DNA of 64,000 bases from Deltaproteobacteria bacterium (GTDB lineage Bacteria > Desulfobacterota > Desulfobaccia > Desulfobaccales > Desulfobaccaceae), in assembly GCA_019309545.1 (NCBI GenBank), contig JAFDGA010000023.1, positions 1,320 through 65,319 of the forward strand, given 5' to 3'. The notes under the pieces were generated by a model. That model saw nothing but the letters and a program-made list of their open reading frames with translations, ran no database searches and was not told the DNA's origin. Position numbers and translations under genes: made by a program. Below, one piece after another: positions 1-64,000 of the stretch. How positions within the stretch are numbered: position 1 is the first letter of the stretch; every line of letters starts with the position of its first letter.

Positions 1-4
1 AATC

Positions 5-1186
5 ATGCCGACTCGAACCCCGATGGAAGTGTCGATCGCGGTGGCCAAAGCCGTGCAGCAAGCCGATGTCGATGTCATTGCGGCTTACCCCATTACTCCG
101 CAGACCCATATCGTGGAGCACTTGTCCGAACTGGTGGCTAATGGTGAGCTACAGGCCAACTTTATGAATGTCGAATCGGAACATTCAGCCATCAGCGCCA
201 TGGTCGGGGCTGCAGCCGCCGGGGCCAGCACCTTTACCGCCACCAGTTCCCAGGGGTTGGCGCTGATGCACGAAATTCTCTTCATTGCCTCCAGCCTGCG
301 GTTGCCTATCGTCATGGTGGTCGCCAACCGCGCCTTATCGGGGCCGATCAGCATCTGGAACGATCACAGCGATATCATGGCGGAACGGGACATCGGCTGG
401 ATTCAGGTCTTTTGTGAAAACGGTCAAGAGGCCTATGACTCTATCCTGCACGCCTTTCGGGTAGTGCGCGATCCCCATGTGCTGTTACCTATGGTGGTTA
501 ATATTGATGGCTTTAATCTGACCCATGTCATCGAACCGATCTATCTCTTTGACCAAGAAGAACTGGGTGATTATCTGCCGGAACACCGTCAGCAATTGAA
601 ACTGGATATCGACCATCCGGTGACTATGGGGCCGGTAGGCATCCCCGAGGTCTATACCGAAGCCAAAAAGCAGGTAGAAGACGCCTTGGTCAACTCGAAA
701 CAGACCATCCTGGCTGCCTGGCAGGAATTTGCCCGCCGTTTTGGCCGGACTTATGCTCCGATTGAAGCCTATCGGGTGGAAGGTGCCAAGATTCTGCTGA
801 TGACCATGGGGGTCATCAGCCGCACCGCCATGGGCGCGGTGGATCGTCTGCGGGAGAGGGGGAAGGCAGTGGGCCTGATCCGCTGCCGGCTGTGGCGGCC
901 GTTTCCGTTGCCGGAGTTTCGGGAGGCAGTGCGCCAGGCCAGCATTATTGCCGTGGTCGATCGCCATATTTCCCTGGGAGCCCACTCCGGGCCGGTGTGT
1001 CAGGAAGTGCGGTCGGCGCTCTATACCTTGCCGAACCGCCCCCAGGTATTTGGTTTTGTGCTGGGTTTAGGGGGCCGCGATGTTACCGTGCACGACTTCT
1101 TTGAGATCGTCGAACTGTCCGAACAATACGCCAGCCAAGGCCCTCCAGCCTCGGAATACACCCACATCGGCCTGAGGGAAGTATAA
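5..1186 (+). CDS. 2-oxoacid:ferredoxin oxidoreductase, alpha subunit (PorA/VorA-type)
   Basis: 393-aa ORF with conserved OFOR alpha-subunit blocks ([32 protein letters not shown]). Its TAA stop overlaps the ATG of the beta-subunit ORF (TAATG, 1184-1188). Substrate specificity is not decidable from sequence alone. Confidence 0.85.
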
Positions 1187-2229
1187 TGGAAACCGCACTG
1201 GATACTTTTGAGAAATTTGATCCGCAGCACTTGCCGGAGTTTGAGCCGCTGGCCCCGGGACACCGAGCCTGTCAGGGTTGCGGCGAAGTGTTGGCCCTCA
1301 GATTGGCGGCCAAGGCGTTGGGGCGGGAAATGATAGTGGTCAGCGCTACCGGCTGTATGGAAATCATCTCCTCGGCCTATCCCCAGACCGCCTGGCGGGT
1401 CCCCTGGCTGCATGTGGCCTTTGAGAACGCCGCGGCGGTGGCAAGTGGGGTTGAGGCAGCACTGCGCATCATGAAGGGAAAAGGCAAGATCACCCGGGAT
1501 GATATTCCCATCCTGGCCGTGGCCGGGGACGGCGGCACCGCCGATATCGGCCTCCAGGCCCTGTCCGGGGCATGGGAACGCGGCCATAACTTTATCTATC
1601 TCTGTCTAGATAACGAAGCCTACATGAATACCGGTATTCAGCGTTCCAGCCTGACCCCCTACGGCGCCGCTACCACCACTTCACCTCCTGGTAAATTATC
1701 GATTGGCGAAGGCCATTTCAAAAAAGATCTGCCGGCTATTGCCGTGGCCCACAAAATCCCTTACGTCGCCACCGTCAATCCGGCCTACTATCTCGACCTG
1801 ATGAACAAGGTGAAAAAGGCCGCGCTGATCCAGGGACCGGCGTATCTCCATGCCTTTTCTCCCTGTCCCACCGGGTGGCGACACGAGGGCCGCTATGCCG
1901 TGAAAATCGCCCGCCTGGCGGTTCAGACCCGGGTGTTCCCGTTATACGAAGTAATCAACGGCAAGTACTTCTTGAATCGCAAGGTCACCAAGCCCAAGCC
2001 GGTGCGGGAATACCTGAAGCTGCAAAGACGCTTTGCGCATCTGACCGAAGAGGACATTGAGATCATCCAGGAAAACGTCAATAATGAATATGACCGTCTT
2101 CTGAGACTGAGCGAGGAGGTTGATCTCGAAACCAAACTTACTACCAGTTTCCAGCAATACCTCGATCAACTCAAGCAGCAGATGGATGAGGCCTATAAGA
2201 AACTGCGGGAGGAATTTCAACATACCTGA
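1186..2229 (+). CDS. 2-oxoacid:ferredoxin oxidoreductase, beta (TPP-binding) subunit
   Basis: 347-aa ORF. N-terminal CQGCG cysteine cluster and TPP motif [11 protein letters not shown]...[10 protein letters not shown] are typical of OFOR beta subunits. It carries an extra ~45-aa charged helical C-terminal tail. Confidence 0.85.
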
Positions 2230-2287
2230 CAGCTAAGACTGGACGCACGGCTTCTAAAAATTTAATGTTTAAAAAGGAGATATAAAG

Positions 2288-3355
2288 ATGACCACCAAAG
2301 AAAGGCTTTACCTGTTAAGTTTTCAGGAGATCAGCCGGGCCGTCAGTTCCACCCTGTCGGTGCACGAGGTCATGGAGTTGATCGTCAACAAGATGACCGA
2401 GGTGATGAATCTCAAGGGTTGCACCATCCGCCTGGTCAACCCCCGGACCAACACCCTGGAATTGATGGCTTCTACCGGCATCAGTGAAAAATACCTGCAT
2501 AAAGGGCCGGTGGATATGGATAAGAGTGTCGCCGAGGCCTTAAGCGGCCGCCCGGTGGCGATTTATGATGCTACTAGCGATCCCCGCATGCAGTACCCTC
2601 AGGAGGCCAAAGAGGAAGGCATCGCCACCCTGGTGGCCATTCCCATTCTGGTAAAAGGCCAGGTTATCGGGGTCATGCGGCTGCTGACCTCAGAGCCCCG
2701 GGAATTTACCATGGATGAAGTGGAATTTGCCTGCGCGGTGGCCGAACTGGGGGGTCAGGCGATCATTAACGCCCAGATGTACGAAGCTCGTCTCAAAGAA
2801 CTGGAGTTGCTGAAAGCCCTGCAACAGGTCTCCAAGGCCATTAATTCCACCCTGGAAGTGCAGAAGATCCTCCATCTCTTAGTTAAGACTGCGACTACCG
2901 CCCTGGATATCAAGGCCGCGGCGGTGCGGCTCTTGGATGAAAAACGCCGCCGGATGGAGCTGGTCGCCAGTTACGGTCTGAGCGACCGCTATATCAACAA
3001 GGGCCCGGTTGAAGCCGATAAATCGATTGCCGAGGCCATGACCGGCAAAGCAGTGTCTATGTATGACGTCTCTTCCGATCCCCGGGCCCAGTATCCTCAG
3101 GCCTGCGCCGAGGAAGGCATCAGCTCCATCCTTTCAGTCCCGATCAGCCTGAAGGGTAATGTTATCGGAGTGTTGCGCATTTATAGCAGCGAACCCCGGG
3201 ATTATTCCGAAGATGAAATTACCTTCATTTCTTCCCTGGCCGAGCAAGCCGCCCTGGCCTTGGAGAACGCCCGCATGTATCAGAAACTTAAAGGCGAACA
3301 CGAGGAGATCATGAGCGATCTCTATCGCTTTACCGGTTTTACCCGCAGTATTTAG
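2288..3355 (+). CDS. tandem GAF-domain protein without recognisable output domain
   Basis: 355-aa ORF built from two internally similar halves (GPVDMDKSVAEALSGRPVAIYDATSDPRMQYPQEAKEEGIA vs GPVEADKSIAEAMTGKAVSMYDVSSDPRAQYPQACAEEGIS). The pattern is GAF-like. AGGAGA RBS about 7 nt upstream of the ATG; TAG stop. Confidence 0.65.
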   Translation: MTTKERLYLLSFQEISRAVSSTLSVHEVMELIVNKMTEVMNLKGCTIRLVNPRTNTLELMASTGISEKYLHKGPVDMDKSVAEALSGRPVAIYDATSDPRMQYPQEAKEEGIATLVAIPILVKGQVIGVMRLLTSEPREFTMDEVEFACAVAELGGQAIINAQMYEARLKELELLKALQQVSKAINSTLEVQKILHLLVKTATTALDIKAAAVRLLDEKRRRMELVASYGLSDRYINKGPVEADKSIAEAMTGKAVSMYDVSSDPRAQYPQACAEEGISSILSVPISLKGNVIGVLRIYSSEPRDYSEDEITFISSLAEQAALALENARMYQKLKGEHEEIMSDLYRFTGFTRSI

Positions 3356-3473
3356 ATCATAAGGACTAGGGGCTGATTTTAGCGCCGCGGCCCCTGGCCC
3401 GACTTATCGAGGCTGATCTAGGAAGGAGCTATCCATCCTCGTTTTCCAAGTCTAGCAATTTTTATTTAACTAT

Positions 3474-4568
3474 CTAGAATTTTCCCCCTAGGGGCGTGGC
3501 ATAGCCGGTAAGTTCGACATAGCCCTGGCCGCTCACCGGTTGGCCGAATCTGGTGCCGATGACCCGGACGCTTCCCTCCCAGTAAGTGATCCGGGTGCTC
3601 AGAGTGGTCACCAGTTCCTGGTCGGCGACCGTGGGAGTGATTTTCAGTTTGTAGCCCGACTGTGGAATGGCAATCTGCCAGCCCGCCGGGTAGCGGGCCC
3701 CGGAATGCCGGGATTGCCAGGTAGCCGTGGTTCGGACCTGAAAATCCGCCAATTTCAGATGGCGGCCGCGACCCTGGGCATCGACCAGGGTCCCGGAAGA
3801 ATGGGGATCAACACCTCCGTCCCGGTGGCGCAGCAGATATAGCATAATCTCCTGCCCGTCCGCGAGTTGCAGGGCGAACCAGTCCCAACCCACCTGGTAG
3901 TCTTTCAGATGGCTGCTGCTGAACTCATGATCCATCCAGCTCTCACCCCGGACCGGAATAGTGCGGCCATGATAAGTCAATTGGCCCTGGGTGGCCAGAC
4001 GGGTAAAGGAATAATAGTGGCTGGCAAACCCGGCTCCTTCGGCCTTCTGGCTGATATTGTCGGCGCCGTGCACCACTAAAGGCTTTTCCGGGCTGAGCGA
4101 CAGCGCCAGGGTTAATTCCGGCGATCGGGCCTGTAGTTGGTGAATCTGACCGTGGAGTTTGACCTGCCAATCATTGATCCACACCCGGTAGCGGTCGGTA
4201 GCCGCCCCCGACATGCCCAGCGCCCCCCGGCCCACCTTTTCCTTATAAAAAAAAGTTCCCCGGTTAATATCGGTCAGGGCCAGATGGGCAAAATAAAGCG
4301 TGTGCAATGCCCAGGCGGAGCGGGCCTCAGGATCCGGTTTCTTCAAACCCACCCGGAAAAAGGTCAGCTCGTAACCGAACCGTTCGCCACCATCAATGGC
4401 TTCCAGATGACCGGTGTAATACCACCACTCAGTCTTAAAATCAGGATGCGCGGCGTGATCTTGGGGAAATTGAAAGGGCCGCCCCGGCAAGGCCATCTTA
4501 AAATCGCCCCCAGCAGCCAGGGCCACCCAGCCTAGGACCAGAATTAGCGCGGCGATCAAGGCGCCCAT
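3474..4568 (-). CDS. CrtC/AttH-like lipocalin-domain protein (hydroxyneurosporene-synthase-like family), membrane anchored or secreted
   Basis: The track ORF 3474-4760 is trimmed to ATG 4568 (MGALIAALILVLGWVALAAG hydrophobic N-terminus), because the longer version overlaps the preceding gene. FPQDHAAHPDFKTEWWYYTGHL and YELTFFR blocks are characteristic of this family. TAG stop. Confidence 0.6.
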   Translation of the reverse strand: MGALIAALILVLGWVALAAGGDFKMALPGRPFQFPQDHAAHPDFKTEWWYYTGHLEAIDGGERFGYELTFFRVGLKKPDPEARSAWALHTLYFAHLALTDINRGTFFYKEKVGRGALGMSGAATDRYRVWINDWQVKLHGQIHQLQARSPELTLALSLSPEKPLVVHGADNISQKAEGAGFASHYYSFTRLATQGQLTYHGRTIPVRGESWMDHEFSSSHLKDYQVGWDWFALQLADGQEIMLYLLRHRDGGVDPHSSGTLVDAQGRGRHLKLADFQVRTTATWQSRHSGARYPAGWQIAIPQSGYKLKITPTVADQELVTTLSTRITYWEGSVRVIGTRFGQPVSGQGYVELTGYATPLGGKF

Positions 4569-4569
4569 A

Positions 4570-5316
4570 CTAAACAGCCCTGGCCGACGGGTCCCACCGC
4601 AAGTTATTCTCCCCCGCCTGTTTGTAATCACCGGCCTGCTCATAGTTGAGCTTGAGACCGCGGTATAGCTCTTCGACGCGGGCATAGTCTTGCCCGCGAA
4701 CATGGGACTTCGGATCGAGGCGATAAGTAAGCCGCCTCCAGATGAAGGGTTCTTTATCACGTAATAAGACCTCGATATACCGCCTCTCGGCCATGTAAAG
4801 AATGCCAGGAGATATTCTTGACTTCTAGGCGCCCCATATCGGTGCCGGAGAATTCAGCCTCGGCCAGCGACAGGTCTTGAAATAGCACACCCCTGGTTCC
4901 CGGTCAAAGGCAAGGTTACGGAAATCGGCCTGAAAAGGCCTATTAGAATGAAAAATTGCTCGATCAGTAAATTTTGCGATCCTAAATCCAGCCACACCAT
5001 TAAATTTGGTCACCATAAAGTTAGCTGTACCAGCAAATTCGGCCTACCCAAAGTAAGCCGCAGCAAATTCGGTCTCCCTAAATTTGGCTGATTTGTCGCA
5101 TACTTGCCCAGCAAAAGAGACCGGGCCAGAGAAGAAGACTCCCCTAAAATCATAGTCTGCCGTTGAGAGTTTCTCCTGAAGCGCGGGGTCAAAGGCAGTG
5201 CCATCTTTATCCGGCTGCCGGGAGTGGAGGATACACAACCCCTCGGTATCGGATGCCAAGGCAGGCAATTGGCACTTGATCATGGGTTTTCTTTGGTGGA
5301 TCTGGCAGATTATCAA
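4570..5316 (-). pseudogene. pentapeptide-repeat protein interrupted by two in-frame TAG codons
   Basis: ORFs 5044-5316, 4825-5016 and 4570-4794 share one reading frame and are separated only by TAG at 5044-5046 and 4825-4827. A Cys/His-rich N-terminus is followed by A(D/N)(L/F)xx-type repeats that run straight through the first TAG (AKFRETEFAAAYFG*AEFAGTANFMVTKFNGVAGFRIAKFTDRAIFHSNRPFQADFRNLAF). Confidence 0.6.
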
Positions 5317-5320
5317 AATC

Positions 5321-6211
5321 TCAGCTCAGATAACGATCCAAGCCCTCCTTGAAAGAGATCGGTTCAAGGCCGAAGTCCTGGTAGAAGGCGGTCGGGTCGC
5401 AGGTGCTGCCTTCCAAGAGCATGCGAATCTGGCCGGGGGTCAGCGGGAACCAGGCAAAGCGGCCCAAATAACCGGCCAGCCAGTGCATCATCCCCACCGG
5501 CAGGTGCACCTTGAAGACCCAGCGGTGTAATACCTGGCCCAGGGTATTGATGACTTCATTGAAAGTCAGCGGTTCCGGGCCGCCGACGTCATAGATGCGG
5601 TTTTCGGTGGCAGGCTTTTCCAGGGCCAGGGCAAAGGCTTGGGCCATGGTCCACACCGGCACCGGCTGCATCTGATAGCGGCCATCGCCGATGATCGGCA
5701 CGATCCGATGGGTCTTGATCTGGCGGACAAACAGATTGATCGACTGGTCCTCTGGGCCGTAAATCACCGATGGCCGGAAAATGGTATAGGTCAGGCCCGA
5801 ACCTTGGACATATTCATCGGCCCGGTAGTTGGTGACATGGTAAGGATCAGCAGGAGCGGGGCGAGCTCCCAGGGCGCTCATGTGCAGATAGCGCTGTACT
5901 CCCGCGGCCTGGGCGGCCTCCACCACGTGCTGGGTGGCGTCCTGGTGGAGCTTTTCAAAGGTCACCCCGCGTCCGGGAAATTCCCGGATGATTCCCACCA
6001 AATGGATAACCGCATCACAGTCTTTGACCGCGGGCGGCAAGGTGTCGGGGTGGGTAACGTCGCCCGGGGCTACCTCTACCTGATTGAGCGCTTTTAATTT
6101 TTTCTCGGAGCCTCGGCGCAGCAGACACCGGACCCGGTGCCCCCGGGCCAATAATTCGGCGACCACCTGATTGCCGACAAATCCGCTGCCACCGGTGACC
6201 AGAACCAGCAT
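5321..6211 (-). CDS. NAD(P)H-binding atypical SDR (NDUFA9/NmrA-like) family protein
   Basis: 296 aa. N-terminal Rossmann motif VLVTGGSGFVGNQVV; length and layout typical of this SDR subgroup. Confidence 0.75.
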   Translation of the reverse strand: MLVLVTGGSGFVGNQVVAELLARGHRVRCLLRRGSEKKLKALNQVEVAPGDVTHPDTLPPAVKDCDAVIHLVGIIREFPGRGVTFEKLHQDATQHVVEAAQAAGVQRYLHMSALGARPAPADPYHVTNYRADEYVQGSGLTYTIFRPSVIYGPEDQSINLFVRQIKTHRIVPIIGDGRYQMQPVPVWTMAQAFALALEKPATENRIYDVGGPEPLTFNEVINTLGQVLHRWVFKVHLPVGMMHWLAGYLGRFAWFPLTPGQIRMLLEGSTCDPTAFYQDFGLEPISFKEGLDRYLS

Positions 6212-6231
6212 AGGTACCCTCCCGTTTAATG

Positions 6232-6612
6232 TCAGGTTTCCAGCACCACCACCGCCACCCCGTACTCGCCCTCGTCGCTCAGGGTAACCAGCATCGCCCG
6301 GATACCGGCCTGCTGGCAGAGCTCAGCGGCTCGGCCGTAGATCCGCAAATCCGGTCGCCCGGAAGGGGCTGGCACCACCTCTACCTCCCGCCAGCGAATG
6401 CCATTCTGCCGCAGACCCACCCCCAGGGCTTTGGAAAAGGCCTCTTTGGCCGCAAAACGCAGCGCCAGATTGCTCTTCGGTCTAGCCCGTGCCTGGCAGT
6501 AGGCGATTTCTTGGGGGGTGAAGACCCGTTTCAGAAAACGGTCCCCAAATCGGGTCACGGTGGCGGCCAGACGCGAGATTTTGACCAGATCAACCCCGAT
6601 ACCGTAGATCAT
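6232..6612 (-). CDS. acpS: holo-[acyl-carrier-protein] synthase
   Basis: 126 aa. MIYGIGVDLVKISR N-terminus and FAAKEAFSKALG block are typical of AcpS-type 4'-phosphopantetheinyl transferases. Confidence 0.85.
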   Translation of the reverse strand: MIYGIGVDLVKISRLAATVTRFGDRFLKRVFTPQEIAYCQARARPKSNLALRFAAKEAFSKALGVGLRQNGIRWREVEVVPAPSGRPDLRIYGRAAELCQQAGIRAMLVTLSDEGEYGVAVVVLET

Positions 6613-6634
6613 AATTTGTTATCCATATTCTGTC

Positions 6635-6658
6635 GGGGCCACCCGCCGGGTCGCCCCC
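6635..6658. repeat. short GC-rich hairpin repeat (GGGGCCACCCGCCGGGTCGCCCC type)
   Basis: Shares the 17-mer ACCCG(C/G)CGGGTCGCCCC with 34634-34663. Located between the lon stop and the acpS start. Confidence 0.45.
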
Positions 6659-6662
6659 AGTA

Positions 6663-9068
6663 TTACCCCAGTTTCGGGGGATGATTGCTGAAGGCAATCT
6701 CCAAAACCTGGTCCATCCGCTCCACCAGGTGAAACTTAAGCCGCTTTTTTACATTCTCGGGTATCTCTTCGAGATCTTTGTCATTCCGGGCCGGGAGGAT
6801 AATCTCCCGAAGACCGGCGCGGTGCGCCGCCAGCACCTTGTCCTTAATGCCGCCGACCGGCAGGACATGGCCCCGCAAGGTAATCTCGCCGGTCATGGCC
6901 AGCCCCTTTTTTACCGGCCGGTCAGATAACAGTGATACCAGGGCGGTGAGCATTGCCACTCCGGCGGAAGGACCGTCCTTGGGGATGGCCCCGGCCGGGA
7001 CATGGATATGGATATCGGTTTTGTCGAAGAAATCCTCGGCCACCCCTAAATAAGGGCCGCGGGCCCGGATATAGCTCAGGGCAGCATCGGCCGATTCTTT
7101 CATAACCTCCCCCAGTTGCCCGGTGAGTTTGAGGCGGCTGTTGCCTGGCATGCGCAGGGCTTCAATAAACAGGATTTCTCCGCCGGTCGGGGTCCAGGCC
7201 AGACCGGTTGCCACTCCCGGTTCGGGATGTTCCAGGGCTGGCTCCCGGTAGAAGCGCAAAGGCCCCAAATAGGCTGGAATCTCGGCTTCGGTAATCCGCT
7301 TCTGGGTGCAAAGGCCCTCAGCGATTTCCCGGGCGACGCCCCGGCAGAGGGCGGCAATCTCCCGCTCCAGGTTCCTCAACCCGGCCTCTCGGGTATATTC
7401 GGCGATCACCCGCCGCATGGCCTCGGGGGTAATCTCCAGTTGCTCGGGTTGCAGGCCGTGGGCCGCCAGTTGCCGAGGTAGCAGGTAATCATAGGCAATC
7501 TGCAGTTTCTCCTCTTCGGTATAGCCCGGCAGTTCCAGGACTTCCATACGGTCCCGCAAGGCTGGAGGGATGGTGTCCAGCATGTTGGCGGTGGTGAGAA
7601 ACATCACCTTCGACAGGTCAAAGCCGACTTCCAGATAATGGTCGGAAAAGGAGAAATTCTGTTCCGGGTCCAGGACCTCGAGCAGTGCCGAGGATGGGTC
7701 GCCCCGGAAATCGGCGCCGATTTTGTCGATTTCATCCAGGATAAACACCGGGTTGTTGCTACCGGCGCGGCGGATGCTCTGGATGATGCGCCCTGGCAAG
7801 GCCCCCACGTAGGTCCGCCGGTGGCCACGGATCTCAGCTTCATCCCGAACGCCGCCCAGAGACATACGGACAAACTTGCGGCCCAAGGCCCGGGCAATGG
7901 ATTTCCCTAGCGAGGTCTTGCCGGTGCCGGGCGGCCCCACAAAACAGAGGATCGGCCCCTTCATGTCGGGCTTCAGTTTGCGCACCGCCAGATATTCCAG
8001 GATGCGCTTTTTGACCTTTTCTAGGTCATAGTGATCTTCATCCAGAATGCGGCGGGCCTGCTGCAGATCCAAGTTGTCTTCGGTGGCCACATTCCAGGGT
8101 AACTCGATCATCCACTCCAGATAAGTACGGATGACCTGATGATCGGGAGAGGTGGGCGGGATCCGGCTGAGGCGGTTCAGCTCGCGCTCGGCCTCCTTGA
8201 AGGCCGCTTCCGGGAGCTGACTATCTTCCAGCCGGGTCCGCAGTTCCTCAATTTCCCGGGTGCGGTCATCGACCTCGCCCAGCTCTTTCTGGAGGGCCTT
8301 GATCTGTTCCCGGAGGTAGTAATCCCGTTGTGCTTTATCTATCTCCCCTTTGACCTGGTTCTGGATTTTTTTGCCCAACTCGAGGATCTCCATCTCTCGA
8401 TTAACCAGGCTCAAAACCTTGCGCAGGCGTTCCTTGACGTCGATGGTTTCCAGCAGATTCTGTTTATCGTTCTTGGCAATATTCATGCTGCCGCCGATGA
8501 CATCGGCAAGGACCCGAGGATCATCGATCTCCCGAACCATGGCCCCCAGTTCCGTAGGCAGATAGGGCGACAGCTCCAACATTTTCAGAAACAGGCCCTT
8601 GACGTTGGAGACCATGGCTTCGATCTCCATGTCGGACTCAAAGTCCTCAGAGATCGGCGTCACCCGGGCCTGTAAATAAGGTTCCTGGGCCACCACCTCT
8701 TCCACCCGGAAACGATACAGCCCCTGAATCAACAGACGCAACACATCGTCCTGGGTTTTGCCCATCTTTAAGATTACCGCGGCGGTGCCGACTTTATGAA
8801 GATTTTCCAGGGTCGGGGCCTCTATGGTGGGTTGGCGGCTGGCCAGGATGCCAATGATTTTATCTTTTAGTAGGGTTTCATCCACTAGATGCTGGGCTGA
8901 GTCCTCCCACACCGTCAACGGGATTACCACCCGAGGAAAGAGCACCAGCTCGTTCATGGGCAGAATGGGCAATAACCGGGAGGCCTCGGCCTCAGTGGCC
9001 GCAGGGATTTCCGGTAGCGCCGATTCTGTCTTTAAGTTTTTCGGTAAGCTCATATTAATATTTTCCAT
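6663..9068 (-). CDS. lon: ATP-dependent Lon protease (endopeptidase La)
   Basis: 801 aa. Lon N-domain, AAA+ Walker A GPPGTGKTS, and C-terminal protease domain with PKDGPSAG catalytic-serine block. Confidence 0.95.
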   Translation of the reverse strand: MENINMSLPKNLKTESALPEIPAATEAEASRLLPILPMNELVLFPRVVIPLTVWEDSAQHLVDETLLKDKIIGILASRQPTIEAPTLENLHKVGTAAVILKMGKTQDDVLRLLIQGLYRFRVEEVVAQEPYLQARVTPISEDFESDMEIEAMVSNVKGLFLKMLELSPYLPTELGAMVREIDDPRVLADVIGGSMNIAKNDKQNLLETIDVKERLRKVLSLVNREMEILELGKKIQNQVKGEIDKAQRDYYLREQIKALQKELGEVDDRTREIEELRTRLEDSQLPEAAFKEAERELNRLSRIPPTSPDHQVIRTYLEWMIELPWNVATEDNLDLQQARRILDEDHYDLEKVKKRILEYLAVRKLKPDMKGPILCFVGPPGTGKTSLGKSIARALGRKFVRMSLGGVRDEAEIRGHRRTYVGALPGRIIQSIRRAGSNNPVFILDEIDKIGADFRGDPSSALLEVLDPEQNFSFSDHYLEVGFDLSKVMFLTTANMLDTIPPALRDRMEVLELPGYTEEEKLQIAYDYLLPRQLAAHGLQPEQLEITPEAMRRVIAEYTREAGLRNLEREIAALCRGVAREIAEGLCTQKRITEAEIPAYLGPLRFYREPALEHPEPGVATGLAWTPTGGEILFIEALRMPGNSRLKLTGQLGEVMKESADAALSYIRARGPYLGVAEDFFDKTDIHIHVPAGAIPKDGPSAGVAMLTALVSLLSDRPVKKGLAMTGEITLRGHVLPVGGIKDKVLAAHRAGLREIILPARNDKDLEEIPENVKKRLKFHLVERMDQVLEIAFSNHPPKLG

Positions 9069-9115
9069 TTAACTTGATAATCTCGTATTAAGGAAGCCAG
9101 GGAGCGCATCCTGCA

Positions 9116-9562
9116 CTATTCTTCCTTTACGGGAATGGTTTTAGCCGGAGAAGGCCGACGGAAGGGCAGGCGCACTTCCAGGATGCCGTTATTATATTCC
9201 GCCCGAACCTGGCTCTCCTCAATTAATTTCGGAATCTGAAAGGTCCGGTCAAACAGGCCGTAGTCTATTTCCAGTTGCAAAAACCGCTGGACTGGATCAT
9301 TGGTAAAGAACCGCCGCCGACCGCTGATGTTTAACTGCTGTTGGTTCAGGGTAAGAGACAATTCCTCCTTAATTACCCCGGCCAGTTCCATGCGCAGGAC
9401 CATTTCGTCGGGAGTTTCGTAAACATCGACCGCGGGTCGGAACCGAGGCAGGGGTGAAGCTACAAAGGGATTCACCGGACCGAACAGGTTTTCCATCATC
9501 CGGCGCATCTGCTCTTCCAAGCGCTCAAAATCCTTGGCAATGCGAATTCTAATGGAGCCCAT
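9116..9562 (-). CDS. Hsp20/alpha-crystallin family small heat-shock protein
   Basis: Alpha-crystallin-type core (VDVYETPDEMVLRMELAGV ... AEYNNGILEVRLP). Start moved to ATG 9562, which has a GAGGAG RBS 7 nt upstream. Lies immediately upstream of lon on the same strand. Confidence 0.85.
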   Translation of the reverse strand: MGSIRIRIAKDFERLEEQMRRMMENLFGPVNPFVASPLPRFRPAVDVYETPDEMVLRMELAGVIKEELSLTLNQQQLNISGRRRFFTNDPVQRFLQLEIDYGLFDRTFQIPKLIEESQVRAEYNNGILEVRLPFRRPSPAKTIPVKEE

Positions 9563-9740
9563 CGAGGCTCTCCTCACAAATTATTTTCCCATTTTAAGGT
9601 GACCGCAGGCCGCAGCCGAGAGTCAATCATCGGAATTGAATTAATGTTAAGGCAGGATAACTCTTTTGTAAAGAGTAAGTTAAGGTTTTTGGCGGGCGAC
9701 AAATTTTCCCTGATAATCAAAGGCAGCAAAATTGGGGCTA

Positions 9741-10601
9741 CTAACAGAGAGAGGATAAGGCCTTGAATACAAAACTAAACCGGGGCACCCCCAGGGCCTC
9801 AGCGATAGGACGACATTTGGCTTGCAGGAGAAAAAAGATCCGGGGATCGTCGAGATGAGCAAGGGTTTCAAAATGCCCCATACCTTTGGCAAGGATCAGG
9901 TCGGCGGCATCATAATGCTGGCGGAACTCGGGGCTGGCCTCGTCCAGCACCAGCCCGACCATAGGTGCTCCGCTATCCACCACCGGCTCCAGGTCCGGCG
10001 CCAGTCCGGAAGCCAATAGATCATTCCGGCTCAGATCGTTCTGGATGGGGCCTCCTTTCACCACATAGATTACCTGCCAGCCCTGTTGTCTAAGCCCGCG
10101 TACCAGTGGCAGGTCGAAGAACTGTTCTCCGGCATTGTCGGCCAGATACAGCATCACCCCGGGGCGGGCCAGACGGGCTTGGAACAACTCCAGGTCAGAG
10201 TCCACCAACTTCACCGGGCCGGCCAGCTCCTGCATGATTTCGTTGCCGGAGCGGAAAAAATCGATACCATTGCCAATAACCGCTAGCGACAACAGGGAAG
10301 ACAGATCACGGCCCCAGTGCGGGATAATCTGGGCGGAGAACCGCCGCATCACCTCGGTCTCAGAAGACTTGGACGCGGCAAACGGGTCCGGATTGCCGGT
10401 AAGATCTTTGAGGACCTGATGAAACTGATTGGCAATCACCGCGGGAATCGCCCCTGGCAAAAACTGGCGGTCAAGGATCTCCTGGGCCTGCTGCCGGGCC
10501 TGGGCCTGCAAAAAGGGATCAGCAGTGGCCAATTCCACGGTCAGATCGATCAGCCGCTGCAAACAAGGATAACATTCCGGTTGCACACTCATCCGAGCCA
10601 T
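9741..10601 (-). CDS. DUF89 / ARMT1-like damage-control phosphatase family protein
   Basis: 286 aa. N-terminal CYPCLQR motif and overall layout are typical of the DUF89 family. Confidence 0.65.
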   Translation of the reverse strand: MARMSVQPECYPCLQRLIDLTVELATADPFLQAQARQQAQEILDRQFLPGAIPAVIANQFHQVLKDLTGNPDPFAASKSSETEVMRRFSAQIIPHWGRDLSSLLSLAVIGNGIDFFRSGNEIMQELAGPVKLVDSDLELFQARLARPGVMLYLADNAGEQFFDLPLVRGLRQQGWQVIYVVKGGPIQNDLSRNDLLASGLAPDLEPVVDSGAPMVGLVLDEASPEFRQHYDAADLILAKGMGHFETLAHLDDPRIFFLLQAKCRPIAEALGVPRFSFVFKALSSLC

Positions 10602-10756
10602 GTCGCCGACCTCCTGGACAGATCAATTATCGCCCTCCCGGACCCTGGTAGTCAAGAGAGTGAGTCCGGGAAAAGACTTCCTAGGAATTGAGGGGAAAAT
10701 CAGATCAGCCGATTTATTTGCTAATTGGGGCTGAAAACGGTAAATTGATCTAAGAT

Positions 10757-11386
10757 ATGGCACGCGTGATAAGCTGGCATTCACCGGAAGATCGCGCCTT
10801 ACTCCAGGAGGCGCTGGAGATATTGCGAGCCGGGGGAGTGGTCGCCTGTCCAACCGAGACCTATTATGGTCTGGCGGTTGATGCCTTTCAGGAGGCAGCC
10901 CTGAACCGGGTTCTGGCCATCAAGGGTCGGGCTCAGAGCAAACCGCTTTTGGTATTGGTGGCCGATGTTCAGATGGTGGAACAGGTGGCGTTGAGAGTGC
11001 CTTCCGTGGCGCTCCAACTGATGGCCCGGTTCTGGCCCGGTCCCCTGACCCTGATCCTGCCGGCCAGCCCGTCCCTTCCGCGTCAGTTAACGGCCGGGAC
11101 TGGAACTATTGGGGTGCGGCAATCCAGCCATCCCCTGGTCCGCAACCTGACTACGGCTTATGGTTCACCCTTGACCGGCACCAGCGCCAACCGTTCCGGC
11201 CAACCGCCCTTAGTTACGGCGATTGAAGTGGAAAGAGAGATGGGAAGCGAATTGGCGCTGATTCTGGACAGCGGCCCCTGTCCCGGCGGCTGGCCTTCCA
11301 CGGTGTTGGATGTGACACAACAGCCCCCCCGGCTGGTGCGTCCAGGCGCTATAGCCTCTTCCGCCCTGAAGGAGTATCTTATCTGA
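10757..11386 (+). CDS. tsaC: L-threonylcarbamoyladenylate synthase (YrdC/TsaC family)
   Basis: 209 aa. PTETYYGLAVDA, KGRAQSKPL, FWPGPLTLIL and TSANRSGQP blocks are diagnostic of the YrdC/Sua5 domain. Confidence 0.85.
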   Translation: MARVISWHSPEDRALLQEALEILRAGGVVACPTETYYGLAVDAFQEAALNRVLAIKGRAQSKPLLVLVADVQMVEQVALRVPSVALQLMARFWPGPLTLILPASPSLPRQLTAGTGTIGVRQSSHPLVRNLTTAYGSPLTGTSANRSGQPPLVTAIEVEREMGSELALILDSGPCPGGWPSTVLDVTQQPPRLVRPGAIASSALKEYLI

Positions 11387-11418
11387 TTCAGTAATTTATT
11401 AATTCCAAAGGGATAAAT

Positions 11419-12396
11419 ATGCAAGTTGATAAAGAACCGGTAGTCATCGGAGTAGATTTGGGGGGCACTAACCTCCGTCTGGCTCTGGTCACCGGCCAGG
11501 GTGAGATCCGGGACCGGCAAGCTTTTCCTACTCCCAAAGGCCGGGGCGCTCAGGTCCTGCTGGAGAAACTGGCAGAGGCAATCACTACTATGGCCCGGAA
11601 AACCCAGAATCAGAGCATTCAGATTCAGGCGGTCGGTATGGGCGTCCCCGGTCGGGTGCTGCCTGAAGAAGGTCGGGTAATTTTTTCTCCTAATCTGCCT
11701 GAACTAAATGGCTATCAATTGGGCGCCGCGGCCCGGGATTTGCTCCCTTGGCCGCTGGTCATGGATAATGATGCCAATATCTTTACCCTGGGTGAGCAAT
11801 GGCTGGGGGCCGGGCAGGGTAGGGCAAATATTTTAGGGATCACCCTGGGTACCGGCGTGGGCGGCGGGTTGGTGCTCAACGGCAAGATATGGCCTGGAGA
11901 AGCTGGGTCCACGGCGGAAATCGGCCATATTACCATTGATCCCCAGGGCGAGGTCTGCAACTGTGGCAACCGGGGCTGTCTGGAAACCCTGGCTTCCGCA
12001 CCCTGGACTGTGGCCTGGGTCAAGGCCCGTCTGGCCGCCGGTGAATCTTCCTGTTTACGGGCCAGTTGGGAACAGGATCCGGAAAGTCTGGGCGGCCGTC
12101 AGTTGCAACAGGCCGCCGAGGCCGGAGATGCGCTGGCGCAAGCTGCCTTTAACCGGGTGGGCCGAGCCTTGGGTCAGGCTGTTACTGATGTGGTTCACCT
12201 CATGGGGCTCTCCCTGGTAGTCATCGGCGGCAAATTCAGCCTGGCCTGGGATCAGTTTATCGGCTCCTTAGAGGATGAACTAGATCACCGTCTGACCCTT
12301 TTTCCCCGTCGGCAACTACAGGTGGTCCCGGCCACGTTGGGGGACAACGCCGGACTCTTGGGCGCGGCCAGACTGGCCTGGGACAAGGTCCCATGA
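11419..12396 (+). CDS. ROK-family sugar kinase (glucokinase-like)
   Basis: 325 aa. N-terminal ATP motif GVDLGGTNLRLA and ROK zinc motif GHITIDPQGEVCNCGNRGCLE. Confidence 0.8.
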   Translation: MQVDKEPVVIGVDLGGTNLRLALVTGQGEIRDRQAFPTPKGRGAQVLLEKLAEAITTMARKTQNQSIQIQAVGMGVPGRVLPEEGRVIFSPNLPELNGYQLGAAARDLLPWPLVMDNDANIFTLGEQWLGAGQGRANILGITLGTGVGGGLVLNGKIWPGEAGSTAEIGHITIDPQGEVCNCGNRGCLETLASAPWTVAWVKARLAAGESSCLRASWEQDPESLGGRQLQQAAEAGDALAQAAFNRVGRALGQAVTDVVHLMGLSLVVIGGKFSLAWDQFIGSLEDELDHRLTLFPRRQLQVVPATLGDNAGLLGAARLAWDKVP

Positions 12397-12440
12397 CGAG
12401 CGGAGGTTAAAGGCGCAGAGGTTATCAGCCCCCTGGCTAC

Positions 12441-12707
12441 CTATGATTTTCTAAAAAACAGACAAAAATCGTCTACTAAGGAGTCAATATCGTATCTGGT
12501 CCAGGGGGGGAGATTTAGCGAACCTGCTAATTCCGGAGGTGGGGAAGGTTTAGGAAAGTGAACATTCAAAACTTGTAGCAGGTCTTCCGCCGACATTTTC
12601 TGGTAAAGCTGGCTCATGGTTATTACCAGCTCAAAATGTTCATGGAATAACCAATGATTATACGGGCGCATGCCATCTTCCCCATGACTTTTGAGCCAAT
12701 TTACCAT
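12441..12707 (-). CDS. hypothetical protein
   Basis: 88-aa ORF with no motif I recognise. Coding status rests only on ORF length and position. Confidence 0.3.
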   Translation of the reverse strand: MVNWLKSHGEDGMRPYNHWLFHEHFELVITMSQLYQKMSAEDLLQVLNVHFPKPSPPPELAGSLNLPPWTRYDIDSLVDDFCLFFRKS

Positions 12708-12859
12708 AAGTCTGGGTCAAAACGCAAACTCTCGGTCGCAACCCGTCCCCTTAACCTCAGTCCATTTAGCCCCTACCGATACCTCGCCTCAGCTTATTGC
12801 CTTCTTTACGACTGCCACTAATACCGATTAGCTTTCAAATGAGTAATTTTATCCTTTAT

Positions 12860-12902
12860 CCCCTCTCCCCCCCTGGCGGGGGAGATGGCGAGGGTGAGGG
12901 GG
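12860..12902. repeat. GC-rich imperfect palindromic element (CCCCTCTCCCC...GGGGGAGA...GAGGGGG type)
   Basis: Self-complementary C-run/G-run element in a non-coding region. A related copy is at 62667-62707. Confidence 0.5.
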
Positions 12903-13093
12903 CATTTTAGCTCTTTGATCGCAACTTGGTATAAGTATTTAGAAACAAGGTTATTAAATTTAAGTAGTTTGGCATTAAAGTTGCATATAAAGGGCCCGAA
13001 AGGGTCATTTTGGTGAGGATTAGTGTGGTTACTGGTTATGCTATAGCGGCCTTCATGGGAACCACAACGGTTCAACCCCTGGAACTGGTCAGC

Positions 13094-13143
13094 CCTGACC
13101 GACGCCCTTCCAGGTCTGGAAGGGTTAAGAAGCATCGGTCAGG
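13094..13143. other. nested 50-nt stem-loop in a long non-coding region
   Basis: CCTGACCGA..CCCTTCCAG-GT-CTGGAAGGG..TCGGTCAGG: outer 9-bp and inner ~8-bp helices read directly from the sequence. Function unknown. Confidence 0.4.
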
Positions 13144-13671
13144 TCTATCTGGAAATGTTCAATGTTATGGCGGTCCAGGGATTGGTCAATTTGCCAGGCC
13201 TAAAATAATTTTTAAGGTGTTAAAGTAACACCATGATATTGACGATAAGAAGCTTAGGGAAATGTGAGGTATCGAGGCGTTTTGAGGTTTTGAGGCCCAG
13301 GGTTTCAGAGCTGACCCGGCGGGGGAAGGAGACCACCATGATGCCGCCCAGGTCAATAATCCTGGATGATCTGGCCCACAGATTGTTTGCGAAGGGAGAA
13401 ACCCTGATATAGAGCAGGCGTTTTAGGGATTTCGCTTAAAACCGGTAACTTATCAACCAGAAACCCAAACTAATTCACCAGACCGGTTAGAACCTAGTGT
13501 TAGCCAGGTAGAGGGCTACAAGCTGTCGGTTACCATGCAAAAATTAACCTTAACCAGGTTGCTTTTCAAACAACTCAGCTTTCTTCTATCAAGGAAGAGG
13601 AATTCTGGTCTGGTAGAATTTTTCTAATTTTGGTAGGATGAAAATGCTGGCAGTTGCCAAGGAAGGGCATC

Positions 13672-13905
13672 GTGCTGATTTTTACGAGAAAAATTGGAGA
13701 AACCATCCGGATCGGAGATAATATCCGGATAAGGGTGGTGGAAATCAAGGGAAAACAGGTCCGGATAGGGATAGAAGCACCCCCAAATGTGGTTGTGCAC
13801 CGGGAGGAAATCTATCTGAAAATCATTGAAGAAAATCTTCAAGCTGCGGATGTCGAAGGCATTGATCTAAATGAGGTTACCAATCTGTGGAGGTCAGAGA
13901 AGTAA
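13672..13905 (+). CDS. csrA: carbon storage regulator CsrA
   Basis: [48 protein letters not shown] is the canonical CsrA core. GTG start at 13672, preceded by AAGGAAGGG. Confidence 0.9.
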
Positions 13906-13931
13906 ATTCTGCCGGCAATAAGCAGAAATTT

Positions 13932-14372
13932 ATGGAAGACGCATTCTCCGTAGAGACCAACCATTTTGGTACTATCAATGTGGCCCGGGACCAGATCATT
14001 ACTGTACCTCAAGGATTACTGGGATTCCCTGATTGTCAGCGTTTTATTCTGATAGAACACCAAAAGGAATCGCCCTTCCACTGGTTCCAATGCCTAGATA
14101 ACCCGGGACTGGCTTTTGTAATCATTGATCCCCGGTCTATTGTATCTGATTACCGGATTGGTCGATTAAATAGTTATTTAAGAGAACTCGGGGCAGAGAG
14201 TGCTGATGACCTGCAGGTCTTTGTTATCGTTACCATTCCCCGGCAGCGTCCCCAGGAGATGACGGCCAATCTTTTGGGACCCTTGTTAATCAACACCAAA
14301 AATCGACAGGCCAAACAGGTCGTCCTCGATATTCCCCGGTTATCACATCAGTACCGGATCATCAAGCGATAA
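13932..14372 (+). CDS. fliW: flagellar assembly factor FliW (CsrA antagonist)
   Basis: FGTINVARDQIITVPQGLLGFPDCQRFILIEHQKESPFHWFQCLDNPGLAFVIIDP matches the FliW pattern. The gene follows csrA. Start could alternatively be GTG 13887. Confidence 0.85.
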   Translation: MEDAFSVETNHFGTINVARDQIITVPQGLLGFPDCQRFILIEHQKESPFHWFQCLDNPGLAFVIIDPRSIVSDYRIGRLNSYLRELGAESADDLQVFVIVTIPRQRPQEMTANLLGPLLINTKNRQAKQVVLDIPRLSHQYRIIKR

Positions 14373-14472
14373 TCAGATACGGGATAAGAAAGCCATCGCA
14401 AACGGCCCGATTCCGATCGAGAGTAGAAGGATTATATTGTTGCCCCCGCTGATCCCGATCCCGCCGCGGATT

Positions 14473-17271
14473 TTAATCTCCCTCTGGCTCAGGTGGTGGG
14501 GGAGCAGCTTTCCCTGGGCGCTTGGCCCCAAGTTCTTCTAAGACTGCTTGCAAGCTTTGCATTTCTTCCCCAAAGCCTTTCCAATTGCCGGTTTTTAGAT
14601 ATTTTTGGGCCTGGCGTAAATGACTGAGCGCCTGAGCCGGATCTCTGGTCAACAGGGTCGAAGGTTGGACCTCGGTAGGTAACGAAGGGGTAGCCAATTT
14701 AGTGCCGACCTTTTTTAATGCTTCTGCCAAAGTGTCGCCAAATACCAACTGTGGTCCATTAACCACCACTACTTTTTTGAGTTCCGGCATCTGGGACTGG
14801 CTGGATACCAAAAAAAGCGGCTCGACATAAAGTAGAGAATCTTTGATTGGGAGGGCCAGTAGATCGCCGCGCAGCACCCGAGAACCTCTCTGACCCCAAA
14901 GAGTCATGAGACGGGAGATTTCCGGATTCTGATTAATCCGGGCCTCAATTTGCATAGGGCCATAAATCAATTTGTCTTTAGGGAAGGTATAAATCAACAT
15001 CTGACCATAATTTGGTGGATCACACCTGGCTGCCAGCCAACTCACCATATTTTTCTTTCTAACCGGAGTATAAGGCAGTAATAATAGAAACTCCTCCTGG
15101 GACTCCTGAGGCAGGTGCATGACCATATAATAGGGCTCAAGAAATTGTTCCTGATCTTCATAGATTTCGGAAGGGAAATCCCATTGATCTTCCCGGTTAT
15201 AGAATACCTGTGGATCTTGCATGTGGTAGGTGCGGAAGATGGCGGCCTGCACATAGAAAAAGCCCACTGGGTAGCGGATATGGCTCTTCAGATGATCGGG
15301 CATGGCCTCAAAAGGCCGGAAGAGTGTGGGGTAGATCTGACGCCAGGTGGCGGTTAGGGGTTCCTGCGGGTCCATCAGGTAAAATGTGATCTGACCATTA
15401 TAGGCGTCGACCACTACTTTAACACTGTTTCGGAGATAATTAAACCTGCCCTGCTGGGCAGCAAAGGGAGAGGAATAAGGGTAACGAGAGGTTTGGGTGT
15501 AAGCATCCAGAAACCAGAACAGGCGGCCCTGGGAAATTACCGGATAGGGCTGGGCATCGAAGCTTAGAAAAGGCGCCAGCGTCTGTGCCATTTCGTTTAC
15601 CGTCCGCCGCATCAGAATGCGGGTGTCTGCTCCCAGATAGCTCGAGAGAATGATTTTCAAATCCCCAAATTTTAACGCCATCAGCAAGCGTCTGGAGAAG
15701 CTGTCCAATTTGACCCCCCCAGAACCCTGATAATGGGTATATCGGTTTACATCTCCCGCCGGGAAGTCAAATTCTTCGGTTTTGGTATTGACCAGGACAT
15801 ATTCTTTAGTCAGGGTGCCAAAGTAGATTTCTGGGCGCTCCAGTTTGAACTCTTCCTTACCAACCGGCGGCAGGTCTTTTAGCCAGAATTCCGGCATGCC
15901 GGTAGGAGTAACTTGATTCACCGGGCTCAGACAGACCCCATAGCCATGGGTAAACTTTAACCGCTCATTGACCCAGGTCCGGGCTTCCAGAGACAGTTGG
16001 CTGATGGCCAGCTCGCGCGGCGACAGCATCACCTGGCGGAGTTCCCCCTCCACCCGATAGCGATCTACTGCTACCAAAGGAAATTCATAATAGGGGCGGA
16101 TTTCCTGAAGTTGCTTGTAGGTGCTCAATATCGGCCGTTTATCCCAGACCTTGATGTTTTTTAGGGTCCCCTGGGCCGCGGCTAGATCTGCGCTGGTCAA
16201 GGTATCGCGGGCCGGATAGCTGACTTCTTGGATCTGATCCAGACCATAGGCCAGACGGGTGTATTTTATGTTGTGCTGAATATAAGGGTTTTCTTTGAGA
16301 AGCTCGTTGGGTTTTACCAGAAAGTTTTGAAGCAAGGCAGGATAGAGATTTAATCCCAGAATGGCCACCACCACGGTGGAAATCAGGCCGCTCAGGGTGA
16401 GACGATAGGCAGGTCGCCATAGATTAGCAAAAACCAGCCCCACCGTAATCAAGGCCAATAAGGTGACCACCGGGTAAATGGTCAAGACCCCTTTATCTTC
16501 GGCATATCCGGCTCCAAAGAAGATACTATGATCCTGATAAAGCACTTGGTAGCGATTCAGCCAGAACAGCCAGGTAAACACCAGGAGCAAAATACCCCCT
16601 AGGATCAAAAGATGCTTTTGGACGCGGGGGTCCAGATATAGATGATGGGTGTCGGGGCTATAAAAAATGGCCTGGTTCTGGACATATTTGATCAACACCA
16701 ACAAGACGACAGCAATTCCGGCCAGCAATAGGTCCCCGGCAATGGCTCGATAAAAAGGCAATTTAAAAATATAAAAGGCAACGTCCTGATAGAAAACCGG
16801 GTCTTGAACGCCAAAATTTTGGCCATTCCAGAACATCAGGATGGTTTGCCATTCCCGTGCCGCCAGACTTCCGGCCACATACGTGAAAAGGCCCAGACCT
16901 CCCCACAAGGCGTATTTTAAAGATTGCTGGATTCCTGCCAAAGCCGAGAGTGATATGCTGAAAGACGATCCCCGCGGTCGAGGACCGCGCGGGGAGAAGC
17001 GTTGGGCCAGATAAAGGTTTAAAATGGCCAATAGAAAGAAAAAGGCGCCTCCCAACACGGCCGCCAAGCTCTGCGCCCCCAGGGTTATCAGATAGACTCG
17101 AAGATATCCTAGAGAATCGAACCACAGCCAATTAACCAGGAAATCCACGGCAAACAGCAACAGGAACAGTAACAGTCCCAGGGCGATGAACAGGCCAATA
17201 AGCAGTTTCCGCAGCCCGCGGTAGTCTTTCCAGTTATCCGGGTAACGCCTCACCTTATAAGTCCTCGACAC
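14473..17271 (-). CDS. UPF0182-family large integral membrane protein
   Basis: 932 aa. Multi-TM N-terminal third (FLVNWLWFDSLGY motif) followed by a large soluble region, as in the UPF0182 family. GTG start. Confidence 0.7.
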   Translation of the reverse strand: MSRTYKVRRYPDNWKDYRGLRKLLIGLFIALGLLLFLLLFAVDFLVNWLWFDSLGYLRVYLITLGAQSLAAVLGGAFFFLLAILNLYLAQRFSPRGPRPRGSSFSISLSALAGIQQSLKYALWGGLGLFTYVAGSLAAREWQTILMFWNGQNFGVQDPVFYQDVAFYIFKLPFYRAIAGDLLLAGIAVVLLVLIKYVQNQAIFYSPDTHHLYLDPRVQKHLLILGGILLLVFTWLFWLNRYQVLYQDHSIFFGAGYAEDKGVLTIYPVVTLLALITVGLVFANLWRPAYRLTLSGLISTVVVAILGLNLYPALLQNFLVKPNELLKENPYIQHNIKYTRLAYGLDQIQEVSYPARDTLTSADLAAAQGTLKNIKVWDKRPILSTYKQLQEIRPYYEFPLVAVDRYRVEGELRQVMLSPRELAISQLSLEARTWVNERLKFTHGYGVCLSPVNQVTPTGMPEFWLKDLPPVGKEEFKLERPEIYFGTLTKEYVLVNTKTEEFDFPAGDVNRYTHYQGSGGVKLDSFSRRLLMALKFGDLKIILSSYLGADTRILMRRTVNEMAQTLAPFLSFDAQPYPVISQGRLFWFLDAYTQTSRYPYSSPFAAQQGRFNYLRNSVKVVVDAYNGQITFYLMDPQEPLTATWRQIYPTLFRPFEAMPDHLKSHIRYPVGFFYVQAAIFRTYHMQDPQVFYNREDQWDFPSEIYEDQEQFLEPYYMVMHLPQESQEEFLLLLPYTPVRKKNMVSWLAARCDPPNYGQMLIYTFPKDKLIYGPMQIEARINQNPEISRLMTLWGQRGSRVLRGDLLALPIKDSLLYVEPLFLVSSQSQMPELKKVVVVNGPQLVFGDTLAEALKKVGTKLATPSLPTEVQPSTLLTRDPAQALSHLRQAQKYLKTGNWKGFGEEMQSLQAVLEELGAKRPGKAAPPPPEPEGD

Positions 17272-17543
17272 TTATCGACTTAAGCTGCTTCAGGTTTATC
17301 CCTTTTGGTTTCCAAGCCGAACAACCCCAATAATAAGCTACCACTGTTATTTAATATCTTACCAGAAAGCCGGAAATCGAAAACCTAAAACGGTATAATA
17401 TCTTAAAATTCCATACCATTTTTTGTAAGTTTAGAAAATTCATAACAAAATGGGCAAGTATCTCTACCTGCCCATGCCGCTCCTGTTTTAAGTCTTGGTT
17501 TATCAATCAATCTGAAATGTCGCCGGGGGCAATGGTGCCAATT

Positions 17544-19394
17544 TCAGACCAACCGGCATACCCCCGCCCGGCATTTTTTCTCCCTGATATGCTCCTCGAA
17601 TTCCGGGCGGAAAAGTTTTAAGGCGCTCATCAAGGGGCCGGGCGCGGTCTGCCCCAGCGGGCAGAACGAAGCGTCTACCATGGTGGCCGCTAGGCGCTCT
17701 AGAAAGGCCAGATCATCTTCTTTGCCCTGGCCCTGGCAGATGCGGGTCACCGTTTCTAAAATGCGGGGCGTTCCTTCCCGGCAGGGAGTGCACTGGCCGC
17801 AGGATTCGTGAGCGAAAAATTTCGCTACCGAACGGATAAAATCTACCACACAGACACTTTCATCCATCACCAACATGGTGCCTGAACCCAGGGCGCCCCC
17901 GACTTGAGCCAGCGAGGCCAGATCCATCGGCAGGTCCAGGGCGTCGGCCGTCACCAACCCGGCGGAGGCGCCGCCGGTCTGACACATCTTGAACTTGCTG
18001 CCGTCGCGCAGGCCGCCGCCATATTTGTCGATTAATTCCCGCAAGGTAATGCCCACCGGGACTTCAACGATCTGTGGGGTCTTGACGTGGCCGATGATCT
18101 GATAAATCTTGGTGCCGGTGGTATTCTCGGTTCCCAAGGATTTATACCACTCGCCGCCCCGGTTGATGATGGCCGGAACACTGGCCAGGGTCTCGACATT
18201 GTTGACAATAGTAGGTTTATGCCACAGCCCAGCGACACCGGGGAAGGGCGGTTTAGCCCGCGGATAACCGCGATGGCCCTCAATCGATTCAATCAGCGCG
18301 GTTTCCTCCCCACAGACATAAGAGCCAAAGCCGGAGCGGACTTCGATATCAAAGGAGAAATCAGTGCCAAACAGTTTTTCTCCCAGATATCCCTTGGCCC
18401 GCGCCTGCTCAATGGCATTTTGCAGCCGGTACTTGGAGAGATAATATTCACCCCGCACATAAATGAAACCTTTACTGGCGCCGACCGCATACCCCGCGAT
18501 GGCCATGCCTTCCAGCACCTTATGGGGGTCGCCCTCCATGATGTAGCGGTCTTTGATGGTGCCGGGCTCGCCTTCATCGGCGTTGCAGATGATATATTTG
18601 GGGGTAACGGTAAGCGGCCGGGTAAAGGACCATTTCATCCCACAAGGGAAACCGGCGCCGCCCCGGCCCCGCAGCCCCGAAGCTTTGACCTCCTCGACTA
18701 CTGCCTCCGGGGTCATGGTAGTGACCGCCTTCTTTAACGCGCTATAGCCGCCTTTGGCCAGATAGTCTTCAAGGTTCATGGGATCGATAACCCCAACGTT
18801 GTTTAGCACCACCAGTTCATGCGGACTCTGTTTGTACTTGCGAAAATCATTGGTAGTATAAGGTAATTGCCTATAATCTACCACTTTGCCCCCCCGGTAA
18901 TCATTGAGCACCTGCTTAACCTTATCCCGGGTCAGGTTGCCGAACACCACTTCGTTGATCTGCATGGCCGGGGCCACCTCGCAGACTCCCAGGCAAGCCG
19001 TCAGTTCTAAAGTAAACAGGCCATCGGTGGTAGTCTCCCCGACCCCGACGCCCAACTCTTCCTTCAGCACCTGAAGGATATTTTCAAAGCCGTTGACATG
19101 GCAGGGCGGGGATTCGCACATCCGAATAATATATTTGCCTTTGGGGGTCCAGGCATACATGGAATAAAAACTCATGGTCCCAAAGACTTCACTAGCGGGA
19201 ATATTTAGACCAGCGGCGATGCGGTCCTGGACCGCCACCGGCAGGTAACCTATAAGGTTCTGGGCCTCTTGCAGGACTGGCATTAAGGCCCCGGGTTGAT
19301 CCTGATAACGGGCGATAATAGCCTCAAGCTTGTTCCATACCTCCGGGCTAATGTCGACTGCCGTTTGACTGGCACTGTGAGAATGGTGGATCAT
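17544..19394 (-). CDS. NuoE-NuoF fusion protein (NAD(P)H-binding flavo-iron-sulfur subunit of formate dehydrogenase/hydrogenase-type complexes)
   Basis: 616 aa. N-terminal thioredoxin-like 2Fe-2S module (CESPPCHVNG...CLGVCEVAP), then NuoF core with GRGGAGFP FMN/NAD motif and ESCGQCTPCREG 4Fe-4S motif. Directly downstream of fdhA. Confidence 0.85.
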   Translation of the reverse strand: MIHHSHSASQTAVDISPEVWNKLEAIIARYQDQPGALMPVLQEAQNLIGYLPVAVQDRIAAGLNIPASEVFGTMSFYSMYAWTPKGKYIIRMCESPPCHVNGFENILQVLKEELGVGVGETTTDGLFTLELTACLGVCEVAPAMQINEVVFGNLTRDKVKQVLNDYRGGKVVDYRQLPYTTNDFRKYKQSPHELVVLNNVGVIDPMNLEDYLAKGGYSALKKAVTTMTPEAVVEEVKASGLRGRGGAGFPCGMKWSFTRPLTVTPKYIICNADEGEPGTIKDRYIMEGDPHKVLEGMAIAGYAVGASKGFIYVRGEYYLSKYRLQNAIEQARAKGYLGEKLFGTDFSFDIEVRSGFGSYVCGEETALIESIEGHRGYPRAKPPFPGVAGLWHKPTIVNNVETLASVPAIINRGGEWYKSLGTENTTGTKIYQIIGHVKTPQIVEVPVGITLRELIDKYGGGLRDGSKFKMCQTGGASAGLVTADALDLPMDLASLAQVGGALGSGTMLVMDESVCVVDFIRSVAKFFAHESCGQCTPCREGTPRILETVTRICQGQGKEDDLAFLERLAATMVDASFCPLGQTAPGPLMSALKLFRPEFEEHIREKKCRAGVCRLV

Positions 19395-19462
19395 TTTCTG
19401 CCTCCATATGGTCTATGGTCTGCAAGGGCGCGGCCGGGCCACGCCCTTGGGGGCCAATAATG

Positions 19463-22156
19463 TTAGCCTTTTTGAATCTGCACGGCGCAGACCTTGTATT
19501 CCGGGATTTTGGCCACGGGGTCGAAGGCGGCGATGGTGAGTTTGTTGGCCGCGGCCTCGCCATAGTGGAAGGGCACGAAGATGGTGCCGGGAATGGCCTT
19601 GGCCGAGATCTGGGCTTTGGCGGTGATTTCGCCGCGGCGGGAGCGCACCTTGACTCGGTCGCCCTCGCCAATGCCATAGCGGGCGGCATCTTCCGCAGCC
19701 AGCTCCACGAAACACTCCGGGGCCTTTTCCACCAGGCCCGCGGCCCGCCGGCTCATGGTGCCGGTATGATACTGGTACAGCACCCGGCCGGTGGTCAGGG
19801 TCAAAGGATATTCCGCATCAGGCAGCTCGGCCGGTTCGCGATGCTCAATGGCAAAGAACTGGCCGAGGCCGCGGGCGAATTTATCCTTATGGAGATATTT
19901 GGTGCCGGGATGATCGGTGGTGGGGCAGGGCCATTGCAGGCCGCCCTCGGTTTCCAGGCGGGCATAGGTGATGCCGGCATAGGAGGGGGTCACCTGGCGC
20001 AGCTCGTTAAAGATGGCCTCGGCATTGGCATAGTCCATGTCATACCCCAGCCGCCGGGACAGGTCGCAGATAATCTGCCAATCCGGACGCGACTGGCCCA
20101 CCAGGGGAACCGCCCGGCGGATCAGGGCCACCCGGCGCTCGGTATTGCTAAAAGTGCCCTCTTTTTCGGCAAACGAGGCCGCCGGCAACACCACATCGGC
20201 CAACTGCGCGGTCTCGGTCAGAAAGATGTCCTGCACCACCAGAAAATCCAGTTTCTTTAAAGCCGCGACCGCATGGTCGGAGTCGGGATCGGAAATTACC
20301 GGGTTCTCCCCCATGATATACAGGGCTTTGAGCTTGCCTTCGGGTATGGCGGGCAGCATGTCGGTCATGGTCATCCCCACATAATCCGGCAGGCCGGTAA
20401 CCCCCCAAGCATCCTCCATCTTCTTCCGGTTGGCCGGGTCGGTGACCGCCTGGTAGCCGGAGAAGACATTGGGCAGGCCGCCCATGTCGCAGGCCCCCTG
20501 GACATTGTTCTGGCCCCGCAGCGGATTGACGCCGCCGCCTTCAATACCGACATTGCCGCAGAGCATGGCCAGATTGGCCAGGGATTTGACGTTGTCGGTG
20601 CCGACGGTGTGCTGGGTGATGCCCATGGTATAGACGATGGCTGCGGCCGGGGCAGTGGCATAAAGCCGCGCTACCCGGCGCAACTGGTCGGCGGGGACGC
20701 CGCTGATCTGTTCGACATATTCCGGGGTGTATTTGGCCACCGTGGCTTGCAGGGCCTCAAAGCCCTCGGTGCGGGCGGCAATGTAGTCCTTGGCGTGGAG
20801 ATTTTCTTGAATGATGATATTCATCAGGCCATTGATCACCGCGATATCGGTGCCGGGGCGGTGGCGTACCCAGATATTGGCATGCCGTACCAAGTCGATG
20901 CGCCGCGGATCAATGACGATCAAGGTTTTATGCTTCAGGCGGGCTGCCCGTTTGATGCGGGCGGCGATCACCGGATGATTCTCTGTGGTGTTGGAGCCGA
21001 TCACCAGGATACAGTCGGTGTCTTCCAGCTCAGCAATGGAGTTGGTCATGGCTCCGGAGCCAAAGGCGGCGGCCAGACCGGCCACCGTGGAGCTGTGTCA
21101 GAGACGGGCGCAGTGATCGACGTGGTTGGTGCCGATCACCGCCCGCATGAATTTCTGAAACAGGTAGTTTTCTTCGTTGGTGACCCGGGCCGAACACCAG
21201 CCGCCGATCTTGTCGGCCCCGTCTTTTTCCTTGATTTTCTTGAGGCGTTGGGCCACCCGGTCCAGGGCCTCATCCCAACTGGCCTCCCGGAAGCTACCGT
21301 TCTCTTTGATCAACGGCGTGGTGAGGCGGTCGGGATGGTGCACAAAGCCCCAGCCAAAGCGGCCTTTGACGCACAGCCGGCCCTCGTTGGGAACCTCATC
21401 AGCGCCAGTCACCTTGACTATGCGACCGTCCTTGACCTGCAGGTCGATCTGGCAGCCTACCCCGCAATAAGGGCAGGTGGACCGGACCTTAGTACGCTCC
21501 CAGGGCCGCCCCTGAAAGCGGGCCGCCTTGTCCAGCAAGGCCCCTACCGGACAGGCCTGCACGCACTCCCCGCAAAAGACGCAATCGGCGTCGATATAAG
21601 GATAATCTCCGCGGGCGACGATCTTGTTGTGCGAGCCGCGGTAGCCGATGTCGATGGCCAGATTGACCTGGCGCTCGCAACAGGCCCGCACGCAACGGCC
21701 GCACATAACGCACTTGGAAAAATCCCGCACGATCATACTATTATTGTCTTCATAATAATACGCCGTGTCGGGGGGGTTGGCAAAGCTGGGGGTCGGCACC
21801 TGGTAGCGATAGGCCAAGGCCTGCAATTCGCATTCCCCATTGGCTTCACAGATCAGGCAGTTATGATTGCCGGAGGCCAGCAGCAGTTCGATGACCATCT
21901 TGCGGGCCGCGACCACCCGTTCCGACTCGGTCTGAACCACCATGTTGGCGGCGGCCTGGGTGGAGCACGCCGGCAGCAGGGTGCGGGCCCCCTCGACTTC
22001 GACTACGCAGACCCGGCAGGAGCCGGTGGGGGTGGTGCCTTTCAGGTAACACAGGGTGGGGATGTCAATTCCCGCCCCCCGGGCCGCCTCCAGGATGGTC
22101 TGGCCCGGCGTGAATTCTACGGTTTGTCCATTTATACTTAGAGTTGAATTGGCCAT
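19463..22156 (-). CDS. fdhA: formate dehydrogenase alpha subunit, selenocysteine-containing (NuoG-like Fe-S N-terminus plus molybdopterin domain)
   Basis: ORFs 21098-22156 and 19463-21085 are in the same frame and joined by TGA at 21098-21100. The junction reads [28 protein letters not shown], the conserved Sec/Cys active-site context of FDH-H-type enzymes. N-terminus carries 2Fe-2S and 4Fe-4S motifs. Confidence 0.9.
21068..21086 (-). promoter_or_regulatory. SECIS hairpin for Sec insertion in fdhA
   Basis: On the mRNA strand, GGUGGCC-GGUCU-GGCCGCC forms a 7-bp stem with a GGUCU loop. It starts 11 nt after the UGA, which is the spacing and loop type of bacterial fdh SECIS elements. Confidence 0.6.
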
Positions 22157-22349
22157 GCCTCTTGAACCTCCATCTCAAGGTGGGCGAATAACACTATCTG
22201 AGGCTATTAATCCTTTATGCATCTTATATAAGGCAATATGTGAAAGTCAACACATAAATGTCTCAATATTTTATGTCTTTTATGGCATAAACGGGAAGCC
22301 TATATAAAAAAATTGGAAATCTGGAAAGGATTTGGCTTAGATGGGTTGA

Positions 22350-22484
22350 TTACCAGGAAGATGTTGGAGGGAAACCAAGCTTTTCCGATCTGGACGGCGC
22401 AGACCCCCAAGCATCCTCCAGGATGGTCTGGCCCGGCGCAAATTCTACGGTTTGTCCATTTATACTTGGAGTTGAATTGGCCAT
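22350..22484 (-). other. 44-codon upstream ORF created by the fdhA 5' duplication
   Basis: ATG 22484 to TAA 22350-22352 encodes MANSTPSINGQTVEFAPGQTILEDAWGSAPSRSEKLGFPPTSSW. The first 23 residues match FdhA except L6P and T15A. GGAG lies 11 nt upstream. Expression is unknown. Confidence 0.4.
22415..22484 (-). repeat. 70-nt duplicate of the fdhA 5' coding end (original at 22087-22156)
   Basis: Direct comparison gives 67/70 identical bases (differences at 3 positions), same orientation, about 330 nt upstream of the real start. Confidence 0.85.
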
Positions 22485-22915
22485 CGAAGGTCCCACTCCA
22501 TTTGCTATGGGTGGTTAACCCTGGGTTTAGAGCCATTTAAATAAAACGGCAAAAAAACGAAAATCAAAGAAGAGCTTAATCAGGAATGATCATATAGGGC
22601 ACCCCCGGATTAGGCGGGTGGGAAGTTGCGACTCTTACTTTTTTGTCGATTTTGCCATAGGTATCGATAGGTTGCCTTGAAAAGATCATTAATAAGGCTC
22701 AACCGGTTAGGAAAAAGACTTGTAAACCACAAAATATAATAACAGCTGTATTTAAAAAGCTTGACAAATAAATGAATTTTATGGCAAACTACTCCAAAAT
22801 CAAAGCACTACAAGTTGGGAGGTGATATCTGGCGGCAATCCAGTCGAAGGCAGAGATTTGCGCGGCGATGGAGGGTTGGAAGAAATGTAAAGGAACAGTA
22901 ACCAAGGAGGGACAA

Positions 22916-23368
22916 ATGAACAGGAAGTTAATACTGTTGGCAACCTTGATCGGTTTTGTCTTTTGCGCCAGTTTGGCTTTTGCCCAAGCCACCCCCGACG
23001 ATGCCAAAGACTGGGTAGTAAAGGCGGTTGCCTTTTACAAAGCCCAGGGAAAAGATAAGGCGCTGGCGGCATTCAAGGATCCCAAAGGCGATTTTGTCAA
23101 AGACGACCTATATATCTATGTCTTGGATGCCAACGGTAAGATGATCGCCCATATCAATCCGAAATTGATAGGCACAGATTTTCTCACCGTTAAAGATGCT
23201 GACGGCAAGATCTTTGCCAAAGAGATCGTCGAGACCGCCAAGGCCAAAGGTAGCGGTTGGGTGGACTACAAGTGGGCCCACCCCCAGACCAAAAAGGTGG
23301 AACCGAAAACCGTTTATTTTGAAATGGTCGATGATGTAATTATTTGCAGCGGGGCCTATAAGAAATAA
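22916..23368 (+). CDS. secreted single-Cache-like domain protein
   Basis: Start set at ATG 22916 (GGAGGG RBS). Signal peptide MNRKLILLATLIGFVFCASLAFA. Core blocks YIYVLDANGKMIAH and GSGWVDYKWAHP resemble Cache_2/sCache sensor domains, with no transmitter attached. Confidence 0.55.
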   Translation: MNRKLILLATLIGFVFCASLAFAQATPDDAKDWVVKAVAFYKAQGKDKALAAFKDPKGDFVKDDLYIYVLDANGKMIAHINPKLIGTDFLTVKDADGKIFAKEIVETAKAKGSGWVDYKWAHPQTKKVEPKTVYFEMVDDVIICSGAYKK

Positions 23369-23386
23369 GCAATTGTCAAAACTGTG

Positions 23387-23422
23387 GTGGCCGACCGGAA
23401 CAGAGCCGGTTTGGCCACTTTT
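23387..23422 (+). terminator. intrinsic terminator after the Cache-domain gene
   Basis: GTGGCC-g-ACCGG aacagag CCGGT-tt-GGCCAC followed by TTTT. Confidence 0.6.
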
Positions 23423-23631
23423 AAGACCCGAACCCAATTTAACCGGCCTCCGTGGTGGCCCGGAGAAAATATTCCCTCTCCCTCTCCCCAGCTCTGGCAA
23501 ATTAGCAGGCCAGAGAAGTCCTCGGTATTGTGCCCACCAAACCCGGTAGGGGCGGTTTACCCACCGCCCCTCGCCCCCTTTTTTACTTTGGTAAGCCTGG
23601 TGCCCAAAGGGGTCCAGATTTCCCTTTCCCC

Positions 23632-24879
23632 TCAGAGCCGCTGGTCGCGGCTGGCGTCGTAAAATATATTGTCTGGCTCCTGCTGGCCCAGCACCCGGCG
23701 GTAGGCCTCCACCATAAAGCCGGCGATGATCTGGTTGGTCATGATTACCGCGGGATCGGGACGGTACTGGCAAGAGGCCCGGGGGTGCGAGTGGGGGGCC
23801 GTCCGGCGCTGGCGCACGATCTCCGCCAACCCCAGCAGTTCCGCCGGGGTCCGGGTATGGCGGGCCGGATCATAAACCACCACCTGACCGGCGGCGACAT
23901 CGCTGCCGCCGCTGATCAGGATTTTCTGGTGAGCTTTACATAATTCACTCAGAATGATCCTAGTCTCAAAATTATCGACCCCGTCAAAAATTATCTGGTA
24001 CGGGGAGATATCGGTTTCCTGGTCTAAGGCGACCGGGAGGAACCGGCTATTGAGGCCGAACAACCGGTTCAGGCGGGCCGACAGAGCTTGGGCCTTGTTT
24101 TTCCCCAGGCCCTGGGAGAGAAACACCTGGCGGTTTAGATTGGTCATCTCCACCACATCCGCATCCATAAAGGTGAGGTTCGTCGCGCCCAGCAAGGCCA
24201 GCCCCAAGCCGATAAAATTGCCTAAAGCCCCGGCCCCCACCACACAGAGGGGGGGATGGCAGCGCGGGAGCGGCAGTGGCGGTCGCGCATAGGCAATCAC
24301 CTCTGGCGATACCGGCTGCCCCATGAGGATATTCTTGGTCTCTTCCAAGGCCAGCCCGGCAATGATGATGTTTAGCACGTCGTCATCAAAAGGCGCGGCG
24401 GGCAGGTTGCGGGGGGACAGCAACTGCTCCAGTTCCTGCCATTCCCGCCCCTTCAGATAAGTAAAGACCTTGAAGCCTTGCTGATCAGCCTGCTGGTAAG
24501 GGAAGCCGCGGATCACCGGCCGGGGGGCGCGGCCGTCTTGAGCCAGCAATAATTTGTTGGCCAACCCGTACTGACTGAGATCCACCAGCACCTGGCAACC
24601 AGTAAATAGGTCCTCCAGCACCGGGTGGGTGAAGTATCCGGGCAGATGGACCAGGCGCAGGTCAGGATTGACTTGGCGCCCAATGTCGATCAGGTGCGGC
24701 TCCAGACGGGGGGCGATGACTACTAGTTGATTCAGCCCCAGGGCCGCGGCCGACATCACGTACAGCGAGGCCAGGCGATCATCGTCGCCGACCACGCCGA
24801 TCCGGGCCGCCGCAAGTACCGCTTGATTCCAACCCGGGATGCGCAGTTGTCGATCCAGTCTTACCGACGTCGGCCGCAT
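23632..24879 (-). CDS. E1-like (ThiF/MoeB/UBA family) adenylyltransferase with tandem degenerate + active adenylation domains
   Basis: 415 aa. Residues ~205-415 carry the intact motifs VVGAGALGNFIGLGL, TNLNRQ and DNFETR. Residues ~8-200 repeat the E1 N-terminal pattern (RQLRIPGWNQAVLAAARIGVVG), but the glycine loop is replaced by GDDDRLAS. Its ATG overlaps the JAB stop (TAATG). Confidence 0.8.
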   Translation of the reverse strand: MRPTSVRLDRQLRIPGWNQAVLAAARIGVVGDDDRLASLYVMSAAALGLNQLVVIAPRLEPHLIDIGRQVNPDLRLVHLPGYFTHPVLEDLFTGCQVLVDLSQYGLANKLLLAQDGRAPRPVIRGFPYQQADQQGFKVFTYLKGREWQELEQLLSPRNLPAAPFDDDVLNIIIAGLALEETKNILMGQPVSPEVIAYARPPLPLPRCHPPLCVVGAGALGNFIGLGLALLGATNLTFMDADVVEMTNLNRQVFLSQGLGKNKAQALSARLNRLFGLNSRFLPVALDQETDISPYQIIFDGVDNFETRIILSELCKAHQKILISGGSDVAAGQVVVYDPARHTRTPAELLGLAEIVRQRRTAPHSHPRASCQYRPDPAVIMTNQIIAGFMVEAYRRVLGQQEPDNIFYDASRDQRL

Positions 24880-25676
24880 TACAATATTTCCAGCTTTTCC
24901 AGCTTATAGGTGATGGGATTGATTTTTTCCTTGACTTCCCCGGCCAAAGCGGCCAGTTCAACCGGCGTCAGGGACTGGCCATTGTCCACCAGGACGATCT
25001 CGGCGTTTTGGTGGCTCACCGTGGTCTGGCCCGAGAGGATGGCCCGCCGCTTGTAATAGATCTGCTGCTGATGCCAGCCCTCGTCGCCGATGACGATGCC
25101 GTAACTGAACCCACCGTAAATGGTTTCCAGGATCCGGGCTTGGGCCACCGGGACATCAGTAATCAGCGAGACGCTGCCTTGGGCTAAATCGGGCTCGGCG
25201 AACCGGTCGGCCACCAACAGGGTCAAGTCCTTGATCAAAATTTCTTTCTTGGCGATGGGCTTCTTAGAGAGGGCGGTGACATAATCGAGCACAGTGAGGT
25301 GATTCTGCTCATCAATGGCGGAGAAAGCATGGAACTCGAGTTCGCCATGCGAGTGAATCCAGCCGTTGATAAAGCGGTCGGCGGCCAGGGTTTCCTGAAA
25401 AGCGGCGATTTTCTCCGGGTCGATGCTGGTGTACTCCAAGACATTCTGTTCATTTTTGGGCAAGCCGATATCGATAATGAGCTCCGGGTTATCCCGCCGG
25501 GCCAGGGTATAGCCGTACCATTCATAACTGCTGTGGTGGATGGCTCCCACCAATTCGTTGATCTTAAAGGCCTTGGAGCGGGCGTAAGAGGTCATAGGAA
25601 TTTCCTGGGGCAAGGAGTCCAGGATGATCTCTTGCGCCACTGGGCGTTGCAGTTGTGACAGGCTTTTAAATCTCAA
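24879..25676 (-). CDS. JAB/JAMM (MPN+) metallopeptidase
   Basis: 265 aa. WIHSHGELEFHAFSAID (H-x-H-x8-S-x2-D) with a Glu (SSYEWYG) about 56 residues upstream fits the JAMM zinc site. The TTG start overlaps the AAA+ stop (TTGA); an alternative ATG is at 25595. The C-terminal ~125 aa are unassigned. Confidence 0.7.
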   Translation of the reverse strand: MRFKSLSQLQRPVAQEIILDSLPQEIPMTSYARSKAFKINELVGAIHHSSYEWYGYTLARRDNPELIIDIGLPKNEQNVLEYTSIDPEKIAAFQETLAADRFINGWIHSHGELEFHAFSAIDEQNHLTVLDYVTALSKKPIAKKEILIKDLTLLVADRFAEPDLAQGSVSLITDVPVAQARILETIYGGFSYGIVIGDEGWHQQQIYYKRRAILSGQTTVSHQNAEIVLVDNGQSLTPVELAALAGEVKEKINPITYKLEKLEIL

Positions 25677-26776
25677 TTTAATTTCATCCTGACATATCGC
25701 TCATCCACTACCAGCTTGCCAGTATGGCTGCCGGGCAGCCGGAACATATCCTCAAATAACACCCGGTGGATGATACTGATCAGGCCGCGAGCCCCGGTGC
25801 GTTCTTGTTTGGCCCGCTGGGCGATCACCTTCAAGGCATCGTCGACAAAGGTCAGCTCGATGCCCCAGGCCTTGAGGTCGTTGATATAGGCGCGCAGCGG
25901 ACTGTCTTCGCTTCTAATCATGATTTCCTGGAGTTCTTGCGTGGTTAATAAGTCATAGACAATTCTCACCGGAAAGCGGCCCATGAGTTGTCGTTCCATG
26001 CCAAATACTACCAGGTCCTCGGTCAGGAGATGATCCTGCCAATTGCCGCCGAAGCCATGGCGCTCCATCCGTTTTTCGACAATGGCGTCGAGCTTCTCGT
26101 AAACCCCGCCGGCAATGAAAAGCACGTGTTTGGTGGACAGGGTGATTCTTTCCTTGCCCATCTCAATGGTATTTTCCACTCCCTCCACCAGCTTTAAGAG
26201 GCCTTTCTGAACGCCGCGGCCCGATACATCCCGGTAGGCCACGTTCTCAGTGGCGATTTTGTCAACCTCATCGAGATAGACTATGCCCATCTGGGCCAAA
26301 TGAGGGTTGCCGGCGGCGGCGACCAGTAGGTCGGCCAGGATATCGCTGGTGTTCTGTCCGACATAGCCGGTTTCACTGAATTTGGTTAAATCTTCGACCA
26401 CAAAGGGAACCCCCACCAGTCCCGAGGCGGTTTCGCAGGTGTAAGTTTTGCCGCAGCCGGTGGGCCCGATCATTAACAGGTTGGCCTTGGGAGTTCGGGT
26501 GTGGCGCAGGGCGGCGCCGATGTCACCGCCGTCTTCGGCCAACATCTCTTTGAGGGCGTTGCCTAAGCGTTTATAGTGGAAGGCAATGGCGGTGGCGATA
26601 ATCTTCTTGCCTTTTTCCTGGCCGATCACAAACCGATCTAAATGCGCCTTAAAATCAGCCGGGGTTTTATCAAATTCGACGACCTGTTGAATGGCCTCGA
26701 GAGTTTGAGCTTCTCGTTGTTGCTCAATTTTCTCTTTGATCCGCCGCCGGCTTTCCTCTGATAATCTATCAAACAT
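25673..26776 (-). CDS. ClpX-family AAA+ unfoldase paralogue lacking the N-terminal zinc-binding domain
   Basis: 367 aa, collinear with the ClpX AAA+ module. Motifs: FVIGQEKGKK, Walker A GPTGCGKT, pore-1 loop TGYVGQN, Walker B IVYLDEVDK, DVSGRGVQKGLLKLVEG, sensor region TGARGL. There is no C4 zinc finger and no RKH loop. The IGF-loop position is shortened to RHGFGGN. Confidence 0.85.
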   Translation of the reverse strand: MFDRLSEESRRRIKEKIEQQREAQTLEAIQQVVEFDKTPADFKAHLDRFVIGQEKGKKIIATAIAFHYKRLGNALKEMLAEDGGDIGAALRHTRTPKANLLMIGPTGCGKTYTCETASGLVGVPFVVEDLTKFSETGYVGQNTSDILADLLVAAAGNPHLAQMGIVYLDEVDKIATENVAYRDVSGRGVQKGLLKLVEGVENTIEMGKERITLSTKHVLFIAGGVYEKLDAIVEKRMERHGFGGNWQDHLLTEDLVVFGMERQLMGRFPVRIVYDLLTTQELQEIMIRSEDSPLRAYINDLKAWGIELTFVDDALKVIAQRAKQERTGARGLISIIHRVLFEDMFRLPGSHTGKLVVDERYVRMKLN

Positions 26777-26846
26777 AGTTCACCAAATATTGTTTTAGCT
26801 TTGTGTTAAATATTCGTTTATCCGGGATGACCGGCCTTTTCTGGCG

Positions 26847-27278
26847 TTAGGCTCGGCCTGGTCCCCGGAGTCGCTTCCGCTGCCACAGGGTGAGAAAATG
26901 GAAGCGGCCCAGTAGTTCCGGGTTAAGAGCCGGATTTAATTTAAACAGCGGTCCACACAGCAGAATCTCGGCTGGGGAGTGCACGAACTGCAGGTAAGGA
27001 TTGTTGACTGCCGCGATAATTGCCATGGTCACTTGATATTCCGGGGCAGTACCCAGAGCAAACAGCGGAGGTTGGAAAAAAGCTTTGTTTGGCACCGGCT
27101 CGTGTGCAAAGATTTCCACCGGCCACTGCTCTAAGGGCTGATCGAGGAGGGCGACAAAGCTGTTCCCCAAGCCATAGGCCTTTACTAAAGTGCATATTCT
27201 GGTAAAAAGGCTGCATTGAAAAGGCGGTTTGTTTTTTCTCTGCGCCCTTTCCCCTCTTATTTGCTGCAATAGGGCCAT
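26847..27278 (-). CDS. hypothetical protein (operon-embedded, 143 aa)
   Basis: Its ATG lies 1 nt after the stop of the upstream 384-aa ORF (TGAtATG). I recognise no motif. Coding is inferred from the tight coupling within the cassette. Confidence 0.5.
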   Translation of the reverse strand: MALLQQIRGERAQRKNKPPFQCSLFTRICTLVKAYGLGNSFVALLDQPLEQWPVEIFAHEPVPNKAFFQPPLFALGTAPEYQVTMAIIAAVNNPYLQFVHSPAEILLCGPLFKLNPALNPELLGRFHFLTLWQRKRLRGPGRA

Positions 27279-27279
27279 A

Positions 27280-28434
27280 TCAGGTGTATCTGTTTTTTAC
27301 CTCGACCTGCCCGGAGACAATTTTGGGATGATCGGCGGAAATCCGGTAATCATCGAAATCGACGGTCCGAACATGCTGAGTTATGCGATCCAGACTGTGA
27401 TAACCGTTGCGGCGGCGACTGTTGTAACCATAATACAGGGCGTTAATGCCTTCCTCCAGGGCCTGGATGACATTTTCGGCAGTAAAGTTTTTGGTTGTCT
27501 CGTAATCGCCGGTGCAGATTTTCTGCCAGGAAGCGTAGCCGAACAGGAAGGGGTGTTTATATCTTTCCAGCACCAGGGGCTGTAGACCGGCCAGAGTGGA
27601 AACCGCCACCCGACAGTCGGGGAATAGATAAAAGCGACCATAGTAATCTTTGAGGACATATTCGCCGATGTGTTTATAGATGATGTATTCGTTGCTGAAG
27701 CCGGTTTTAAAAAACCCGAAGCCATCCACCTCTAATGAACCTTGCCGGGCTAGGGCGAGGAGAATTGGGAGATAAGTACTTTGGGTCCGGACCAGCTGTT
27801 GTCGTTCCGCCAGCGCCTGTCGGAGACGATCTCTTTCCTGATCAATTATATATTTTTCCAAAGCCAGGCGAAACCACTCGTACAACTGTGGGGCCAACAT
27901 CAAACCTTCTAAAGGTTCGGGTCTGGTTGCCGCAGTGGCTTCAAGCCTTGTCACTAAATTTTGCAGTAATTCTAAATCCAGCAGCTTATCTACCTTTTGG
28001 TCATCGATTTTGGAGATTTCCAGCTTCTCCCGCAGCAAATCCATTATTTCTGTTTCGGTAAGTGGTATTCTCTTTAAACCGGCTTTTCTTCTCAAAAAGT
28101 GGGGCATTACCTCGAAAATTATGGTTCTGACCTGACTATCGATAGGTAGATCATTGATCTCCGGATCATGGCCAAATTTCTGTAAACCGGCCCGCCGCAG
28201 TTGCTGATAGGAGGTGGGGTGGATTTTTTCGTAGTTTTCCACCAGGGAGGCCAAACTCAAGGTTTTGACAAACAGCTTTCCCGCCCTGGCAATTAGGGGG
28301 CTACCAGGGGGTGGCGTGAACTGACCATCCGAGTTCTGAACTTCGCAAGCTATTTCCGGATCAAACAGTAGTGGTAGATAGATAAAGCCGCCTTCTATGA
28401 CAATCTCAAGATTTGATTCCAGCAACTGTTGCAT
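27280..28434 (-). CDS. hypothetical protein with candidate E2-like (UBC-fold-like) C-terminal region
   Basis: 384 aa. Residues ~235-345 read as strand-rich segments (FYLFPDCRVAVS, PLVLERY), then HPF (294-296), then Cys307 (QKICTG; codon 27514-27516) 10 residues later, then a helix (TAENVIQALEEGINALYYG). This is the order seen in E2 catalytic cores. It is pattern-level evidence only. Confidence 0.45.
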   Translation of the reverse strand: MQQLLESNLEIVIEGGFIYLPLLFDPEIACEVQNSDGQFTPPPGSPLIARAGKLFVKTLSLASLVENYEKIHPTSYQQLRRAGLQKFGHDPEINDLPIDSQVRTIIFEVMPHFLRRKAGLKRIPLTETEIMDLLREKLEISKIDDQKVDKLLDLELLQNLVTRLEATAATRPEPLEGLMLAPQLYEWFRLALEKYIIDQERDRLRQALAERQQLVRTQSTYLPILLALARQGSLEVDGFGFFKTGFSNEYIIYKHIGEYVLKDYYGRFYLFPDCRVAVSTLAGLQPLVLERYKHPFLFGYASWQKICTGDYETTKNFTAENVIQALEEGINALYYGYNSRRRNGYHSLDRITQHVRTVDFDDYRISADHPKIVSGQVEVKNRYT

Positions 28435-28478
28435 TACTGACTGCTCCAGTAATGGCAGACAATAATCATAGTTTAAGG

Positions 28479-29291
28479 CTAGTTTAAAGTTAACCTCATC
28501 ATATAGAAACTATCATTATTTTCATGATCGAGGGAAAGCACCTTCATAATTTGAAAGCCCAGGCGCTCATAGAGTTTTACTGCGCCGATCTTAACCAGCT
28601 CAACGTCTAATTCTACATATTTAACCTTTTTTTGCTTGAAGTTAGCGATACAGTTTTCAATTAACGCCGTCGCGATGCCCTTCCCTCGATGCTCGGGATG
28701 CACTGCGATCCTCAAGATCACCGCTCGGTGGCCTAGTTCACAGATACAGCCGATCAGGTAGCCTAAAATTTCTGTTGTTTCAAATATATAAAATAAGTGG
28801 TTCAGGGCCTGGCGAAAATTATGGTATTCCCAGAAGTCCAGGAAGGATAGCCGATCGATTTCCAGGACTTTATCCAGATCGCTCTCCGTAGCCATGCGGA
28901 TGTAATTACTGTAATTGCGATAAGGTCTACCTCCTTCTTGAGGTTTGATGGCCCGCACCGGCACGTAGAGATATTGTTCTCCGACTTCAGTTTCCTGCAC
29001 TTCGGCATAATCTCTAGCCTTGCCGTCAACCTCTCGACCTCTGCAGAGCAACTTGCCACCGGCCAACTGTCTTTTAATGTCTTCAAGGACTTGTTGTTCT
29101 TCGATGCTCCAATTGGTTTTACTTAAGGTTTCTTCACACAGCTTCCGGAGCGGTTTACCCTCGTAACTGCCGGGCTCGAAAATCTCGATTAACCCTTCTC
29201 CGGCCTGTCCCGGCATGATTTCGATCACCAATGATTGCGGCTGTGCCCGTTCAGCCGGTTGCTCAGCTTTCTTTGATTCTATTTCGGTCAT
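28479..29291 (-). CDS. fusion protein: N-terminal ubiquitin-like (beta-grasp-like) module ending in Gly-Gly + C-terminal RimI-like GNAT acetyltransferase
   Basis: 270 aa. Residues ~135-270 are a clear GNAT (ILRIAVHPEHRGKGIATALIE, VELDVELVKIGAVKLYERLGF). Residues ~20-121 show a Ub-like pattern (LVIEIMPG..GLIEIFEPG, long helix, KLLCRGREVDGKARDYAEVQ, YLYVPVRAIKPQEGG) with GG at residues 120-121 (28929-28934). AAGAGG RBS. Confidence 0.6.
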   Translation of the reverse strand: MTEIESKKAEQPAERAQPQSLVIEIMPGQAGEGLIEIFEPGSYEGKPLRKLCEETLSKTNWSIEEQQVLEDIKRQLAGGKLLCRGREVDGKARDYAEVQETEVGEQYLYVPVRAIKPQEGGRPYRNYSNYIRMATESDLDKVLEIDRLSFLDFWEYHNFRQALNHLFYIFETTEILGYLIGCICELGHRAVILRIAVHPEHRGKGIATALIENCIANFKQKKVKYVELDVELVKIGAVKLYERLGFQIMKVLSLDHENNDSFYMMRLTLN

Positions 29292-29474
29292 ATTTTGGCC
29301 TCTTAATTATAAAGCTAATTTTGCTCCGGGCCGGGGGACCCAAGACCGCCTGGCCCCAAAGCCATTTTTCTAAACCTAAATAATATCTCCCTTTCAAAAC
29401 TGCTTCGCCTCTGTTTAAGATATCCTATCTAGTTTCCTTAAAGCTACTGGGAAAACTGTATTTAGTTTACTGCT

Positions 29475-30476
29475 TCAGTTAGTGAATTTAAACTCTCCCC
29501 GCCCCAGCAGATCATGCAAATGGATGATACCCACCACCCGCAGTTGTTGGTCTACCACCGGCAAAACCGTAATGGCCTGGTGTTCCATCAGTTCCAGGGC
29601 CTGCGAGGCCAAGGCCTCGGGGCTGATGGTCTGGGGGGATGGCGTCATGATCTCCTGAACCTTTTTATCTAATAGATTACTAAATTTTTTCAAGGCCCGA
29701 CGTAGATCCCCGTCCGTAATAATTCCTTGCAGAATCTGCTGATCGTCCACTACCAGGGTGGAGCCAAGGCGTTTTTTATCCATTTCGACAATGGCTTCCC
29801 GCAGGGACTGTCCGGGGCGACTCAAGGGCAGGCGGTCGCCACTGAGCATTACCTCGGAAATGGCCAGGGACAGGCGCGCCCCCAGGCTGCCGCCGGGATG
29901 GAAGCGACGGAAATCGCTGGATTTGAAACCGCGCTGGGTGAGCAGAGCCACGGCCAGGGCATCGCCCATGGCCAGCGCCGCGGTGGTGCTGGCAGTGGGC
30001 GCCAACCCCAGCGGACAGGCCTCCCGGGGAACGCCGACATCGATGACCACCGCACTGTGTTGGGCCAGGGTTGAGTGCCGCCGTCCGGTCAGGGCGATTA
30101 GAGGGACCCCCAGACGCTCAATACTAGGGAGCAGGATGGTCAATTCATTGGTCTCACCGCTGTTTGACAAAGCCAGAACCACATCTTGGGCCGATACCAT
30201 TCCCAGATCGCCGTGCATGGCTTCCACCGGGTGTAAAAACAGAGCCGGAGTGCCGGTTGAATTAAAGGTGGCTACCAACTTCCGGGCCACGATCCCGGAC
30301 TTTCCTATACCGGTCACTATTAACCGCCCCTTAGCTTTAAGGATCACCTCCACGGCCCGGATGAATTGGTGATCGAGCTTCTGGATCAGGCCGGAGATGC
30401 CCTCTGCCTCAATGGTTAGAACTTCCCGGGCTAGCTGCAGCAGACCATCGGTTTTCCGTTGCTTGGGCAGTACCAT
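29475..30476 (-). CDS. kdsD: arabinose-5-phosphate isomerase (KpsF/GutQ/KdsD family; SIS + CBS pair)
   Basis: 333 aa. SIS motif VTGIGKSGIVARK and SNSGETNE, followed by a C-terminal CBS pair. Confidence 0.85.
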   Translation of the reverse strand: MVLPKQRKTDGLLQLAREVLTIEAEGISGLIQKLDHQFIRAVEVILKAKGRLIVTGIGKSGIVARKLVATFNSTGTPALFLHPVEAMHGDLGMVSAQDVVLALSNSGETNELTILLPSIERLGVPLIALTGRRHSTLAQHSAVVIDVGVPREACPLGLAPTASTTAALAMGDALAVALLTQRGFKSSDFRRFHPGGSLGARLSLAISEVMLSGDRLPLSRPGQSLREAIVEMDKKRLGSTLVVDDQQILQGIITDGDLRRALKKFSNLLDKKVQEIMTPSPQTISPEALASQALELMEHQAITVLPVVDQQLRVVGIIHLHDLLGRGEFKFTN

Positions 30477-30528
30477 GTAAAAGCAGTGGTCAGTGAACCA
30501 AAACCAACATTCTTCGCAAAGATAACTA

Positions 30529-31608
30529 TTAATCCGCCTTGTCAGGGCCGGTTGCCGGCTCTCCGAGCATAATGGTGTCTTTACCCCGGTCTTTACTGGA
30601 ATACATGGCCTGATCGGCTAACAGTAATAGGGTCTGCTTATCGGTAGCGTCATATGGCAAGGTAGCAATTCCATAACTGGCAGTAAGAGCCAGATTTAAG
30701 CCTTCCTCAGGAAGGAAACGGCTCTGATTAAGCGTTTCCCGTAATTGGCACACAAAGTCATAGGCCCTCTCCTTGCTCTGGCCCGGCAGCAGAATGATGA
30801 ATTCGTCCCCCCCGTAGCGGATCAGACTGTCGCTGGGGGACAATAAGGAGCCAATAACCCTGGCAATTTCTTTAAGGACCTTGCTTCCCTGGAGATGCCC
30901 ATAACGGTCCACCACCTTTTTAAAGTCGTCGATATCCAGAAATACTACCGAGAGTTCAGAGTTATCGCTAAGGACCTGGCAGACCAGTTTATCCAGGTGC
31001 CAGGTGAGGTAGCGGGTATTGAAGTAGCCGGTGACATCATCGATGAAGGCTTCCACCTGAAGCTTTTGAAAATTACGGACATTATCTACCGCAATGGCGA
31101 CGTAGTCGGTCAGGATGGCTAACAGGGGGAGATATTTTTTGCGGAAGAAGTTTTCGTTGTCCAGGTTGACCACCTCAATCACCCCGATCGCCTGTCCCCG
31201 GATGATGAGCGGCAAACAGATGATAGAGCGGGTTGCAAAGCCGGTGAGTTCATCGACCTTGGGGCAGAAGCGTTTATCCTGGCGGGCGTTCCTGATAAAA
31301 ATCGGTTCACCCGTCTGGGCTACTGTGCCGGCAATGCCTTCCCCGATTTTAAGCCGGAGATGGCGAACTTTTTCCAGATCAAGGCCCACAGCCACCGAAA
31401 AATAGAGTTCCTGGCCTTGGGGATCAATCAGCAAGAGGGACCAATTGCTGGCCGGGACCAGGGCATTGATCCGCTCCAACACCGCGGTCAGCAGGGTTTC
31501 CATATCAAAGGTGCTGACCAGAGTCTTGGAAATCTCAATACAGGTCAGCAGTCGCTCTACTTGGTTTTTGTCCGTAAAAGAATCTAACAACTCTTTACTC
31601 CTGACCAT
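30529..31608 (-). CDS. GAF-domain diguanylate cyclase (GGDEF)
   Basis: Start set at ATG 31608 (GGGAGG RBS). GAF-like N-half, then a GGDEF domain with an intact RYGGDEF active-site motif. Confidence 0.85.
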   Translation of the reverse strand: MVRSKELLDSFTDKNQVERLLTCIEISKTLVSTFDMETLLTAVLERINALVPASNWSLLLIDPQGQELYFSVAVGLDLEKVRHLRLKIGEGIAGTVAQTGEPIFIRNARQDKRFCPKVDELTGFATRSIICLPLIIRGQAIGVIEVVNLDNENFFRKKYLPLLAILTDYVAIAVDNVRNFQKLQVEAFIDDVTGYFNTRYLTWHLDKLVCQVLSDNSELSVVFLDIDDFKKVVDRYGHLQGSKVLKEIARVIGSLLSPSDSLIRYGGDEFIILLPGQSKERAYDFVCQLRETLNQSRFLPEEGLNLALTASYGIATLPYDATDKQTLLLLADQAMYSSKDRGKDTIMLGEPATGPDKAD

Positions 31609-31784
31609 GGATGCCTCCCAAGTCTTGCTGAATTTTACCTGAAGTGGTAAAAATTGCAAGTGAATTTAGGAATGACCCAGGATGCCGAGGCACGGAGAAA
31701 ATTATTGTTAGGGTTCAGTTATTAATTGACCTTAACCGGGTATCCGGATAAACTGCGATTAGCAAGTCTAAATAGGAGGACAAA

Positions 31785-32267
31785 ATGCCGGCGAAGCTGT
31801 TAATTCCTCTTGATGGCTCGGAAGCGTCTCATCGCGCGGTAGAATATGTGGCCAATACTTTTGGCCAGACTCCTGGTGTAGAGGTCAGATTGCTCCATAT
31901 TCTTGCCGGTACTCCCCCGGCCTTTTGGGATGATGGCCATATCTTAGACAATAAAGAACGCCAGGCCCGTCAGAATCTGATTGCTAATTGGCAAAGCGAA
32001 CAGGAAAAAAAATGGCAGGGCCTGTTTGCCCAGGCCCGGGATAGATTGATTCAGGGCGGCATGACCCCTGAGGCCATCAGCACCAAGTTCATGCCCAAGT
32101 ACTTCGACGTGGCCGAAGATATCCTGGCCGAGGCCGATGCCGAAGGTTATTCGACCATCGTCATGGGCCGCCGGGGTTTAACCGGAGCTCAAAAAGTGTT
32201 GTTGGGCAGTGTTTCCAGCAAGGTGGTGCACCGCGCCAAAGGCATTGCTGTCATTATCGTGGACTGA
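31785..32267 (+). CDS. universal stress protein (UspA family)
   Basis: 160 aa. C-terminal ATP-binding-type block VMGRRGLTGAQKVLLGSVSSKVV. Collinear paralogue of 36458-36940. Confidence 0.8.
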   Translation: MPAKLLIPLDGSEASHRAVEYVANTFGQTPGVEVRLLHILAGTPPAFWDDGHILDNKERQARQNLIANWQSEQEKKWQGLFAQARDRLIQGGMTPEAISTKFMPKYFDVAEDILAEADAEGYSTIVMGRRGLTGAQKVLLGSVSSKVVHRAKGIAVIIVD

Positions 32268-32308
32268 AACCACCTCCGGAGATCTTCGAGGGCTGCCTGA
32301 GCTCGACC

Positions 32309-33181
32309 TTAGGCTTTCCGCCGACAACGCATTTCAATATAGTTATCATTCAGATAACGGGCTAAGGTGAAGTCTCGGGCGGCCTCTTCCTGGTTAATGA
32401 TAATGCCCTGGGAGGTCAACTCCTTGGTGATCAGAGCCGGGTCATGTCCGGCAAACAGCCGGGTGATGACCTGATGCATGGTCCCGACCGAAACATTGCC
32501 TCGGGGCGGCAACTCCCGGGTAACGTCGTTCTTGATGCGGTGAAACAGGAAATCCACCAGGTAATCCCCGGCCGGACTGCTGAACCGTACTACCTTCTCT
32601 TCTTCAATCCCCTCGTTTAGGATCTCCTGCGGCACGTAGCGATCCAGGATCCAAGCGGTTAAATTCAGGTAAGAAGAAAGCAGGATGGCAACCATATCAT
32701 AATGATCTAGGGGGCGTTGTTCATCCTGTTCGACCCGGCTGGTGCCAAAGCGCCGAAAGCGGTATTCCTGAGCATTTTCATCCCGACTGACCAATAAATC
32801 AATCCCCACCGTGCCTATGGAGCAGGACAGATTAATGGTGTGATCAGCCGCAACCGGAACGCCATAGCGGGATAATTTGGTTAGGATCAGACCATGGCGA
32901 TGCCCTAACAGCACCCGTCGGATCAGGGCTTGCATGATATAGGGGGTAACATTATATTTGGCGGATAAGGCTAAAGAAGTCAACTGCTGAACCGTCATCT
33001 GAATAAAATAATCTGGGGGATAGAGCTCGAAATTTAGGGTTTCAAACTCCCCGGGTTTGCGACTATACCGTCTCCAGATCTCTTGCCAGCGATGATCCTT
33101 AACCAGTTCCAAGACTTCGATCAGGTCATAAGAATCCAGTTCCCGATTTTCCGCTTCTTCCACCAGACATTTGGCAGCCAT
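32309..33181 (-). CDS. hypothetical protein
   Basis: 290-aa ORF; no motif recognised. Confidence 0.45.
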   Translation of the reverse strand: MAAKCLVEEAENRELDSYDLIEVLELVKDHRWQEIWRRYSRKPGEFETLNFELYPPDYFIQMTVQQLTSLALSAKYNVTPYIMQALIRRVLLGHRHGLILTKLSRYGVPVAADHTINLSCSIGTVGIDLLVSRDENAQEYRFRRFGTSRVEQDEQRPLDHYDMVAILLSSYLNLTAWILDRYVPQEILNEGIEEEKVVRFSSPAGDYLVDFLFHRIKNDVTRELPPRGNVSVGTMHQVITRLFAGHDPALITKELTSQGIIINQEEAARDFTLARYLNDNYIEMRCRRKA

Positions 33182-33296
33182 AGCATCCTCCCAGTAATCC
33201 AGTTAGATTTAACAATAAAATAACTATCTTCTTCGTTCAGTGCAACCTTATCGGCTAGCGCGATTATCCGGCTACCATCCGCTATTAAACCAAAAT

Positions 33297-33869
33297 TTAC
33301 TGTTTCCTGAGGACCAGCGCATAGTAGTGCGGACGGCGTTCCTGACGTTGGACCTCTACCAGTCCCAGCGGCTGGGCCAGAACCAGGATGTCTTCCGGAG
33401 ATAAACGCACCTTTGGCGGTGGGCCTTTGGAACTCTCTTCTTTGGGCCACTCGATTACCAGAATCCGGCCTCCTGAGGCAACCAGGTTATCGGCCAAGGC
33501 CAGCAATTGGGCGGGCTCTTTGACTTCATGTAAGACAAAGGCCAGCAACACCCAGTCTACCGGTGATTGCCGGGGCAGTTCGTAGTCCGGGCCCGGGAAA
33601 ATCTCGACGTTGGCGAGGCCTTGGGCGGTTACTACGTCCTGAACCGCGGCCAGCATTTCGGGTTGGATATCAGTGGCCAGCACTTTACCCTCAGGTCCGA
33701 CCAGTTGAGCTGCCGGGACGGTAAAAAACCCGGTGCCGCAGCCGATGTCAAGCAGGGTCTGTCCGGCGGTTACTCCGGCCCACGCCAACAGTTCTTGGGG
33801 TCGGGTATTTTGGTACCGGGCTGGACTATCCAGCACGTGTTTCTTGGCAGGATCGAATCGATGTACCAT
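33297..33869 (-). CDS. class I SAM-dependent methyltransferase
   Basis: 190 aa. SAM motif I LLDIGCGTGFFT and a typical post-I/II layout. Confidence 0.75.
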   Translation of the reverse strand: MVHRFDPAKKHVLDSPARYQNTRPQELLAWAGVTAGQTLLDIGCGTGFFTVPAAQLVGPEGKVLATDIQPEMLAAVQDVVTAQGLANVEIFPGPDYELPRQSPVDWVLLAFVLHEVKEPAQLLALADNLVASGGRILVIEWPKEESSKGPPPKVRLSPEDILVLAQPLGLVEVQRQERRPHYYALVLRKQ

Positions 33870-33913
33870 GAGGAACCTTAGAATTTAATCTATAAGATCA
33901 CCTTCTGTCAATG

Positions 33914-34561
33914 CTAAGGCCGTTTGCCAATCTGAGCATCGAGCAACGATCTCAGCAGAGTGACAAGGCCTTGCAATTGCTCTTTTATTCGCCAGGCCTG
34001 TTCCCGAACAGTCCTGGTCAGGGTGGAATCACGGATTATACTGAGGTTAGAGAAGATATTGATTAAGGCCCCCTGAACTACGGCCTCTGCCAGAAAGGCC
34101 ATGACTCCGACATCGGCCAGGGTGACCGGGTAGCCTTGTTCAGCCAGGAGCGCAGCCCCCTGGAGCAGTTCTAACCCCCGGTGGGCCATCCCTAATGGTG
34201 GTTCGCAAGCCTTAAGAAACGCGGCATCGAGAGCCTGGCGGCGGCTGAGGCTTTGTTCGGCGGTGTGACCAGGCAGACGTTGGGCCTGCACTACAGCCTG
34301 ATAGGCCAAGGCATCGGCATCCAGAAAATTCAGGAAGGCAGACTGATGCTCCTTGATTTTATCCAAAAATTCTCCATCCCGCTGGTCATCGCCATGGTGC
34401 CGGGGGTTTTTTAAGCTAAGTTGAGTGGCCAGAGATCCCAGAGCCGCAGCCAAGGCTCCGGCCAGGGCGACTGCACAGCCTCCGCCCGGTAGGGGGTTGG
34501 CCTCTGCCAGGCGCTCCACAAAGCTTTGTATGGGCCATTCAGGGAATTTGGGAGATTCCAT
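33914..34561 (-). CDS. cyclodeaminase/cyclohydrolase family protein (FTCD C-terminal domain-like, folate-linked)
   Basis: Start set at ATG 34561 (MESPKFPEW). FVERLAEANPLPGGGCAVALAGALAAALGSL is the family signature. The longer track ORF runs through a GC-rich palindromic repeat. Confidence 0.7.
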   Translation of the reverse strand: MESPKFPEWPIQSFVERLAEANPLPGGGCAVALAGALAAALGSLATQLSLKNPRHHGDDQRDGEFLDKIKEHQSAFLNFLDADALAYQAVVQAQRLPGHTAEQSLSRRQALDAAFLKACEPPLGMAHRGLELLQGAALLAEQGYPVTLADVGVMAFLAEAVVQGALINIFSNLSIIRDSTLTRTVREQAWRIKEQLQGLVTLLRSLLDAQIGKRP

Positions 34562-34633
34562 GCGCGTCAGTTTTTTGATTTGAGTCTTAACACTTGACCC
34601 AGAATTTATTATGGTCGTTTCGGTAATTGTATG

Positions 34634-34663
34634 GTAGGGGGGAACCCGGCGGGTCGCCCCTAC
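34634..34663. repeat. short GC-rich hairpin repeat (GTAGGGGGGAACCCGGCGGGTCGCCCCTAC)
   Basis: Outer stem GTAGGGG/CCCCTAC and inner ACCCG/CGGGT. Related to the element at 6635-6658. Lies just upstream of the cyclodeaminase-family gene. Confidence 0.45.
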
Positions 34664-34828
34664 GCCAGCCGATCTTTGGGCCACACTGATTGGTTTCTGG
34701 GGCCCAAGCCAAGATTCATTAATTTTACCATCAAGACCCCAAGATACCAAGGGTAATAAAAGCTGGGCCAGGTTTGTATCTTGACCATTGGGGCGGTTTT
34801 GGTTATGTTGGTAATCGAGAGGAATCTG

Positions 34829-35161
34829 ATGAAACGCTCCCTGATTGCCTTGTTGCTTTCGGCGCTGGTCTTTCCGGGACTGGGGCAGATCTATAACCGG
34901 GACCTGAAAAAGGGTCTTTGTCTGATCCTTTTGGCTAGCCTGGGGGTTACGGTGATTTTCCTGGGAGGGCTGATTCTATTAAACTACGAATACGCCGCGA
35001 TTTATCCCGCCCCGTTAACTAAGCCAATGTTCCAGGAGATGGTGATTAAAATTTTACAACACCCGTTGATTCTGATTGCCCTCAGTCTATTTTTAGGGGT
35101 CTGGGTTTATGCGATCCTGGATGCCTTCCGCACCCCTTTGAGACAGCCACTGCAGGAGTAA
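34829..35161 (+). CDS. small membrane protein (two or three TM helices)
   Basis: Start at ATG 34829 (GAGAGGAA RBS). Hydrophobic segments LIALLLSALVFPGLGQIY, LILLASLGVTVIFLGGLILL and LILIALSLFLGVWVYAIL. Confidence 0.5.
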   Translation: MKRSLIALLLSALVFPGLGQIYNRDLKKGLCLILLASLGVTVIFLGGLILLNYEYAAIYPAPLTKPMFQEMVIKILQHPLILIALSLFLGVWVYAILDAFRTPLRQPLQE

Positions 35162-35163
35162 GT

Positions 35164-36006
35164 ATGGGAACAATCGATCTATTCTGGATCTTTCTGATGG
35201 TCATGGCCCTGCAACCGCTTATCCGCCAGAAATTCCTGGTGATGTCCAGACAACGATTGCTGGCCCGTTTAGAGAAGGCCCGGCAATCCCGGGTGATCAT
35301 GATGATCCACCGCATGGAGACCATGAGCCTGCTGGGCTTTCCGATCGTGCGGTATATCGACGTCAATGATTCTGAGGAAGTCATCCGGGCCATCCACCTG
35401 ACCGACCCTGAGGTCCCGCTGGATTTAGTGCTACATACCCCGGGCGGCTTGGTGTTGGCTTCGCTGCAGATCGCTCGGGCGATCCACCGACATCCTGGCA
35501 AGGTTACGGTCTTTGTGCCCCATTACGCTATGTCGGGAGGCACGCTGATCGCCTTGGCCGCGGATGAAATTGTCATGTGTGAACATGCGGTGTTGGGGCC
35601 GGTTGATCCCCAGTTGGGTCAATATCCGGCTGCCTCGCTGTTAAAGGCGGTAGCCCGCAAGCCGGTGGCCGAAGTGGATGATCAAACTCTGATTCTGGCC
35701 GATCAGGCTGAAAAAGCTATCTGGCAGGTACATACTAGTGTCCGGGAGTTGCTGGCCGACAAGTTCCCCACCGATAAGGCCGATGAGTTGGCCAAGCTGT
35801 TGACGGAAGGCAAGTGGACGCACGATCATCCCATCACCTTTAAGGCAGCCCAGGAAATGGGACTGCCGGTGAACAGCGAGATGCCGCAGGAAATCTTTCA
35901 ACTCATGGGACTCTATCCCCAGCCGGTGCGTCATCAGCCCACGGTAGAGTATCTCCCCATCCCCCGGCGGTTTGACCGGCGGGGTTCGAAATCAACCGGA
36001 GCATAA
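35164..36006 (+). CDS. SDH-family Clp-fold serine proteinase
   Basis: 280 aa. LDLVLHTPGGLVLASLQIARAIHRHPGKVTVFVPHYAMSGGTLIALAADEIVM matches the ClpP-fold SDH (serine dehydrogenase proteinase) family, with an N-terminal TM anchor. Confidence 0.7.
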   Translation: MGTIDLFWIFLMVMALQPLIRQKFLVMSRQRLLARLEKARQSRVIMMIHRMETMSLLGFPIVRYIDVNDSEEVIRAIHLTDPEVPLDLVLHTPGGLVLASLQIARAIHRHPGKVTVFVPHYAMSGGTLIALAADEIVMCEHAVLGPVDPQLGQYPAASLLKAVARKPVAEVDDQTLILADQAEKAIWQVHTSVRELLADKFPTDKADELAKLLTEGKWTHDHPITFKAAQEMGLPVNSEMPQEIFQLMGLYPQPVRHQPTVEYLPIPRRFDRRGSKSTGA

Positions 36007-36339
36007 ATGCGGCAATACTTATTAGATGAGATCAGCAAGGCCGATATTCCGCGCATTAAAAGCTATCTCAACGAACATGCCATACCGGCCCGATTGGAGG
36101 GCATCTGGTGGGTAGACCTGCAGGACGACCTGCTCAACGAGATGCAATATGCCCATCGGGAATACCAACCGTTTTGTTTTGCCATTGAATTAGGGGATAA
36201 ATTTATCAAGTTCGAATTTCTTATCCGCAGTCGGATGTACATGCGTTGCCCCTGTACCGGCTATGCCAACCGCCAGCAGCGGGATTTTATCATGAGGTTT
36301 GCCGATCGCCTGGTAGAAGAACTGGCCCTGCGAACTTGA
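36007..36339 (+). CDS. hypothetical protein
   Basis: 110-aa ORF starting immediately after the stop of the protease gene (TAAATG). No motif recognised. Confidence 0.45.
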   Translation: MRQYLLDEISKADIPRIKSYLNEHAIPARLEGIWWVDLQDDLLNEMQYAHREYQPFCFAIELGDKFIKFEFLIRSRMYMRCPCTGYANRQQRDFIMRFADRLVEELALRT

Positions 36340-36457
36340 CAACCACTTTTCCGGTATTAAGATTTTAATTATAAAAAGGTGTCCTCCTGGGGCTAGTAGA
36401 AAGGCTCGTGTTTATTAAGGCTACCCTGACAAATAGGTTTATGATGAGGAGGATGAT

Positions 36458-36940
36458 ATGCCAGCAAAAATTCTGATCGGTTTGGACGCCTCTGATAATG
36501 CCCGGCGGGCAGTGGCTTATGTGGGCAAAGCCTTTGGCCAGAATCCAGAGGCCCAGGCAACTCTGTTCCATGTCCTGCCCGGTTTACCCCCCAAGTTTCT
36601 GGAGGAGGGCCGCATCTTAACCCCGGAGGAAAAACAAGCCCGGAACCAGATGATCGCCAATTGGGAGAAGGAACAAGAAAAGGCCTGGGAAGAAGTCTTT
36701 AACGAAGCCAAAAAGACCTTAATCAACCATGGCTTCAAGCCGGAGGCGATTCAAATCAAATCCGTCCCCCAACACCTGGATGTGGCCCAGGAGATTTTGG
36801 ATGAAGCCGAAGCCGGAGGCTATACCACGGTAGTCCTGGGCCGACGCGGCCTGTCGCCGATCAAAAGGCTGCTCTTGGGCAGCGTATCCCGCAAGGTGAT
36901 GGAGTACGGCGGAAAATTTTCGGTAATTGTCGTAGATTGA
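36458..36940 (+). CDS. universal stress protein (UspA family)
   Basis: 160 aa. Same length as 31785-32267 and alignable with it end to end (MPAK(I/L)LI.LD.S......AV.YV...FGQ.P ... GRRGL....K.LLGSVS.KV). Confidence 0.8.
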   Translation: MPAKILIGLDASDNARRAVAYVGKAFGQNPEAQATLFHVLPGLPPKFLEEGRILTPEEKQARNQMIANWEKEQEKAWEEVFNEAKKTLINHGFKPEAIQIKSVPQHLDVAQEILDEAEAGGYTTVVLGRRGLSPIKRLLLGSVSRKVMEYGGKFSVIVVD

Positions 36941-37111
36941 GCTTTCTGGGACTGAGGCCCGGTGGCACTTAAGAACCTTATGAGATTGGGGGCAGGCCAT
37001 TGTCCCTGCCCTTAGAAAAACTTGATAACCCCCCTAGTGGACGGGCCCGGAGATCCGTATCCAGGCAAGTTGGTCTGCAGCCAGCGAATTTCTAACCAAG
37101 TGTGTCTGGGT

Positions 37112-37828
37112 TTAACGGTCTTTTAAAAGTTCAGAGACCGTCAGGCAACGAAAGCCTCGTCTCTGAATATGCGGCAGTAAAATGCGCAGGGCCTCCACGG
37201 TGGGCTGACGGTTGGCATTGTCGTATTCATTATTGTCGTGAAAGATTACGATAGCTCCATTTTTTAGATCATTAAGCACCCGGTTAACGATGGTTGCGGC
37301 GGGGTAGCCCTGCCAGTCACCGGAATCGACACTCCACAAGATAATCTTGCGCCCCGTGCTTTCCACATAGGCAATTACCTTCTGGGATAACTCACTATAT
37401 GGCGGACGGAACAGCCCATTTAATCCAACCCCGAGGCGGGTCAGCAAATATTTGGTCTTTTCCACTTCCCATGCCAAAGTAGTCTGGTTTACTTGGACCA
37501 GATGCGGGTGGCTATAGGTATGGTTGCCGATTTCGTGTCCTTCCGCTACCAGGGCCTGGACCAATTGGGGGTAGCGCTGAGCATGGCGGCCCAGCAGGAA
37601 AAAGGTGGTGTGAATCTTATGTTTCGCCAGTAAAGCGAGAATCTGGGGAGTGAACCGGGCTGAAGGCCCGTCATCAAAGGTGAGTGCAATAACCGGGCGC
37701 GACTCATCACCATGCTGGTAAATAATTCCCGGCAAGGGGAAAAAGTACTCGGTTAGAGGCGACCCCAACCATAACAGGAGCACGAGACCCACAAGAAGCC
37801 AGAATCGACGAGTAGGGTTAAAAATCAA
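37112..37828 (-). CDS. polysaccharide deacetylase (NodB-homology domain) family protein
   Basis: 238 aa. N-terminal TM anchor; NodB motifs ALTFDDGP and HTYSHP. Confidence 0.8.
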   Translation of the reverse strand: MIFNPTRRFWLLVGLVLLLWLGSPLTEYFFPLPGIIYQHGDESRPVIALTFDDGPSARFTPQILALLAKHKIHTTFFLLGRHAQRYPQLVQALVAEGHEIGNHTYSHPHLVQVNQTTLAWEVEKTKYLLTRLGVGLNGLFRPPYSELSQKVIAYVESTGRKIILWSVDSGDWQGYPAATIVNRVLNDLKNGAIVIFHDNNEYDNANRQPTVEALRILLPHIQRRGFRCLTVSELLKDR

Positions 37829-37913
37829 GGTTTTTCCGGAAATTCTACGTATCAGGCAGCCCCCACTTAGATTGATTCTGCTCTTCCGTAGCGGTTACGG
37901 CGAGGAAGGATTT

Positions 37914-39674
37914 TCAATACTTTTCTATTTCTCGACGAAACACTGCCTTATTATAGGCAGCCACCACATCCTTTTCATTTACTGTGCCGATTACCTTCCG
38001 GGGATGGTCGTCTGCCACCACGGGGAGTTGAGCAATCTGCCGGCTGCCCATTTTCTCTAAGGCCACTTGGAGGTTATCCGAAGGCCGGATGGTAATGACG
38101 TCGGGGGTAGCCACGTCTTTCGCAATAATTAGACCTTGCAGGCTTTCTTCCTGGAGCAGCGGGCGGATATCGCGGAAGGAGATAATCCCCGTCAATTCCC
38201 CGTTTTCATTGATTACATGCAGATAGGAAACATCGCGGGCTTTGAGATTATTAAGGATATCTCTCAGTGGCATGCTTTCCGGAATGCTTACTACCTGCTT
38301 TCTCATGACGTCTCGTACCTGGATGGTTTGCAGGATACCCTGTTCCCAGCCGCGCGAAATGTCAATCCCCCGGCGCAATAGCTTGATGGTATAGATAGAA
38401 CCGCGCTTCAGGGAAGTAGTAATAATAGTACTGAGAATACAGGAAATCATCAAGGGCAGGATGATTTTATAAGTGGCAGTGAGCTCGAAGATAATCAGTA
38501 TGGCGGTAATAGGGGCGTGGGTAGTTCCGGCCACCACGGCACCCATGCCCACCAGGGCGTAGGCACCGGAACTGGCGGTAAGTGCCGGGAAAAGCTCATG
38601 CAGGCCCCAGCCGAGAAAGCCGCCGGTCATGGCTCCGATAAACAAGGAAGGCGCAAATATCCCTCCCGAGCCGCCGCTGCCAATAGTAATTGAGGTGGCC
38701 AGGATTTTGATAAAGACCAAAGTAAGGAGCAACAGGGCGGGCAACTGATTTTTGAGTGACAGGTTGATCGACCCGTAGCCTACCCCGAATACATGGGGCC
38801 ATTTTACGAGCAGGCAGCCAAGCAGGAGACCACCCAAGGCCGGCTTGAGATACTCCGGAATCTTTAATTCCTCAAAAAGATCTTCACACTTATACAGGAG
38901 GATAATAAATAACAGGGCAATCAGGCCAGCCACGATGCCTAACAAAGTATAGAACAGGAATTCCCACAGGGAGATCAACTTGTAAGCAGGGATGATAAAG
39001 GCTGGAAAATCGCCCAGATAGTAGCGGGAGATGGCGGTGGCGGTTACCGAGGAAAGAACCACCGGGGAAAAGGTGGCCAAGCCAAAATCCCCCAAGAGGA
39101 CCTCTACGGCAAACAGGACGCCGGCAATCGGCGCATTGAAGGTGGCCGCAATCCCGGCCGCGGCGCCACAGCCCACCAGGGTCCGTTGTCGCAGGTGGGG
39201 GACCTTCAGTATCTGGGCCAGAGTGGAGCCAATGGCGGAGCCGATCTGGACAATAGGACCTTCCCGACCCACAGAACCACCAGAACCGATGCAAATCCCG
39301 GAGGCCAGGATTTTGACCAGAGAAACCCGCGGTCGGATGACACCCCCTCTGAGTGCCACCGCTTCCATGACTTCCGGCACCCCGTGGCCTTTGGCTTCAC
39401 GAGCCCCAAAGTAAACAATGGGACCTACCAGGAGACCGCCCAGGGCGGGAAGGCCGATTTTGAGATAAACCGGCAGGCGGTGAGCAAAGGTCAAGATGTC
39501 CTGCGTGTTCTGATAAAAGCAGTATTGCGCCACTTTAATGGCCAAGCGAAACAGGAGTGCCCCGTAACCGGCGAAAATTCCAATGAGAATAGCCAGAAGC
39601 GAGAGATAAACATGGGGGTGGGGACGCCATCGGCTCAGAGCTTGGGTAATTTTCTGATAGGCTGCGGTCGCCAT
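37914..39674 (-). CDS. ClC-family chloride channel/antiporter with C-terminal CBS pair
   Basis: 586 aa. ClC signature blocks GHGVPE, GREGPIVQIG and GGIFAPSLFIG, with two CBS repeats at the C-terminus. Confidence 0.85.
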   Translation of the reverse strand: MATAAYQKITQALSRWRPHPHVYLSLLAILIGIFAGYGALLFRLAIKVAQYCFYQNTQDILTFAHRLPVYLKIGLPALGGLLVGPIVYFGAREAKGHGVPEVMEAVALRGGVIRPRVSLVKILASGICIGSGGSVGREGPIVQIGSAIGSTLAQILKVPHLRQRTLVGCGAAAGIAATFNAPIAGVLFAVEVLLGDFGLATFSPVVLSSVTATAISRYYLGDFPAFIIPAYKLISLWEFLFYTLLGIVAGLIALLFIILLYKCEDLFEELKIPEYLKPALGGLLLGCLLVKWPHVFGVGYGSINLSLKNQLPALLLLTLVFIKILATSITIGSGGSGGIFAPSLFIGAMTGGFLGWGLHELFPALTASSGAYALVGMGAVVAGTTHAPITAILIIFELTATYKIILPLMISCILSTIITTSLKRGSIYTIKLLRRGIDISRGWEQGILQTIQVRDVMRKQVVSIPESMPLRDILNNLKARDVSYLHVINENGELTGIISFRDIRPLLQEESLQGLIIAKDVATPDVITIRPSDNLQVALEKMGSRQIAQLPVVADDHPRKVIGTVNEKDVVAAYNKAVFRREIEKY

Positions 39675-39901
39675 TATTTAGTAGAGATTAGCCCCTAGGC
39701 TGACTGTTACCAGCTGATTTTTTTCCACCCAGAACGCCGGACTATGGAGAACCTTAGGAAAAGCCAGGGTTGGCTATGAATATAGCACCTCCTGGCCTGG
39801 TTCAAAACCCTGGTCGGTTATTCTTCTTATCAATTCTGGCTCCCAGGGGCTTTCGGGGTCATGGGCGGGATAGGGCTCAATTCCCATAAGCAGCTATTAA
39901 A

Positions 39902-41686
39902 TCAGATCTCAATCTTACGGTAATAATAGCTGATAATATCCCGTTTGGATAACATGGTAATAATATGATCGGGATTTTCTTCTTTAACTACTGGAAGTTC
40001 ATCCACGTTCAGCTCAGTCAATTTCATCATGGCCTGGTTCAGAGTCTCATTCCAGAAGACCCGGATCACATTGGGATTGGCTACGTCTTTGGCGACGATC
40101 AGATTGGAAACGGACTCCTCAAACAGGATTTCCCGAATATCGTTGATCGACAGAATGCCAGTCATCTTCTTCTGATCATCCACCACAGGAAAATAATGAT
40201 CAGGAGAGATGGTTACTATTCGGACCAGTTGCTCGAATGGCATGGACTCGGGAATCAGTTCCACCGGACGATGATTGATAGCCTGATAGACATACAGGCG
40301 ATCCAGCAGGCCGGAGGCGAAACGCCGAAAATGGGTTGGGGAAGACAAGCGGGTAGGGAGTTGTTTTTCATAAAGATTGGTGTGCCACAGGCAAAGAAAA
40401 GTGATAGTGGAGACCAGCATTAAGGGCACTAACAGGGTGTAACTACTGGTCATCTCAGACAACATGATGATAGCCGAAATGGGAACCTTGGCCACTCCAG
40501 CATAAAATCCGCCCATGCCGATCAGCAGATAAGAGGCTGGATGGATTACCCATTGCGGAGCCAATTGGTGACCCAATGTCCCAAAAGCCCCGCCCAACAT
40601 CGCCCCCATGAACAAAGAAGGCCCAAAGACGCCGCCGCTGCCGCCGGAGCTGAGGGTGAAAGAGGTAACGATAATTTTCAGGATGGCCAGAATAAGCATG
40701 GTATGCCAGAGAAAATGGCCCTCCAAAGCCCACTGAATCCAGCCATAGCCGCCGGCCATAATCTGTGGAAAGAAGAAGGCCACGCAACCCACCAGAAAAC
40801 CTCCTAACGCGGGCTTGAGAAGGTCGGGAATGGGAAGTTTGGCAAAAAAGTAATCCCGCATCCCATAAAAAAACCGGACGTAAAAAAAACCGATTAGGGC
40901 ACAAACCAACCCAAATATGGTGCAGGGTACCAACTCGATCGGTAAAGAGATCTCCGCAGATTGGGGAAAAACTACCGGCCCATGGATATAGAAGCTGGTA
41001 AAAATGCAATAAGCAATGATGGAAGAGGTAAGGCAGGGCAGAATGGCCTCAAACTCGAATTCGGTCTCGGCATAGAGGACTTCCGCCGCAAATAGCGCCG
41101 CGCCCAGGGGGGCCCGAAAAATTGCTCCCAGTCCGCCGGCCGCGCCCGCCAACATCAAGATTCGTCGTTCCCGGGGTCTTAGTTTAAAAACCGTGGCGAT
41201 AAAGTAGCCAAACCCAGAACCGATTTGGGAAATAGGGCCTTCCTTGCCAGCGGAACCACCGCTACCGATGGTTATGGCGGATGAGAGAATTTTTATAAAC
41301 GGTACCCGGGTGCGGGTTACTCCGCCTCGATAATGGTAGGCTTCCAGCATGGCATCGGTGCCGTCACCTTTGGTTTCGGGAGCAATCAGAAAAACCAGCA
41401 GACCCGAAATCAGTCCCCCCAGCGTTGGAACCACTAAGAATAGCCAATGCCCCCAAGGGAGAGATGAACTACCTGGGGGTAGTCCGAAGGGCAATGGTGT
41501 CGGTTCAATGTAGTTGGTGGGCAGTTCGATGGAATAATGCAGAATCAGATGCAACAGCCAATCAAAGACAATGGCCCCCACGCCGGCCACCACCCCGATG
41601 GCGGCACTGAACAGCGGCCAACGTAACCGGCGTTGCCATTCAGGGATTTTCTGGATTTTCCTCCAAAACGCTTTAAATTTTCCCAA
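39902..41686 (-). CDS. ClC-family chloride channel/antiporter with C-terminal CBS pair (paralogue)
   Basis: 594 aa. Blocks GKEGPISQIG and GGVFGPSLFMG, with a CBS pair at the C-terminus. The first selectivity-filter block diverges (GDGTDA). Confidence 0.85.
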   Translation of the reverse strand: MGKFKAFWRKIQKIPEWQRRLRWPLFSAAIGVVAGVGAIVFDWLLHLILHYSIELPTNYIEPTPLPFGLPPGSSSLPWGHWLFLVVPTLGGLISGLLVFLIAPETKGDGTDAMLEAYHYRGGVTRTRVPFIKILSSAITIGSGGSAGKEGPISQIGSGFGYFIATVFKLRPRERRILMLAGAAGGLGAIFRAPLGAALFAAEVLYAETEFEFEAILPCLTSSIIAYCIFTSFYIHGPVVFPQSAEISLPIELVPCTIFGLVCALIGFFYVRFFYGMRDYFFAKLPIPDLLKPALGGFLVGCVAFFFPQIMAGGYGWIQWALEGHFLWHTMLILAILKIIVTSFTLSSGGSGGVFGPSLFMGAMLGGAFGTLGHQLAPQWVIHPASYLLIGMGGFYAGVAKVPISAIIMLSEMTSSYTLLVPLMLVSTITFLCLWHTNLYEKQLPTRLSSPTHFRRFASGLLDRLYVYQAINHRPVELIPESMPFEQLVRIVTISPDHYFPVVDDQKKMTGILSINDIREILFEESVSNLIVAKDVANPNVIRVFWNETLNQAMMKLTELNVDELPVVKEENPDHIITMLSKRDIISYYYRKIEI

Positions 41687-41850
41687 ATTAGCCTTTGCTC
41701 CGTTATTCCAGCCATCTACCGCTCACCTTCAAATCTTATCGGAATTTTCCGAAAAGAACAAGTAATTAGGGGGAGGTCTCGCCTAGGCGAAAGGAGACTA
41801 GTCACGATTAGTAGCTTTGTGGTCAGAGGAACCCAGGTAGCGGTCCGGGC

Positions 41851-43518
41851 TTAATCGAGAGCGAAAGTATATTTTTGTTCAGCTTTAGGCACGTACCACT
41901 TGATGAAATTGTAATCAATCCCGGCCGGCGCCGGTTTAATCCCCCGGAAGCGGCGGTGTACCACTGGCAAGGCGTCGGGTACGAACAGGAAAGTATAAGG
42001 CTGGTCCCGGGCCAGTATTTCCTGGAATTCAAAGTAATATTGCCGCCGTTGCTGGCGGTTGAAGGTATGACGGCCTTTCTCCAGCAGAACGTCAACCTGG
42101 GGGTTCTGATAATGGATAAAATTCAACTCCCCGGGTCGGATTTTAGAAGAATGCCAGATATCAAAAACATCCGGATCCTGGCCGGTGGTCCAGCCCAGCA
42201 GCACGGCCTCGAAGCGGCGCTTGTTGATAAATTCCTTAAGAAAAGCCGCCCACTCCACGGTACGGATGTTAACCCGGATACCGATTTCTTTCAGTCGCCG
42301 CTGAATGATCTCGGCGGTGTGGGCCCGGATAGTGTTACCCTGGTTGGTAAGAATGGTGAACTCAAAAGGTTGCCCGTCTTTTTCCAGCCATCCCTGAACG
42401 TTGGGCTGCCAGCCCGCCGCCGCCAGCAGGGCCTTGGCCTTCTCGGGATCGTAAGGAAATTTGGGCACGTCGGGATTATAAAACCAGGTGCCGGGTTTGT
42501 AGGGGCCGGTGGCCACCTGACCCAGCCCCATCAGCACGCCATCGATAATTTCTTGTTTATTGATGGCGTGGGTTAAGGCCTGCCGCACCCGCCGATCAGC
42601 AAAACGGGGGTCAGTGAGGTTGTAACCCAAATAGGTATAAGAAAAGGATAAGTATCGATATTTGTTGTACATTTCTTTAAAACGGCGATATTCGGTCTGG
42701 CGGCTGTACTGTAGCGGGGTCAGGCCCATGCGGTCGATATTACCGGCTTTTAGTTGCAGAAACATGGCAGCCGGATCCGGGATGATCATATAAATATAGC
42801 CATTCAGATAGGGGCGTCCTTCAAAATAGCGGGGATTATGAGCGAGGATAATCCGATCGCCGGTTCGCCATTTCTTGAAAATATACGGCCCGGTGCCGAT
42901 CGGGTGGCGGCTCAGGGGTGATTGGGTGATGTCTTTACCTTCCAGGAGATGCCGGGGTAAGATGGCCAATCCCCAACTGCTCAGGGCCGGGGCAAAGGGC
43001 CGGGGATAAGTTACCCGGAAAGTGAGGTCATCCAGAACCTCAGCCCTTTTGACCTGTTTATAATCCCCAGAGTAGGCCGTGGGAGTCTGGGGATCGACCA
43101 TTACCCGGTAGGTGAATAACACGTCGGACGCGGTAAATGGATGCCCGTCGTGCCATTTCACCCCGGGGCGCAACTTAAAAGTGATGGTCAGGCCGTCCGG
43201 GGAAATCTCCCAGCTTTCGGCGAGATCCCCGACCAGATTCAACTCGCCGTCATATTTTACCAGGCCATTATAGACCAGACCACAAATGCCGTGGGAAGCC
43301 GAATCAGACGCCAAGGGCGGGATGAGATTGCTGGCGTCGCCGATGGAGCCATCGATAAGTATGTCACCGTAGGCCGGGCCGGTATCTGGTCCGCCATAAC
43401 GCTGGGGTTCCTCACCCGGCGGTTGGCAGGCCACCAAAAGCAGTCCCAAGAAAAATATTATCCCTAAGCTGTTGATTTTTAAGAACTGGATAATCCTCCC
43501 CTTGCATTGCATGCCCAT
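41851..43518 (-). CDS. ABC transporter substrate-binding protein, family 5 (peptide/nickel type), lipoprotein
   Basis: 555 aa. Lipobox LLLVAC and typical SBP_bac_5 layout. No permease or ATPase genes are adjacent. Confidence 0.8.
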   Translation of the reverse strand: MGMQCKGRIIQFLKINSLGIIFFLGLLLVACQPPGEEPQRYGGPDTGPAYGDILIDGSIGDASNLIPPLASDSASHGICGLVYNGLVKYDGELNLVGDLAESWEISPDGLTITFKLRPGVKWHDGHPFTASDVLFTYRVMVDPQTPTAYSGDYKQVKRAEVLDDLTFRVTYPRPFAPALSSWGLAILPRHLLEGKDITQSPLSRHPIGTGPYIFKKWRTGDRIILAHNPRYFEGRPYLNGYIYMIIPDPAAMFLQLKAGNIDRMGLTPLQYSRQTEYRRFKEMYNKYRYLSFSYTYLGYNLTDPRFADRRVRQALTHAINKQEIIDGVLMGLGQVATGPYKPGTWFYNPDVPKFPYDPEKAKALLAAAGWQPNVQGWLEKDGQPFEFTILTNQGNTIRAHTAEIIQRRLKEIGIRVNIRTVEWAAFLKEFINKRRFEAVLLGWTTGQDPDVFDIWHSSKIRPGELNFIHYQNPQVDVLLEKGRHTFNRQQRRQYYFEFQEILARDQPYTFLFVPDALPVVHRRFRGIKPAPAGIDYNFIKWYVPKAEQKYTFALD

Positions 43519-43579
43519 TCATGTACCATATACTGGTTTAGAAGACAAGGGCGAGGCGGGCCGGCGGATTAAATTTCCC

Positions 43580-43608
43580 TTGCCAATTCCGGATAGTTTG
43601 GATAAATT
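43580..43608 (+). promoter_or_regulatory. sigma70-type promoter of tRNA-Pro
   Basis: TTGCCA-N17-TAAATT, ending 8 nt before the mature tRNA 5' end. Confidence 0.55.
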
Positions 43609-43616
43609 TAACCTGT

Positions 43617-43693
43617 CGGGACGTGGCTCAGCCTGGTAGAGCACAGCGTTCGGGACGCTGGGGTCGCTGGTTCAAATCCAGTCGTCCCGACCA
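43617..43693 (+). tRNA. tRNA-Pro (anticodon CGG)
   Basis: Manual cloverleaf: acceptor CGGGACG/CGTCCCG, D-stem GCTC/GAGC, anticodon stem CAGCG/CGCTG with loop TTCGGGA, T-loop TTCAAAT, encoded CCA. Confidence 0.9.
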
Positions 43694-43768
43694 TTTCTCA
43701 TAATTCAGCAGTTCCTGCCTGTTCTATCTTTAACACTATCGACCACAATTTCTGGACTTGGAAAACGA

Positions 43769-44494
43769 CTATCTCGGGGCACGGGGTTTGCGCCCATAAA
43801 ACAGGTAGGCCACGCCCCCGGTCAGGGGTTGGCTTTGGACCTGTTCAAAATCGGCCCGCTGAAGCTCGCGACCGAATTCCGAAGCGGTCGGAAAAGCACC
43901 TATCGATTCCACCAGGTAACGGTAGGCAAACCCCAAGGGTGACAGCAGGCGGCCCAACAGGGGTAAAATGTGGTGCAAATACCAACGATAGAGAACCAGG
44001 AAATAACCGGTTTGGGGCGGCACGAACTCCAGGATGGCAATTTGACCCCCTGGTTGCAAAATACGCTTGATCTCGGTCAAAGCGGCAGCGCGGTCCAAGA
44101 GGTTGCGGATGCCGAAGGCCATAGTCACCGCGTTAAACTGTTCGTCCCGGAAGGGCAGGGCGTAAGCGTCGGCGGCAATCAGGGCGATAGAGACCGGGCT
44201 AGGGGAAGCGGCTAATTTGGCCTGGCCCTGGCGCAGCATTGCCAGGCTGAAATCTAGCGCCACGATCTTACCTAGCGGGAAATTGCGGCTCAGTTCCAGG
44301 GCAACGTCCAGGGTCCCGGCCGCCAGATCCAGCACCCACGGAGATGGCGGTAGATTCAGACCCCGGACCAGGGCCCGCCGCCACCCGACATCCCGGCGCA
44401 GACTGAGGATCCGGTTGAGCCGATCATACCAGGGGACGATCCCGGAAAACATCCGTTCAATGTGCTTCCCCCAATCGCTCCTCGGTTCTGACAT
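43769..44494 (-). CDS. ubiE: demethylmenaquinone/ubiquinone methyltransferase (UbiE/MenG family)
   Basis: Start set at ATG 44494. MFSGIVPWYDRLNRILSLRRDVGWRR and VLDLAAGT blocks are typical of UbiE/MenG. Confidence 0.8.
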   Translation of the reverse strand: MSEPRSDWGKHIERMFSGIVPWYDRLNRILSLRRDVGWRRALVRGLNLPPSPWVLDLAAGTLDVALELSRNFPLGKIVALDFSLAMLRQGQAKLAASPSPVSIALIAADAYALPFRDEQFNAVTMAFGIRNLLDRAAALTEIKRILQPGGQIAILEFVPPQTGYFLVLYRWYLHHILPLLGRLLSPLGFAYRYLVESIGAFPTASEFGRELQRADFEQVQSQPLTGGVAYLFYGRKPRAPR

Positions 44495-44726
44495 CACTAT
44501 CCCCCTGAACAGGACCAGCCTTATTGTGGCCTGTGGACCGACGTCTGTCAACCACGTTACCCAACCATTACCTTGTTCAACTTTGAAGAGACAAAATCCG
44601 CTGGGAGTGCAAATTTATGATTGTAAAATATGCATTAATTTTGTTTAATGGAAAAAATATTATTAAATCATCATTGACAGGCTAAGAGCAATACGGTTAC
44701 ACTACCAAAAAGAAAGGAGGCGAGAC

Positions 44727-44954
44727 ATGCGTAAAATTCTGGCTTTATTGATGGCAGCGCTATATCTATCCGTTTTACCCTTAACTATCGGATGCCAGCA
44801 GAAGCCGGCCGAGAAACCCAAGGCTGAGAAGCCGGCCGCGGAACCCAAGGCTGAAAAGCCGGCCGCGGTAGAACCGGCCAAACCGACCGCTCCGGAACCG
44901 GCTCAGCCGGCAGAGGAGAAGCCGGCCGAGGAACAGCCCAAAACCGAAAAGTAA
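44727..44954 (+). CDS. small low-complexity lipoprotein (Pro/Ala/Glu/Lys repeats)
   Basis: AGGAGG RBS and signal peptide with lipobox LTIGC. The mature part is (A/E)(E/K)PKAEKPAA-type repeats, encoded by a 27-nt tandem duplication. Confidence 0.5.
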   Translation: MRKILALLMAALYLSVLPLTIGCQQKPAEKPKAEKPAAEPKAEKPAAVEPAKPTAPEPAQPAEEKPAEEQPKTEK

Positions 44955-45163
44955 AATTAGGGAAAATCTTCAAGGCGTAGTGTTGCTCAAGGGGCCCGGT
45001 CCGGGCAGTGGTTCCGGAGACGGGCCTCAATTCTTTTCCGTTCCTCTCTACCATCCCTCGATTTCGCCGGGCTGACCAGGATATTAAAGCTTTTTTCGGT
45101 TGACGTGGAGGGTTATTTGCTGCTAATTAATGAAAAAAAGAACAAGGAAAGGAGAATTCCCCC

Positions 45164-46057
45164 ATGACTGCCAAGCTGATAAAAGGTGCTGAGGTGGCAG
45201 CACAGATCCGCGAGGAATTAAAAAAAGAAGTAGAAGAGTTGAAATCCAAACATAATGTCACCCCGGGTCTGGTGACCATTCTGGTCGGGGAGGACCCGGC
45301 CTCGGTCAGTTATGTTACCGCCAAACAGAAAACCTCCCATGAACTGGGCTTTTACTCTATCCAGGACAATCAGCCCCCTGATATTACCGAAGAACAACTA
45401 CTGGCCCTGATCGACAAATATAACAAGGATCCGAAGATTCACGGGATTTTAGTTCAGCTGCCCTTACCCAAACATATCGACTCCAATAAGGTGCTCTATG
45501 CAATCGACCCCGACAAAGACGTCGATGCCTTCCATCCGGTCAATGTGGGGCGTTTGTGCATCGGTACCGGCATCTTTCTGCCCTGCACCCCGGCAGGCTG
45601 CAAAGAGCTGATCAATCGGGGTTACGGCGATCCTAAAGGCAAAGAACTGGTAGTGGTCGGCCGCTCCAATATCGTCGGCAAACCCATGGTTAACATCATG
45701 TTGCAGAAAGCCCCCGGGGCTAATGCCACTGTAACCGTAGTACATACCGGCACGCCCCCAGAGAAAATCATCGAGCACTGCCGCCGGGCCGATATCCTGG
45801 TGGTGGCCGCCGGCGTCCCCAAGTATGTCAAAGGCGACTGGGTCAAGGAAGGAGCCTGTGTCATCGACGTCGGCGTCAACCGCATCGGCGTCACCGAATC
45901 CGGCAAGGCTAAACTCTGCGGCGATGTCGATTTTGACGAAGTCAAGGAAAAGGCTAGTTGTATCACCCCAGTGCCCGGTGGCGTCGGCCCCATGACCATC
46001 ACCATGCTGATGAGCAACACTGTAATGGCGGCCAAACATGCGGCGGGGATAGTTTAA
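45164..46057 (+). CDS. folD: bifunctional methylenetetrahydrofolate dehydrogenase / methenyltetrahydrofolate cyclohydrolase
   Basis: 297 aa. Canonical FolD blocks (GLVTILVGEDPASVSYV, GILVQLPLP, VVVGRSNIVGKP, TPVPGGVGPMT). Confidence 0.95.
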   Translation: MTAKLIKGAEVAAQIREELKKEVEELKSKHNVTPGLVTILVGEDPASVSYVTAKQKTSHELGFYSIQDNQPPDITEEQLLALIDKYNKDPKIHGILVQLPLPKHIDSNKVLYAIDPDKDVDAFHPVNVGRLCIGTGIFLPCTPAGCKELINRGYGDPKGKELVVVGRSNIVGKPMVNIMLQKAPGANATVTVVHTGTPPEKIIEHCRRADILVVAAGVPKYVKGDWVKEGACVIDVGVNRIGVTESGKAKLCGDVDFDEVKEKASCITPVPGGVGPMTITMLMSNTVMAAKHAAGIV

Positions 46058-46083
46058 GGTTTAACCAGAGCAAAGACTATTCA

Positions 46084-46117
46084 CGGGGGCAAGCCAGCAG
46101 TTGCTTGCCCCCGTTTT
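46084..46117 (+). terminator. intrinsic terminator after folD
   Basis: CGGGGGCAAGC-cagcagtt-GCTTGCCCCCG (11-bp perfect stem) followed by TTTT. Confidence 0.8.
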
Positions 46118-46217
46118 GGTTAGAGGTTAGCTGCCTAAATCAGCCAAGGATTTTCCGAGGTGTTGATTTTTGACCCCCCCAACAGCCAGCGCAACTTTAA
46201 GGCTTAACCTCCAGGCT

Positions 46218-46559
46218 TTAATCGGGCCCCAACAGAGCCGGAGCCGGACGATGGAGCGGGGCCAGGCCGGTCCTGCGGCCTAGGGCGGTGATCCAATGGA
46301 TCCCCGGCGTCGCCCCGGCCGGCACCGTTATCATATTAATGAACTTGCCGACATCGGTAGTGGCCGCCAAGACCAGAGCGGTGGTGCTGAGCTAGATATC
46401 AACCACCTCGTTATTACCAAAGGCGGTGCCGGTCACCTGCACTGCCGACTAGGGCGGCCCCACGGCGGGGGAGCGCGTTAAAGTCGGGGCTGCCGCCGCT
46501 GCCAGCAGCAGGACCAGCAAAATTACCAGTTAAATGCCCAACAATCCCCAAAATGTTAA
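46218..46559 (-). pseudogene. remnant of a small secreted Ig-like/TIG-like domain protein with three in-frame stops
   Basis: A single frame reads ...WGLLGI*LVILLVLLLAAAAAPTLTRSPAVGPP*SAVQVTGTAFGNNEVVDI*LSTTALVLAATTDVGKFINMITVPAGATPGIHWITALG.... The stops are TAA 46530-46532, TAG 46449-46451 and a second TAG. No start codon is retained. Confidence 0.3.
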
Positions 46560-47125
46560 CCGTTGTATCTGCCTGTCCTGCTCTTTAGGGAATAAGCCCC
46601 GCGTACCTCCTTTAAAGCCTCGATCAGGGCCTCTACCGGGCTGGCGCGGCGCTGCCGGGCCATCAGGTGGACAATGACCTCGGTATCCATGGTGGATTGA
46701 AAAATAGAGCCTTGCTGCTCTAGACGTTGGCGCAGTTCCTGGGCGTTGACCAGGTTGCCGTTATGCCCGATAGCCATGGTCTGACCGGCATGATGGACCA
46801 CGAAGGGTTGGGCGTTGACCACAAGCGATGACCCCGTGGTGGAATAGCGGACATGGCCGATAGCCAGGTGTCCCTTCAGTACCTCAAGGGCCCGGGGGTG
46901 GAAAACTTCCGAGACCAGTCCCATGCCTTTATGCTGCCGCACCTGCTGTCCATCCGCAGTAACAATGCCGCAGGATTCCTGACCGCGATGCTGCAGGGCA
47001 TACAGGCCAAAATAGGTCAATCGGGCCGCATCGGCATGGCCGTAGAGGCCGAAGACGCCGCAGTACTCCCGAGGGCGGTGGTTGGCCCGGTTTATGAGAT
47101 TTAAGCTAAGGGCGCGTTTGGGCAT
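46556..47125 (-). pseudogene. purF: amidophosphoribosyltransferase (PurF) 5' fragment, truncated inside the glutaminase domain
   Basis: A propeptide plus the CGVFGLYGH catalytic Cys, followed by GLYALQHRGQES and GHVRYSTTG blocks, are PurF-typical. The ORF stops after ~189 aa (EVRGAYSL then unrelated KSRTGRYNG*). No PRTase domain follows in any frame. Confidence 0.7.
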
Positions 47126-47396
47126 GTTAACCAGAGTATGAAGCCCTCAAAAGTTAGATGAGGTTATTAGCTACCTGCCGTGATTCTCACTAAAACTGCC
47201 AGAGCTTCCGAGTAATGCAAAAATAACTGACTGGAAAATATGAAAGGTTGACAAGATGGCAGCGTGACCAATTATAATCGAAATATAAATGGTTTTCCCA
47301 GGCAAGTCAATGATCATTGAACTGATTATTAGGCGTTATACGCTGGTCGGCCTGCCTTATTTGCGGTTTTGCTGTATGCCTGTATCAATTTATCCA

Positions 47397-47425
47397 TTGA
47401 AATTGTGAGTCGGCAGCATTATAAT
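47397..47425 (+). promoter_or_regulatory. candidate sigma70 promoter
   Basis: TTGAAA-N17-TATAAT read directly from the sequence, about 190 nt upstream of the 47616 ORF. Confidence 0.45.
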
Positions 47426-47615
47426 GCAAAGGTGGGTTTCAGGTGGTAAATCAATAATACTTCAGTGAGATCGGCGACCCCAGTTCTCCACGGTGGGGAA
47501 TCGGCAGGGGTGGAAAAGGAGGTGGTGCCTCAACCAGCGAGATCAGAATTACGCAGTTATAAGAGCAAGGAACAAGAGATGATCGGTTAAAACCACCATA
47601 AAGGAGACAAGCGAC

Positions 47616-47948
47616 ATGATGAGAAAAGTGATCTTAGGCCTCATCCTGGCTGTGGTAGCTGTAATGCTTATCGCCTCTGGCGCTATGGCGGCCAAATTAC
47701 TCTGCATCTCGAAGGAGACACACCAAGGCGATCAGACGGTGGCCTCCTGTCTGGCTAAAGGGGATGAATTCGCCATTGTTGATGACCATGGCATCGTGCA
47801 CGTTTTAACCCCCCGGGAGGTGGAACTAACCAAAGCCTTTAATCCCCAGGTTTTTGAGCAGCGGGCCTTCAGCATCCGATATCGCGAACTGGCCCCGGAG
47901 CTGAAAATCTTTGGGAAAACCATCCGTCCCGCCCACGAGAAAAAATAA
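47616..47948 (+). CDS. small secreted hypothetical protein
   Basis: 110 aa. AAGGAG RBS and signal peptide MMRKVILGLILAVVAVMLIASGAMA. No recognisable domain. Confidence 0.5.
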   Translation: MMRKVILGLILAVVAVMLIASGAMAAKLLCISKETHQGDQTVASCLAKGDEFAIVDDHGIVHVLTPREVELTKAFNPQVFEQRAFSIRYRELAPELKIFGKTIRPAHEKK

Positions 47949-48287
47949 AACCAATTTTCCTCTGGGGGAGGGTAAAGGCTTCTTAACCCTCCTCTCATTT
48001 GAGACTTGCCCGCCAGTATTAAGAGCTTTGACCAATTGTACTCCTGACCGGCCTGGCTCAGGCCGGATTGGAACGTGTCAGCAGCCCGGCTCGCCGTGAT
48101 GACCGCAACAGTTCCGGCGGTTTTTGATTTTCAGCCAGTTATTGCGCCACAGCAGGCGCAATTTCATGGACCAGGGAAGCGGCCCCCGGAGATTGGTGAA
48201 AAACGCACCGGGACTAGGCCGATATTTGTTGCCGGCGCACATTTAAAATACCCGATCCAAGTCTAGAGTTGATAGTAGGGCCAGAAA

Positions 48288-51536
<3,249 letters not shown>

Positions 51537-51613
51537 AGACTGTTAATTTATGGATTGACATATTACACTTGACCTCAAGTGATGGAGATTAAACAGCGCT
51601 CCACCGAGATTCT

Positions 51614-52825
51614 TTAATCGTACCGTTTTAGAAGGTGGACAGTGTCCCCCTGACGGGCTAGGGACAGGGATTGACTTAAGTTTATCAACTGCTCGGCTCG
51701 CCAGGTCCAGGAGCGCTCCCGGCCGTGCGCCTCGGCCGCACGCACCATCTGCACAAACCGCTCCTCATCCGCGAAAATCCGTTTGATGGCCTGGGTTAAA
51801 CTCTGGACGTCGTCGGGTTGAAAGAAAAAGGCATCCTCACCTTCGGACAGCAGCAGCTCAGTGGTAGGAAGCCGGGAGGCCAGCACCGGCAGGCCAAAGG
51901 ACTGGTAATCACCAAGCTTGGCGGGCGAGGTTAAATTTCTAGTATAGAAGGTATCTTTGAGGGGCAGGACCCCGACACTGGCCTGGGTAGCGCAGATCCG
52001 GTATAGTTCCGCCGGAGGCAGTGAACCCATGAATCTTACCCGCCCCGTTAATCCCAGGCTGTCAATTTCCTGGCTCACCGTGGCATTGGCCGTCCGGCTG
52101 CTGCCGCCGATAATCAACAGAGTGATGCCCGGATCAACCCCGGTTAAGGCTTGCAAGAGGGTCTTGATTCCCTTGCCCATCGAAAAGGTCCCGATATAAA
52201 CTAGGGTGCGCTTCTTGAATTTCTCCGCCGCCGACAGGCTGGGCCGGGGGCGGGTCCCCAGAGGCAGCACCGTCTTAGGGAGGTTCGAAAAGACCTCCTG
52301 GTAAAGCTGGGCCTGAGGAGCCGTGATACAGACCAACATATCAAGATATTTGCAAAAAAGGCGTTCCAACAAGTAATTTTTCTTTTCTTCCAGGCTTAAT
52401 CTTAAACCTGCGGCCCGGAGGCGGGGAAGATTGGCATAGGCATGGTGAACTTCCAAAAAAATCCGCGCCCGCCCCCAGAACTTCAGAAAAACCATGTAGG
52501 GCAGCATGCCGCTATCCCGGCTTAAAATATTCATTGGTTCTCGGGCAAAGCGCCGTGACCTGGATCTAATAAAAGGATAAAGAAAAATGGGTAAGCTGGA
52601 AGAAACTCTACCAAGACAGAATCTATCAATTACCCTGACGGTGAGGCGAGGATGGGGTTCCAGGCCATAGTGCTGGCGCATATCGGCCCGCCAGTCCTGG
52701 GTTTGCCCGGCAACCACGAACTCCACCCGCTCGCCGGCCTCGGCCAGACCATAAGCGCTTTGCAGGCTGATATTGACCATGGCCCGGTTAGTTAACCAGG
52801 GACGCTTATTAATGATCAGCCACAT
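51614..52825 (-). CDS. glycosyltransferase (GT-B fold, GT4-like)
   Basis: 403 aa. C-terminal half has the GT4-type nucleotide-sugar binding pattern (VYIGTFSMGKG..., SPAKLGDYQSFGLPVLASR). Sits between carA and carB. Confidence 0.7.
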   Translation of the reverse strand: MWLIINKRPWLTNRAMVNISLQSAYGLAEAGERVEFVVAGQTQDWRADMRQHYGLEPHPRLTVRVIDRFCLGRVSSSLPIFLYPFIRSRSRRFAREPMNILSRDSGMLPYMVFLKFWGRARIFLEVHHAYANLPRLRAAGLRLSLEEKKNYLLERLFCKYLDMLVCITAPQAQLYQEVFSNLPKTVLPLGTRPRPSLSAAEKFKKRTLVYIGTFSMGKGIKTLLQALTGVDPGITLLIIGGSSRTANATVSQEIDSLGLTGRVRFMGSLPPAELYRICATQASVGVLPLKDTFYTRNLTSPAKLGDYQSFGLPVLASRLPTTELLLSEGEDAFFFQPDDVQSLTQAIKRIFADEERFVQMVRAAEAHGRERSWTWRAEQLINLSQSLSLARQGDTVHLLKRYD

Positions 52826-52906
52826 GGTCTGCCATAACCGTATAAATAATCTGGGTAAGAATAGCTCACCTTCGACCCCCTGAGTAACCCAGGCCAGGAG
52901 GTTATA

Positions 52907-54022
52907 TTATTTTAAGATCTTAATAAATTCATCAAAAAGATATCCAGCGTCATGTGGACCGGGGCTGGCTTCGGGGTGGTATTGGACCGAAAAGGCCTGA
53001 AGGCGGCGGTGACGCAGCCCTTCCAGGGTGCCGTCGTTGAGATTGATGTGGGTCAGCTCCACCTCCGGGTCGGGGATGGAATCACTGTCGACCGCAAAGC
53101 CGTGGTTCTGTGAAGTGATCTCCACCCGGCCGGTGAGCAGGTTTTTCACCGGCTGGTTGGCCCCGCGGTGGCCGAATTTGAGCTTGAAGGTGCGGCCGCC
53201 CAGGGCCAGGCCCAGGAGCTGGTGCCCCAGGCAGATACCGAACAAGGGCCTCACTCCCAGACATTGACGCGTGTTTTCAATAGCATAGGTGACTACCGCC
53301 GGATCGCCCGGACCGTTGCTGAGGACAATCCCGGCGGGCTCCAGGGCCAGAATTTCTGCTGCCGGGGTCATGGCCGGGACCACCAGAATTTCCATACCCC
53401 GTTCAGCCAGGCGGCGCAAGATATTAAATTTGACGCCGAAATCATAGGCGATGATCTTGGGGTGGCGACGCTGCGCCCAGAGGGTGGACAAATCCAAGGC
53501 AGGCGGTGGCGCGGCCTCCGGCCACCAATAGGGTGCAGCACAGGTGACATATCGGACCAGATCCAGGCCCTCCATCCGGGGCAGTTGTCGGGCTCGCCGG
53601 ATCAGTGATTCCGGATCCAGGTCCTCGGTGGAAATTATGCCGCGCATGGCCCCGACTTCGCGTAGGTGCTTGGTCGCCGCCCGGGTATCGAGGCCTTCAA
53701 TGCCCAGGACGCGATTTTGCTTCAGATAGGCGGCCAAATCGCCCTGGGACCGCCAATTGGAAGGGTAGGGGTGATACTCCTTGACGATGAAGCCCTCAAC
53801 CTGAACCCGAGAGGACTCAATATCCTCAAGATTGACGCCGTAGTTGCCCATTAGGGGATAGGTCATGGTGACGATCTGTCCCTTGTAGGACGGATCGGTC
53901 AGAATCTCCTGATAGCCGGTCATGGAGGTGTTAAATACCACCTCACCGGTGGCTTCCCCAGGGCCAGTAAAGGAGCGGCCCGATAAGACCAGGCCATCTT
54001 CCAGGGCTAAATATGCTCTCAT
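52907..54022 (-). CDS. carA: carbamoyl-phosphate synthase small (glutaminase) subunit
   Basis: 371 aa. CarA N-domain ([40 protein letters not shown]) and triad glutaminase (GICLGHQLL). Confidence 0.95.
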
Positions 54023-54288
54023 TTACTGGTTAACCGAAATTAATTATAGATATTATTCCGAGCATCTAAAAGGTTAACTTTTAGAGGAGGGGACCGGGGG
54101 ACCGCTGGCTCCCCGCCCTTCCCTCAAGCTGTTTATTTTAACCCCAATTCATTCATTTTATGACCTGAGTAATAAATTAAATTACCTTTTATATCATTTA
54201 TTTTTAGATTTCCAAACTTTTCCCTGCTGGAGTCTGTTACCGTGAACAGCGGCGGGCTGACAAAAATTTCCGTGGCATAAATTTTTGC

Positions 54289-54317
54289 TTGACATGGTGC
54301 TAAAATTTTGATTAATA
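54289..54317 (+). promoter_or_regulatory. candidate promoter of the aromatic amino-acid operon
   Basis: Perfect -35 TTGACA at 54289-54294. A weak -10 (TTAATA/TAATAA) follows after 17-18 nt, about 35 nt upstream of the leader-peptide RBS. Confidence 0.35.
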
Positions 54318-54350
54318 AATTCGGTATAAATAGTCGAGGAAAAGAAGAGC

Positions 54351-54437
54351 ATGGACGCTGATCGGGCCGGGAGAAACGTTAGCTGTTATTATTACTTTTG
54401 GCCCTGGACCTGCGCCTCGACTTTTAAAAGCAAATAG
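54351..54437 (+). CDS. attenuator leader peptide rich in aromatic codons
   Basis: 28-codon ORF MDADRAGRNVSCYYYFWPWTCASTFKSK with a GAGGA RBS. Six of seven consecutive codons (54387-54407) are Tyr/Phe/Trp. It is followed by alternative antiterminator and terminator structures. Confidence 0.65.
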   Translation: MDADRAGRNVSCYYYFWPWTCASTFKSK

Positions 54438-54474
54438 CCAATAAAAACAGTGACTTTTAAAAGCCGTGGCGCAG
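54410..54474 (+). promoter_or_regulatory. candidate antiterminator helix of the aro leader
   Basis: 54410-54430 (CTGCGCC-t-CG-a-CTTTTAAAAG) pairs with 54454-54474 (CTTTTAAAAG-c-CG-t-GGCGCAG), giving 19 bp with two 1x1 mismatches. The 3' arm contains the whole 5' half of the terminator stem. The 5' arm lies between the aromatic codons and the leader stop codon. Confidence 0.55.
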
Positions 54475-54498
54475 CACAGGCGACCACGGCTTTTTTAT
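54459..54498 (+). terminator. intrinsic terminator (attenuator) in the 5' leader of the aro operon
   Basis: AAAAGCCGTGG(CGC)...(GCG)aCCACGGC followed by TTTTTTATTATT, located 55 nt upstream of the first structural gene. Confidence 0.75.
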
Positions 54499-54553
54499 TA
54501 TTCCAGGTCGTGATTAGCCTGGCTACCAGACCCCGGTTCGAGGAGGAGAGCAA

Positions 54554-55348
54554 ATGATTGGCAAACAGATTCGCATGGAACGCATTATTAATCGGGAGAC
54601 TGGGCGCACAGTGGTGGTTCCCATGGATCATGGGGTCACCGTGGGTCCCATCGAGGGTTTAATTGACATGAAGACCACCGTAGATCAGGTAGCCCTGGGC
54701 GGTGCCAATGCCATTGTCATCCACAAAGGCCTGGTCGGGACTGGCCATCGCCGCCGGGGCCGGGATGTGGGACTGATTATTCATTTATCGGCTTCCACCA
54801 GCCTGTCGCCTTTTCCGCATGCCAAGACTTTGGTCTGCAGTGTCGAGGAGGCCATCAAGTTGGGGGCGGATGCGGTTTCCATCCACGTCAATATCGGGAA
54901 CGGCATGGAACGGGATATGCTGACCGATCTGGGCCAGGTCGCGCAAGAGGCCCACGATTGGGGCATGCCGCTGTTGGCGATGATCTACCCCCGGGGAGAA
55001 AAAATCTCGGATGAGTACGAGCCCCGGGTCATCAAACACGCTGCCCGTTTAGGCGCGGAATTAGGGGCGGATTTAGTCAAGGTATCCTATACCGGGTCGG
55101 TGGAGAGCTTCCGGGAAGTGGTGGCTGGCTGTCCGGTGCCGGTGGTGATTGCCGGCGGTCCCAAGATGACCTCGGACCGAGACATCCTGGAAATGGTCAA
55201 AGGCTCGATCGAAGCCGGCGGTGCTGGGGTGTCCATTGGCCGCAATGTCTTCCAACACCGGGAGCCGAGTCGGATGGTGGGGGCCATCAGTCTGCTGGTG
55301 CATGAAAACAGCACGGTGGAGGAGGCCCTGTCCTTTCTGCAAACCTAA
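54554..55348 (+). CDS. 2-amino-3,7-dideoxy-D-threo-hept-6-ulosonate synthase (AroA', DhnA-type class I aldolase family)
   Basis: 264 aa. [25 protein letters not shown] and LVKVSYTG blocks match the MJ0400-type aldolase family. It is followed directly by DHQ synthase II. Confidence 0.8.
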
Positions 55349-55364
55349 TGATCAGGGAGCAAAG

Positions 55365-56357
55365 ATGAAACAGGCATGGGTAAAGGTTGATCCCTGGGAT
55401 AAAAAGCGGGTTACCACTGCCCTGGAAGGTGGGGCCGACGCGGTGCTGGTGCCGGGCGGCTACGCCGATGAGGTCCGGGCTTTGGGGCGCCTCCAGGTAG
55501 TTGCTCCGGATGGCGATCTGATCCCAGGACAGGACGTCCATACTATTACGCTGACTAGCATGGAAGACGAAGCGGAGGTCATTCGACTTTCTCAGAGCGG
55601 CCCGGTAATCGTGCAATGTTCTGATTGGACGATCATTCCTTTGGAAAATCTGGTAGCCCGCTCCGCTAATCTCTTTGTCGAGGTCACCAATGCTGAAGAT
55701 GCCCGCACCTTTTTGGGAATTTTGGAGCGAGGCGTGGATGGGGTGGTGATTACCACCCCCGAGATGTCGGAAGTGAAGAAGATTTTACGGGTGGTTAAGG
55801 AGATTTCCCCGCCAGTTGAATTAACCGTAGCCCAAATCACCCAGATCAAGCCGCTGGGGATGGGCGATCGGGTCTGTGTGGATACCTGCACCAACATGGG
55901 CAAAGGGGAGGGTATGCTGATCGGCAACTCTTCCGCGGCCCTATTTCTGGTCCACGCCGAGTCCCTGGAAAACCCCTATGTGGCGCCTCGGCCTTTCAGG
56001 GTTAATGCTGGTCCGGTTCACGCCTATATCCGGGTTCCGGAGGGCAAAACCCGCTATCTGGGGGAACTGGCCGCCGGAGATGAAGTGTTGATCGTCAACC
56101 ATACCGGCCGCACTTTACCAGCGGTGGTGGGCCGGATAAAATTGGAAAAACGGCCGTTGATGCTGGTTGCTGCCAGTTGCGGCGGACAGGAGTTCAGCAC
56201 CGTGGTCCAGAATGCCGAGACCATTCGACTCACTCAACCGGGGGGCGAGGCAATTTCCGTAGTGCATCTTAAGCCCGGAGATGAAGTGCTGGTGGCCTTG
56301 GAAGAGGCTGGCCGCCACTTCGGCTATAAAGTTAGTGAGACCATAATTGAGAAATAG
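55365..56357 (+). CDS. 3-dehydroquinate synthase II (AroB', archaeal type)
   Basis: Start at ATG 55365 (GGGAG RBS). MKQAWVKVDPWDKKRVTTALEGGADAVLVP and the rest match the MJ1249-type DHQ synthase II family. Confidence 0.85.
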   Translation: MKQAWVKVDPWDKKRVTTALEGGADAVLVPGGYADEVRALGRLQVVAPDGDLIPGQDVHTITLTSMEDEAEVIRLSQSGPVIVQCSDWTIIPLENLVARSANLFVEVTNAEDARTFLGILERGVDGVVITTPEMSEVKKILRVVKEISPPVELTVAQITQIKPLGMGDRVCVDTCTNMGKGEGMLIGNSSAALFLVHAESLENPYVAPRPFRVNAGPVHAYIRVPEGKTRYLGELAAGDEVLIVNHTGRTLPAVVGRIKLEKRPLMLVAASCGGQEFSTVVQNAETIRLTQPGGEAISVVHLKPGDEVLVALEEAGRHFGYKVSETIIEK

Positions 56358-56360
56358 ACT

Positions 56361-57446
56361 ATGACCGACAAGCAAACCCTACGGCAGCAGATTGACGCCT
56401 TAGATGAACAATTGGTTTCTCTGCTCAATCAACGCCAGGCCTTAGCTCGGACCATCGGCGAGATCAAAAACCAGCAGAGCCTGGAGACCCTGGATCCGGA
56501 GCGGGAACAACAGGTCCTGTCCCATTTGCAGCAATGCAATACCGGGCCACTCAGCCAAGAGGCCTTGAATAACATTTTCCGGGAGATCATCTCTGCGGCC
56601 CGGCAGATTCAGATGCCCTTGAAGGTGGCTTTTTTGGGACCCGAAGCGACCTTTACCCATCTGGCGGCGATTAAAAAATTTGGCCGCAGCAGCCATTTCG
56701 GACCATTGCCGACTATCCAGGAGGTATTTTTCGAGGTGGAAAAAGGTAAGTACCATCTAGGGGTAGTTCCTATTGAAAATTCTACCGAGGGGGTAGTCAA
56801 CGATACCCTGGACCTGTTCGTGGAGACGTCGCTCAAGGTCTGTGGGGAGGTCTATTTGGAGATTTCGCATGATCTGATCTCCCGCACCGGTCAGCGCCAG
56901 GACATTGAAATAATCTATACCCACCCGCAGGCCTATGCCCAGTGCCGACAATGGCTCCGGACCCACCTCCCGGAAATTCCGGTCATGGATGTGCGCTCCA
57001 CCGGCGTGGCCGCACAGAAGGCCGCCCAGAACCCTAATTCGGCGGCCATTGCCAGTTCTTTTGCGGCCTCTCTCTACAATCTTCGGGTGGTCGAACCCCG
57101 CATTGAGAATCATCGGGGTAATGCCACCCATTTCTTTATTATCGGGCCGCAGAGCCAGGCTCCTACCGGGGCCGACAAAACCTCAATAATCTTTGGGGTC
57201 GATGACGTGCCCGGGGCCTTGTATAGTATGTTGCGACCGCTGGCCGAACGCCGCATCAACATGACCCGCATTGTTTCCCGACCCATTAAGACGGTGGCCT
57301 GGCGCTACCTCTTTTTCGTTGACCTGGACGGCCATCGGGATGAAGAGCCGGTTAAGGGGTGCCTGGCAGAAATGGAGCGACTGAGTGTGTTCTTTAAGGT
57401 TATGGGCTCATTCCCGCGCTCGGAAGTGGTTGAGAAGATCAGTTGA
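56361..57446 (+). CDS. pheA: bifunctional chorismate mutase / prephenate dehydratase (P-protein)
   Basis: 361 aa. N-terminal CM_2 helix bundle (LRQQIDALDEQLVSLLNQR), PDT domain (VAFLGPEATFTH, IENSTEGVV) and a C-terminal ACT domain. Confidence 0.9.
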   Translation: MTDKQTLRQQIDALDEQLVSLLNQRQALARTIGEIKNQQSLETLDPEREQQVLSHLQQCNTGPLSQEALNNIFREIISAARQIQMPLKVAFLGPEATFTHLAAIKKFGRSSHFGPLPTIQEVFFEVEKGKYHLGVVPIENSTEGVVNDTLDLFVETSLKVCGEVYLEISHDLISRTGQRQDIEIIYTHPQAYAQCRQWLRTHLPEIPVMDVRSTGVAAQKAAQNPNSAAIASSFAASLYNLRVVEPRIENHRGNATHFFIIGPQSQAPTGADKTSIIFGVDDVPGALYSMLRPLAERRINMTRIVSRPIKTVAWRYLFFVDLDGHRDEEPVKGCLAEMERLSVFFKVMGSFPRSEVVEKIS

Positions 57447-58120
57447 GTAGGCTAAAAATCTGCGTGCCGGTCATTGAGCGGAGTAACCAGGCCGCGGCCC
57501 AAGCCCTGAAACAGATTGCCGCGCGGGGCTATGTGGCTGAACTGCGGGTAGATTATTTGGCGCAGCCCGATTTGCCTTGGTTATTAGAGGCCCGTCCGGG
57601 CCCGGTGATCGTCACTAACCGGCTGCCGCAGGAGGGCGGCCAATGGCAGGGGTCCGAAACGGACCGGCAACGCCTGCTGGAGGAGGCCCTGGAACTGGGA
57701 GTGGAATACCTGGATGTCGAACTACAGGCCGAAACCCAATGGCGGGATGACCTGCTGGCCCGGCGGGGTTCCACCCGGATTATCCTGTCATGGCATGACT
57801 TCCAGGGGACGCCGGAAACCACCAGGTTAGAGGATATCCTGGCGGAGCAGATGCAGCAAAACGCTGACCTGGTTAAGCTGGTCACTCTGGCCCGGAAATC
57901 CGAGGATAACCTGCGGGTGCTGTCCCTGATACCTCAGGCCCATGGAGCGGGCCAGGAGATCATCGCCTTCTGCATGGGCCCTTTAGGAAAGTTTTCCAGG
58001 GTCATTGCCCCTTTGCTGGGCAGCTATCTGACCTTTGCCACCCTGGCAGCGGGCCGGGAATCGGCTCCCGGACAATTGACCGTCTCAGAGGTGGAAGCCA
58101 TCTGGGGGATCTTGGCATGA
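57443..58120 (+). CDS. aroD: type I 3-dehydroquinate dehydratase
   Basis: 225 aa. Typical type I DHQase layout (AELRVDYL, ILSWHDFQGTP, KLVT). Overlaps pheA by 4 nt. Confidence 0.85.
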   Translation: MSRLKICVPVIERSNQAAAQALKQIAARGYVAELRVDYLAQPDLPWLLEARPGPVIVTNRLPQEGGQWQGSETDRQRLLEEALELGVEYLDVELQAETQWRDDLLARRGSTRIILSWHDFQGTPETTRLEDILAEQMQQNADLVKLVTLARKSEDNLRVLSLIPQAHGAGQEIIAFCMGPLGKFSRVIAPLLGSYLTFATLAAGRESAPGQLTVSEVEAIWGILA

Positions 58121-58935
58121 TTGATGGCAACACGAAAGTTTTTGGCATATTGGGCCAGCCCGTCGGTCACTCCTTAAGTCCGGCCATGCACAATGCCGCA
58201 TTTCAGACCCGCGGAGTTAATGCCGTCTATGTGGCCTTTCCGGTGCAGAATCTGGAGCAGGCGGTCCTAGGGCTTAGAGGCCTCGATATCGGCGGGGTCA
58301 GCGTTACCATCCCCTTCAAAGAAGCGATCATACCGCTGTTGGACGACATTGACGCCAAGGCCGCGGCCATGGGCGCAGTGAATACGGTGATCAATCAGCA
58401 GGGGCGGCTTCAAGGTTGCAATACCGATTACCTGGGGGCGATCGCCGCCCTGAAAGATCGGACTGAAATCAAGGGGCAGCATTTCCTGCTGCTGGGAGCC
58501 GGAGGTGCCGCCCGGGCCATAGCCTTCGGGATCATCGAAGCCGGAGGACAGGTCACGATCACCGATATCGACTGGGACCGGGCCCAGACCCTGGCCCGGG
58601 AACTACAGGTGGAATCTATTGCCTTACATGATCTGGCCCACTGCCCGGCAGCGATGTTAATAAACGCTACCCCGGTGGGTATGGCCCCCGCTACGGAAGA
58701 GATACCCATTGCTCCAGAATTATTAGGGCGCTTTTCCCTGGTCATGGATATCGTTTACCGGCCCCTTAAGACCCGGCTTTTGCAGGAGACCGAGGCCCGC
58801 GGCGGCCAGACCATCGACGGCCTCCAGATGCTAATCTATCAGGGGGTTGTCCAGTTTGAACTGTTTACCGGTCGATCCGCGCCGGTGGAGGTCATGCGGC
58901 AGGCCGCCTTGGCGGCCCTGTCCGTTAAATCTTAA
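58117..58935 (+). CDS. aroE: shikimate dehydrogenase
   Basis: 272 aa. GILGQPVGHSLSPAMHNAAF, VTIPFKEA, NTD and GAGGAARA motifs. Overlaps aroD by 4 nt. Confidence 0.9.
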   Translation: MIDGNTKVFGILGQPVGHSLSPAMHNAAFQTRGVNAVYVAFPVQNLEQAVLGLRGLDIGGVSVTIPFKEAIIPLLDDIDAKAAAMGAVNTVINQQGRLQGCNTDYLGAIAALKDRTEIKGQHFLLLGAGGAARAIAFGIIEAGGQVTITDIDWDRAQTLARELQVESIALHDLAHCPAAMLINATPVGMAPATEEIPIAPELLGRFSLVMDIVYRPLKTRLLQETEARGGQTIDGLQMLIYQGVVQFELFTGRSAPVEVMRQAALAALSVKS

Positions 58936-59041
58936 CGAACAATCTTAACGAATCTTGGCGGCCCTGTACCTCGATGGTCGATTTTTTACCATCGAGATCC
59001 CAAGACCCAGAAAAAGCACTGAGTGAGAATTGTATCTACCT

Positions 59042-60310
59042 ATGGCTATGGAGACTAAACCGATTGACCGAGTCGAGGCAACCATTACTTTGCCCGGTTC
59101 GAAAAGTTTTACGCACCGGGCCTTAATTGCTGCCAGCCTGGCGGATGGGGCCAGTACCTTGTACAATCCCTTACAGGCCGAAGATACCTTGCTGACTGCT
59201 CAGGCTCTGAAGCAATTGGGGGCGCAGATCGACTGGCAGGGTCATCAATGTCGGGTGCTGGGCACCGCCGCGGTTCTAAAGGTGCCTGATAATCCTATTT
59301 ATTTAGGTGATTCAGGTACTTCCATGCGTCTTTTGACCGCATTGGTGGCATTAGGACAGGGCCGCTACCGCCTGTTGGGATCAGAGCGACTTAACCAGCG
59401 GCCTATCCAGGATCTGTTGGACGCGCTCACCCCCTTAGGGGTCGAAGCGTTCTGCGAAGCGGGCAACGGCTGTCCGCCGGTGGCCGTCAACGCCCGTGGT
59501 CTGGCCGGGGGACCGACCCGGGTGGCCGGCCAGGTCAGCAGCCAGTTTCTTTCGGCCATTTTGCTGATCTCCCCTTTTGCCCATAAAGATGTGGAAGTGG
59601 AAGTGATCGGCGAACTGGTATCCCGGCCTTATGTGGATATTACCCTGGAGGTGATGTCGGCCTTTGGCATTGCTTACTTCCGCAAAAACTACCAGTTTTT
59701 CAGTATTCCGGCTGGCCAGCGTTACCAGGCCCGCACTTATGAAATTGAAGGCGATGCCTCCAGTGCCTCTTATTTTCTGGGCGCCGCGGCGATCACCGAA
59801 GGTCGGGTAAAAATCACCAATCTTAAGGCCCCTTCCTGCCAGGGGGATGCCCGGTTTATCCAAATTTTGGAACAAATGGGTTGCCAAATTGAACAAACCC
59901 CCAACGGCCTGGTTCTGCAAGGTCGGCCGCTTAAGGGGATAACGGTAAACATGGCCGACATGCCCGATTTAGTGCCTACCCTGGCGGTAGTGGCGGCTTT
60001 TGCCCAGGGGGAGACGACTATCACCGGGGTGGCGCACCTGCGGCATAAGGAATCCAACCGTCTTCAGGCCGTTACCACTGAATTGACCAAGATCGGCATT
60101 GCCGCCCGGGAAACTCCGGAAGGTCTGGCCATCCAGGGGGGGCATCCTCACGGTGCCGCCATTGAAACCTATAATGATCACCGTATCGCCATGAGCTTTG
60201 CCCTGGCAGGCCTGAGAGTCCGGGGGATCATCATTACCAACGAAGGATGCGTGGCCAAATCGTTCCCGGAATTCTGGGAGTATTTTGACAGATTGACGGC
60301 TACAAATTAA
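59042..60310 (+). CDS. aroA: 3-phosphoshikimate 1-carboxyvinyltransferase (EPSP synthase)
   Basis: LPGSKSFTHRALIAA, GDSGTSMRLL and NDHRIAMSFA motifs. Start placed at ATG 59042; TTG 59030 is also possible. Confidence 0.93.
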   Translation: MAMETKPIDRVEATITLPGSKSFTHRALIAASLADGASTLYNPLQAEDTLLTAQALKQLGAQIDWQGHQCRVLGTAAVLKVPDNPIYLGDSGTSMRLLTALVALGQGRYRLLGSERLNQRPIQDLLDALTPLGVEAFCEAGNGCPPVAVNARGLAGGPTRVAGQVSSQFLSAILLISPFAHKDVEVEVIGELVSRPYVDITLEVMSAFGIAYFRKNYQFFSIPAGQRYQARTYEIEGDASSASYFLGAAAITEGRVKITNLKAPSCQGDARFIQILEQMGCQIEQTPNGLVLQGRPLKGITVNMADMPDLVPTLAVVAAFAQGETTITGVAHLRHKESNRLQAVTTELTKIGIAARETPEGLAIQGGHPHGAAIETYNDHRIAMSFALAGLRVRGIIITNEGCVAKSFPEFWEYFDRLTATN

Positions 60311-60456
60311 ATCAAGGTTCCTGGCAAGTTCTTAATCTTGGGTTGCTGTTTAACGCCTGATCTTAGAAAATCCTATAAGCCGCGGGGTGATTCCCACTTC
60401 CAATTAGGATTGAATGTTCTGAAGACTCTATCACCGCGGGTGCTCCCGGTCTCAAT

Positions 60457-61707
60457 TTGGAAGCCACATCCCATAAAAACTCTAATGTTCCCCGGGCCAT
60501 CCTGATTCTTACCGGCCTCAATCTGCTGGATTATCTCGACCGCTATGTCATCGCCGCTCTGGCCAGTCCAATCAAGCTGGAGTTGGGGCTGTCAGATCGT
60601 GCCTTTGGGTTGTTGGGCACCGCTTTTTTTCTGGTTTATCTAATTTCCTCGCCGGTGTTCGGGTATCTGGGGGATCGTTGGGGGCGGATTCGCTTGATGG
60701 CCACCGGCGCCGGCCTTTGGAGTCTGGCCACCAGCCTGGCGGCTTGGATCAGTACCTATACCGGCCTGCTGGTTGCCCGGGGATTGGTGGGGCTGGGAGA
60801 AGCCTCGTTCGGCACCCTGGCTCCGGCTTATCTGGCTGATATTCTTCCTATATCGCGGCGGGCCCGCTATCTCGGCCTGTTCTACGCCACCATCCCGGTG
60901 GGTGCGGCGCTGGCCTATTATTTCGGTGGTCTGGTGGGTCACCGTTGGGGCTGGCGCTGGGCTTTTTTGCTTGCCGGGTTGCCGGGACTGGGGCTGGCCC
61001 TGTTGATTTTTACTCTTCCTCAACAATCAGCTCCCACCGGTCCGGATTTCGAGCACTACCCTAAAGGCGGCTTCCGGCAGCCTTTGGCAATGGCCCTGGA
61101 ACTATGGCGCATTCCTACCTTTCGTCGAGTCACCCTGGGTTACGGGCTGCTCACTTTTGCCCTGGGCGGCCTGGCTTTTTGGATGCCTCGTTTTCTGGAG
61201 ATGCACAAGGGGCTGAGTTTCAAAGAAGCCAATCTGTTGATGGCCTTGGCTACCACTATTGCGGGCGGGCTGGGGACGCTGGCCGGGGGTCTGGGAGGAG
61301 ATTGGCTGTTCTCTATCAGCCGCCGGGCACACCTCTGGGTCGGGGGCCTGGGAGTGCTGGCTGCTTTGCCCTTCGGGGCGCTGGCCATTTTTTCCACCCA
61401 ACCCCTGTTTTATGGATTAGGACTGTTTGCCGCCTGTTTTTTACTTTTTCTCAATCCCGGGGTGCTGACCACAGTGATCGTCAGCGTTGCCGGGGTCAGC
61501 CGCCGGGCCACCGCCTTGGCTTTAAATATCATTATTATCCACCTGGTGGGAGATGTACCATCGCCGTTTCTAATCGGCTGGCTCTCCGACCTGGCCGGTT
61601 TACAATATGGCGTATCATTAGCCCTGCTAGCTCTGGCCGGTAGCGCCGGCCTTTTGCTTTCCGGTATCGCAGTGGTGGCGCCAGACCTGGCCCGGGCCGG
61701 AGAATGA
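60457..61707 (+). CDS. MFS transporter
   Basis: 416 aa, ~12 predicted TM segments. MFS loop 2-3 motif GYLGDRWGRIR. TTG start as given in the ORF track. Confidence 0.8.
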   Translation: MEATSHKNSNVPRAILILTGLNLLDYLDRYVIAALASPIKLELGLSDRAFGLLGTAFFLVYLISSPVFGYLGDRWGRIRLMATGAGLWSLATSLAAWISTYTGLLVARGLVGLGEASFGTLAPAYLADILPISRRARYLGLFYATIPVGAALAYYFGGLVGHRWGWRWAFLLAGLPGLGLALLIFTLPQQSAPTGPDFEHYPKGGFRQPLAMALELWRIPTFRRVTLGYGLLTFALGGLAFWMPRFLEMHKGLSFKEANLLMALATTIAGGLGTLAGGLGGDWLFSISRRAHLWVGGLGVLAALPFGALAIFSTQPLFYGLGLFAACFLLFLNPGVLTTVIVSVAGVSRRATALALNIIIIHLVGDVPSPFLIGWLSDLAGLQYGVSLALLALAGSAGLLLSGIAVVAPDLARAGE

Positions 61708-61717
61708 AAATGAATAG

Positions 61718-61909
61718 TCAATCGGTAAAGGGAGCCTGGTGGCGTTCTCGATACCTGATGGTCGATTGTAAACGCGCCACCAATTCATAGGGAAGGGAAA
61801 CCATTTGAGGGGCTTCGTACTCTTCGCTCAGGATGGCATTGATTACCATCAATCTGCGGCTTGACGGGATATGGTGTAAAATTCTTTCCAACTCTTTAAT
61901 CTCGAGCAT
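61718..61909 (-). CDS. hypothetical small protein
   Basis: 63-aa ORF 22 nt downstream of the PqqD-like gene; no motif recognised. Confidence 0.35.
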   Translation of the reverse strand: MLEIKELERILHHIPSSRRLMVINAILSEEYEAPQMVSLPYELVARLQSTIRYRERHQAPFTD

Positions 61910-61931
61910 GTTTTTATCTCCACCAGGAGGG

Positions 61932-62210
61932 TTAATGTCGACAGACTAGCTCCAGCATGACCTTTTCGGCAAATTGTTCGACAATCACTTGTACTTCAGA
62001 GGATAAATCTTCTCTCCGCCCATATATCGAACCCAGCAGTCGAACAATATCTGCCAAGGTATAGACACCCGTACAACACTCCCAAACCAGCAATGCGGCC
62101 GGGTTAAGCAGATGCACTTCCTCCGTCCGGGGATTATAAAGGACGGCACCCTGTTCCATCTGATGCAGACAGATATCCGCTTTCTTTAACGGCACCTGGT
62201 TTGAATTCAT
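61932..62210 (-). CDS. PqqD-family protein (RiPP recognition element-like)
   Basis: 92 aa. GAVLYNPRTEEVHLLNPAALLVWECCTGVYTLADIV follows the PqqD/RRE pattern (beta strands then winged-helix). Confidence 0.55.
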   Translation of the reverse strand: MNSNQVPLKKADICLHQMEQGAVLYNPRTEEVHLLNPAALLVWECCTGVYTLADIVRLLGSIYGRREDLSSEVQVIVEQFAEKVMLELVCRH

Positions 62211-62429
62211 AATCTGCTACCTGGATTGAATCGATGTAAATTGAGAACCTTGAATGATAATTGTGCAATCTTTGTACCAATCTATATGATCATATGGTAA
62301 ACTCTCCGCCGGTGGTCTATTTTGGCAATGAGTCTCAGAGAAATTTTTAGTCCAGGTTAAAACTTTGTACCCGGCAGGCCTCTTAGCCACACGCCAAGTT
62401 ATCCTATCCTTTAATTTTGACTGCCTCTC

Positions 62430-62458
62430 TTGACAGCCTTTCTGGTTAAAGATATATT
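62430..62458 (+). promoter_or_regulatory. sigma70-type promoter of initiator tRNA
   Basis: TTGACA-N17-TATATT, ending 13 nt before the tRNA 5' end. Confidence 0.65.
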
Positions 62459-62471
62459 AAAAACATAAAGA

Positions 62472-62548
<77 letters not shown>

Positions 62549-62559
62549 AGGCTATACCA

Positions 62560-62590
62560 GGACTTAGTTTTTTACTAAGTCCTTTTTAAT
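62560..62590 (+). terminator. intrinsic terminator after tRNA-fMet
   Basis: GGACTTAGT-ttttt-ACTAAGTCC (9-bp perfect stem) followed by TTTTTAATTTT. Confidence 0.8.
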
Positions 62591-62666
62591 TTTATCCCCC
62601 TTCATACCTCCTGGCTCATCAGCAAAATACCAATTATAGTAGTTCTCAAAAATCTCTTCTTATAAG

Positions 62667-62707
62667 ATCCCTTCTCCCCTTGCGGGGAAAAGGTTGGGAT
62701 GAGGGAT
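62667..62707. repeat. GC-rich imperfect palindromic element (related to 12860-12902)
   Basis: ATCCCTTCTCCCCTTGCGGGGAAAAGGTTGGGATGAGGGAT has the same C-run/loop/G-run architecture as the element at 12860-12902. Confidence 0.45.
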
Positions 62708-62754
62708 GAATAAGAAATTATTTTCGAGAATGTCTATAAAAGCAGAAGGAGCGC

Positions 62755-62832
62755 ATGGTGCAACATTTTTACAAGGCTGACCCGGCTTACGGGCAGGGTG
62801 TGGCCCAGGGCTTGGGACTGCCCTTGCCGTAG
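62755..62832 (+). pseudogene. possible C-terminal remnant of a monofunctional catalase gene
   Basis: 25-codon [28 protein letters not shown]. The F(Y)KADP.YG.GVA.GLGL pattern resembles the extreme C-terminus of clade-3 catalases (from memory). A stop codon lies just upstream, so no catalase body is present. Confidence 0.3.
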
Positions 62833-63281
62833 CTGGGTAGCGGTTGTTAACCACGGCTTTTTCTTCGAGCCGGGCGGTGACCGATACCGCCCCGCTCCCT
62901 TTGGTATTGGCGGCCCGCCTCCGGCCCTAACCTGGCGGTGCCAATCAAAGCCGCCTAAGCCCCTTGACCACGCCTAACATGGGCAGTGGCAAAACAGGGT
63001 TAGGGGATTAAGCGAAGTAAAAAAGTCTGGATAATTCGATAGATGTCTAAAAAGTGATCACTCTCTACAATATCTGGACAGGTTAAAAAAGATTGATTAA
63101 GGTTTATCTGTAGTATCGGATAACCACCAAAGGAACCTTTCGGGGTTAGCCTATCCATCCCCATCCCATTTCCCTTACCGCTAAGGAATAATAGCCACAT
63201 CCTCATAGTCAAAGTTAAATTGCTAACCCGGAGCCGGAAGCACCAGCGGTCTAAAACGGTTATTGACTCTGACTTAAAATT

Positions 63282-63296
63282 TGGCACAAGCATTGC
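63282..63296 (+). promoter_or_regulatory. sigma54 -24/-12 core motif
   Basis: TGGCAC-aagca-TTGC is an exact match to the TGGCAC-N5-TTGC core. It lies in AT-rich non-coding DNA ~630 nt upstream of the tadE-like gene. Confidence 0.4.
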
Positions 63297-63707
63297 GACA
63301 ATTAACGCTTACGAGATTCCAAATTATAAAAGTAATTACTGTTATGGTGGGATGCCAGGTTTACCGCTCCTCACTGGGGCAATGCGGTAGACAGGATAAT
63401 CGGGTCAGGGATAGTTCAGGTTATTAGACATCTTGTTTAGATTTTGAAACAAAAATTAACAACTATATCGATCCATTAAGTTTAAAAAATATTATGTAAA
63501 GATTTTTGAAAATAATTGCTCAAGTTTATAACTTTATTATAAAGTATTAATAGTAAGGGCCATACAATTTCAATTTCAATAAACTCAGCACCGAATACCG
63601 AATATTCAGAATGGCTCAATTTTCAAGTTTTTAATAATTGATACCGATTAGTAGGTTGAGCCCAAAAATTAAGGTTACCGCAGATACAAATTAGGTCCTG
63701 GTACCTA

Positions 63708-63736
63708 TTGACAAAGGCTTGGCAATTCTTAATATA
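63708..63736 (+). promoter_or_regulatory. candidate sigma70 promoter upstream of the tad genes
   Basis: TTGACA, then a 16-17-nt spacer, then TAATAT/AATATA. Confidence 0.35.
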
Positions 63737-63874
63737 GGCATAAAAGTTGATAAGAGGCAGCTTGGGGCAAAAAAGGAGAATTTGAAAAATAATCTTGGGA
63801 AATTTAATTATATGACCTTAAAAGGCCGTATTGACGGAATTTTTGAGGCCGGAAAAACTTCTCTGGCCTGAGTG

Positions 63875-63908
63875 AATTTCATGGTCCGGTCAATTTCATG
63901 GTCCGGTC
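63875..63908 (+). repeat. perfect tandem duplication of a 17-mer (AATTTCATGGTCCGGTC x2)
   Basis: Read directly: copies at 63875-63891 and 63892-63908, ending 1-2 nt before the AGGAGG RBS of the tadE-like ORF. Confidence 0.9.
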
Positions 63909-63924
63909 AAGGAGGTTGAACTGT

Positions 63925-64000
63925 ATGATAAAAAAGCTATTGAAAGATAAACGGGGCGTCGCCGTGGTGGAAATGGCCATCGTCCTGCCCCTGTTGCTCT
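63925..64000 (+). CDS. TadE/TadG-like Flp-pilus assembly protein (5' end only; continues beyond window)
   Basis: AGGAGG RBS. MIKKLLKDKRGVAVVEMAIVLPLLL matches the TadE-like N-terminal pseudopilin motif (G-x4-E-hydrophobic helix). Confidence 0.55.
   Translation, partial: MIKKLLKDKRGVAVVEMAIVLPLLL

Follow-up and report, generated by a model that had tools for sequence, protein, structure and literature searches.

A candidate divergent E2-like protein in a bacterial operon with a putative ubiquitin-like modifier and a ClpX-like unfoldase

Described ubiquitin-like systems and a six-gene operon

In the literature that we searched, ubiquitination-like systems of bacteria are represented by CBASS Cap2/3, Bil, and Bub, which act against phages or in stress and are not described there with an AAA+ unfoldase. 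Bil (BilABCD), an ISG15-like conjugation system, combines a Ubl that has a processed C terminus with an E2, a JAB/JAMM peptidase, and an E1; its operons encode no E3, and its E2 has been proposed to choose targets itself (PMC11601596, PMC11601603). Bub comprises the DUF6527 serine protease BubE, an E1 and an E2 without catalytic Cys, and Ubl-E2 or E2-E1 fusions; its E2, BubB, carries Ser, works by oxyester chemistry, and superposes on UBE2D2 with 3.8 Å over 104 C-alpha atoms (PMC11601596). In type II CBASS, a Cap2 fusion of E2 to E1 stands beside a CD-NTase and the JAB peptidase Cap3, and both Cap2 and BubB have diverged UBC folds that lack the two C-terminal helices and are recognizable chiefly by structure. 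Outside these systems, ubiquitin-Cdc48/proteasome, archaeal SAMP-Cdc48/PAN, and actinobacterial Pup-Mpa each pair a C-terminally activated small tag with an AAA+ unfoldase. Small proteins ending in Gly-Gly, with tails cut by JAB peptidases and genes beside those of ThiF/MoeB enzymes, also occur in sulfur metabolism, as in CysO-Mec+ and QbsE-QbsD; the ThiF/MoeB enzyme often comes with a rhodanese, and the cluster includes a biosynthetic enzyme that uses the sulfur. Such operon types are listed in PMC1779556.

Within the window, by which we mean the whole 64,000-nucleotide stretch of DNA analyzed here, we describe a six-gene operon (Table 1) in which the co-directional genes for a candidate modifier, a 384-residue orphan (hereafter E2L), a 143-residue orphan (p143), a ClpX-like ATPase, and a JAB/JAMM peptidase are accompanied at one end or the other by an E1 gene. 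Of 89 loci, belonging to Thermodesulfobacteriota, Methylomirabilota, and Binatia, most keep this order; p143 is found in about 80 loci. Literature searches for an operon of ClpX-like, E1, JAB, and Ubl genes returned no description, and to that extent the operon is previously undescribed; the E2L family is unannotated, each of the 693 E2L homologues (protein clusters at 90% identity) being labeled "hypothetical."

Table 1. Features of the operon, in window coordinates
Feature	Position	Strand	Basis
E2L, 384-aa orphan	27280..28434	minus	ORF list and translation
Candidate E2-like domain of E2L, C-terminal, residues 232-384	27283..27741	minus	AF2 domain model, homologue coverage
His294-Pro295-Phe296, at the place of the E2 HPN	27547..27555	minus	Translation, relatives, hhalign
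Cys307, candidate thioester/catalytic Cys	27514..27516	minus	Translation, relatives, hhalign
Candidate ubiquitin-like modifier, residues 1-121 of a 270-aa ORF	28929..29291	minus	End ...VRAIKPQEGG
RimI-like GNAT acetyltransferase domain, directly after the modifier Gly-Gly	28479..28928	minus	Pfam, NCBIfam
p143, 143-aa orphan adjoining E2L	26847..27278	minus	Conserved neighbor, ~80 loci
ClpX-like AAA+ ATPase without N-terminal zinc-binding domain	25673..26776	minus	NCBIfam, Pfam
JAB/JAMM metallopeptidase, 265 aa	24879..25676	minus	Weak Prok-JAB, motif conservation
ThiF-type E1-like adenylating enzyme, 415 aa	23632..24879	minus	Pfam ThiF, conserved Cys370

The modifier ends in RAIKPQEGG, almost invariant in about 80 loci, and beyond this end lie either 0-48 variable residues or a 151-aa GNAT domain (Pfam Acetyltransf_1, 6.7e-18; NCBIfam rimI, 1.2e-16, below cutoff); the fusion to GNAT is restricted to the lineage of the window, in 6 loci. 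Neither Pfam nor a profile search against the PDB gave a match to the modifier, so it is not a recognizable ubiquitin or ThiS, and its beta-grasp fold is therefore presumed. The JAB/JAMM protein matches Prok-JAB weakly (0.0043, Pfam) and carries the motif GWIHSHG...FS..D, with H108 and H110 conserved in 100%; proteins at the orthologous position in distant operons match Prok-JAB at 1e-6 to 4e-9, and we consider it a candidate for both modifier processing and deconjugation. The E1 (Pfam ThiF, 1.3e-27) has an active domain at residues 212-402 and a Cys370 at the crossover-loop position that is 98% conserved. Its N-terminal half gives the impression, no more, of an inactive adenylation domain by virtue of RLDRQLRIxGW...IGVVGD; neither BLASTP against the active half nor Pfam gave any sign of such a domain. 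The ATPase matches NCBIfam ClpX (8.4e-80, below cutoff, model positions 37-401) and Pfam AAA_2, and its GYVG and Walker motifs are conserved, while the HGF at its IGF-loop position is not. For p143, Pfam, PADLOC, and NCBIfam gave no family match. Although p143 is about the size of an E2, it was rejected as the actual E2 because it has neither a family match nor a conserved Cys (its Cys108 is kept in just 55%); a Ser-based E2 as in Bub is possible.

From its genomic setting one would expect an E2, because the operon encodes a Gly-Gly-ended modifier, a JAMM peptidase, and an E1 with a crossover-loop Cys. E2L is the sole member besides the E1 with an invariant Cys; elsewhere in the cassette only Cys108 in the Walker A motif of the ATPase is conserved, and the JAB has none. 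With Bil the locus has the core gene complement in common, namely a candidate Ubl with a presumably processed C terminus, a JAB/JAMM, an E1, and a candidate E2, and it likewise encodes no E3. It differs from Bil in having no PADLOC BilB match and an E1 that matches BilD at only 0.0016, on the adenylation core alone, and lacks the inserted Cys domain of the BilD type (IAD-AAD-CYS), in the addition of a ClpX-like ATPase and p143, and in its hosts. Unlike Bub, it shows no Ubl-E2 or E2-E1 fusion and conserves both Cys370 and Cys307, and neither DUF6527 nor any other Pfam family matches the orphans of the cassette. Unlike type II CBASS, the operon contains no CD-NTase, and the PADLOC Cap2 "E1-E2" models cover only E1 residues 211-337 (model positions ~373-505), thus their E1 part. 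Compared with the E2 of Cap2 and with BubB, whose two missing C-terminal helices are likewise absent from its model, E2L stands as a protein of its own, is extended by a long stretch at the N terminus, carries an invariant Cys, and matches neither the PADLOC nor the Pfam models. With the tagging-unfoldase pairs the operon shares the co-encoding of a C-terminally activated small tag and an AAA+ unfoldase, but this one is ClpX-like rather than Cdc48-, PAN-, or Mpa-like, and it lacks both the zinc-binding domain and a conserved IGF position. As a further contrast with Bil, the flanking genes in the window look housekeeping rather than defense-related, judged from Pfam annotations alone.

A Gly-Gly-ended small protein with a JAB-removed tail beside a ThiF/MoeB-like enzyme is typical of CysO-Mec+ and QbsE-QbsD, and the best NCBIfam matches of the E1 are ThiF/MoeB, albeit all far below cutoff. 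One might therefore assign the locus to sulfur-carrier or biosynthetic pathways like those of ThiS, MoaD, CysO, and QbsE, in which case the JAB would trim the carrier, the ThiF-like enzyme would thiocarboxylate it, and Cys307 would serve as persulfide relay or acceptor rather than in an E2 for protein conjugation. We think this very unlikely: no rhodanese, cysteine desulfurase, or sulfur-using synthase (thiazole, molybdopterin, or cysteine) is conserved in the operon, the modifier, at ~120 aa, is bigger than ThiS or MoaD, and we know of no sulfur-carrier pathway in which a ClpX-like unfoldase, or a protein like the 384-residue E2L with its lineage-variable N terminus, plays a role.

Motif conservation and predicted fold of E2L

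The initial annotation had proposed a divergent UBC-type catalytic core in the C-terminal third of E2L, made up of a long helix, four strand-like segments, His-Pro-Phe, a Cys, and a further helix. The coordinates it gave for HPF 294-296 and Cys307 match the translation exactly, positions 27505-27564 of the minus strand reading RYKHPFLFGYASWQKICTGD and containing both, with 13 residues from His294 to Cys307. In E2L, residues 1-180 make up an N-terminal beta/alpha module and a helical region, residues 181-231 a long helix, and residues 232-384 the HP...Cys domain. Within that domain, six short strands precede the HP loop and Cys307, after which come a helix (319-335) and an ordered C-terminal coil bearing YGYxSRRRNGYHSLD. 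Both AlphaFold2 models, of the full-length protein (pLDDT 82.8) and of residues 200-384 (pLDDT 90, pTM 0.79), bear out the long helix and the later helix, TAENVIQALEEGINALYYG, and place Cys307 between strand 275-279 and helix 319-335. The strand count, however, had to be corrected from four to six short strands in three hairpins (233-279), with an extra short strand beside Cys307.

Among the 229 relatives that cover the motif region, Pro295 and Cys307 are present in all and Tyr292 and His294 in 228 each, so the two residues on which the annotation had staked its proposal, His294 and Cys307, are kept across homologues. Position 296 is Phe in 193 of the 229 and Leu in 34, and Asn in none. When 51 domain sequences are aligned (34% mean identity per column; members 25-62% identical to the window protein), Y292, H294, P295, and C307 form the sole invariant columns, and the HP...Cys motif, judged from these sequences, is not a product of chance. 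C274 and H346 are invariant locally and are not universal (205/229 and 181/229, C274 being replaced by Ala in distant relatives), which rules out a Cys2His2 metal site made of C274, H294, C307, and H346. E2L thus has the invariant Cys in a loop before a crossover-type helix and the His-Pro upstream of it that are expected of a UBC protein, and lacks the Asn of HPN.

In canonical E2s (UBE2D2/UbcH5, Ubc13, Ubc9; UQ_con), the elements follow the same order as in E2L, that is, N-terminal helix, antiparallel beta-meander, His-Pro loop, Cys, and crossover-type helix, and the E2L pattern YKHPFLxxHxxGQxICL...FTAxNVIxALEEG is comparable to their YHPNIxxxGxICLDIL...WSPALTIxxVLLSI. The differences are that canonical E2s have HPN and a His-Cys distance of ~10, where E2L has Phe or Leu for Asn and a distance of 13; that their four-stranded meander and alpha3/alpha4 contrast with six strands in the E2L model, where alpha3/alpha4 are absent and the ordered Arg-rich coil takes their place; and that the E2L domain is fused behind ~230 extra residues.

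Profiles of UBC and bacterial E2-like families lent the proposal no support, none of them matching E2L. At E<=10, Pfam gave no UBC-clan match (UQ_con, Prok-E2_A-E, UEV, RWD) for E2L, its domain, or 51 diverse members; Pfam, NCBIfam, PADLOC, and PDB sequence searches with E2L, its two halves, and the 51 domain members found no family; not one member of the E2L family matched the UQ_con, Prok-E2, BilB, or Cap2 profiles; and a profile search of PDB sequences with the domain returned chance matches only. Profile comparison by hhalign with seven E2s gave P of 0.06-0.12, in a register identical for all seven, with HPF on HPN and ICx on ICL (Cys307 on the catalytic Cys), and in the flanks FYLFPDCRVAV on beta3-beta4 and FTAENVIQALEEG on WSPALT...alpha2 helix. 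The score of 18.0 compares with 11.9 +/- 2.0 for 200 column-permuted E2 decoys, one of which attains 18.0 (empirical p ~0.01), and adding secondary structure left the scores nearly the same.

The predicted fold tells a similar story, in that the domain model has the element order of the UBC core (long helix, beta-meander, HP loop, Cys, helix) and its best PDB matches in Foldseek are overwhelmingly UBC E2s, but all of them fall below significance. UBC/UEV chains, which are mutually non-independent, account for about 38 of the top 50 matches when the domain model is the query and for 14 of the top 50 when the full-length model is; the best E is 0.35, with prob <=0.25, TM <=0.36, and rmsd of 6.5-9 Å. 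In BFVD, the top fold matches are uncharacterized phage proteins (crAss-like) and not E2s. The resemblance of the modeled domain to E2s is thus only suggestive. What stands of the proposed catalytic core is the His/Cys invariance, the element order, and the E2-rich Foldseek ranking, whereas neither fold nor profile scores reach significance.

An invariant His and Cys in tight operon linkage would suit any Cys enzyme of the same pathway. E2L might be an E3-like transthiolation ligase, a peptidase or deconjugase of the Cys/His kind, or an enzyme resembling transglutaminases with His294 and Cys307 as its dyad; the lack of significant E2 similarity in both sequence and fold, together with the BFVD matches, would fit this reading. 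If E2L were such a non-E2 enzyme, the E1 alone would have to conjugate the modifier, as happens in archaeal SAMP/UbaA and Thermus TtuB/TtuC. This alternative seems unlikely to us, given that processing and deconjugation are already covered by a JAMM peptidase with an intact motif, that E2s dominate a Foldseek list in which protease and transglutaminase are absent, and that the E2 alignment register reaches past His and Cys into the flanking strands and helix. The 13-residue spacing within one loop also sets the pair apart from papain-like and caspase-like dyads, in which His and Cys are not so placed.

For the N-terminal ~230 residues, the initial annotation had suggested a possible role in binding substrate or the AAA+ protein. 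Distant relatives of 430-590 aa, on six contigs, have only the C-terminal domain in common with E2L, unrelated sequence standing in place of its N-terminal region. They bear on a further reading, in which E2L would have no catalytic role and would serve instead as a scaffold or an adaptor, for instance as a receptor for the modifier or a ClpX-like adaptor resembling UEV/RWD proteins, and Cys307 and His294 would be structural. Inactive E2-fold proteins of bacteria (UEV, RWD) do bind Ub-like moieties (PMC1779556), the UEV Mms2 is among the weak fold matches of the domain model (Foldseek rank 23), and within the main family the E2L gene always lies beside p143 and the ATPase. Yet three observations make this reading improbable. 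The distant relatives retain the domain with neither p143 nor a ClpX-like gene beside it; the Cys is invariant in 229 sequences that range down to ~25% identity, among which other Cys and His residues change, as is typical of a catalytic residue; and inactive E2-fold proteins are characteristically without the Cys (PMC1779556). On the contigs of the distant relatives, all five upstream genes present encode products that end in (Q/E)(E/Q)GG plus a tail, and downstream, three of the six contigs have a JAB gene (followed by ThiF on one), one has an AAA+ gene, and two have a gene of no recognized family. The core set is therefore the Bil-like one of Ubl, E2, JAB, and E1.

We hold with moderate confidence that residues ~232-384 of E2L form a highly divergent E2-like (UBC-like) carrier with Cys307 as its active site. 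Of the readings considered, an E2-like mode of action suits the protein best, and its place in the UBC superfamily is putative.

Proposed pathway and distribution

For an E2-like E2L, we infer a pathway of five steps. The ~120-aa modifier would be synthesized as a precursor in which ...QEGG is followed by a variable tail, in the window a whole GNAT domain, and the JAMM peptidase would cut the tail off and expose Gly-Gly. The ThiF-type E1 would adenylate the C-terminal Gly of the modifier and probably load the modifier onto Cys370, and the modifier would then be handed to E2L Cys307 as a presumed thioester carrier, the invariant Tyr-x-His-Pro loop possibly giving the active site its shape, the part that HPN plays in E2s. 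The large, lineage-variable N-terminal region of E2L may pick the target, and E2L would therefore combine the roles of E2 and E3, a proposal also made for Bil E2s. Finally, the co-encoded ClpX-like unfoldase would handle tagged proteins, with the 143-aa protein possibly acting as adaptor, and the tag could be removed by the JAMM peptidase. It is from the operon alone that we infer the coupling of tagging to unfolding, and we put forward tentatively, as a possibility that we ourselves doubt, that the operon is an apparently chromosomal and housekeeping tagging system in which a divergent E2/E3 hybrid marks targets to be unfolded by a stand-alone ClpX-like ATPase.

Should Cys307 prove to be a genuine E2 active site, E2L would represent a new and very divergent E2 lineage missed by Pfam, NCBIfam, and PADLOC, and would provide a new outgroup for the evolution of the E2 fold and the HPN motif; the operon would then be a widespread connection of Ubl conjugation to a ClpX-like machine. 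It makes directly testable the idea that ubiquitin-like tags route proteins to unfoldases in bacteria outside the Pup system, and, if the tagging-unfolding reading holds, it would be a bacterial analogue of ubiquitin-Cdc48/proteasome targeting that draws on an unrecognized E2 lineage. A viral origin of E2L was rejected, no relatives having been found in GenBank phages or IMG/VR. The operon is distributed over about 100 species representatives in GTDB, and one of its hosts, Desulfoferrobacter suflitae, is cultured.

The operon and its partner proteins

E2L, the 384-aa orphan without a match in Pfam, NCBIfam, PADLOC or PDB sequences, lies in a cassette of six window ORFs that are packed tightly or overlap on the minus strand (23632-29291).

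Genes of the cassette, in window coordinates
Product	Position	Strand	Remark
270-aa protein, C-terminal half a RimI-like GNAT	28479-29291	-	candidate modifier precursor, GNAT directly after Gly-Gly
E2L, 384-aa orphan	27280-28434	-	
p143, 143-aa orphan	26847-27278	-	no family match
ClpX-like AAA+ ATPase	25673-26776	-	ClpX model match from position 37
265-aa protein (candidate JAB)		-	weak Prok-JAB match
415-aa ThiF-family E1-like enzyme		-	

Scanning GTDB with each species represented by one genome yielded 100 E2L relatives, and 80 loci were taken for analysis; hosts fall in Thermodesulfobacteriota (Desulfobacterales, Syntrophobacterales, Desulfobacca), Methylomirabilota and Binatia, with Desulfoferrobacter suflitae DRH4 as one isolate among them. 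Iterated searches of all ORFs across 89 loci recovered a single co-directional order, (E1), modifier, E2L, p143, ClpX-like ATPase, JAB, (E1), in which E1 stands at either end of the operon and exceptions occur mostly at contig ends. Six contigs (L007-L009, L090-L092) encode distant relatives with only the HP...Cys domain in common with E2L. On all five of these contigs that have an upstream gene, its product ends in a short tail after QEGG, QQGG or EEGG; the downstream gene is Prok-JAB on three (with ThiF next on one), without assignment on two and an AAA+ ATPase on one. We therefore regard the modifier, the HP...Cys protein, JAB and E1 as the conserved core. On L091 the variant order is modifier, a 463-aa E2-like protein, a 387-aa JAB, ThiF and then a 409-aa protein without a Pfam match (6621-7850), in the slot that the ATPase and p143 fill in the main family. 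Two distant lineages have the locus next to one and the same gene block, made up of two CoA-transferases, an MBL-fold/TPR protein and several small orphans (L004, 1-6800; L006, 9200-15116). L006 and L018, which are the same contig, carry only the E2-like gene and a JAB-like gene; over 7-10 kb around them there is no gene for a modifier, E1 or ATPase.

The ~120-aa protein upstream of E2L has a nearly invariant C-terminal RAIKPQEGG, after which come 0-48 unrelated residues or, in the lineage of the window, a 151-aa GNAT domain; judged from sequence, Gly-Gly plus a variable tail marks a putative precursor that is cut back to a C-terminal Gly-Gly. The complete RimI-like GNAT is fused right after the Gly-Gly in the window, L001-L003 and L010-L012, and a separate GNAT gene lies between JAB and E1 in Methylomirabilota-type loci (L022, L047) and in L076 from Thermodesulfobacteriota, so GNAT is a recurrent operon accessory. 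JAB keeps its JAMM motif (H108 and H110 in 100%, plus S119 and D122). Cys370 of E1, within RASCQYRPDPAVIMTNQ, is kept in 98%, at what we take to be the position of the crossover-loop Cys of ThiF and UBA5; the general rule on this Cys is given in PMC11601596. In the main family p143 is always encoded with the E2-like gene on one side and the ATPase on the other; NPYLxFxxSPxEILL and HFxTL are among its conserved motifs, and it has no conserved Cys in the orthologue alignment and no match in family searches. The ATPase orthologues keep GYVG and the Walker motifs. Since the tripeptide at the ClpP-docking IGF position of ClpX (HGF here) is not conserved among them and the N-terminal zinc-binding domain is absent, this ATPase may work without ClpP.

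Conservation of the HP...Cys motif and comparison with E2s

The E2L family comprises 693 clusters at E<=1e-3 in a 90%-identity collection, every one named 'hypothetical' (202 clusters at 50% identity); Pfam (2025), NCBIfam 20 and PADLOC 2.0 do not contain it. In an exhaustive profile search, proteins of 430-590 aa matched profile positions ~190-387 only, that is, the E2L C-terminal domain behind unrelated N-terminal sequence; Pfam domains were not found in these proteins either. The translation of 27505-27564(-), RYKHPFLFGYASWQKICTGD, places HPF (294-296) at 27547-27555 and Cys307 at 27514-27516, exactly where the initial annotation had put them, and the conservation of His294 and Cys307 that its proposal of a divergent E2 core called for is borne out. 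H294, P295 and C307 are invariant in the full-length alignment (n=41), as are C274 and H346 among others; across all sequences covering the motif, Y292 and H294 are each found in 228/229 and P295 and C307 in 229/229, and these four are the sole invariant columns of a 51-sequence domain alignment with a mean column identity of 34%. A four-ligand metal site is unlikely, with C274 (205/229) and H346 (181/229) both short of universal. An invariant Cys could also belong to another Cys enzyme of the same pathway, a reading that we hold to be unlikely.

With hhalign we compared the family profile with an alignment of seven E2s (UBE2D2, UBE2I, UBE2N, UBE2L3, UBE2M, UBE2K and Rad6), a narrow, eukaryotic sample whose mutual alignment was clean. 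In local mode every run gave an identical register, which sets GEYVLKDYYGRFYLFPDCRVAV over the E2 beta3-beta4 hairpin, KHPF over YHPN, QKIC over GSIC, thereby placing Cys307 on the catalytic Cys, and FTAENVIQALEEGIN over WSPALTISKVLLSI, the alpha2 helix. The program's own P-value was 0.06-0.12, secondary structure included or not; the score of 18.0, against a mean of 11.9 +/- 2.0 for 200 column-permuted E2 alignments, was reached by 1/200 decoys (empirical p ~0.01 for this single comparison, specified beforehand). At the level of sequence profiles, the E2L-E2 signal is real and modest.

Predicted fold and the E2-like reading

The full-length AlphaFold2 model of E2L (pLDDT 82.8) begins with a small beta/alpha module, a helical region and a 50-residue helix (181-231), continues with six short strands paired as three hairpins (233-279) and a long loop bearing HP and Cys, and ends with a helix (319-335) and ordered coil; a domain-only model from a diverse alignment (pLDDT 90, pTM 0.79) has the same elements. 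The long helix and the helix after the Cys agree with the element order initially proposed, and six strands are predicted in place of its four.

Foldseek gave no significant PDB match for either model (best E 0.35, prob 0.1-0.25, TM 0.26-0.36, rmsd 6.5-9 A over 100-135 columns). UBC E2/UEV chains made up 14/50 of the top PDB matches for the full-length model and ~38/50 for the domain model; because E2 structures resemble one another these are not independent and count as a single weak family-level match of a predicted fold. BubB, a divergent bacterial E2 solved experimentally, lies at 3.8 A over 104 residues on UBE2D2 (PMC11601596). Against BFVD, the domain model (27283-27837) best matched proteins of 373-435 aa, all uncharacterised, from crAss-like and podovirus metagenomic phages (prob 0.85-0.97, E 0.015-0.07; rmsd 3.8-5.6 A over 108-138 columns), with scores above every PDB match and a giant-virus E2 no higher than rank 34; alongside these fold matches, searches of GenBank phages and IMG/VR yielded no relatives by sequence. 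The UEV chains among the matches bring in a non-catalytic, UEV/RWD-like adaptor, which we consider quite improbable.

On the evidence, the C-terminal domain of E2L is best read as a very divergent E2-like carrier with Cys307 as the putative thioester site. The proposed divergent E2 core holds in its Cys position, upstream His-Pro and association with E1 and a Ubl, and falls short in having no profile match of any kind and no Asn of HPN; E2L is not an established member of the UBC superfamily. On grounds of homology and operon logic, JAB would trim the modifier precursor, E1 would adenylate it and form a thioester, and the modifier would pass to Cys307 of E2L and on to targets; the ClpX-like ATPase would handle tagged proteins, and the lineage-variable N-terminal part of E2L could give target or partner specificity. 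The alternative that E2L has a sulfur-relay role in a CysO/QbsE-like system seems to us very unlikely.

Known systems and other genes of the window

Bil operons have a matching core of modifier, E2, JAB and E1, with E2L in the E2 slot. E1/E2/JAB operon types 6a-6e were described by Iyer et al. 2006 (PMC1779556), in whose text neither ClpX nor AAA occurs. CBASS, Bil I/II and Bub I/II are described in Corbett-laboratory papers (PMC11601596, PMC11601603), the accessible sections of which list no ATPase among their operon components, and full-text literature searching turned up no account of a Ubl/E1/JAB/ClpX-like operon. We rate E2L as a new, very divergent E2-like lineage and the operon architecture as also new.

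The 290-aa ORF at 32309-33181 (minus strand) lies a few genes upstream and probably has nothing to do with the cassette; at the syntenic position L001-L003, related contigs of Desulfobacca-like type, carry a 290-aa gene without a Pfam match. A formate-dehydrogenase-like molybdopterin oxidoreductase (19463-22156, minus strand) is split into two ORFs by one in-frame TGA at 21095-21097 (...HCARL-TGA-HSSTVAGL), which is very probably a selenocysteine codon and not a gene break.

Follow-up and report, generated by a model that had tools for sequence, protein, structure and literature searches.

In a deltaproteobacterial genome we find an open reading frame that probably encodes a precursor of a ubiquitin-like (Ubl) modifier whose C-terminal propeptide is an entire GNAT acetyltransferase, to be released by a co-encoded JAMM peptidase, and that opens a Ubl operon which would be previously undescribed. 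The gene lies on the minus strand of the window, by which we mean the whole 64,000-nucleotide stretch of DNA that was analysed. The basis for this proposal is a set of direct observations, namely the domain architecture, the invariance of a Gly-Gly (GG) motif, the variable tails that follow it, the conservation of the operon, the intact catalytic motifs of its products and a recurrent linkage between GNAT and operon. The gene comprises the following features:

28929..29291, minus strand: Ubl-like modifier domain, residues 1-121 (from homologues and an AlphaFold2 model)
28929..28934, minus strand: Gly120-Gly121 codons, where the mature Ubl is predicted to end and the JAMM peptidase to cut (from invariance and the end of conservation)
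28902..28928, minus strand: linker RPYRNYSNY, residues 122-130 (disordered in the model)
28479..28901, minus strand: GNAT acetyltransferase domain, residues 131-270, and stop codon (Pfam PF00583 and PF13527)

The reading frame (28479..29291) is intact and encodes 270 amino acids from an ATG; a ribosome-binding site, AAGAGG, lies 8 nt upstream of this start. In its product, nine linker residues separate Gly120-Gly121, the end of an unannotated N-terminal domain (residues 1-19 disordered, a folded core at 20-116 and the C-terminal motif K-P-Q-E-G-G), from a complete GNAT domain. An earlier note on this DNA had put the GG codons at 28929-28934 and a complete GNAT domain after them; the former is where Gly120-Gly121 are encoded, and the latter is borne out by Pfam PF00583 at residues 153-246 (E 7e-18, 65.5 bits against a cut-off of 20.7), with a PF13527 match spanning residues 131-248. 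An assembly or annotation artefact was rejected, since the identical protein has been deposited as MBW2135216.1, in a cluster with 2 further members, and in-frame fusion orthologues of 272 aa occur in three other MAG species (L005, L006 and L007). PQEGG is unchanged in these orthologues and the GNAT part is 80-87% identical across them, while their linkers read RPYRHPSSH, RPVPNAGGH and RPVPNASGH, 'RP' alone being common to all four proteins. The stretch GAAGGAGGT, which encodes Glu119-Gly-Gly, looks Shine-Dalgarno-like; an internal translation start for the GNAT was nevertheless rejected, because the sole in-frame start, Met133, lies 33 nt off and is not conserved in L005-L007.

AlphaFold2 models the Ubl domain confidently (core pLDDT >90), placing strands at residues 21-27, 34-38, 80-83, 97-100 and 106-115, helices at 48-57 and 63-76, and a short (3-10) helix at 92-95, with disorder from residue 121 on (pLDDT <50 for 121-127). 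The order of elements, b-b-a(a)-b-b-(short helix)-b, is ubiquitin-like. It matches the ubiquitin secondary-structure order that had been read from the sequence in the earlier note, except that the 'long helix' described there is broken in two. The motif-by-motif likeness to ubiquitin also drawn there is statistically unsupported: hhalign against ubiquitin gave a probability of 0.3% and no detectable similarity, a PDB profile search with the domain found no Ubl, and residues 1-130 had no match in Pfam or NCBIfam. Sequence homology to known Ubls (ubiquitin, ThiS, MoaD, Urm1 and others) was therefore rejected. Foldseek searches of PDB and BFVD with the model returned no match at E<=1e-3 (best E 0.05); the compact matches, weak and non-significant, were beta-grasp proteins (Atg8/LGG-2, EccD Ubl, Atg12, TBCB-Ubl, UBX and viral ubiquitin) at a TM of about 0.36-0.46. 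The comparison with beta-grasp folds is thus weakly positive, the confident model and the order of elements speaking for it and the Foldseek scores against it, and going by the model the domain is probably of the beta-grasp class.

Homologues of the N-terminal domain number 612 and are nearly all stand-alone proteins of 121-195 aa (typically about 120-140 aa). An exhaustive search gave 67 clusters at 50% identity, only one of which carries the GNAT fusion, limited to the clade of the source genome with 3 further species representatives. The [P]QEGG motif is present in 84 of 84 genomic loci (L031 counted after frameshift correction; L058 has AQEGG), and GG is invariant in the Ubl alignments A1 and A2. 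Even among the 22 most divergent full-length members, a list that also included the representative of the fusion cluster (P0241) and two atypical proteins, GG is missing from only one, P0289, which ends ...AVQPGNLY. Across the sequences compared, conservation of GG is far beyond chance. Sequence conservation always stops there, and what lies beyond is either 0-48 unconserved residues or the GNAT. The protein ends exactly at GG in four of the 84 loci (L018, L049, L065 and L073), the database proteins P0010, P0048 and P0290 likewise terminate at GG, and most other Ubl proteins bear short unconserved tails. Two of the questions posed with the original observation are thereby answered affirmatively: GG is conserved at the domain boundary, and stand-alone versions ending in GG do exist, stand-alone being the rule. 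The occurrence of GG-terminal members alongside members with arbitrary tails argues that the family as a whole needs anything after GG to be taken off, since an E1 could use the Gly carboxylate only once the tail is gone.

The Ubl is the first gene of an operon that continues with p384, p143, a ClpX-like AAA+ ATPase, a JAMM peptidase and a ThiF-type E1:

27280..28434, minus strand: p384, conserved protein with invariant Cys/His, candidate conjugating or ligase component
26847..27278, minus strand: p143, small conserved protein with invariant S101-P102-x-E104 and H127-F128 (alignment A5)
25673..26776, minus strand: ClpX-like AAA+ unfoldase (NCBIfam ClpX, E 8e-80)
24879..25676, minus strand: JAMM/MPN+ metallopeptidase with an E...HxH...SxxD motif, candidate pro-Ubl processor and deconjugase
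23632..24879, minus strand: E1-like adenylating enzyme, ThiF domain at 212-402 after a 200-aa N-terminal domain

We surveyed species-representative genomes for this arrangement and, from 117 matching stretches, kept 80 loci from 79 contigs. The loci belong mainly to Desulfobacterota, with a few in Methylomirabilota, Binatia and Acidobacteriota, and all five partners of the Ubl were found in 40 of 49 well-covered loci. By gene, p384 was found in 47 of these 49, the ClpX-like ATPase and the JAMM peptidase in 45 each, p143 (at the same position) in 44 and the E1, as first or last gene, also in 44. The surroundings are housekeeping genes, with no defence-island context. A known defence system was rejected, as PADLOC has no model matching the Ubl, p384, p143 or the JAB protein.

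The catalytic motifs of the recognisable partners are intact. In the JAMM protein, E52, H108-x-H110 and S119-x-x-D122 are kept in at least 98% of 55 orthologues and are invariant in alignment A4; its match to Pfam Prok-JAB is weak (E 0.004, 17.3 bits, cut-off 25), and its start overlaps the stop of the ClpX-like gene by 4 nt. The E1 (Pfam ThiF, E 1e-27; best PDB relatives Uba1, Uba4, Cap2 and MoeB) keeps the GxGxxG, NLNRQ and DxxDN motifs and Cys370 (98%). Its N-terminal half was considered as an inactive adenylation domain, an idea that found no support, the two halves not being significantly alike (BLASTP) and Pfam seeing only one ThiF domain. The ClpX-like ATPase scores 268.6 bits against the NCBIfam ClpX model, under the cut-off of 359, in a match that begins at profile position 37; it keeps Walker A GPTGCGKT, pore loop GYVG and Walker B DE. 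Its N-terminus is a charged 35-residue stretch with no Cys and hence no zinc-finger ligands, and the region of the IGF loop is short and variable (H/Q-G-L/F-x-G-N/D-W). The other two partners belong to no recognised family. For p143 there was no match in Pfam, PADLOC or NCBIfam. For p384, whose invariant residues are C274, H294-P295, C307 and H346, all 693 homologues are 'hypothetical' and there is no Pfam match; its AF2 model (pLDDT 81) had no Foldseek match and its profile no PDB match. The invariant 'FP...P.V...YKHPF...IC' prompted us to consider p384 as a UBC-like E2, which, with no Foldseek or PDB match, is kept as speculation; 'YKHPF...C307' looks like HPN...C by eye only.

Instead of being cleaved off, the Ubl-like part might be a permanent N-terminal domain of the GNAT that docks it to the E1, ClpX-like or p384 machinery; a GNAT that stays attached was also the alternative offered in the earlier note. 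Eukaryotes have many proteins with an integral UBL domain, for example Rad23 and parkin, and the linker of 9 residues is short, both of which fit such a protein. However, all other family members lack a fused partner and carry GG at their C-terminus or close to it, and PQEGG is invariant in the fusions. Moreover, the fusion operons retain E1 and JAMM and contain no second Ubl gene, so that an uncleaved fusion would leave a conserved E1 and JAMM without a substrate. We therefore regard a permanent fusion as improbable.

What a released GNAT would do is a separate matter. The GNAT domain contains the acetyl-CoA loop R-G-K-G-I-A, and its core is 33% identical over 57 aa to what we take to be the E. 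coli RimI sequence, with Tyr (KLYERLGF) conserved. RimI is its best-scoring named family, yet the scores stay below the cut-offs (TIGR01575, 61 bits against 86.4; PRK09491, 42.7 against 173). The designation 'RimI-type' in the earlier note is accordingly right as to the GNAT superfamily and loose as to the family. Like RimI, the ribosomal protein S18-alanine N-acetyltransferase, the domain keeps the acetyl-CoA loop and the position of the catalytic Tyr; unlike with RimI, the neighbours of its stand-alone orthologues are Usp and deacetylase genes, not tsaB/tsaD. In L028, L056 and L089, members of the same GNAT clade (48-52% identical) have a gene of their own, placed between those for JAB and E1, the GNAT start overlapping in the JAB-GNAT-E1 arrangement of L089; L085 has another one 3 kb upstream of its operon. 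The clade is not an operon-exclusive component, a possibility rejected because six of nine sampled nearest stand-alone homologues lack operon linkage and often sit beside Usp and histone-deacetylase-family genes. Together with the absence of a GNAT from about 90% of operons, this indicates that functional coupling between GNAT and Ubl may be weak. Indeed, the fusion might be cleaved and yet be a neutral capture, in which loss of a stop codon joined a neighbouring housekeeping gene for a RimI-like or other protein acetyltransferase to the Ubl, at no cost since the JAMM would strip any tail. The arbitrary length and sequence of post-GG tails suit such an accident, as do the scarcity of GNATs in the operons and the location of most sampled relatives elsewhere. 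On the other hand, the same clade has been recruited at least two times, in different arrangements and phyla (as a Ubl fusion and as JAB-GNAT-E1), it also lies next to the operon in L085, and the fusion has stayed in frame in four species at 80-87% identity. We consider an enzyme functionally unrelated to the Ubl system unlikely, if less so than a permanent fusion.

A further alternative concerns the Ubl itself. GG, a tail, a JAMM and a ThiF-type E1 are also the signature of sulfur-carrier pathways such as CysO/Mec+ and QbsE/QbsD. The protein could thus be a carrier like ThiS, MoaD or CysO, trimmed by the JAMM and thiocarboxylated by the E1, with no conjugation to proteins. JAMM/ThiF clusters for sulfur incorporation are described in the literature, for example in PMC5925218, and that logic fits the present operon, as do the best NCBIfam scores of the E1, which are to ThiF/MoeB models. 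As in the CysO/Mec+/MoeZ and QbsE/QbsD systems, a small GG protein with an extension, a JAMM and a ThiF-type adenylase stand in one cluster. In contrast to those systems, no rhodanese, cysteine desulfurase, other sulfurtransferase or biosynthetic enzyme was found among the six operon proteins (Pfam, NCBIfam) or conserved neighbours, and the operon instead has a ClpX-like unfoldase, p384 and p143. The E1 has its extra 200-aa N-terminal domain, with Uba1 and Uba4 as best PDB sequence matches, and ThiS and MoaD are both smaller than the modifier, which has ~100 folded residues and two helices. A sulfur carrier is therefore about as improbable, in our view, as a permanent fusion.

We return to the preferred reading, a pro-Ubl with the GNAT as its propeptide. 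It is the one that the earlier note put first, with the JAB peptidase as the candidate to cleave after GG, and the findings support it; they add that the fusion is a rare variant, confined to one clade, of a mostly stand-alone family, that the operon includes a ClpX-like ATPase and two further conserved proteins, and that other operons have taken up the same GNAT clade as a gene apart. Residues 1-121 would be the small GG-terminated modifier of the six-gene operon, made in most species with a short arbitrary propeptide and in the fusion clade with the GNAT in its place. The co-encoded JAMM peptidase would cut after Gly121, and the ThiF-type E1 would then adenylate the freed Gly-Gly carboxylate, possibly form a thioester on Cys370 and pass the modifier to targets. 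The freed GNAT, produced 1:1 with the Ubl, would be an optional accessory of the system. More tentatively, the operon as a whole could be a new, vertically widespread bacterial Ubl tagging system, in which a Desulfobacca-related clade makes tag and acetyltransferase 1:1. In such a system the JAMM would mature the modifier, the two-domain E1 would activate it, p384 (non-UBC, with its invariant Cys/His) and p143 would transfer it, and the dedicated ClpX-like unfoldase would handle tagged proteins. The whole would correspond in function to ubiquitin-Cdc48/proteasome or Pup-Mpa, within Desulfobacterota and Methylomirabilota. After cleavage, Arg would also be the first residue of the GNAT (all four fusions read GG|RP); as a potential bacterial N-degron it might make the enzyme short-lived.

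Several known systems offer precedents for parts of this scheme. Eukaryotic ubiquitin is made as fusions to L40 (UBA52) and S27a (RPS27A) and as polyubiquitin with an extra C-terminal residue, from all of which a deubiquitinase releases it. The present gene resembles these in placing a GG-ending Ubl ahead of a functional protein or short tail, with stoichiometric co-production, and differs in being bacterial, in having an enzyme as partner where L40 and S27a are ribosomal proteins, and in its presumed processor, the operon JAMM. In type I Bub (6E.1), the BubAB Ubl-E2 pre-protein is cut after a conserved Gly by the BubCD JAB domain (PMC11601596). Here too a Ubl precedes, in one polypeptide, an enzyme that belongs to the operon, and a JAB/JAMM is co-encoded, which by analogy would perform the cleavage. 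Unlike in Bub, the partner is a GNAT and not an E2, the fusion is clade-specific and not universal, JAB and E1 each have a gene of their own, DUF6527/BubE is absent, and the operon adds the ClpX-like ATPase, p384 and p143; no similarity of operon proteins to Bub proteins was found with PADLOC or Pfam. Bil (BilABCD) and type II CBASS Cap2/Cap3 share with our operon separate genes for the Ubl (or a Ubl-like C-terminus), JAB and E1, and in both a non-catalytic domain may precede the adenylation domain of the E1. In PADLOC, our E1 matches the BilD model only at E 0.0016, and Cap2/E1-E2 models over the adenylation core only. Unlike those systems, the operon has no recognisable UBC-type E2 (no Pfam or PADLOC match in any of its proteins), and it is widespread within Desulfobacterota lineages among housekeeping genes rather than in defence islands. 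With Pup-Mpa-proteasome and ubiquitin-proteasome/Cdc48 the analogy is functional only, a small tag being co-encoded with a ring AAA+ unfoldase. By that analogy the ClpX-like ATPase might conceivably recognise the tag, and the disordered N-terminal ~20 residues of the Ubl could serve as its engagement site; unlike in those systems, the operon contains no protease or ClpP gene, and its ATPase has not kept the IGF loop that docks ClpP. Neither an operon of ClpX, ThiF and JAMM with a Ubl nor a Ubl-GNAT precursor, of which the earlier note too was aware of no description, was found in full-text literature searches or by looking up terms in Iyer 2006, Chambers 2023 and a 2024 preprint on the structural diversity of bacterial Ubls.

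The locus belongs to an operon family other than CBASS type II, Bil and Bub. Bacterial Ubl conjugation has so far been known from these few sporadic defence operons. In the present operon the trio of Ubl, E1 and JAMM is joined by an AAA+ unfoldase and by two proteins that have no detectable relatives outside their own families. If it conjugates proteins, it may represent a bacterial Ubl pathway outside defence, perhaps one of proteostasis, in which the transfer step is solved in a new way that does not use a UBC fold, and its fusion form would be a natural 'ubiquitin-fusion' precursor from which a deubiquitinase-like cut frees an enzyme. Such a precursor would be a direct test of the generality of precursor processing among prokaryotic Ubls, and the Ubl-GNAT fusion provides a genetic link between acetylation and Ubl tagging.

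The ORF at 28479-29291 (-) is intact, and its 270-aa product is identical to GenBank MBW2135216.1, annotated 'GNAT family N-acetyltransferase' in a Deltaproteobacteria MAG. A full GNAT domain is present (Pfam PF00583, residues 153-246, E 7e-18; PF13527, residues 131-248), and residues 1-130 match nothing in Pfam. The codons for Gly120-Gly121 occupy 28929-28934, just where the earlier note had placed them in proposing a ubiquitin-like (Ubl) domain joined through an internal Gly-Gly to a RimI-type GNAT. An artefactual origin of the fusion was considered and rejected.

Residues 1-130 matched 612 proteins when used as a query. The best 120 of these are 61-76% identical and nearly all stand-alone, at 121-195 aa and without any Pfam domain. 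The N-terminal domain is a separate family, and GG is the C-terminus of that family. P-Q-E-G-G is invariant and the last conserved element whether 19 or 39 members are aligned; two database proteins, P0010 and P0048, terminate exactly at GG, and other members run on into unrelated tails. With each GTDB species represented by one genome, a scan gave 117 matching stretches; 80 loci were retained, and L001-L004 bring the total to 84. Across these loci 0-48 unconserved residues follow GG in frame, except at L005-L007, from three further MAG species, where a 151-residue GNAT follows in frame as in the window. Two apparent exceptions to GG were resolved, L031 as a frameshift and L058 as AQEGG. The earlier note had made its proposal depend on a Gly-Gly conserved at the domain boundary and on stand-alone forms ending in it; both were found, so the proposal came through its key test.

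Searched exhaustively with an HMM, 1.84 billion representatives yielded no more than 67 clusters. Reading the 22 most divergent full-length members showed [PSA][QE][EQP]GG near the C-terminus in 21, P0289 being without the motif. One cluster, P0241 (270 aa), is the Ubl-GNAT fusion. The fusion is a real feature, and a rare variant limited to one clade. The sole other 'fusion' in that search, P0280 (326 aa), joins Ubl residues 1-53 straight onto a homologue of the operon protein p384 and is probably a deletion or chimeric assembly. CP070843.1 carries two Ubl genes (L076, L082), one inside a complete operon and the other an orphan with just a p384 fragment after it; a distant ClpX-like gene (34% identical) lies 4 kb upstream of the orphan on the opposite strand. 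The Glu119-Gly-Gly codons, at 28929-28937 (-) in the window, read GAAGGAGGT, a near-perfect Shine-Dalgarno sequence, with no usable start codon in the following 33 nt of the window. Where Ubl is a stand-alone gene, this motif comes shortly before the gene that follows, whose translation it could aid.

AlphaFold2 modelling from 39 sequences gave a mean pLDDT of 82 (core >90), with strands at 21-27 and 34-38, helices at 48-57 and 63-76, a strand at 80-83, a helix at 92-95 and strands at 97-100 and 106-115; the model is disordered at residues 1-15 and 121-127. The element order is that of ubiquitin, as the earlier note had read it, but the helix is broken in two. No Foldseek match to the model in PDB or BFVD reached E<=1e-3. 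Even so, the compact ones are to beta-grasp proteins (Atg8/LGG-2, EccD Ubl domain, Atg12, TBCB-Ubl, UBX, PB1, giant-virus ubiquitin; TM 0.36-0.46), and neither hhalign against ubiquitin nor a profile search of PDB revealed a sequence relationship. A beta-grasp fold is probable but unproven. E1/JAB systems also act on non-Ubl C-termini, for example of CD-NTases in CBASS (PMC11601603), and the functional reading is therefore independent of the fold.

Mapping the window's neighbours against all loci by tblastn revealed a conserved, co-directional cluster of Ubl, p384, p143, ClpX-like AAA+, JAMM and E1 genes, in which E1 is either first or last. The partners in the window are:

27280-28434 (-), p384
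26847-27278 (-), p143
25673-26776 (-), ClpX-like AAA+
24879-25676 (-), JAMM/JAB peptidase
23632-24879 (-), E1

Stop and start codons overlap at the ClpX-like/JAMM and JAMM/E1 junctions. Flanking DNA was sufficient at 49 loci; p384 occurs in 47 of these, the ClpX-like and JAB genes in 45 each, E1 and p143 in 44 each, and all five together in 40. Ubl, p384 and p143 have no model in Pfam, NCBIfam or PADLOC. Viewed alone, the 143-aa ORF that separates the p384 and ClpX-like genes looks dubious; p143 is nevertheless a conserved gene, since it holds the same position in 44/49 operons with invariant residues. A variant at L003/L024 (CAVOPT010000016.1; L003:6686-13211) runs E1-Ubl-p384-JAB without p143 and the ClpX-like gene. 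Immediately after it come an Amidoligase_2 gene and two GATase_4 genes, a set for which a role in making or attaching peptide tags has been predicted in other work. Another, at L001/L017 (CP070692.1; L001:7299-10359), is reduced to Ubl, ClpX-like and JAB, lacks p384 and p143, has a short E1-like remnant (residues 340-410) upstream of Ubl and is possibly a decaying copy. Elsewhere in the window, a formate-dehydrogenase alpha subunit (19463-22156 (-)) is split into two adjacent ORFs by an in-frame TGA at 21098-21100, within the motif HCARL-U-HSSTVAGL, the TGA being likely a selenocysteine codon; a NuoF-like subunit follows (17544-19394).

The JAB protein has a full JAMM motif (E52, H108-x-H110, S119-x-x-D122), which does not vary in alignment A4 and is kept by 98% or more of 55 orthologues. 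Pfam Prok-JAB matches the protein weakly and below threshold (E 0.004; 17.3 bits, cut-off 25); NCBIfam and PADLOC gave no match. Pfam places a ThiF domain at residues 212-402 of the E1 (E 1e-27). Its GxGxxG, NLNRQ and DxxDN motifs are conserved, and Cys370, which lies in the crossover region, is 98% conserved; the preceding 200-residue N-terminal domain has no demonstrable relation to ThiF. Residue 300 of the window's E1 is Gly (FDGVDNFE), whereas 91% of orthologues carry Cys at this position of a D-C-x-D-N motif; Cys370, the candidate catalytic residue, is kept. The ATPase is ClpX-like (NCBIfam, E 8e-80), but its score stays under the equivalog cut-off. Because it has no zinc-finger domain and its IGF region is short and variable, ClpP docking is doubtful. 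Without relatives by sequence or structure, p384 has 693 homologues, all hypothetical, with C274, H294, C307 and H346 invariant; p143 is an orphan of no known family with invariant S101-P102-x-E104 and H127-F128.

Onto the observed architecture, invariant GG at the domain end, arbitrary tails, intact catalytic motifs and conserved operon we place a predicted series of steps. The JAMM peptidase would strip everything after GG, here including the GNAT; the exposed Gly would be adenylated by E1; p384 and p143 may participate in transfer; and tagged proteins would be substrates of the ClpX-like ATPase. We infer processing because the tails of most family members would block adenylation, because the operon of the fusion genomes contains no second Ubl gene, and because in type I Bub operons the JAB domain has been found experimentally to cleave a Ubl-enzyme pre-protein after Gly (PMC11601596). 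A Ubl domain that stays permanently on the GNAT is very unlikely; that this system of ThiF-type E1 and JAMM peptidase is a sulfur carrier is about equally unlikely.

As for the GNAT, its domain begins 9 residues past GG, and of the linker only 'RP' is shared by the four fusion orthologues. It has an RGKGIA acetyl-CoA loop and aligns with the E. coli RimI catalytic core (against an approximate RimI reference), scoring under the NCBIfam RimI cut-offs. Its nearest relatives are 97 stand-alone proteins, 45-53% identical. Members of this clade lie inside the operon between JAB and E1 at L028 and L056 (both Methylomirabilota) and at L089, where the gene overlaps the E1 start, and 3 kb upstream of the operon at L085. 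Together with the fused form, these arrangements show that one GNAT clade joined the operon at least twice. It is an optional accessory, missing from about 90% of operons, and six other relatives have no operon linkage, often lying beside Usp and histone-deacetylase-family genes. It is conceivable, though unlikely, that the fusion is cleaved and the GNAT has no functional relation to the Ubl system. Stand-alone clade genes adjoin Usp and histone-deacetylase-family genes at L085:6860-11479, L092:2530-4911 and L091:1793-3639. Such neighbours hint that the native role of the clade is not S18 N-terminal acetylation but the reversible acetylation of proteins.

The proposed processing and conjugation would resemble Bub, Bil and CBASS maturation, and the Ubl-GNAT precursor may be likened to eukaryotic ubiquitin-fusion precursors. 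Despite this similar working, the operon is outside all these families, because it has no UBC-type E2, matches no family-specific model and carries different accessory genes. Neither a Ubl-GNAT precursor nor an operon combining ClpX, ThiF and JAMM turned up in full-text searches and in key comparative papers, and the operon family is apparently previously undescribed. Bacterial Ubl operons with JAB-processed precursors are a kind already known, to which the GNAT-fused form and this operon family are apparently new additions.

Follow-up and report, generated by a model that had tools for sequence, protein, structure and literature searches.

A predicted Tyr/Phe leader-peptide attenuator upstream of an archaeal-type aromatic amino acid operon in Desulfobaccales

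In Escherichia coli, the pheL-pheA and trpL-trp operons start with a short leader ORF carrying a run of codons for the product of the pathway, followed by overlapping 1:2, 2:3 and 3:4 helices and an intrinsic terminator located before the first structural gene, and the position of the ribosome on the leader decides the outcome. A leader of the same layout was found upstream of the aroA'-aroB'-pheA-aroD-aroE-aroA operon in a stretch of 64,000 nucleotides of Desulfobaccaceae DNA, referred to below as the window. As with pheL, pheA is among the genes that would be regulated, and here too the ribosome position would decide the outcome. Unlike pheL and trpL, which use the codons of one amino acid, the leader contains a mixed run in which Tyr is dominant and accompanied by Phe. 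In further contrast to the E. coli leaders, region 1 of the window and its close relatives is non-coding, lies at the 5' terminus and contains the Shine-Dalgarno sequence (SD), the codon run is located in a hairpin loop, and the operon opens with the archaeal-type genes aroA'/aroB' and covers the common pathway. The Rfam leaders representing pheL and trpL match this leader neither in sequence nor in structure.

An earlier sequence-only reading of the locus had set its mixed run against the single-amino-acid leaders pheL and trpL. This contrast holds; a mixed leader nevertheless has a precedent in Corynebacterium glutamicum, where aroF is preceded by the aroR leader (Neshat et al. 2014, summarised in PMC11802643), which carries Phe-Tyr-Phe and is reported to respond to Phe but not to Tyr. 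aroR is the nearest biological precedent, being likewise a mixed aromatic leader that attenuates the operon for the enzyme at the entry to the common aromatic pathway, but it is actinobacterial, has three aromatic codons and controls DAHP synthase rather than ADH synthase. The two leaders are unrelated in sequence. The T-box and TRAP systems controlling aromatic genes in Firmicutes also work by terminator/antiterminator attenuation; these, however, sense uncharged tRNA directly, or Trp via a protein, whereas the conserved feature of the locus described here is an apparently translated leader.

Searching Rfam with positions 53000-56000 at E <= 10 yielded no match to Phe_leader, Trp_leader, His_leader, Leu_leader, Thr_leader, T-box or riboswitch families, and at the gathering score no amino-acid leader, T-box or riboswitch family was detected in the window and five loci. 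The only Rfam matches, miRNA- or snoRNA-like, fall on the palindromic antiterminator and were discarded as chance matches. In the open-access literature on Desulfobacterota, aroA'/aroB' or Tyr-codon leaders, we found no description of such a leader, and Rodionov et al. 2004 (PMC545781), checked as a possible delta-proteobacterial precedent, mention neither aromatic amino acids nor leader peptides. The comparisons described below argue for a classical ribosome-mediated Tyr/Phe leader-peptide transcription attenuator of the aroA'-aroB'-pheA-aroD-aroE-aroA operon, to which we assign a probability of roughly 0.85. The locus most likely represents a previously undescribed, yet conventional, case of textbook leader-peptide attenuation.

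Leader reading frame and operon context

The sequence-only reading had placed a 28-codon leader ORF with a ribosome binding site upstream of a six-gene aromatic operon beginning with archaeal-type aroA'/aroB'. Both the ORF and the operon were recovered (Table 1). GAGG(A) at 54336-54340 represents the leader SD, and all six genes are matched by NCBIfam models. At 10 nt in the window and approximately 8-12 nt in most relatives, the distance between GAGG and the ATG is rather long, a point against the model. The divergent orientation of carA implies that the leader terminator ends no upstream gene. Among the loci compared (the best 80 of 265 genome hits), carA is located upstream only in the window and in L001. 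Since the upstream neighbour varies in relatives while the gene order of the operon is conserved, the leader appears to belong to the operon. The nearest AroA' proteins, among the closest 120 proteins, derive from Desulfobacca and other Desulfobaccales MAGs.

Table 1. Positions of leader elements and neighbouring genes in the window.
Feature	Position	Strand	Remarks
carA	52907-54022	-	divergent upstream neighbour
Leader promoter, -35 box TTGACA	54289-54294	+	A/T-rich stretch just 5' of the box
Candidate -10 box TTAATA, weak	54312-54317	+	17 nt after the -35 box
Region 1, AGUCGAGG	54332-54339	+	near the RNA 5' end; contains the leader SD (GAGG); pairs with 54415-54422
Leader peptide ORF, 28 codons	54351-54437	+	translation MDADRAGRNVSCYYYFWPWTCASTFKSK, then stop
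Hairpin H1	54364-54404	+	GGGCCGGGAG (54364-54373) pairs with CUUUUGGCCC (54395-54404); Tyr codons in the loop
Regulatory codon run Tyr13-Tyr14-Tyr15-Phe16-Trp17-Pro18-Trp19	54387-54407	+	YYYFWPW; aromatic run conserved in relatives
Region 2, antiterminator 5' arm (CUGCGCCUCGACUUUUAAAAG)	54410-54430	+	within the leader ORF, codons 20-27
Sub-segment 2a of region 2 (CCUCGACU)	54415-54422	+	alternative partner is region 1
Region 3, antiterminator 3' arm	54454-54474	+	overlaps the 5' arm of the terminator
Intrinsic terminator	54459-54496	+	stem 54459-54472 with 54480-54494; T-run 54491-54496
Weak post-terminator hairpin	54503-54522	+	no T-run; counterpart of Desulfobacterales T2
SD (GAGGAGGAG, 54540-54548) and aroA' (ADH synthase, ATG 54554)	54540-55348	+	NCBIfam NF005556/TIGR01949, E = 1e-123; first gene of the operon
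aroB' (dehydroquinate synthase II)	55365-56357	+	NCBIfam
pheA CM/PDT (chorismate mutase/prephenate dehydratase)	56361-57446	+	NCBIfam
aroD	57443-58120	+	NCBIfam
aroE	58117-58935	+	NCBIfam
aroA (EPSP synthase, EPSPS)	59030-60310	+	NCBIfam

Conservation of the leader was evaluated using one genome per species, and the best 80 of 265 genome hits provided 80 aroA' loci from Desulfobaccales and Desulfobacterales, two of them with almost no upstream sequence. In 75 of the 78 assessable loci, a short ORF of 17-30 codons with 6-7 aromatic residues per 7-codon window is present 100-400 nt 5' of aroA'. The leader RNA of L054 is retained but has lost its 5' part, and L079 and L080 have no leader upstream of aroA'; in these two loci pheA, aroD, aroE and aroA are absent downstream as well. 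The leader was also detected on a metagenome contig, one of whose encoded proteins is assigned by UniRef to Desulfobacca acetoxidans; together with this species, Desulfonema magnum (L078) and Desulfosudis oleivorans are candidate carriers that can be cultured.

These comparative data refute the explanation that a chance ORF happens to lie beside an ordinary terminator or other hairpins. Weaker runs do arise easily, as the six frames of the window contain approximately 18 stop-free segments in which 5 of 7 residues are aromatic. However, scanning the window and the related loci in six frames (849 kb) for short stop-free segments with 6 of 7 aromatic residues yielded approximately 75 directly upstream of aroA', among the best 80 of 265 genome hits, and only 6 anywhere else. 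Moreover, when all 64 kb of the window were screened in a generic way for small ORFs that have an SD, show amino-acid enrichment and precede a terminator, this ORF was the sole match, and the terminator beside it has no upstream gene to end. We consider coincidence practically out of the question.

The codon run comprises 6-11 codons in the relatives, and Tyr is its commonest residue. In 71 distinct leaders the runs contain on average 7.8 aromatic codons, made up of 4.6 Tyr, 2.8 Phe and 0.4 Trp, and codon counts amount to 259 TAT, 68 TAC, 187 TTT, 11 TTC and 28 TGG. TAT and TAC as well as TTT and TTC interchange within the runs, indicating that both synonymous codons are in use. The N-terminal residues vary among leaders, while the frame, the aromatic run and the position of the stop are retained. 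Judged by these runs, sensing of Tyr and Phe through the charging of tRNA-Tyr and tRNA-Phe appears conserved and is well supported. A second aromatic run of the window, YYYYYF near position 38433 of the minus strand, lies out of frame within an ORF of 586 amino acids (37914-39674) and was rejected as a chance occurrence.

All three aromatic amino acids had been proposed to be sampled by the leader. This was upheld only in part: Tyr and Phe codons proved to be universal, but Trp17 and Trp19 of the window are not kept in the closest relatives, as L001 has only Trp19 and L002 and L003 have neither. Furthermore, Trp19 is located too near to the antiterminator: a ribosome held there would mask approximately 8 nt of region 2, in which case folding predicts the terminator. 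With the whole leader considered, 60 of 69 distinct leaders have one or more Trp codons, at varying positions, which in most Desulfobaccales lie before the run in the H1 stem and in Desulfobacterales inside the run. Sensing of Trp is possible, but unproven.

Mutually exclusive helices and their conservation

In the window, three mutually exclusive, conserved pairings are present, with a translated-looking ORF threaded through them. The terminator hairpin has 14 pairs, a single bulged base and a loop of 7 nt, and T6 follows at 54491-54496; the energy of the hairpin is -21.9 kcal/mol (z = -5.2), and none of 200 shuffled sequences folds equally well. The antiterminator pairs 19 of the 21 positions of 54410-54430 with 54454-54474, leaving a U.U and an A.C mismatch, at -24.5 kcal/mol (z = -6.0), and is part of the minimum free energy (MFE) structure of the whole leader (z = -3.3). 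Region 3 is shared with the 5' arm of the terminator, so the two structures exclude each other. The antiterminator 5' arm lies between Trp19 (54405-54407) and the leader stop codon (54435-54437). Thus, a strong terminator ending in TTTTTT, an alternative 19-bp helix taking up its 5' arm and the location of that helix's own 5' arm between the aromatic codons and the stop, all put forward in the sequence-only reading, were found at the proposed positions. A simple consensus promoter/terminator scanner applied to the window missed both the leader terminator and the plus-strand promoter.

The window belongs to a group of 48 loci (group A), 38 leaders of which were aligned (alignment A1). This alignment contains four almost invariant blocks, and its RNAalifold consensus corresponds to the off state, consisting of AGUCGAGG:CCUCGACU, a small UAAAAG/CUUUUA hairpin and the terminator. 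The off state is 98.2% paired in the 38 sequences compared to 30-57% in slid controls, and the antiterminator 97.2% compared to 38-60%. For the terminator helix pairing reaches 99.8%, and L014 shows compensation there, G-C replacing A-U. Changes in the group-A helices are rare and nearly all lead to G.U, although L016 shows three compensations in the A/U part. True compensatory changes are few in group A because the helices are almost invariant, which counts against the model.

The sequence-only reading implied a device of only two helices. This turned out to be incomplete, as region 1 and a covarying hairpin, H1, are conserved as well and had both been missed. The pairing of region 1 with sub-segment 2a, which forms part of the A1 consensus, is 98.4% paired in the 38 sequences, every change leading to G.U, and represents the MFE pairing in nascent RNA ending at 54425-54455. 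A compensatory variant in group B, UGAGGG:CCCUCA in L007, was read by eye. Both mismatches of the antiterminator fall exactly in 2a, where the pairing with region 1 is perfect, and they are kept in 38 of 38 sequences, which suggests a tuned competition between the two helices. By pairing with 2a, region 1 would act as an anti-antiterminator overlapping the leader SD. Such a location over the SD is unusual.

A hairpin resembling H1 folds in every group-A leader, with stem sequences that differ by lineage. Native combinations of its 5' and 3' flanks reach a mean of -18.5 kcal/mol compared to -15.6 kcal/mol for chimeras (permutation p = 2e-4). Together, H1 and the 1:2a helix form a rod, which is not significant in the window taken alone (z = -1.8). 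As a speculation, H1 may be a pause hairpin synchronising polymerase and ribosome. Upstream of the leader, TTGACA occurs 29-42 nt before GUCGAGG in 45 of the 48 group-A loci and is followed 17 nt on by a TAnnnT-like hexamer. Transcription would accordingly start at approximately 54322-54327, and from the conserved position of TTGACA region 1 is expected within the first ~10 bases of the transcript.

Region 2 is nearly invariant in the 38 relatives, third codon positions included, and its nucleotides match the non-coding region 3 as its complement. This bears on the possibility of a TnaC-like nascent-chain arrest, in which the peptide (..CASTFK..) would sense free aromatic amino acids in the ribosome tunnel, a proposal that would account for the C-terminal CASTFK(R/S) kept in most group-A leaders. 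However, L017, L019 and L049 use a different frame for the same RNA, giving the ends VRLDF-stop or GVRLDF-stop, and the C-terminal ends are unrelated to CASTFK in group B (PWP-stop), group C (..STGLPG..) and group D. The change of frame shows that the constraint on region 2 acts on the RNA rather than the peptide, and, taken with the invariant third positions and the complementarity to region 3, RNA pairing explains the conservation of the CASTFK region. Nascent-chain arrest is in our view very improbable.

Helices by themselves are no proof of translation, and the switch might be set by a riboswitch ligand, by uncharged tRNA in a T-box-like manner or by a TRAP-like protein on the UAU/UUU repeats, the ORF then being incidental; the U/A-rich triplet repeats in the hairpin loop would be a conceivable protein-binding platform. 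Against such a switch, neither the T-box nor another Rfam family was matched, either at E <= 10 or at the gathering score in the window and five loci, and the leader has no space for a ligand-binding fold beyond simple hairpins. Four sequence-distinct groups share the start codon, SD, frame and stop position, while their non-aromatic residues vary. In addition, changes within the run are restricted to exchanges between Tyr and Phe or to synonymous codons, and an out-of-frame UAG is tolerated inside the run of relatives' leaders while an in-frame stop was never seen. A switch independent of the ribosome consequently appears improbable.

The groups distant from the window support ribosome-mediated attenuation with different sequences. 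Group B (L004-L010) has a shorter leader, ending FYYYFYYPWP-stop, and a different region 2 (CCUGCGCCCUCGCU); its leaders end in CCC-UGA, as E. coli pheL does (PMC3082878). In group C, which comprises Desulfobacterales with the leader ..FYFWYYYFSTGLPG.., GGUCUGCCUGGCU pairs with AGCC..GCAGACC. Native duplexes of regions 2 and 3 have energies of -24.2 (A), -22.1 (B) and -22.0 (C) kcal/mol, compared to -12 to -19 kcal/mol for cross-group chimeras. The antiterminator and terminator helices are rebuilt from different sequences in three distant groups. The region 1 of group C, CAGGCAG, is of the conventional type, located just 5' of the codon run and pairing with CUGCCUG within region 2; in L071 and L078 a G-C pair of this helix is replaced by A-U in a compensatory manner. 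Conservation of the aromatic run and of the helices in relatives, on which the sequence-only reading depended, is hence evident from the alignments, and covariation is found in the distant groups.

Group C furthermore possesses two tandem terminators, T1 and T2. In the Desulfobacterales alignment (A2), the off state (1:2, T1 and T2) is 93% paired with 11 compensatory pairs, a result reached by none of 500 shuffles. The on state, consisting of 2:3 and the pairing of the T1 3' arm with the T2 5' arm, is 89% paired jointly, and the latter helix (4:5) alone 96.9%. Native 4:5 pairs of group C have -12.0 kcal/mol compared to -10.5 kcal/mol for chimeras (p = 0.003). The window shows a mere weak remnant of the second hairpin (54503-54522), which alone is not significant (z = +0.45). 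Its 5' arm, GGUCGUG (54506-54512), repeats the 5' arm of the terminator and could pair with region 4. The complementarity of region 4 to the 40 nt downstream exceeds that of shuffles in 43 of the 48 group-A loci; in the chimera test for group A, the 4:5 pairing was not significant (p = 0.06).

Proposed course of attenuation

Toeprints place the leading edge of a ribosome approximately 12 nt 3' of its A-site codon. In the window, 14 nt separate Phe16 from the beginning of region 2, and 5 nt lie between the end of this region and the stop codon; the same spacing is found in relatives. What follows is inferred as regards where the ribosome stands, the timing and pausing, what region 1 does and how the system responds to amino acid supply. 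Transcription would begin a few bases 5' of 54332, with region 1 supplying the leader SD. With no ribosome on the leader, region 1 would pair with 54415-54422, H1 would form and the antiterminator arm would be locked, leaving region 3 to the terminator (54459-54496), so that transcription would halt at approximately 54491-54498. During undelayed translation, a ribosome at the stop codon (54435) would span 54420-54447 and mask the 3' half of region 2, and only the terminator could form. When charged tRNA-Tyr or tRNA-Phe is scarce, the ribosome would stall at codons 13-16 with its leading edge at about 54405-54408 and leave region 2 free. H1 would then be melted, and region 1 would be kept from 2a or be occupied by the next initiating ribosome. 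The free region 2 would pair with the emerging region 3, the 5' arm of the terminator would be sequestered and RNA polymerase would enter aroA'.

Most of these states were reproduced by constrained folding. Nascent RNA up to 54455 is predicted to adopt 1:2a and H1, and when the stop codon is masked by a ribosome the terminator results, in line with the claim of the sequence-only reading that a ribosome reaching the stop covers the antiterminator arm and causes termination. The corresponding claim that a stalled ribosome leads to read-through was reproduced in part. With a ribosome at Tyr15 and the SD occupied as well, the antiterminator is predicted at approximately -27.8 kcal/mol, but masking a single ribosome at Tyr15/Phe16 still yields 1:2a and the terminator at -41.2 kcal/mol, an optimum which assumes that the helix is able to close around the ribosome. 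Since the single mask favours the terminator, read-through would require that region 1 is occupied or that 1:2a is unable to close around the ribosome. The equilibrium fold of the naked full-length leader is the antiterminator, and default termination would therefore hinge on the order of folding.

The same naked optimum would fit an attenuator in which 1:2a is not an anti-antiterminator but shuts off leader translation or stabilises the 5' end after the decision, so that the device would work as the two-helix switch of the sequence-only reading, with read-through as the untranslated default. The footprint of a ribosome stalling at the Tyr codons does not include region 1, and the anti-antiterminator of the Desulfobacterales is a conventional region 1 near the aromatic codons (CAGGCAG:CUGCCUG), both of which agree with this alternative. 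On the other hand, the conserved antiterminator mismatches coincide exactly with the perfect partner of region 1, which suggests a tuned competition, and in the folds of nascent RNA 1:2a forms first. We regard this arrangement as rather unlikely and prefer region 1 as part of the attenuation decision.

Tentatively, the variants may be read jointly. In Desulfobaccales, the SD-segment anti-antiterminator would integrate the loading of ribosomes with their stalling, and read-through would depend on ribosomes that queue or initiate. The Desulfobacterales would employ a six-segment relay, in which the freed 3' arm of T1 pairs with the 5' arm of T2, one stalled ribosome thereby disarming two serial terminators; T2 would catch the leak-through of the repressed state. 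The single Trp codon might add a third input. We hold this joint reading to be possible, yet doubtful as a whole.

Significance for the Desulfobaccales and Desulfobacterales

Desulfobaccales and Desulfobacterales are abundant sulfate reducers of sediment and groundwater, and to our knowledge almost nothing is known about gene regulation in these orders. With the leader described here, a concrete mechanism that can be put to the test is available for how bacteria regulate the archaeal-type (aroA'/aroB') route to aromatic amino acids. Being dominated by Tyr, this Tyr/Phe leader enlarges the small catalogue of attenuators beyond the gamma-proteobacteria and actinobacteria in which they have been studied. 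Its conservation makes it an annotation marker for the operon, and an Rfam-type family could suitably be built on it. Both the SD-containing region 1 and the relay of tandem terminators in the Desulfobacterales may amount to variants of the conventional device, and as such represent natural experiments in the tuning of an attenuator. If the attenuator reading is true, the aromatic operon of this Desulfobacca-like bacterium would be switched on only during a shortage of Tyr or Phe.

Terminators, repeats and insertions 3′ of the leader

Two intrinsic terminators (T1 and T2) stand in tandem 3′ of the leaders in the Desulfobacterales loci L057-L078 (examples in the table). UCACGGC, the 3′ arm of T1, shows complementarity to the 5′ arm of T1 and to that of T2. 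This suggests a relay of six segments, where T2 would be disarmed together with T1 on antitermination at T1.

In the window, the terminator is followed by a weak hairpin whose 5′ arm, GGUCGUG, repeats the terminator 5′ arm. This hairpin lacks a T-run and by itself is not significant. A comparable repeat of the terminator 5′ arm was found in 43 of the 48 loci of the window's group, often ending directly at the SD of aroA′. At L078, L067 and L062 the interval between attenuator and aroA′ carries long insertions, composed of short tandem repeats together with their inverted complement, for example GGTGTTAGGTGTTAAG...CTTAACACCTAACACC, which would be expected to form long hairpins.

Coordinates of features in the window and at related aroA′ loci
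Feature	Locus	Position	Remark
Tandem terminators	L068	5724-5945
Tandem terminators	L074	5763-5975
Long insertion	L078	5800-6000
Long insertion	L067	130-260
Long insertion	L062	5850-6000
Weak hairpin	window	54503-54522	3′ of terminator
Leader ORFs	L017, L019, L049	~195-111 nt upstream of aroA′
Leader with AGG	L003	5761-5957	MAG sequence
YYYYYF stretch	window	38410-38440 (−)	rejected
MFS transporter gene	window	60457-61707	147 nt after aroA
tRNA gene	window	43617-43690	Rfam
tRNA gene	window	62472-62545	Rfam
tmRNA gene	L011	3551-3897	adjoins aro operon; Rfam

Variant and missing leaders

A one-base indel in L017, L019 and L049 shifts the reading frame across the conserved antiterminator arm (..GVRLDF*), and the leader stop falls about 8 nt earlier; the RNA is unchanged. 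L003 has AGG in place of the leader ATG, and an in-frame ATG upstream of the 5′-terminal region 1 offers an alternative 38-codon ORF. At L054 the leader, ~250 nt ahead of aroA′ (at 2903), is missing the 5′ part, with GUCGAGG, SD and ATG all lost. The Tyr/Phe run, antiterminator and terminator are retained, and this copy may be undergoing decay or have been rearranged. Group B leaders (L004-L010) end in ..Pro-Trp-Pro-stop, encoded with CCC-UGA, and share with E. coli pheL the terminal CCC_UGA that has been discussed there as frameshift-prone (PMC3082878).

Among assessable loci, the leader was absent only at L079 and L080. Here aroA′-aroB′ is present without pheA, aroD, aroE and aroA downstream, and the gene pair may therefore serve another context. 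The YYYYYF stretch of the window belongs to a stop-free segment that is not in frame with the 586-aa ORF (37914-39674) enclosing it; it was rejected as a second leader and attributed to chance.

Genes neighbouring the operon

The MFS transporter encoded after aroA in the window shows weak similarity to aromatic-acid/H+ symporters. Its gene occupies the same position in L001-L003, L014, L019, L031 and L035, and may represent a seventh member of the operon.
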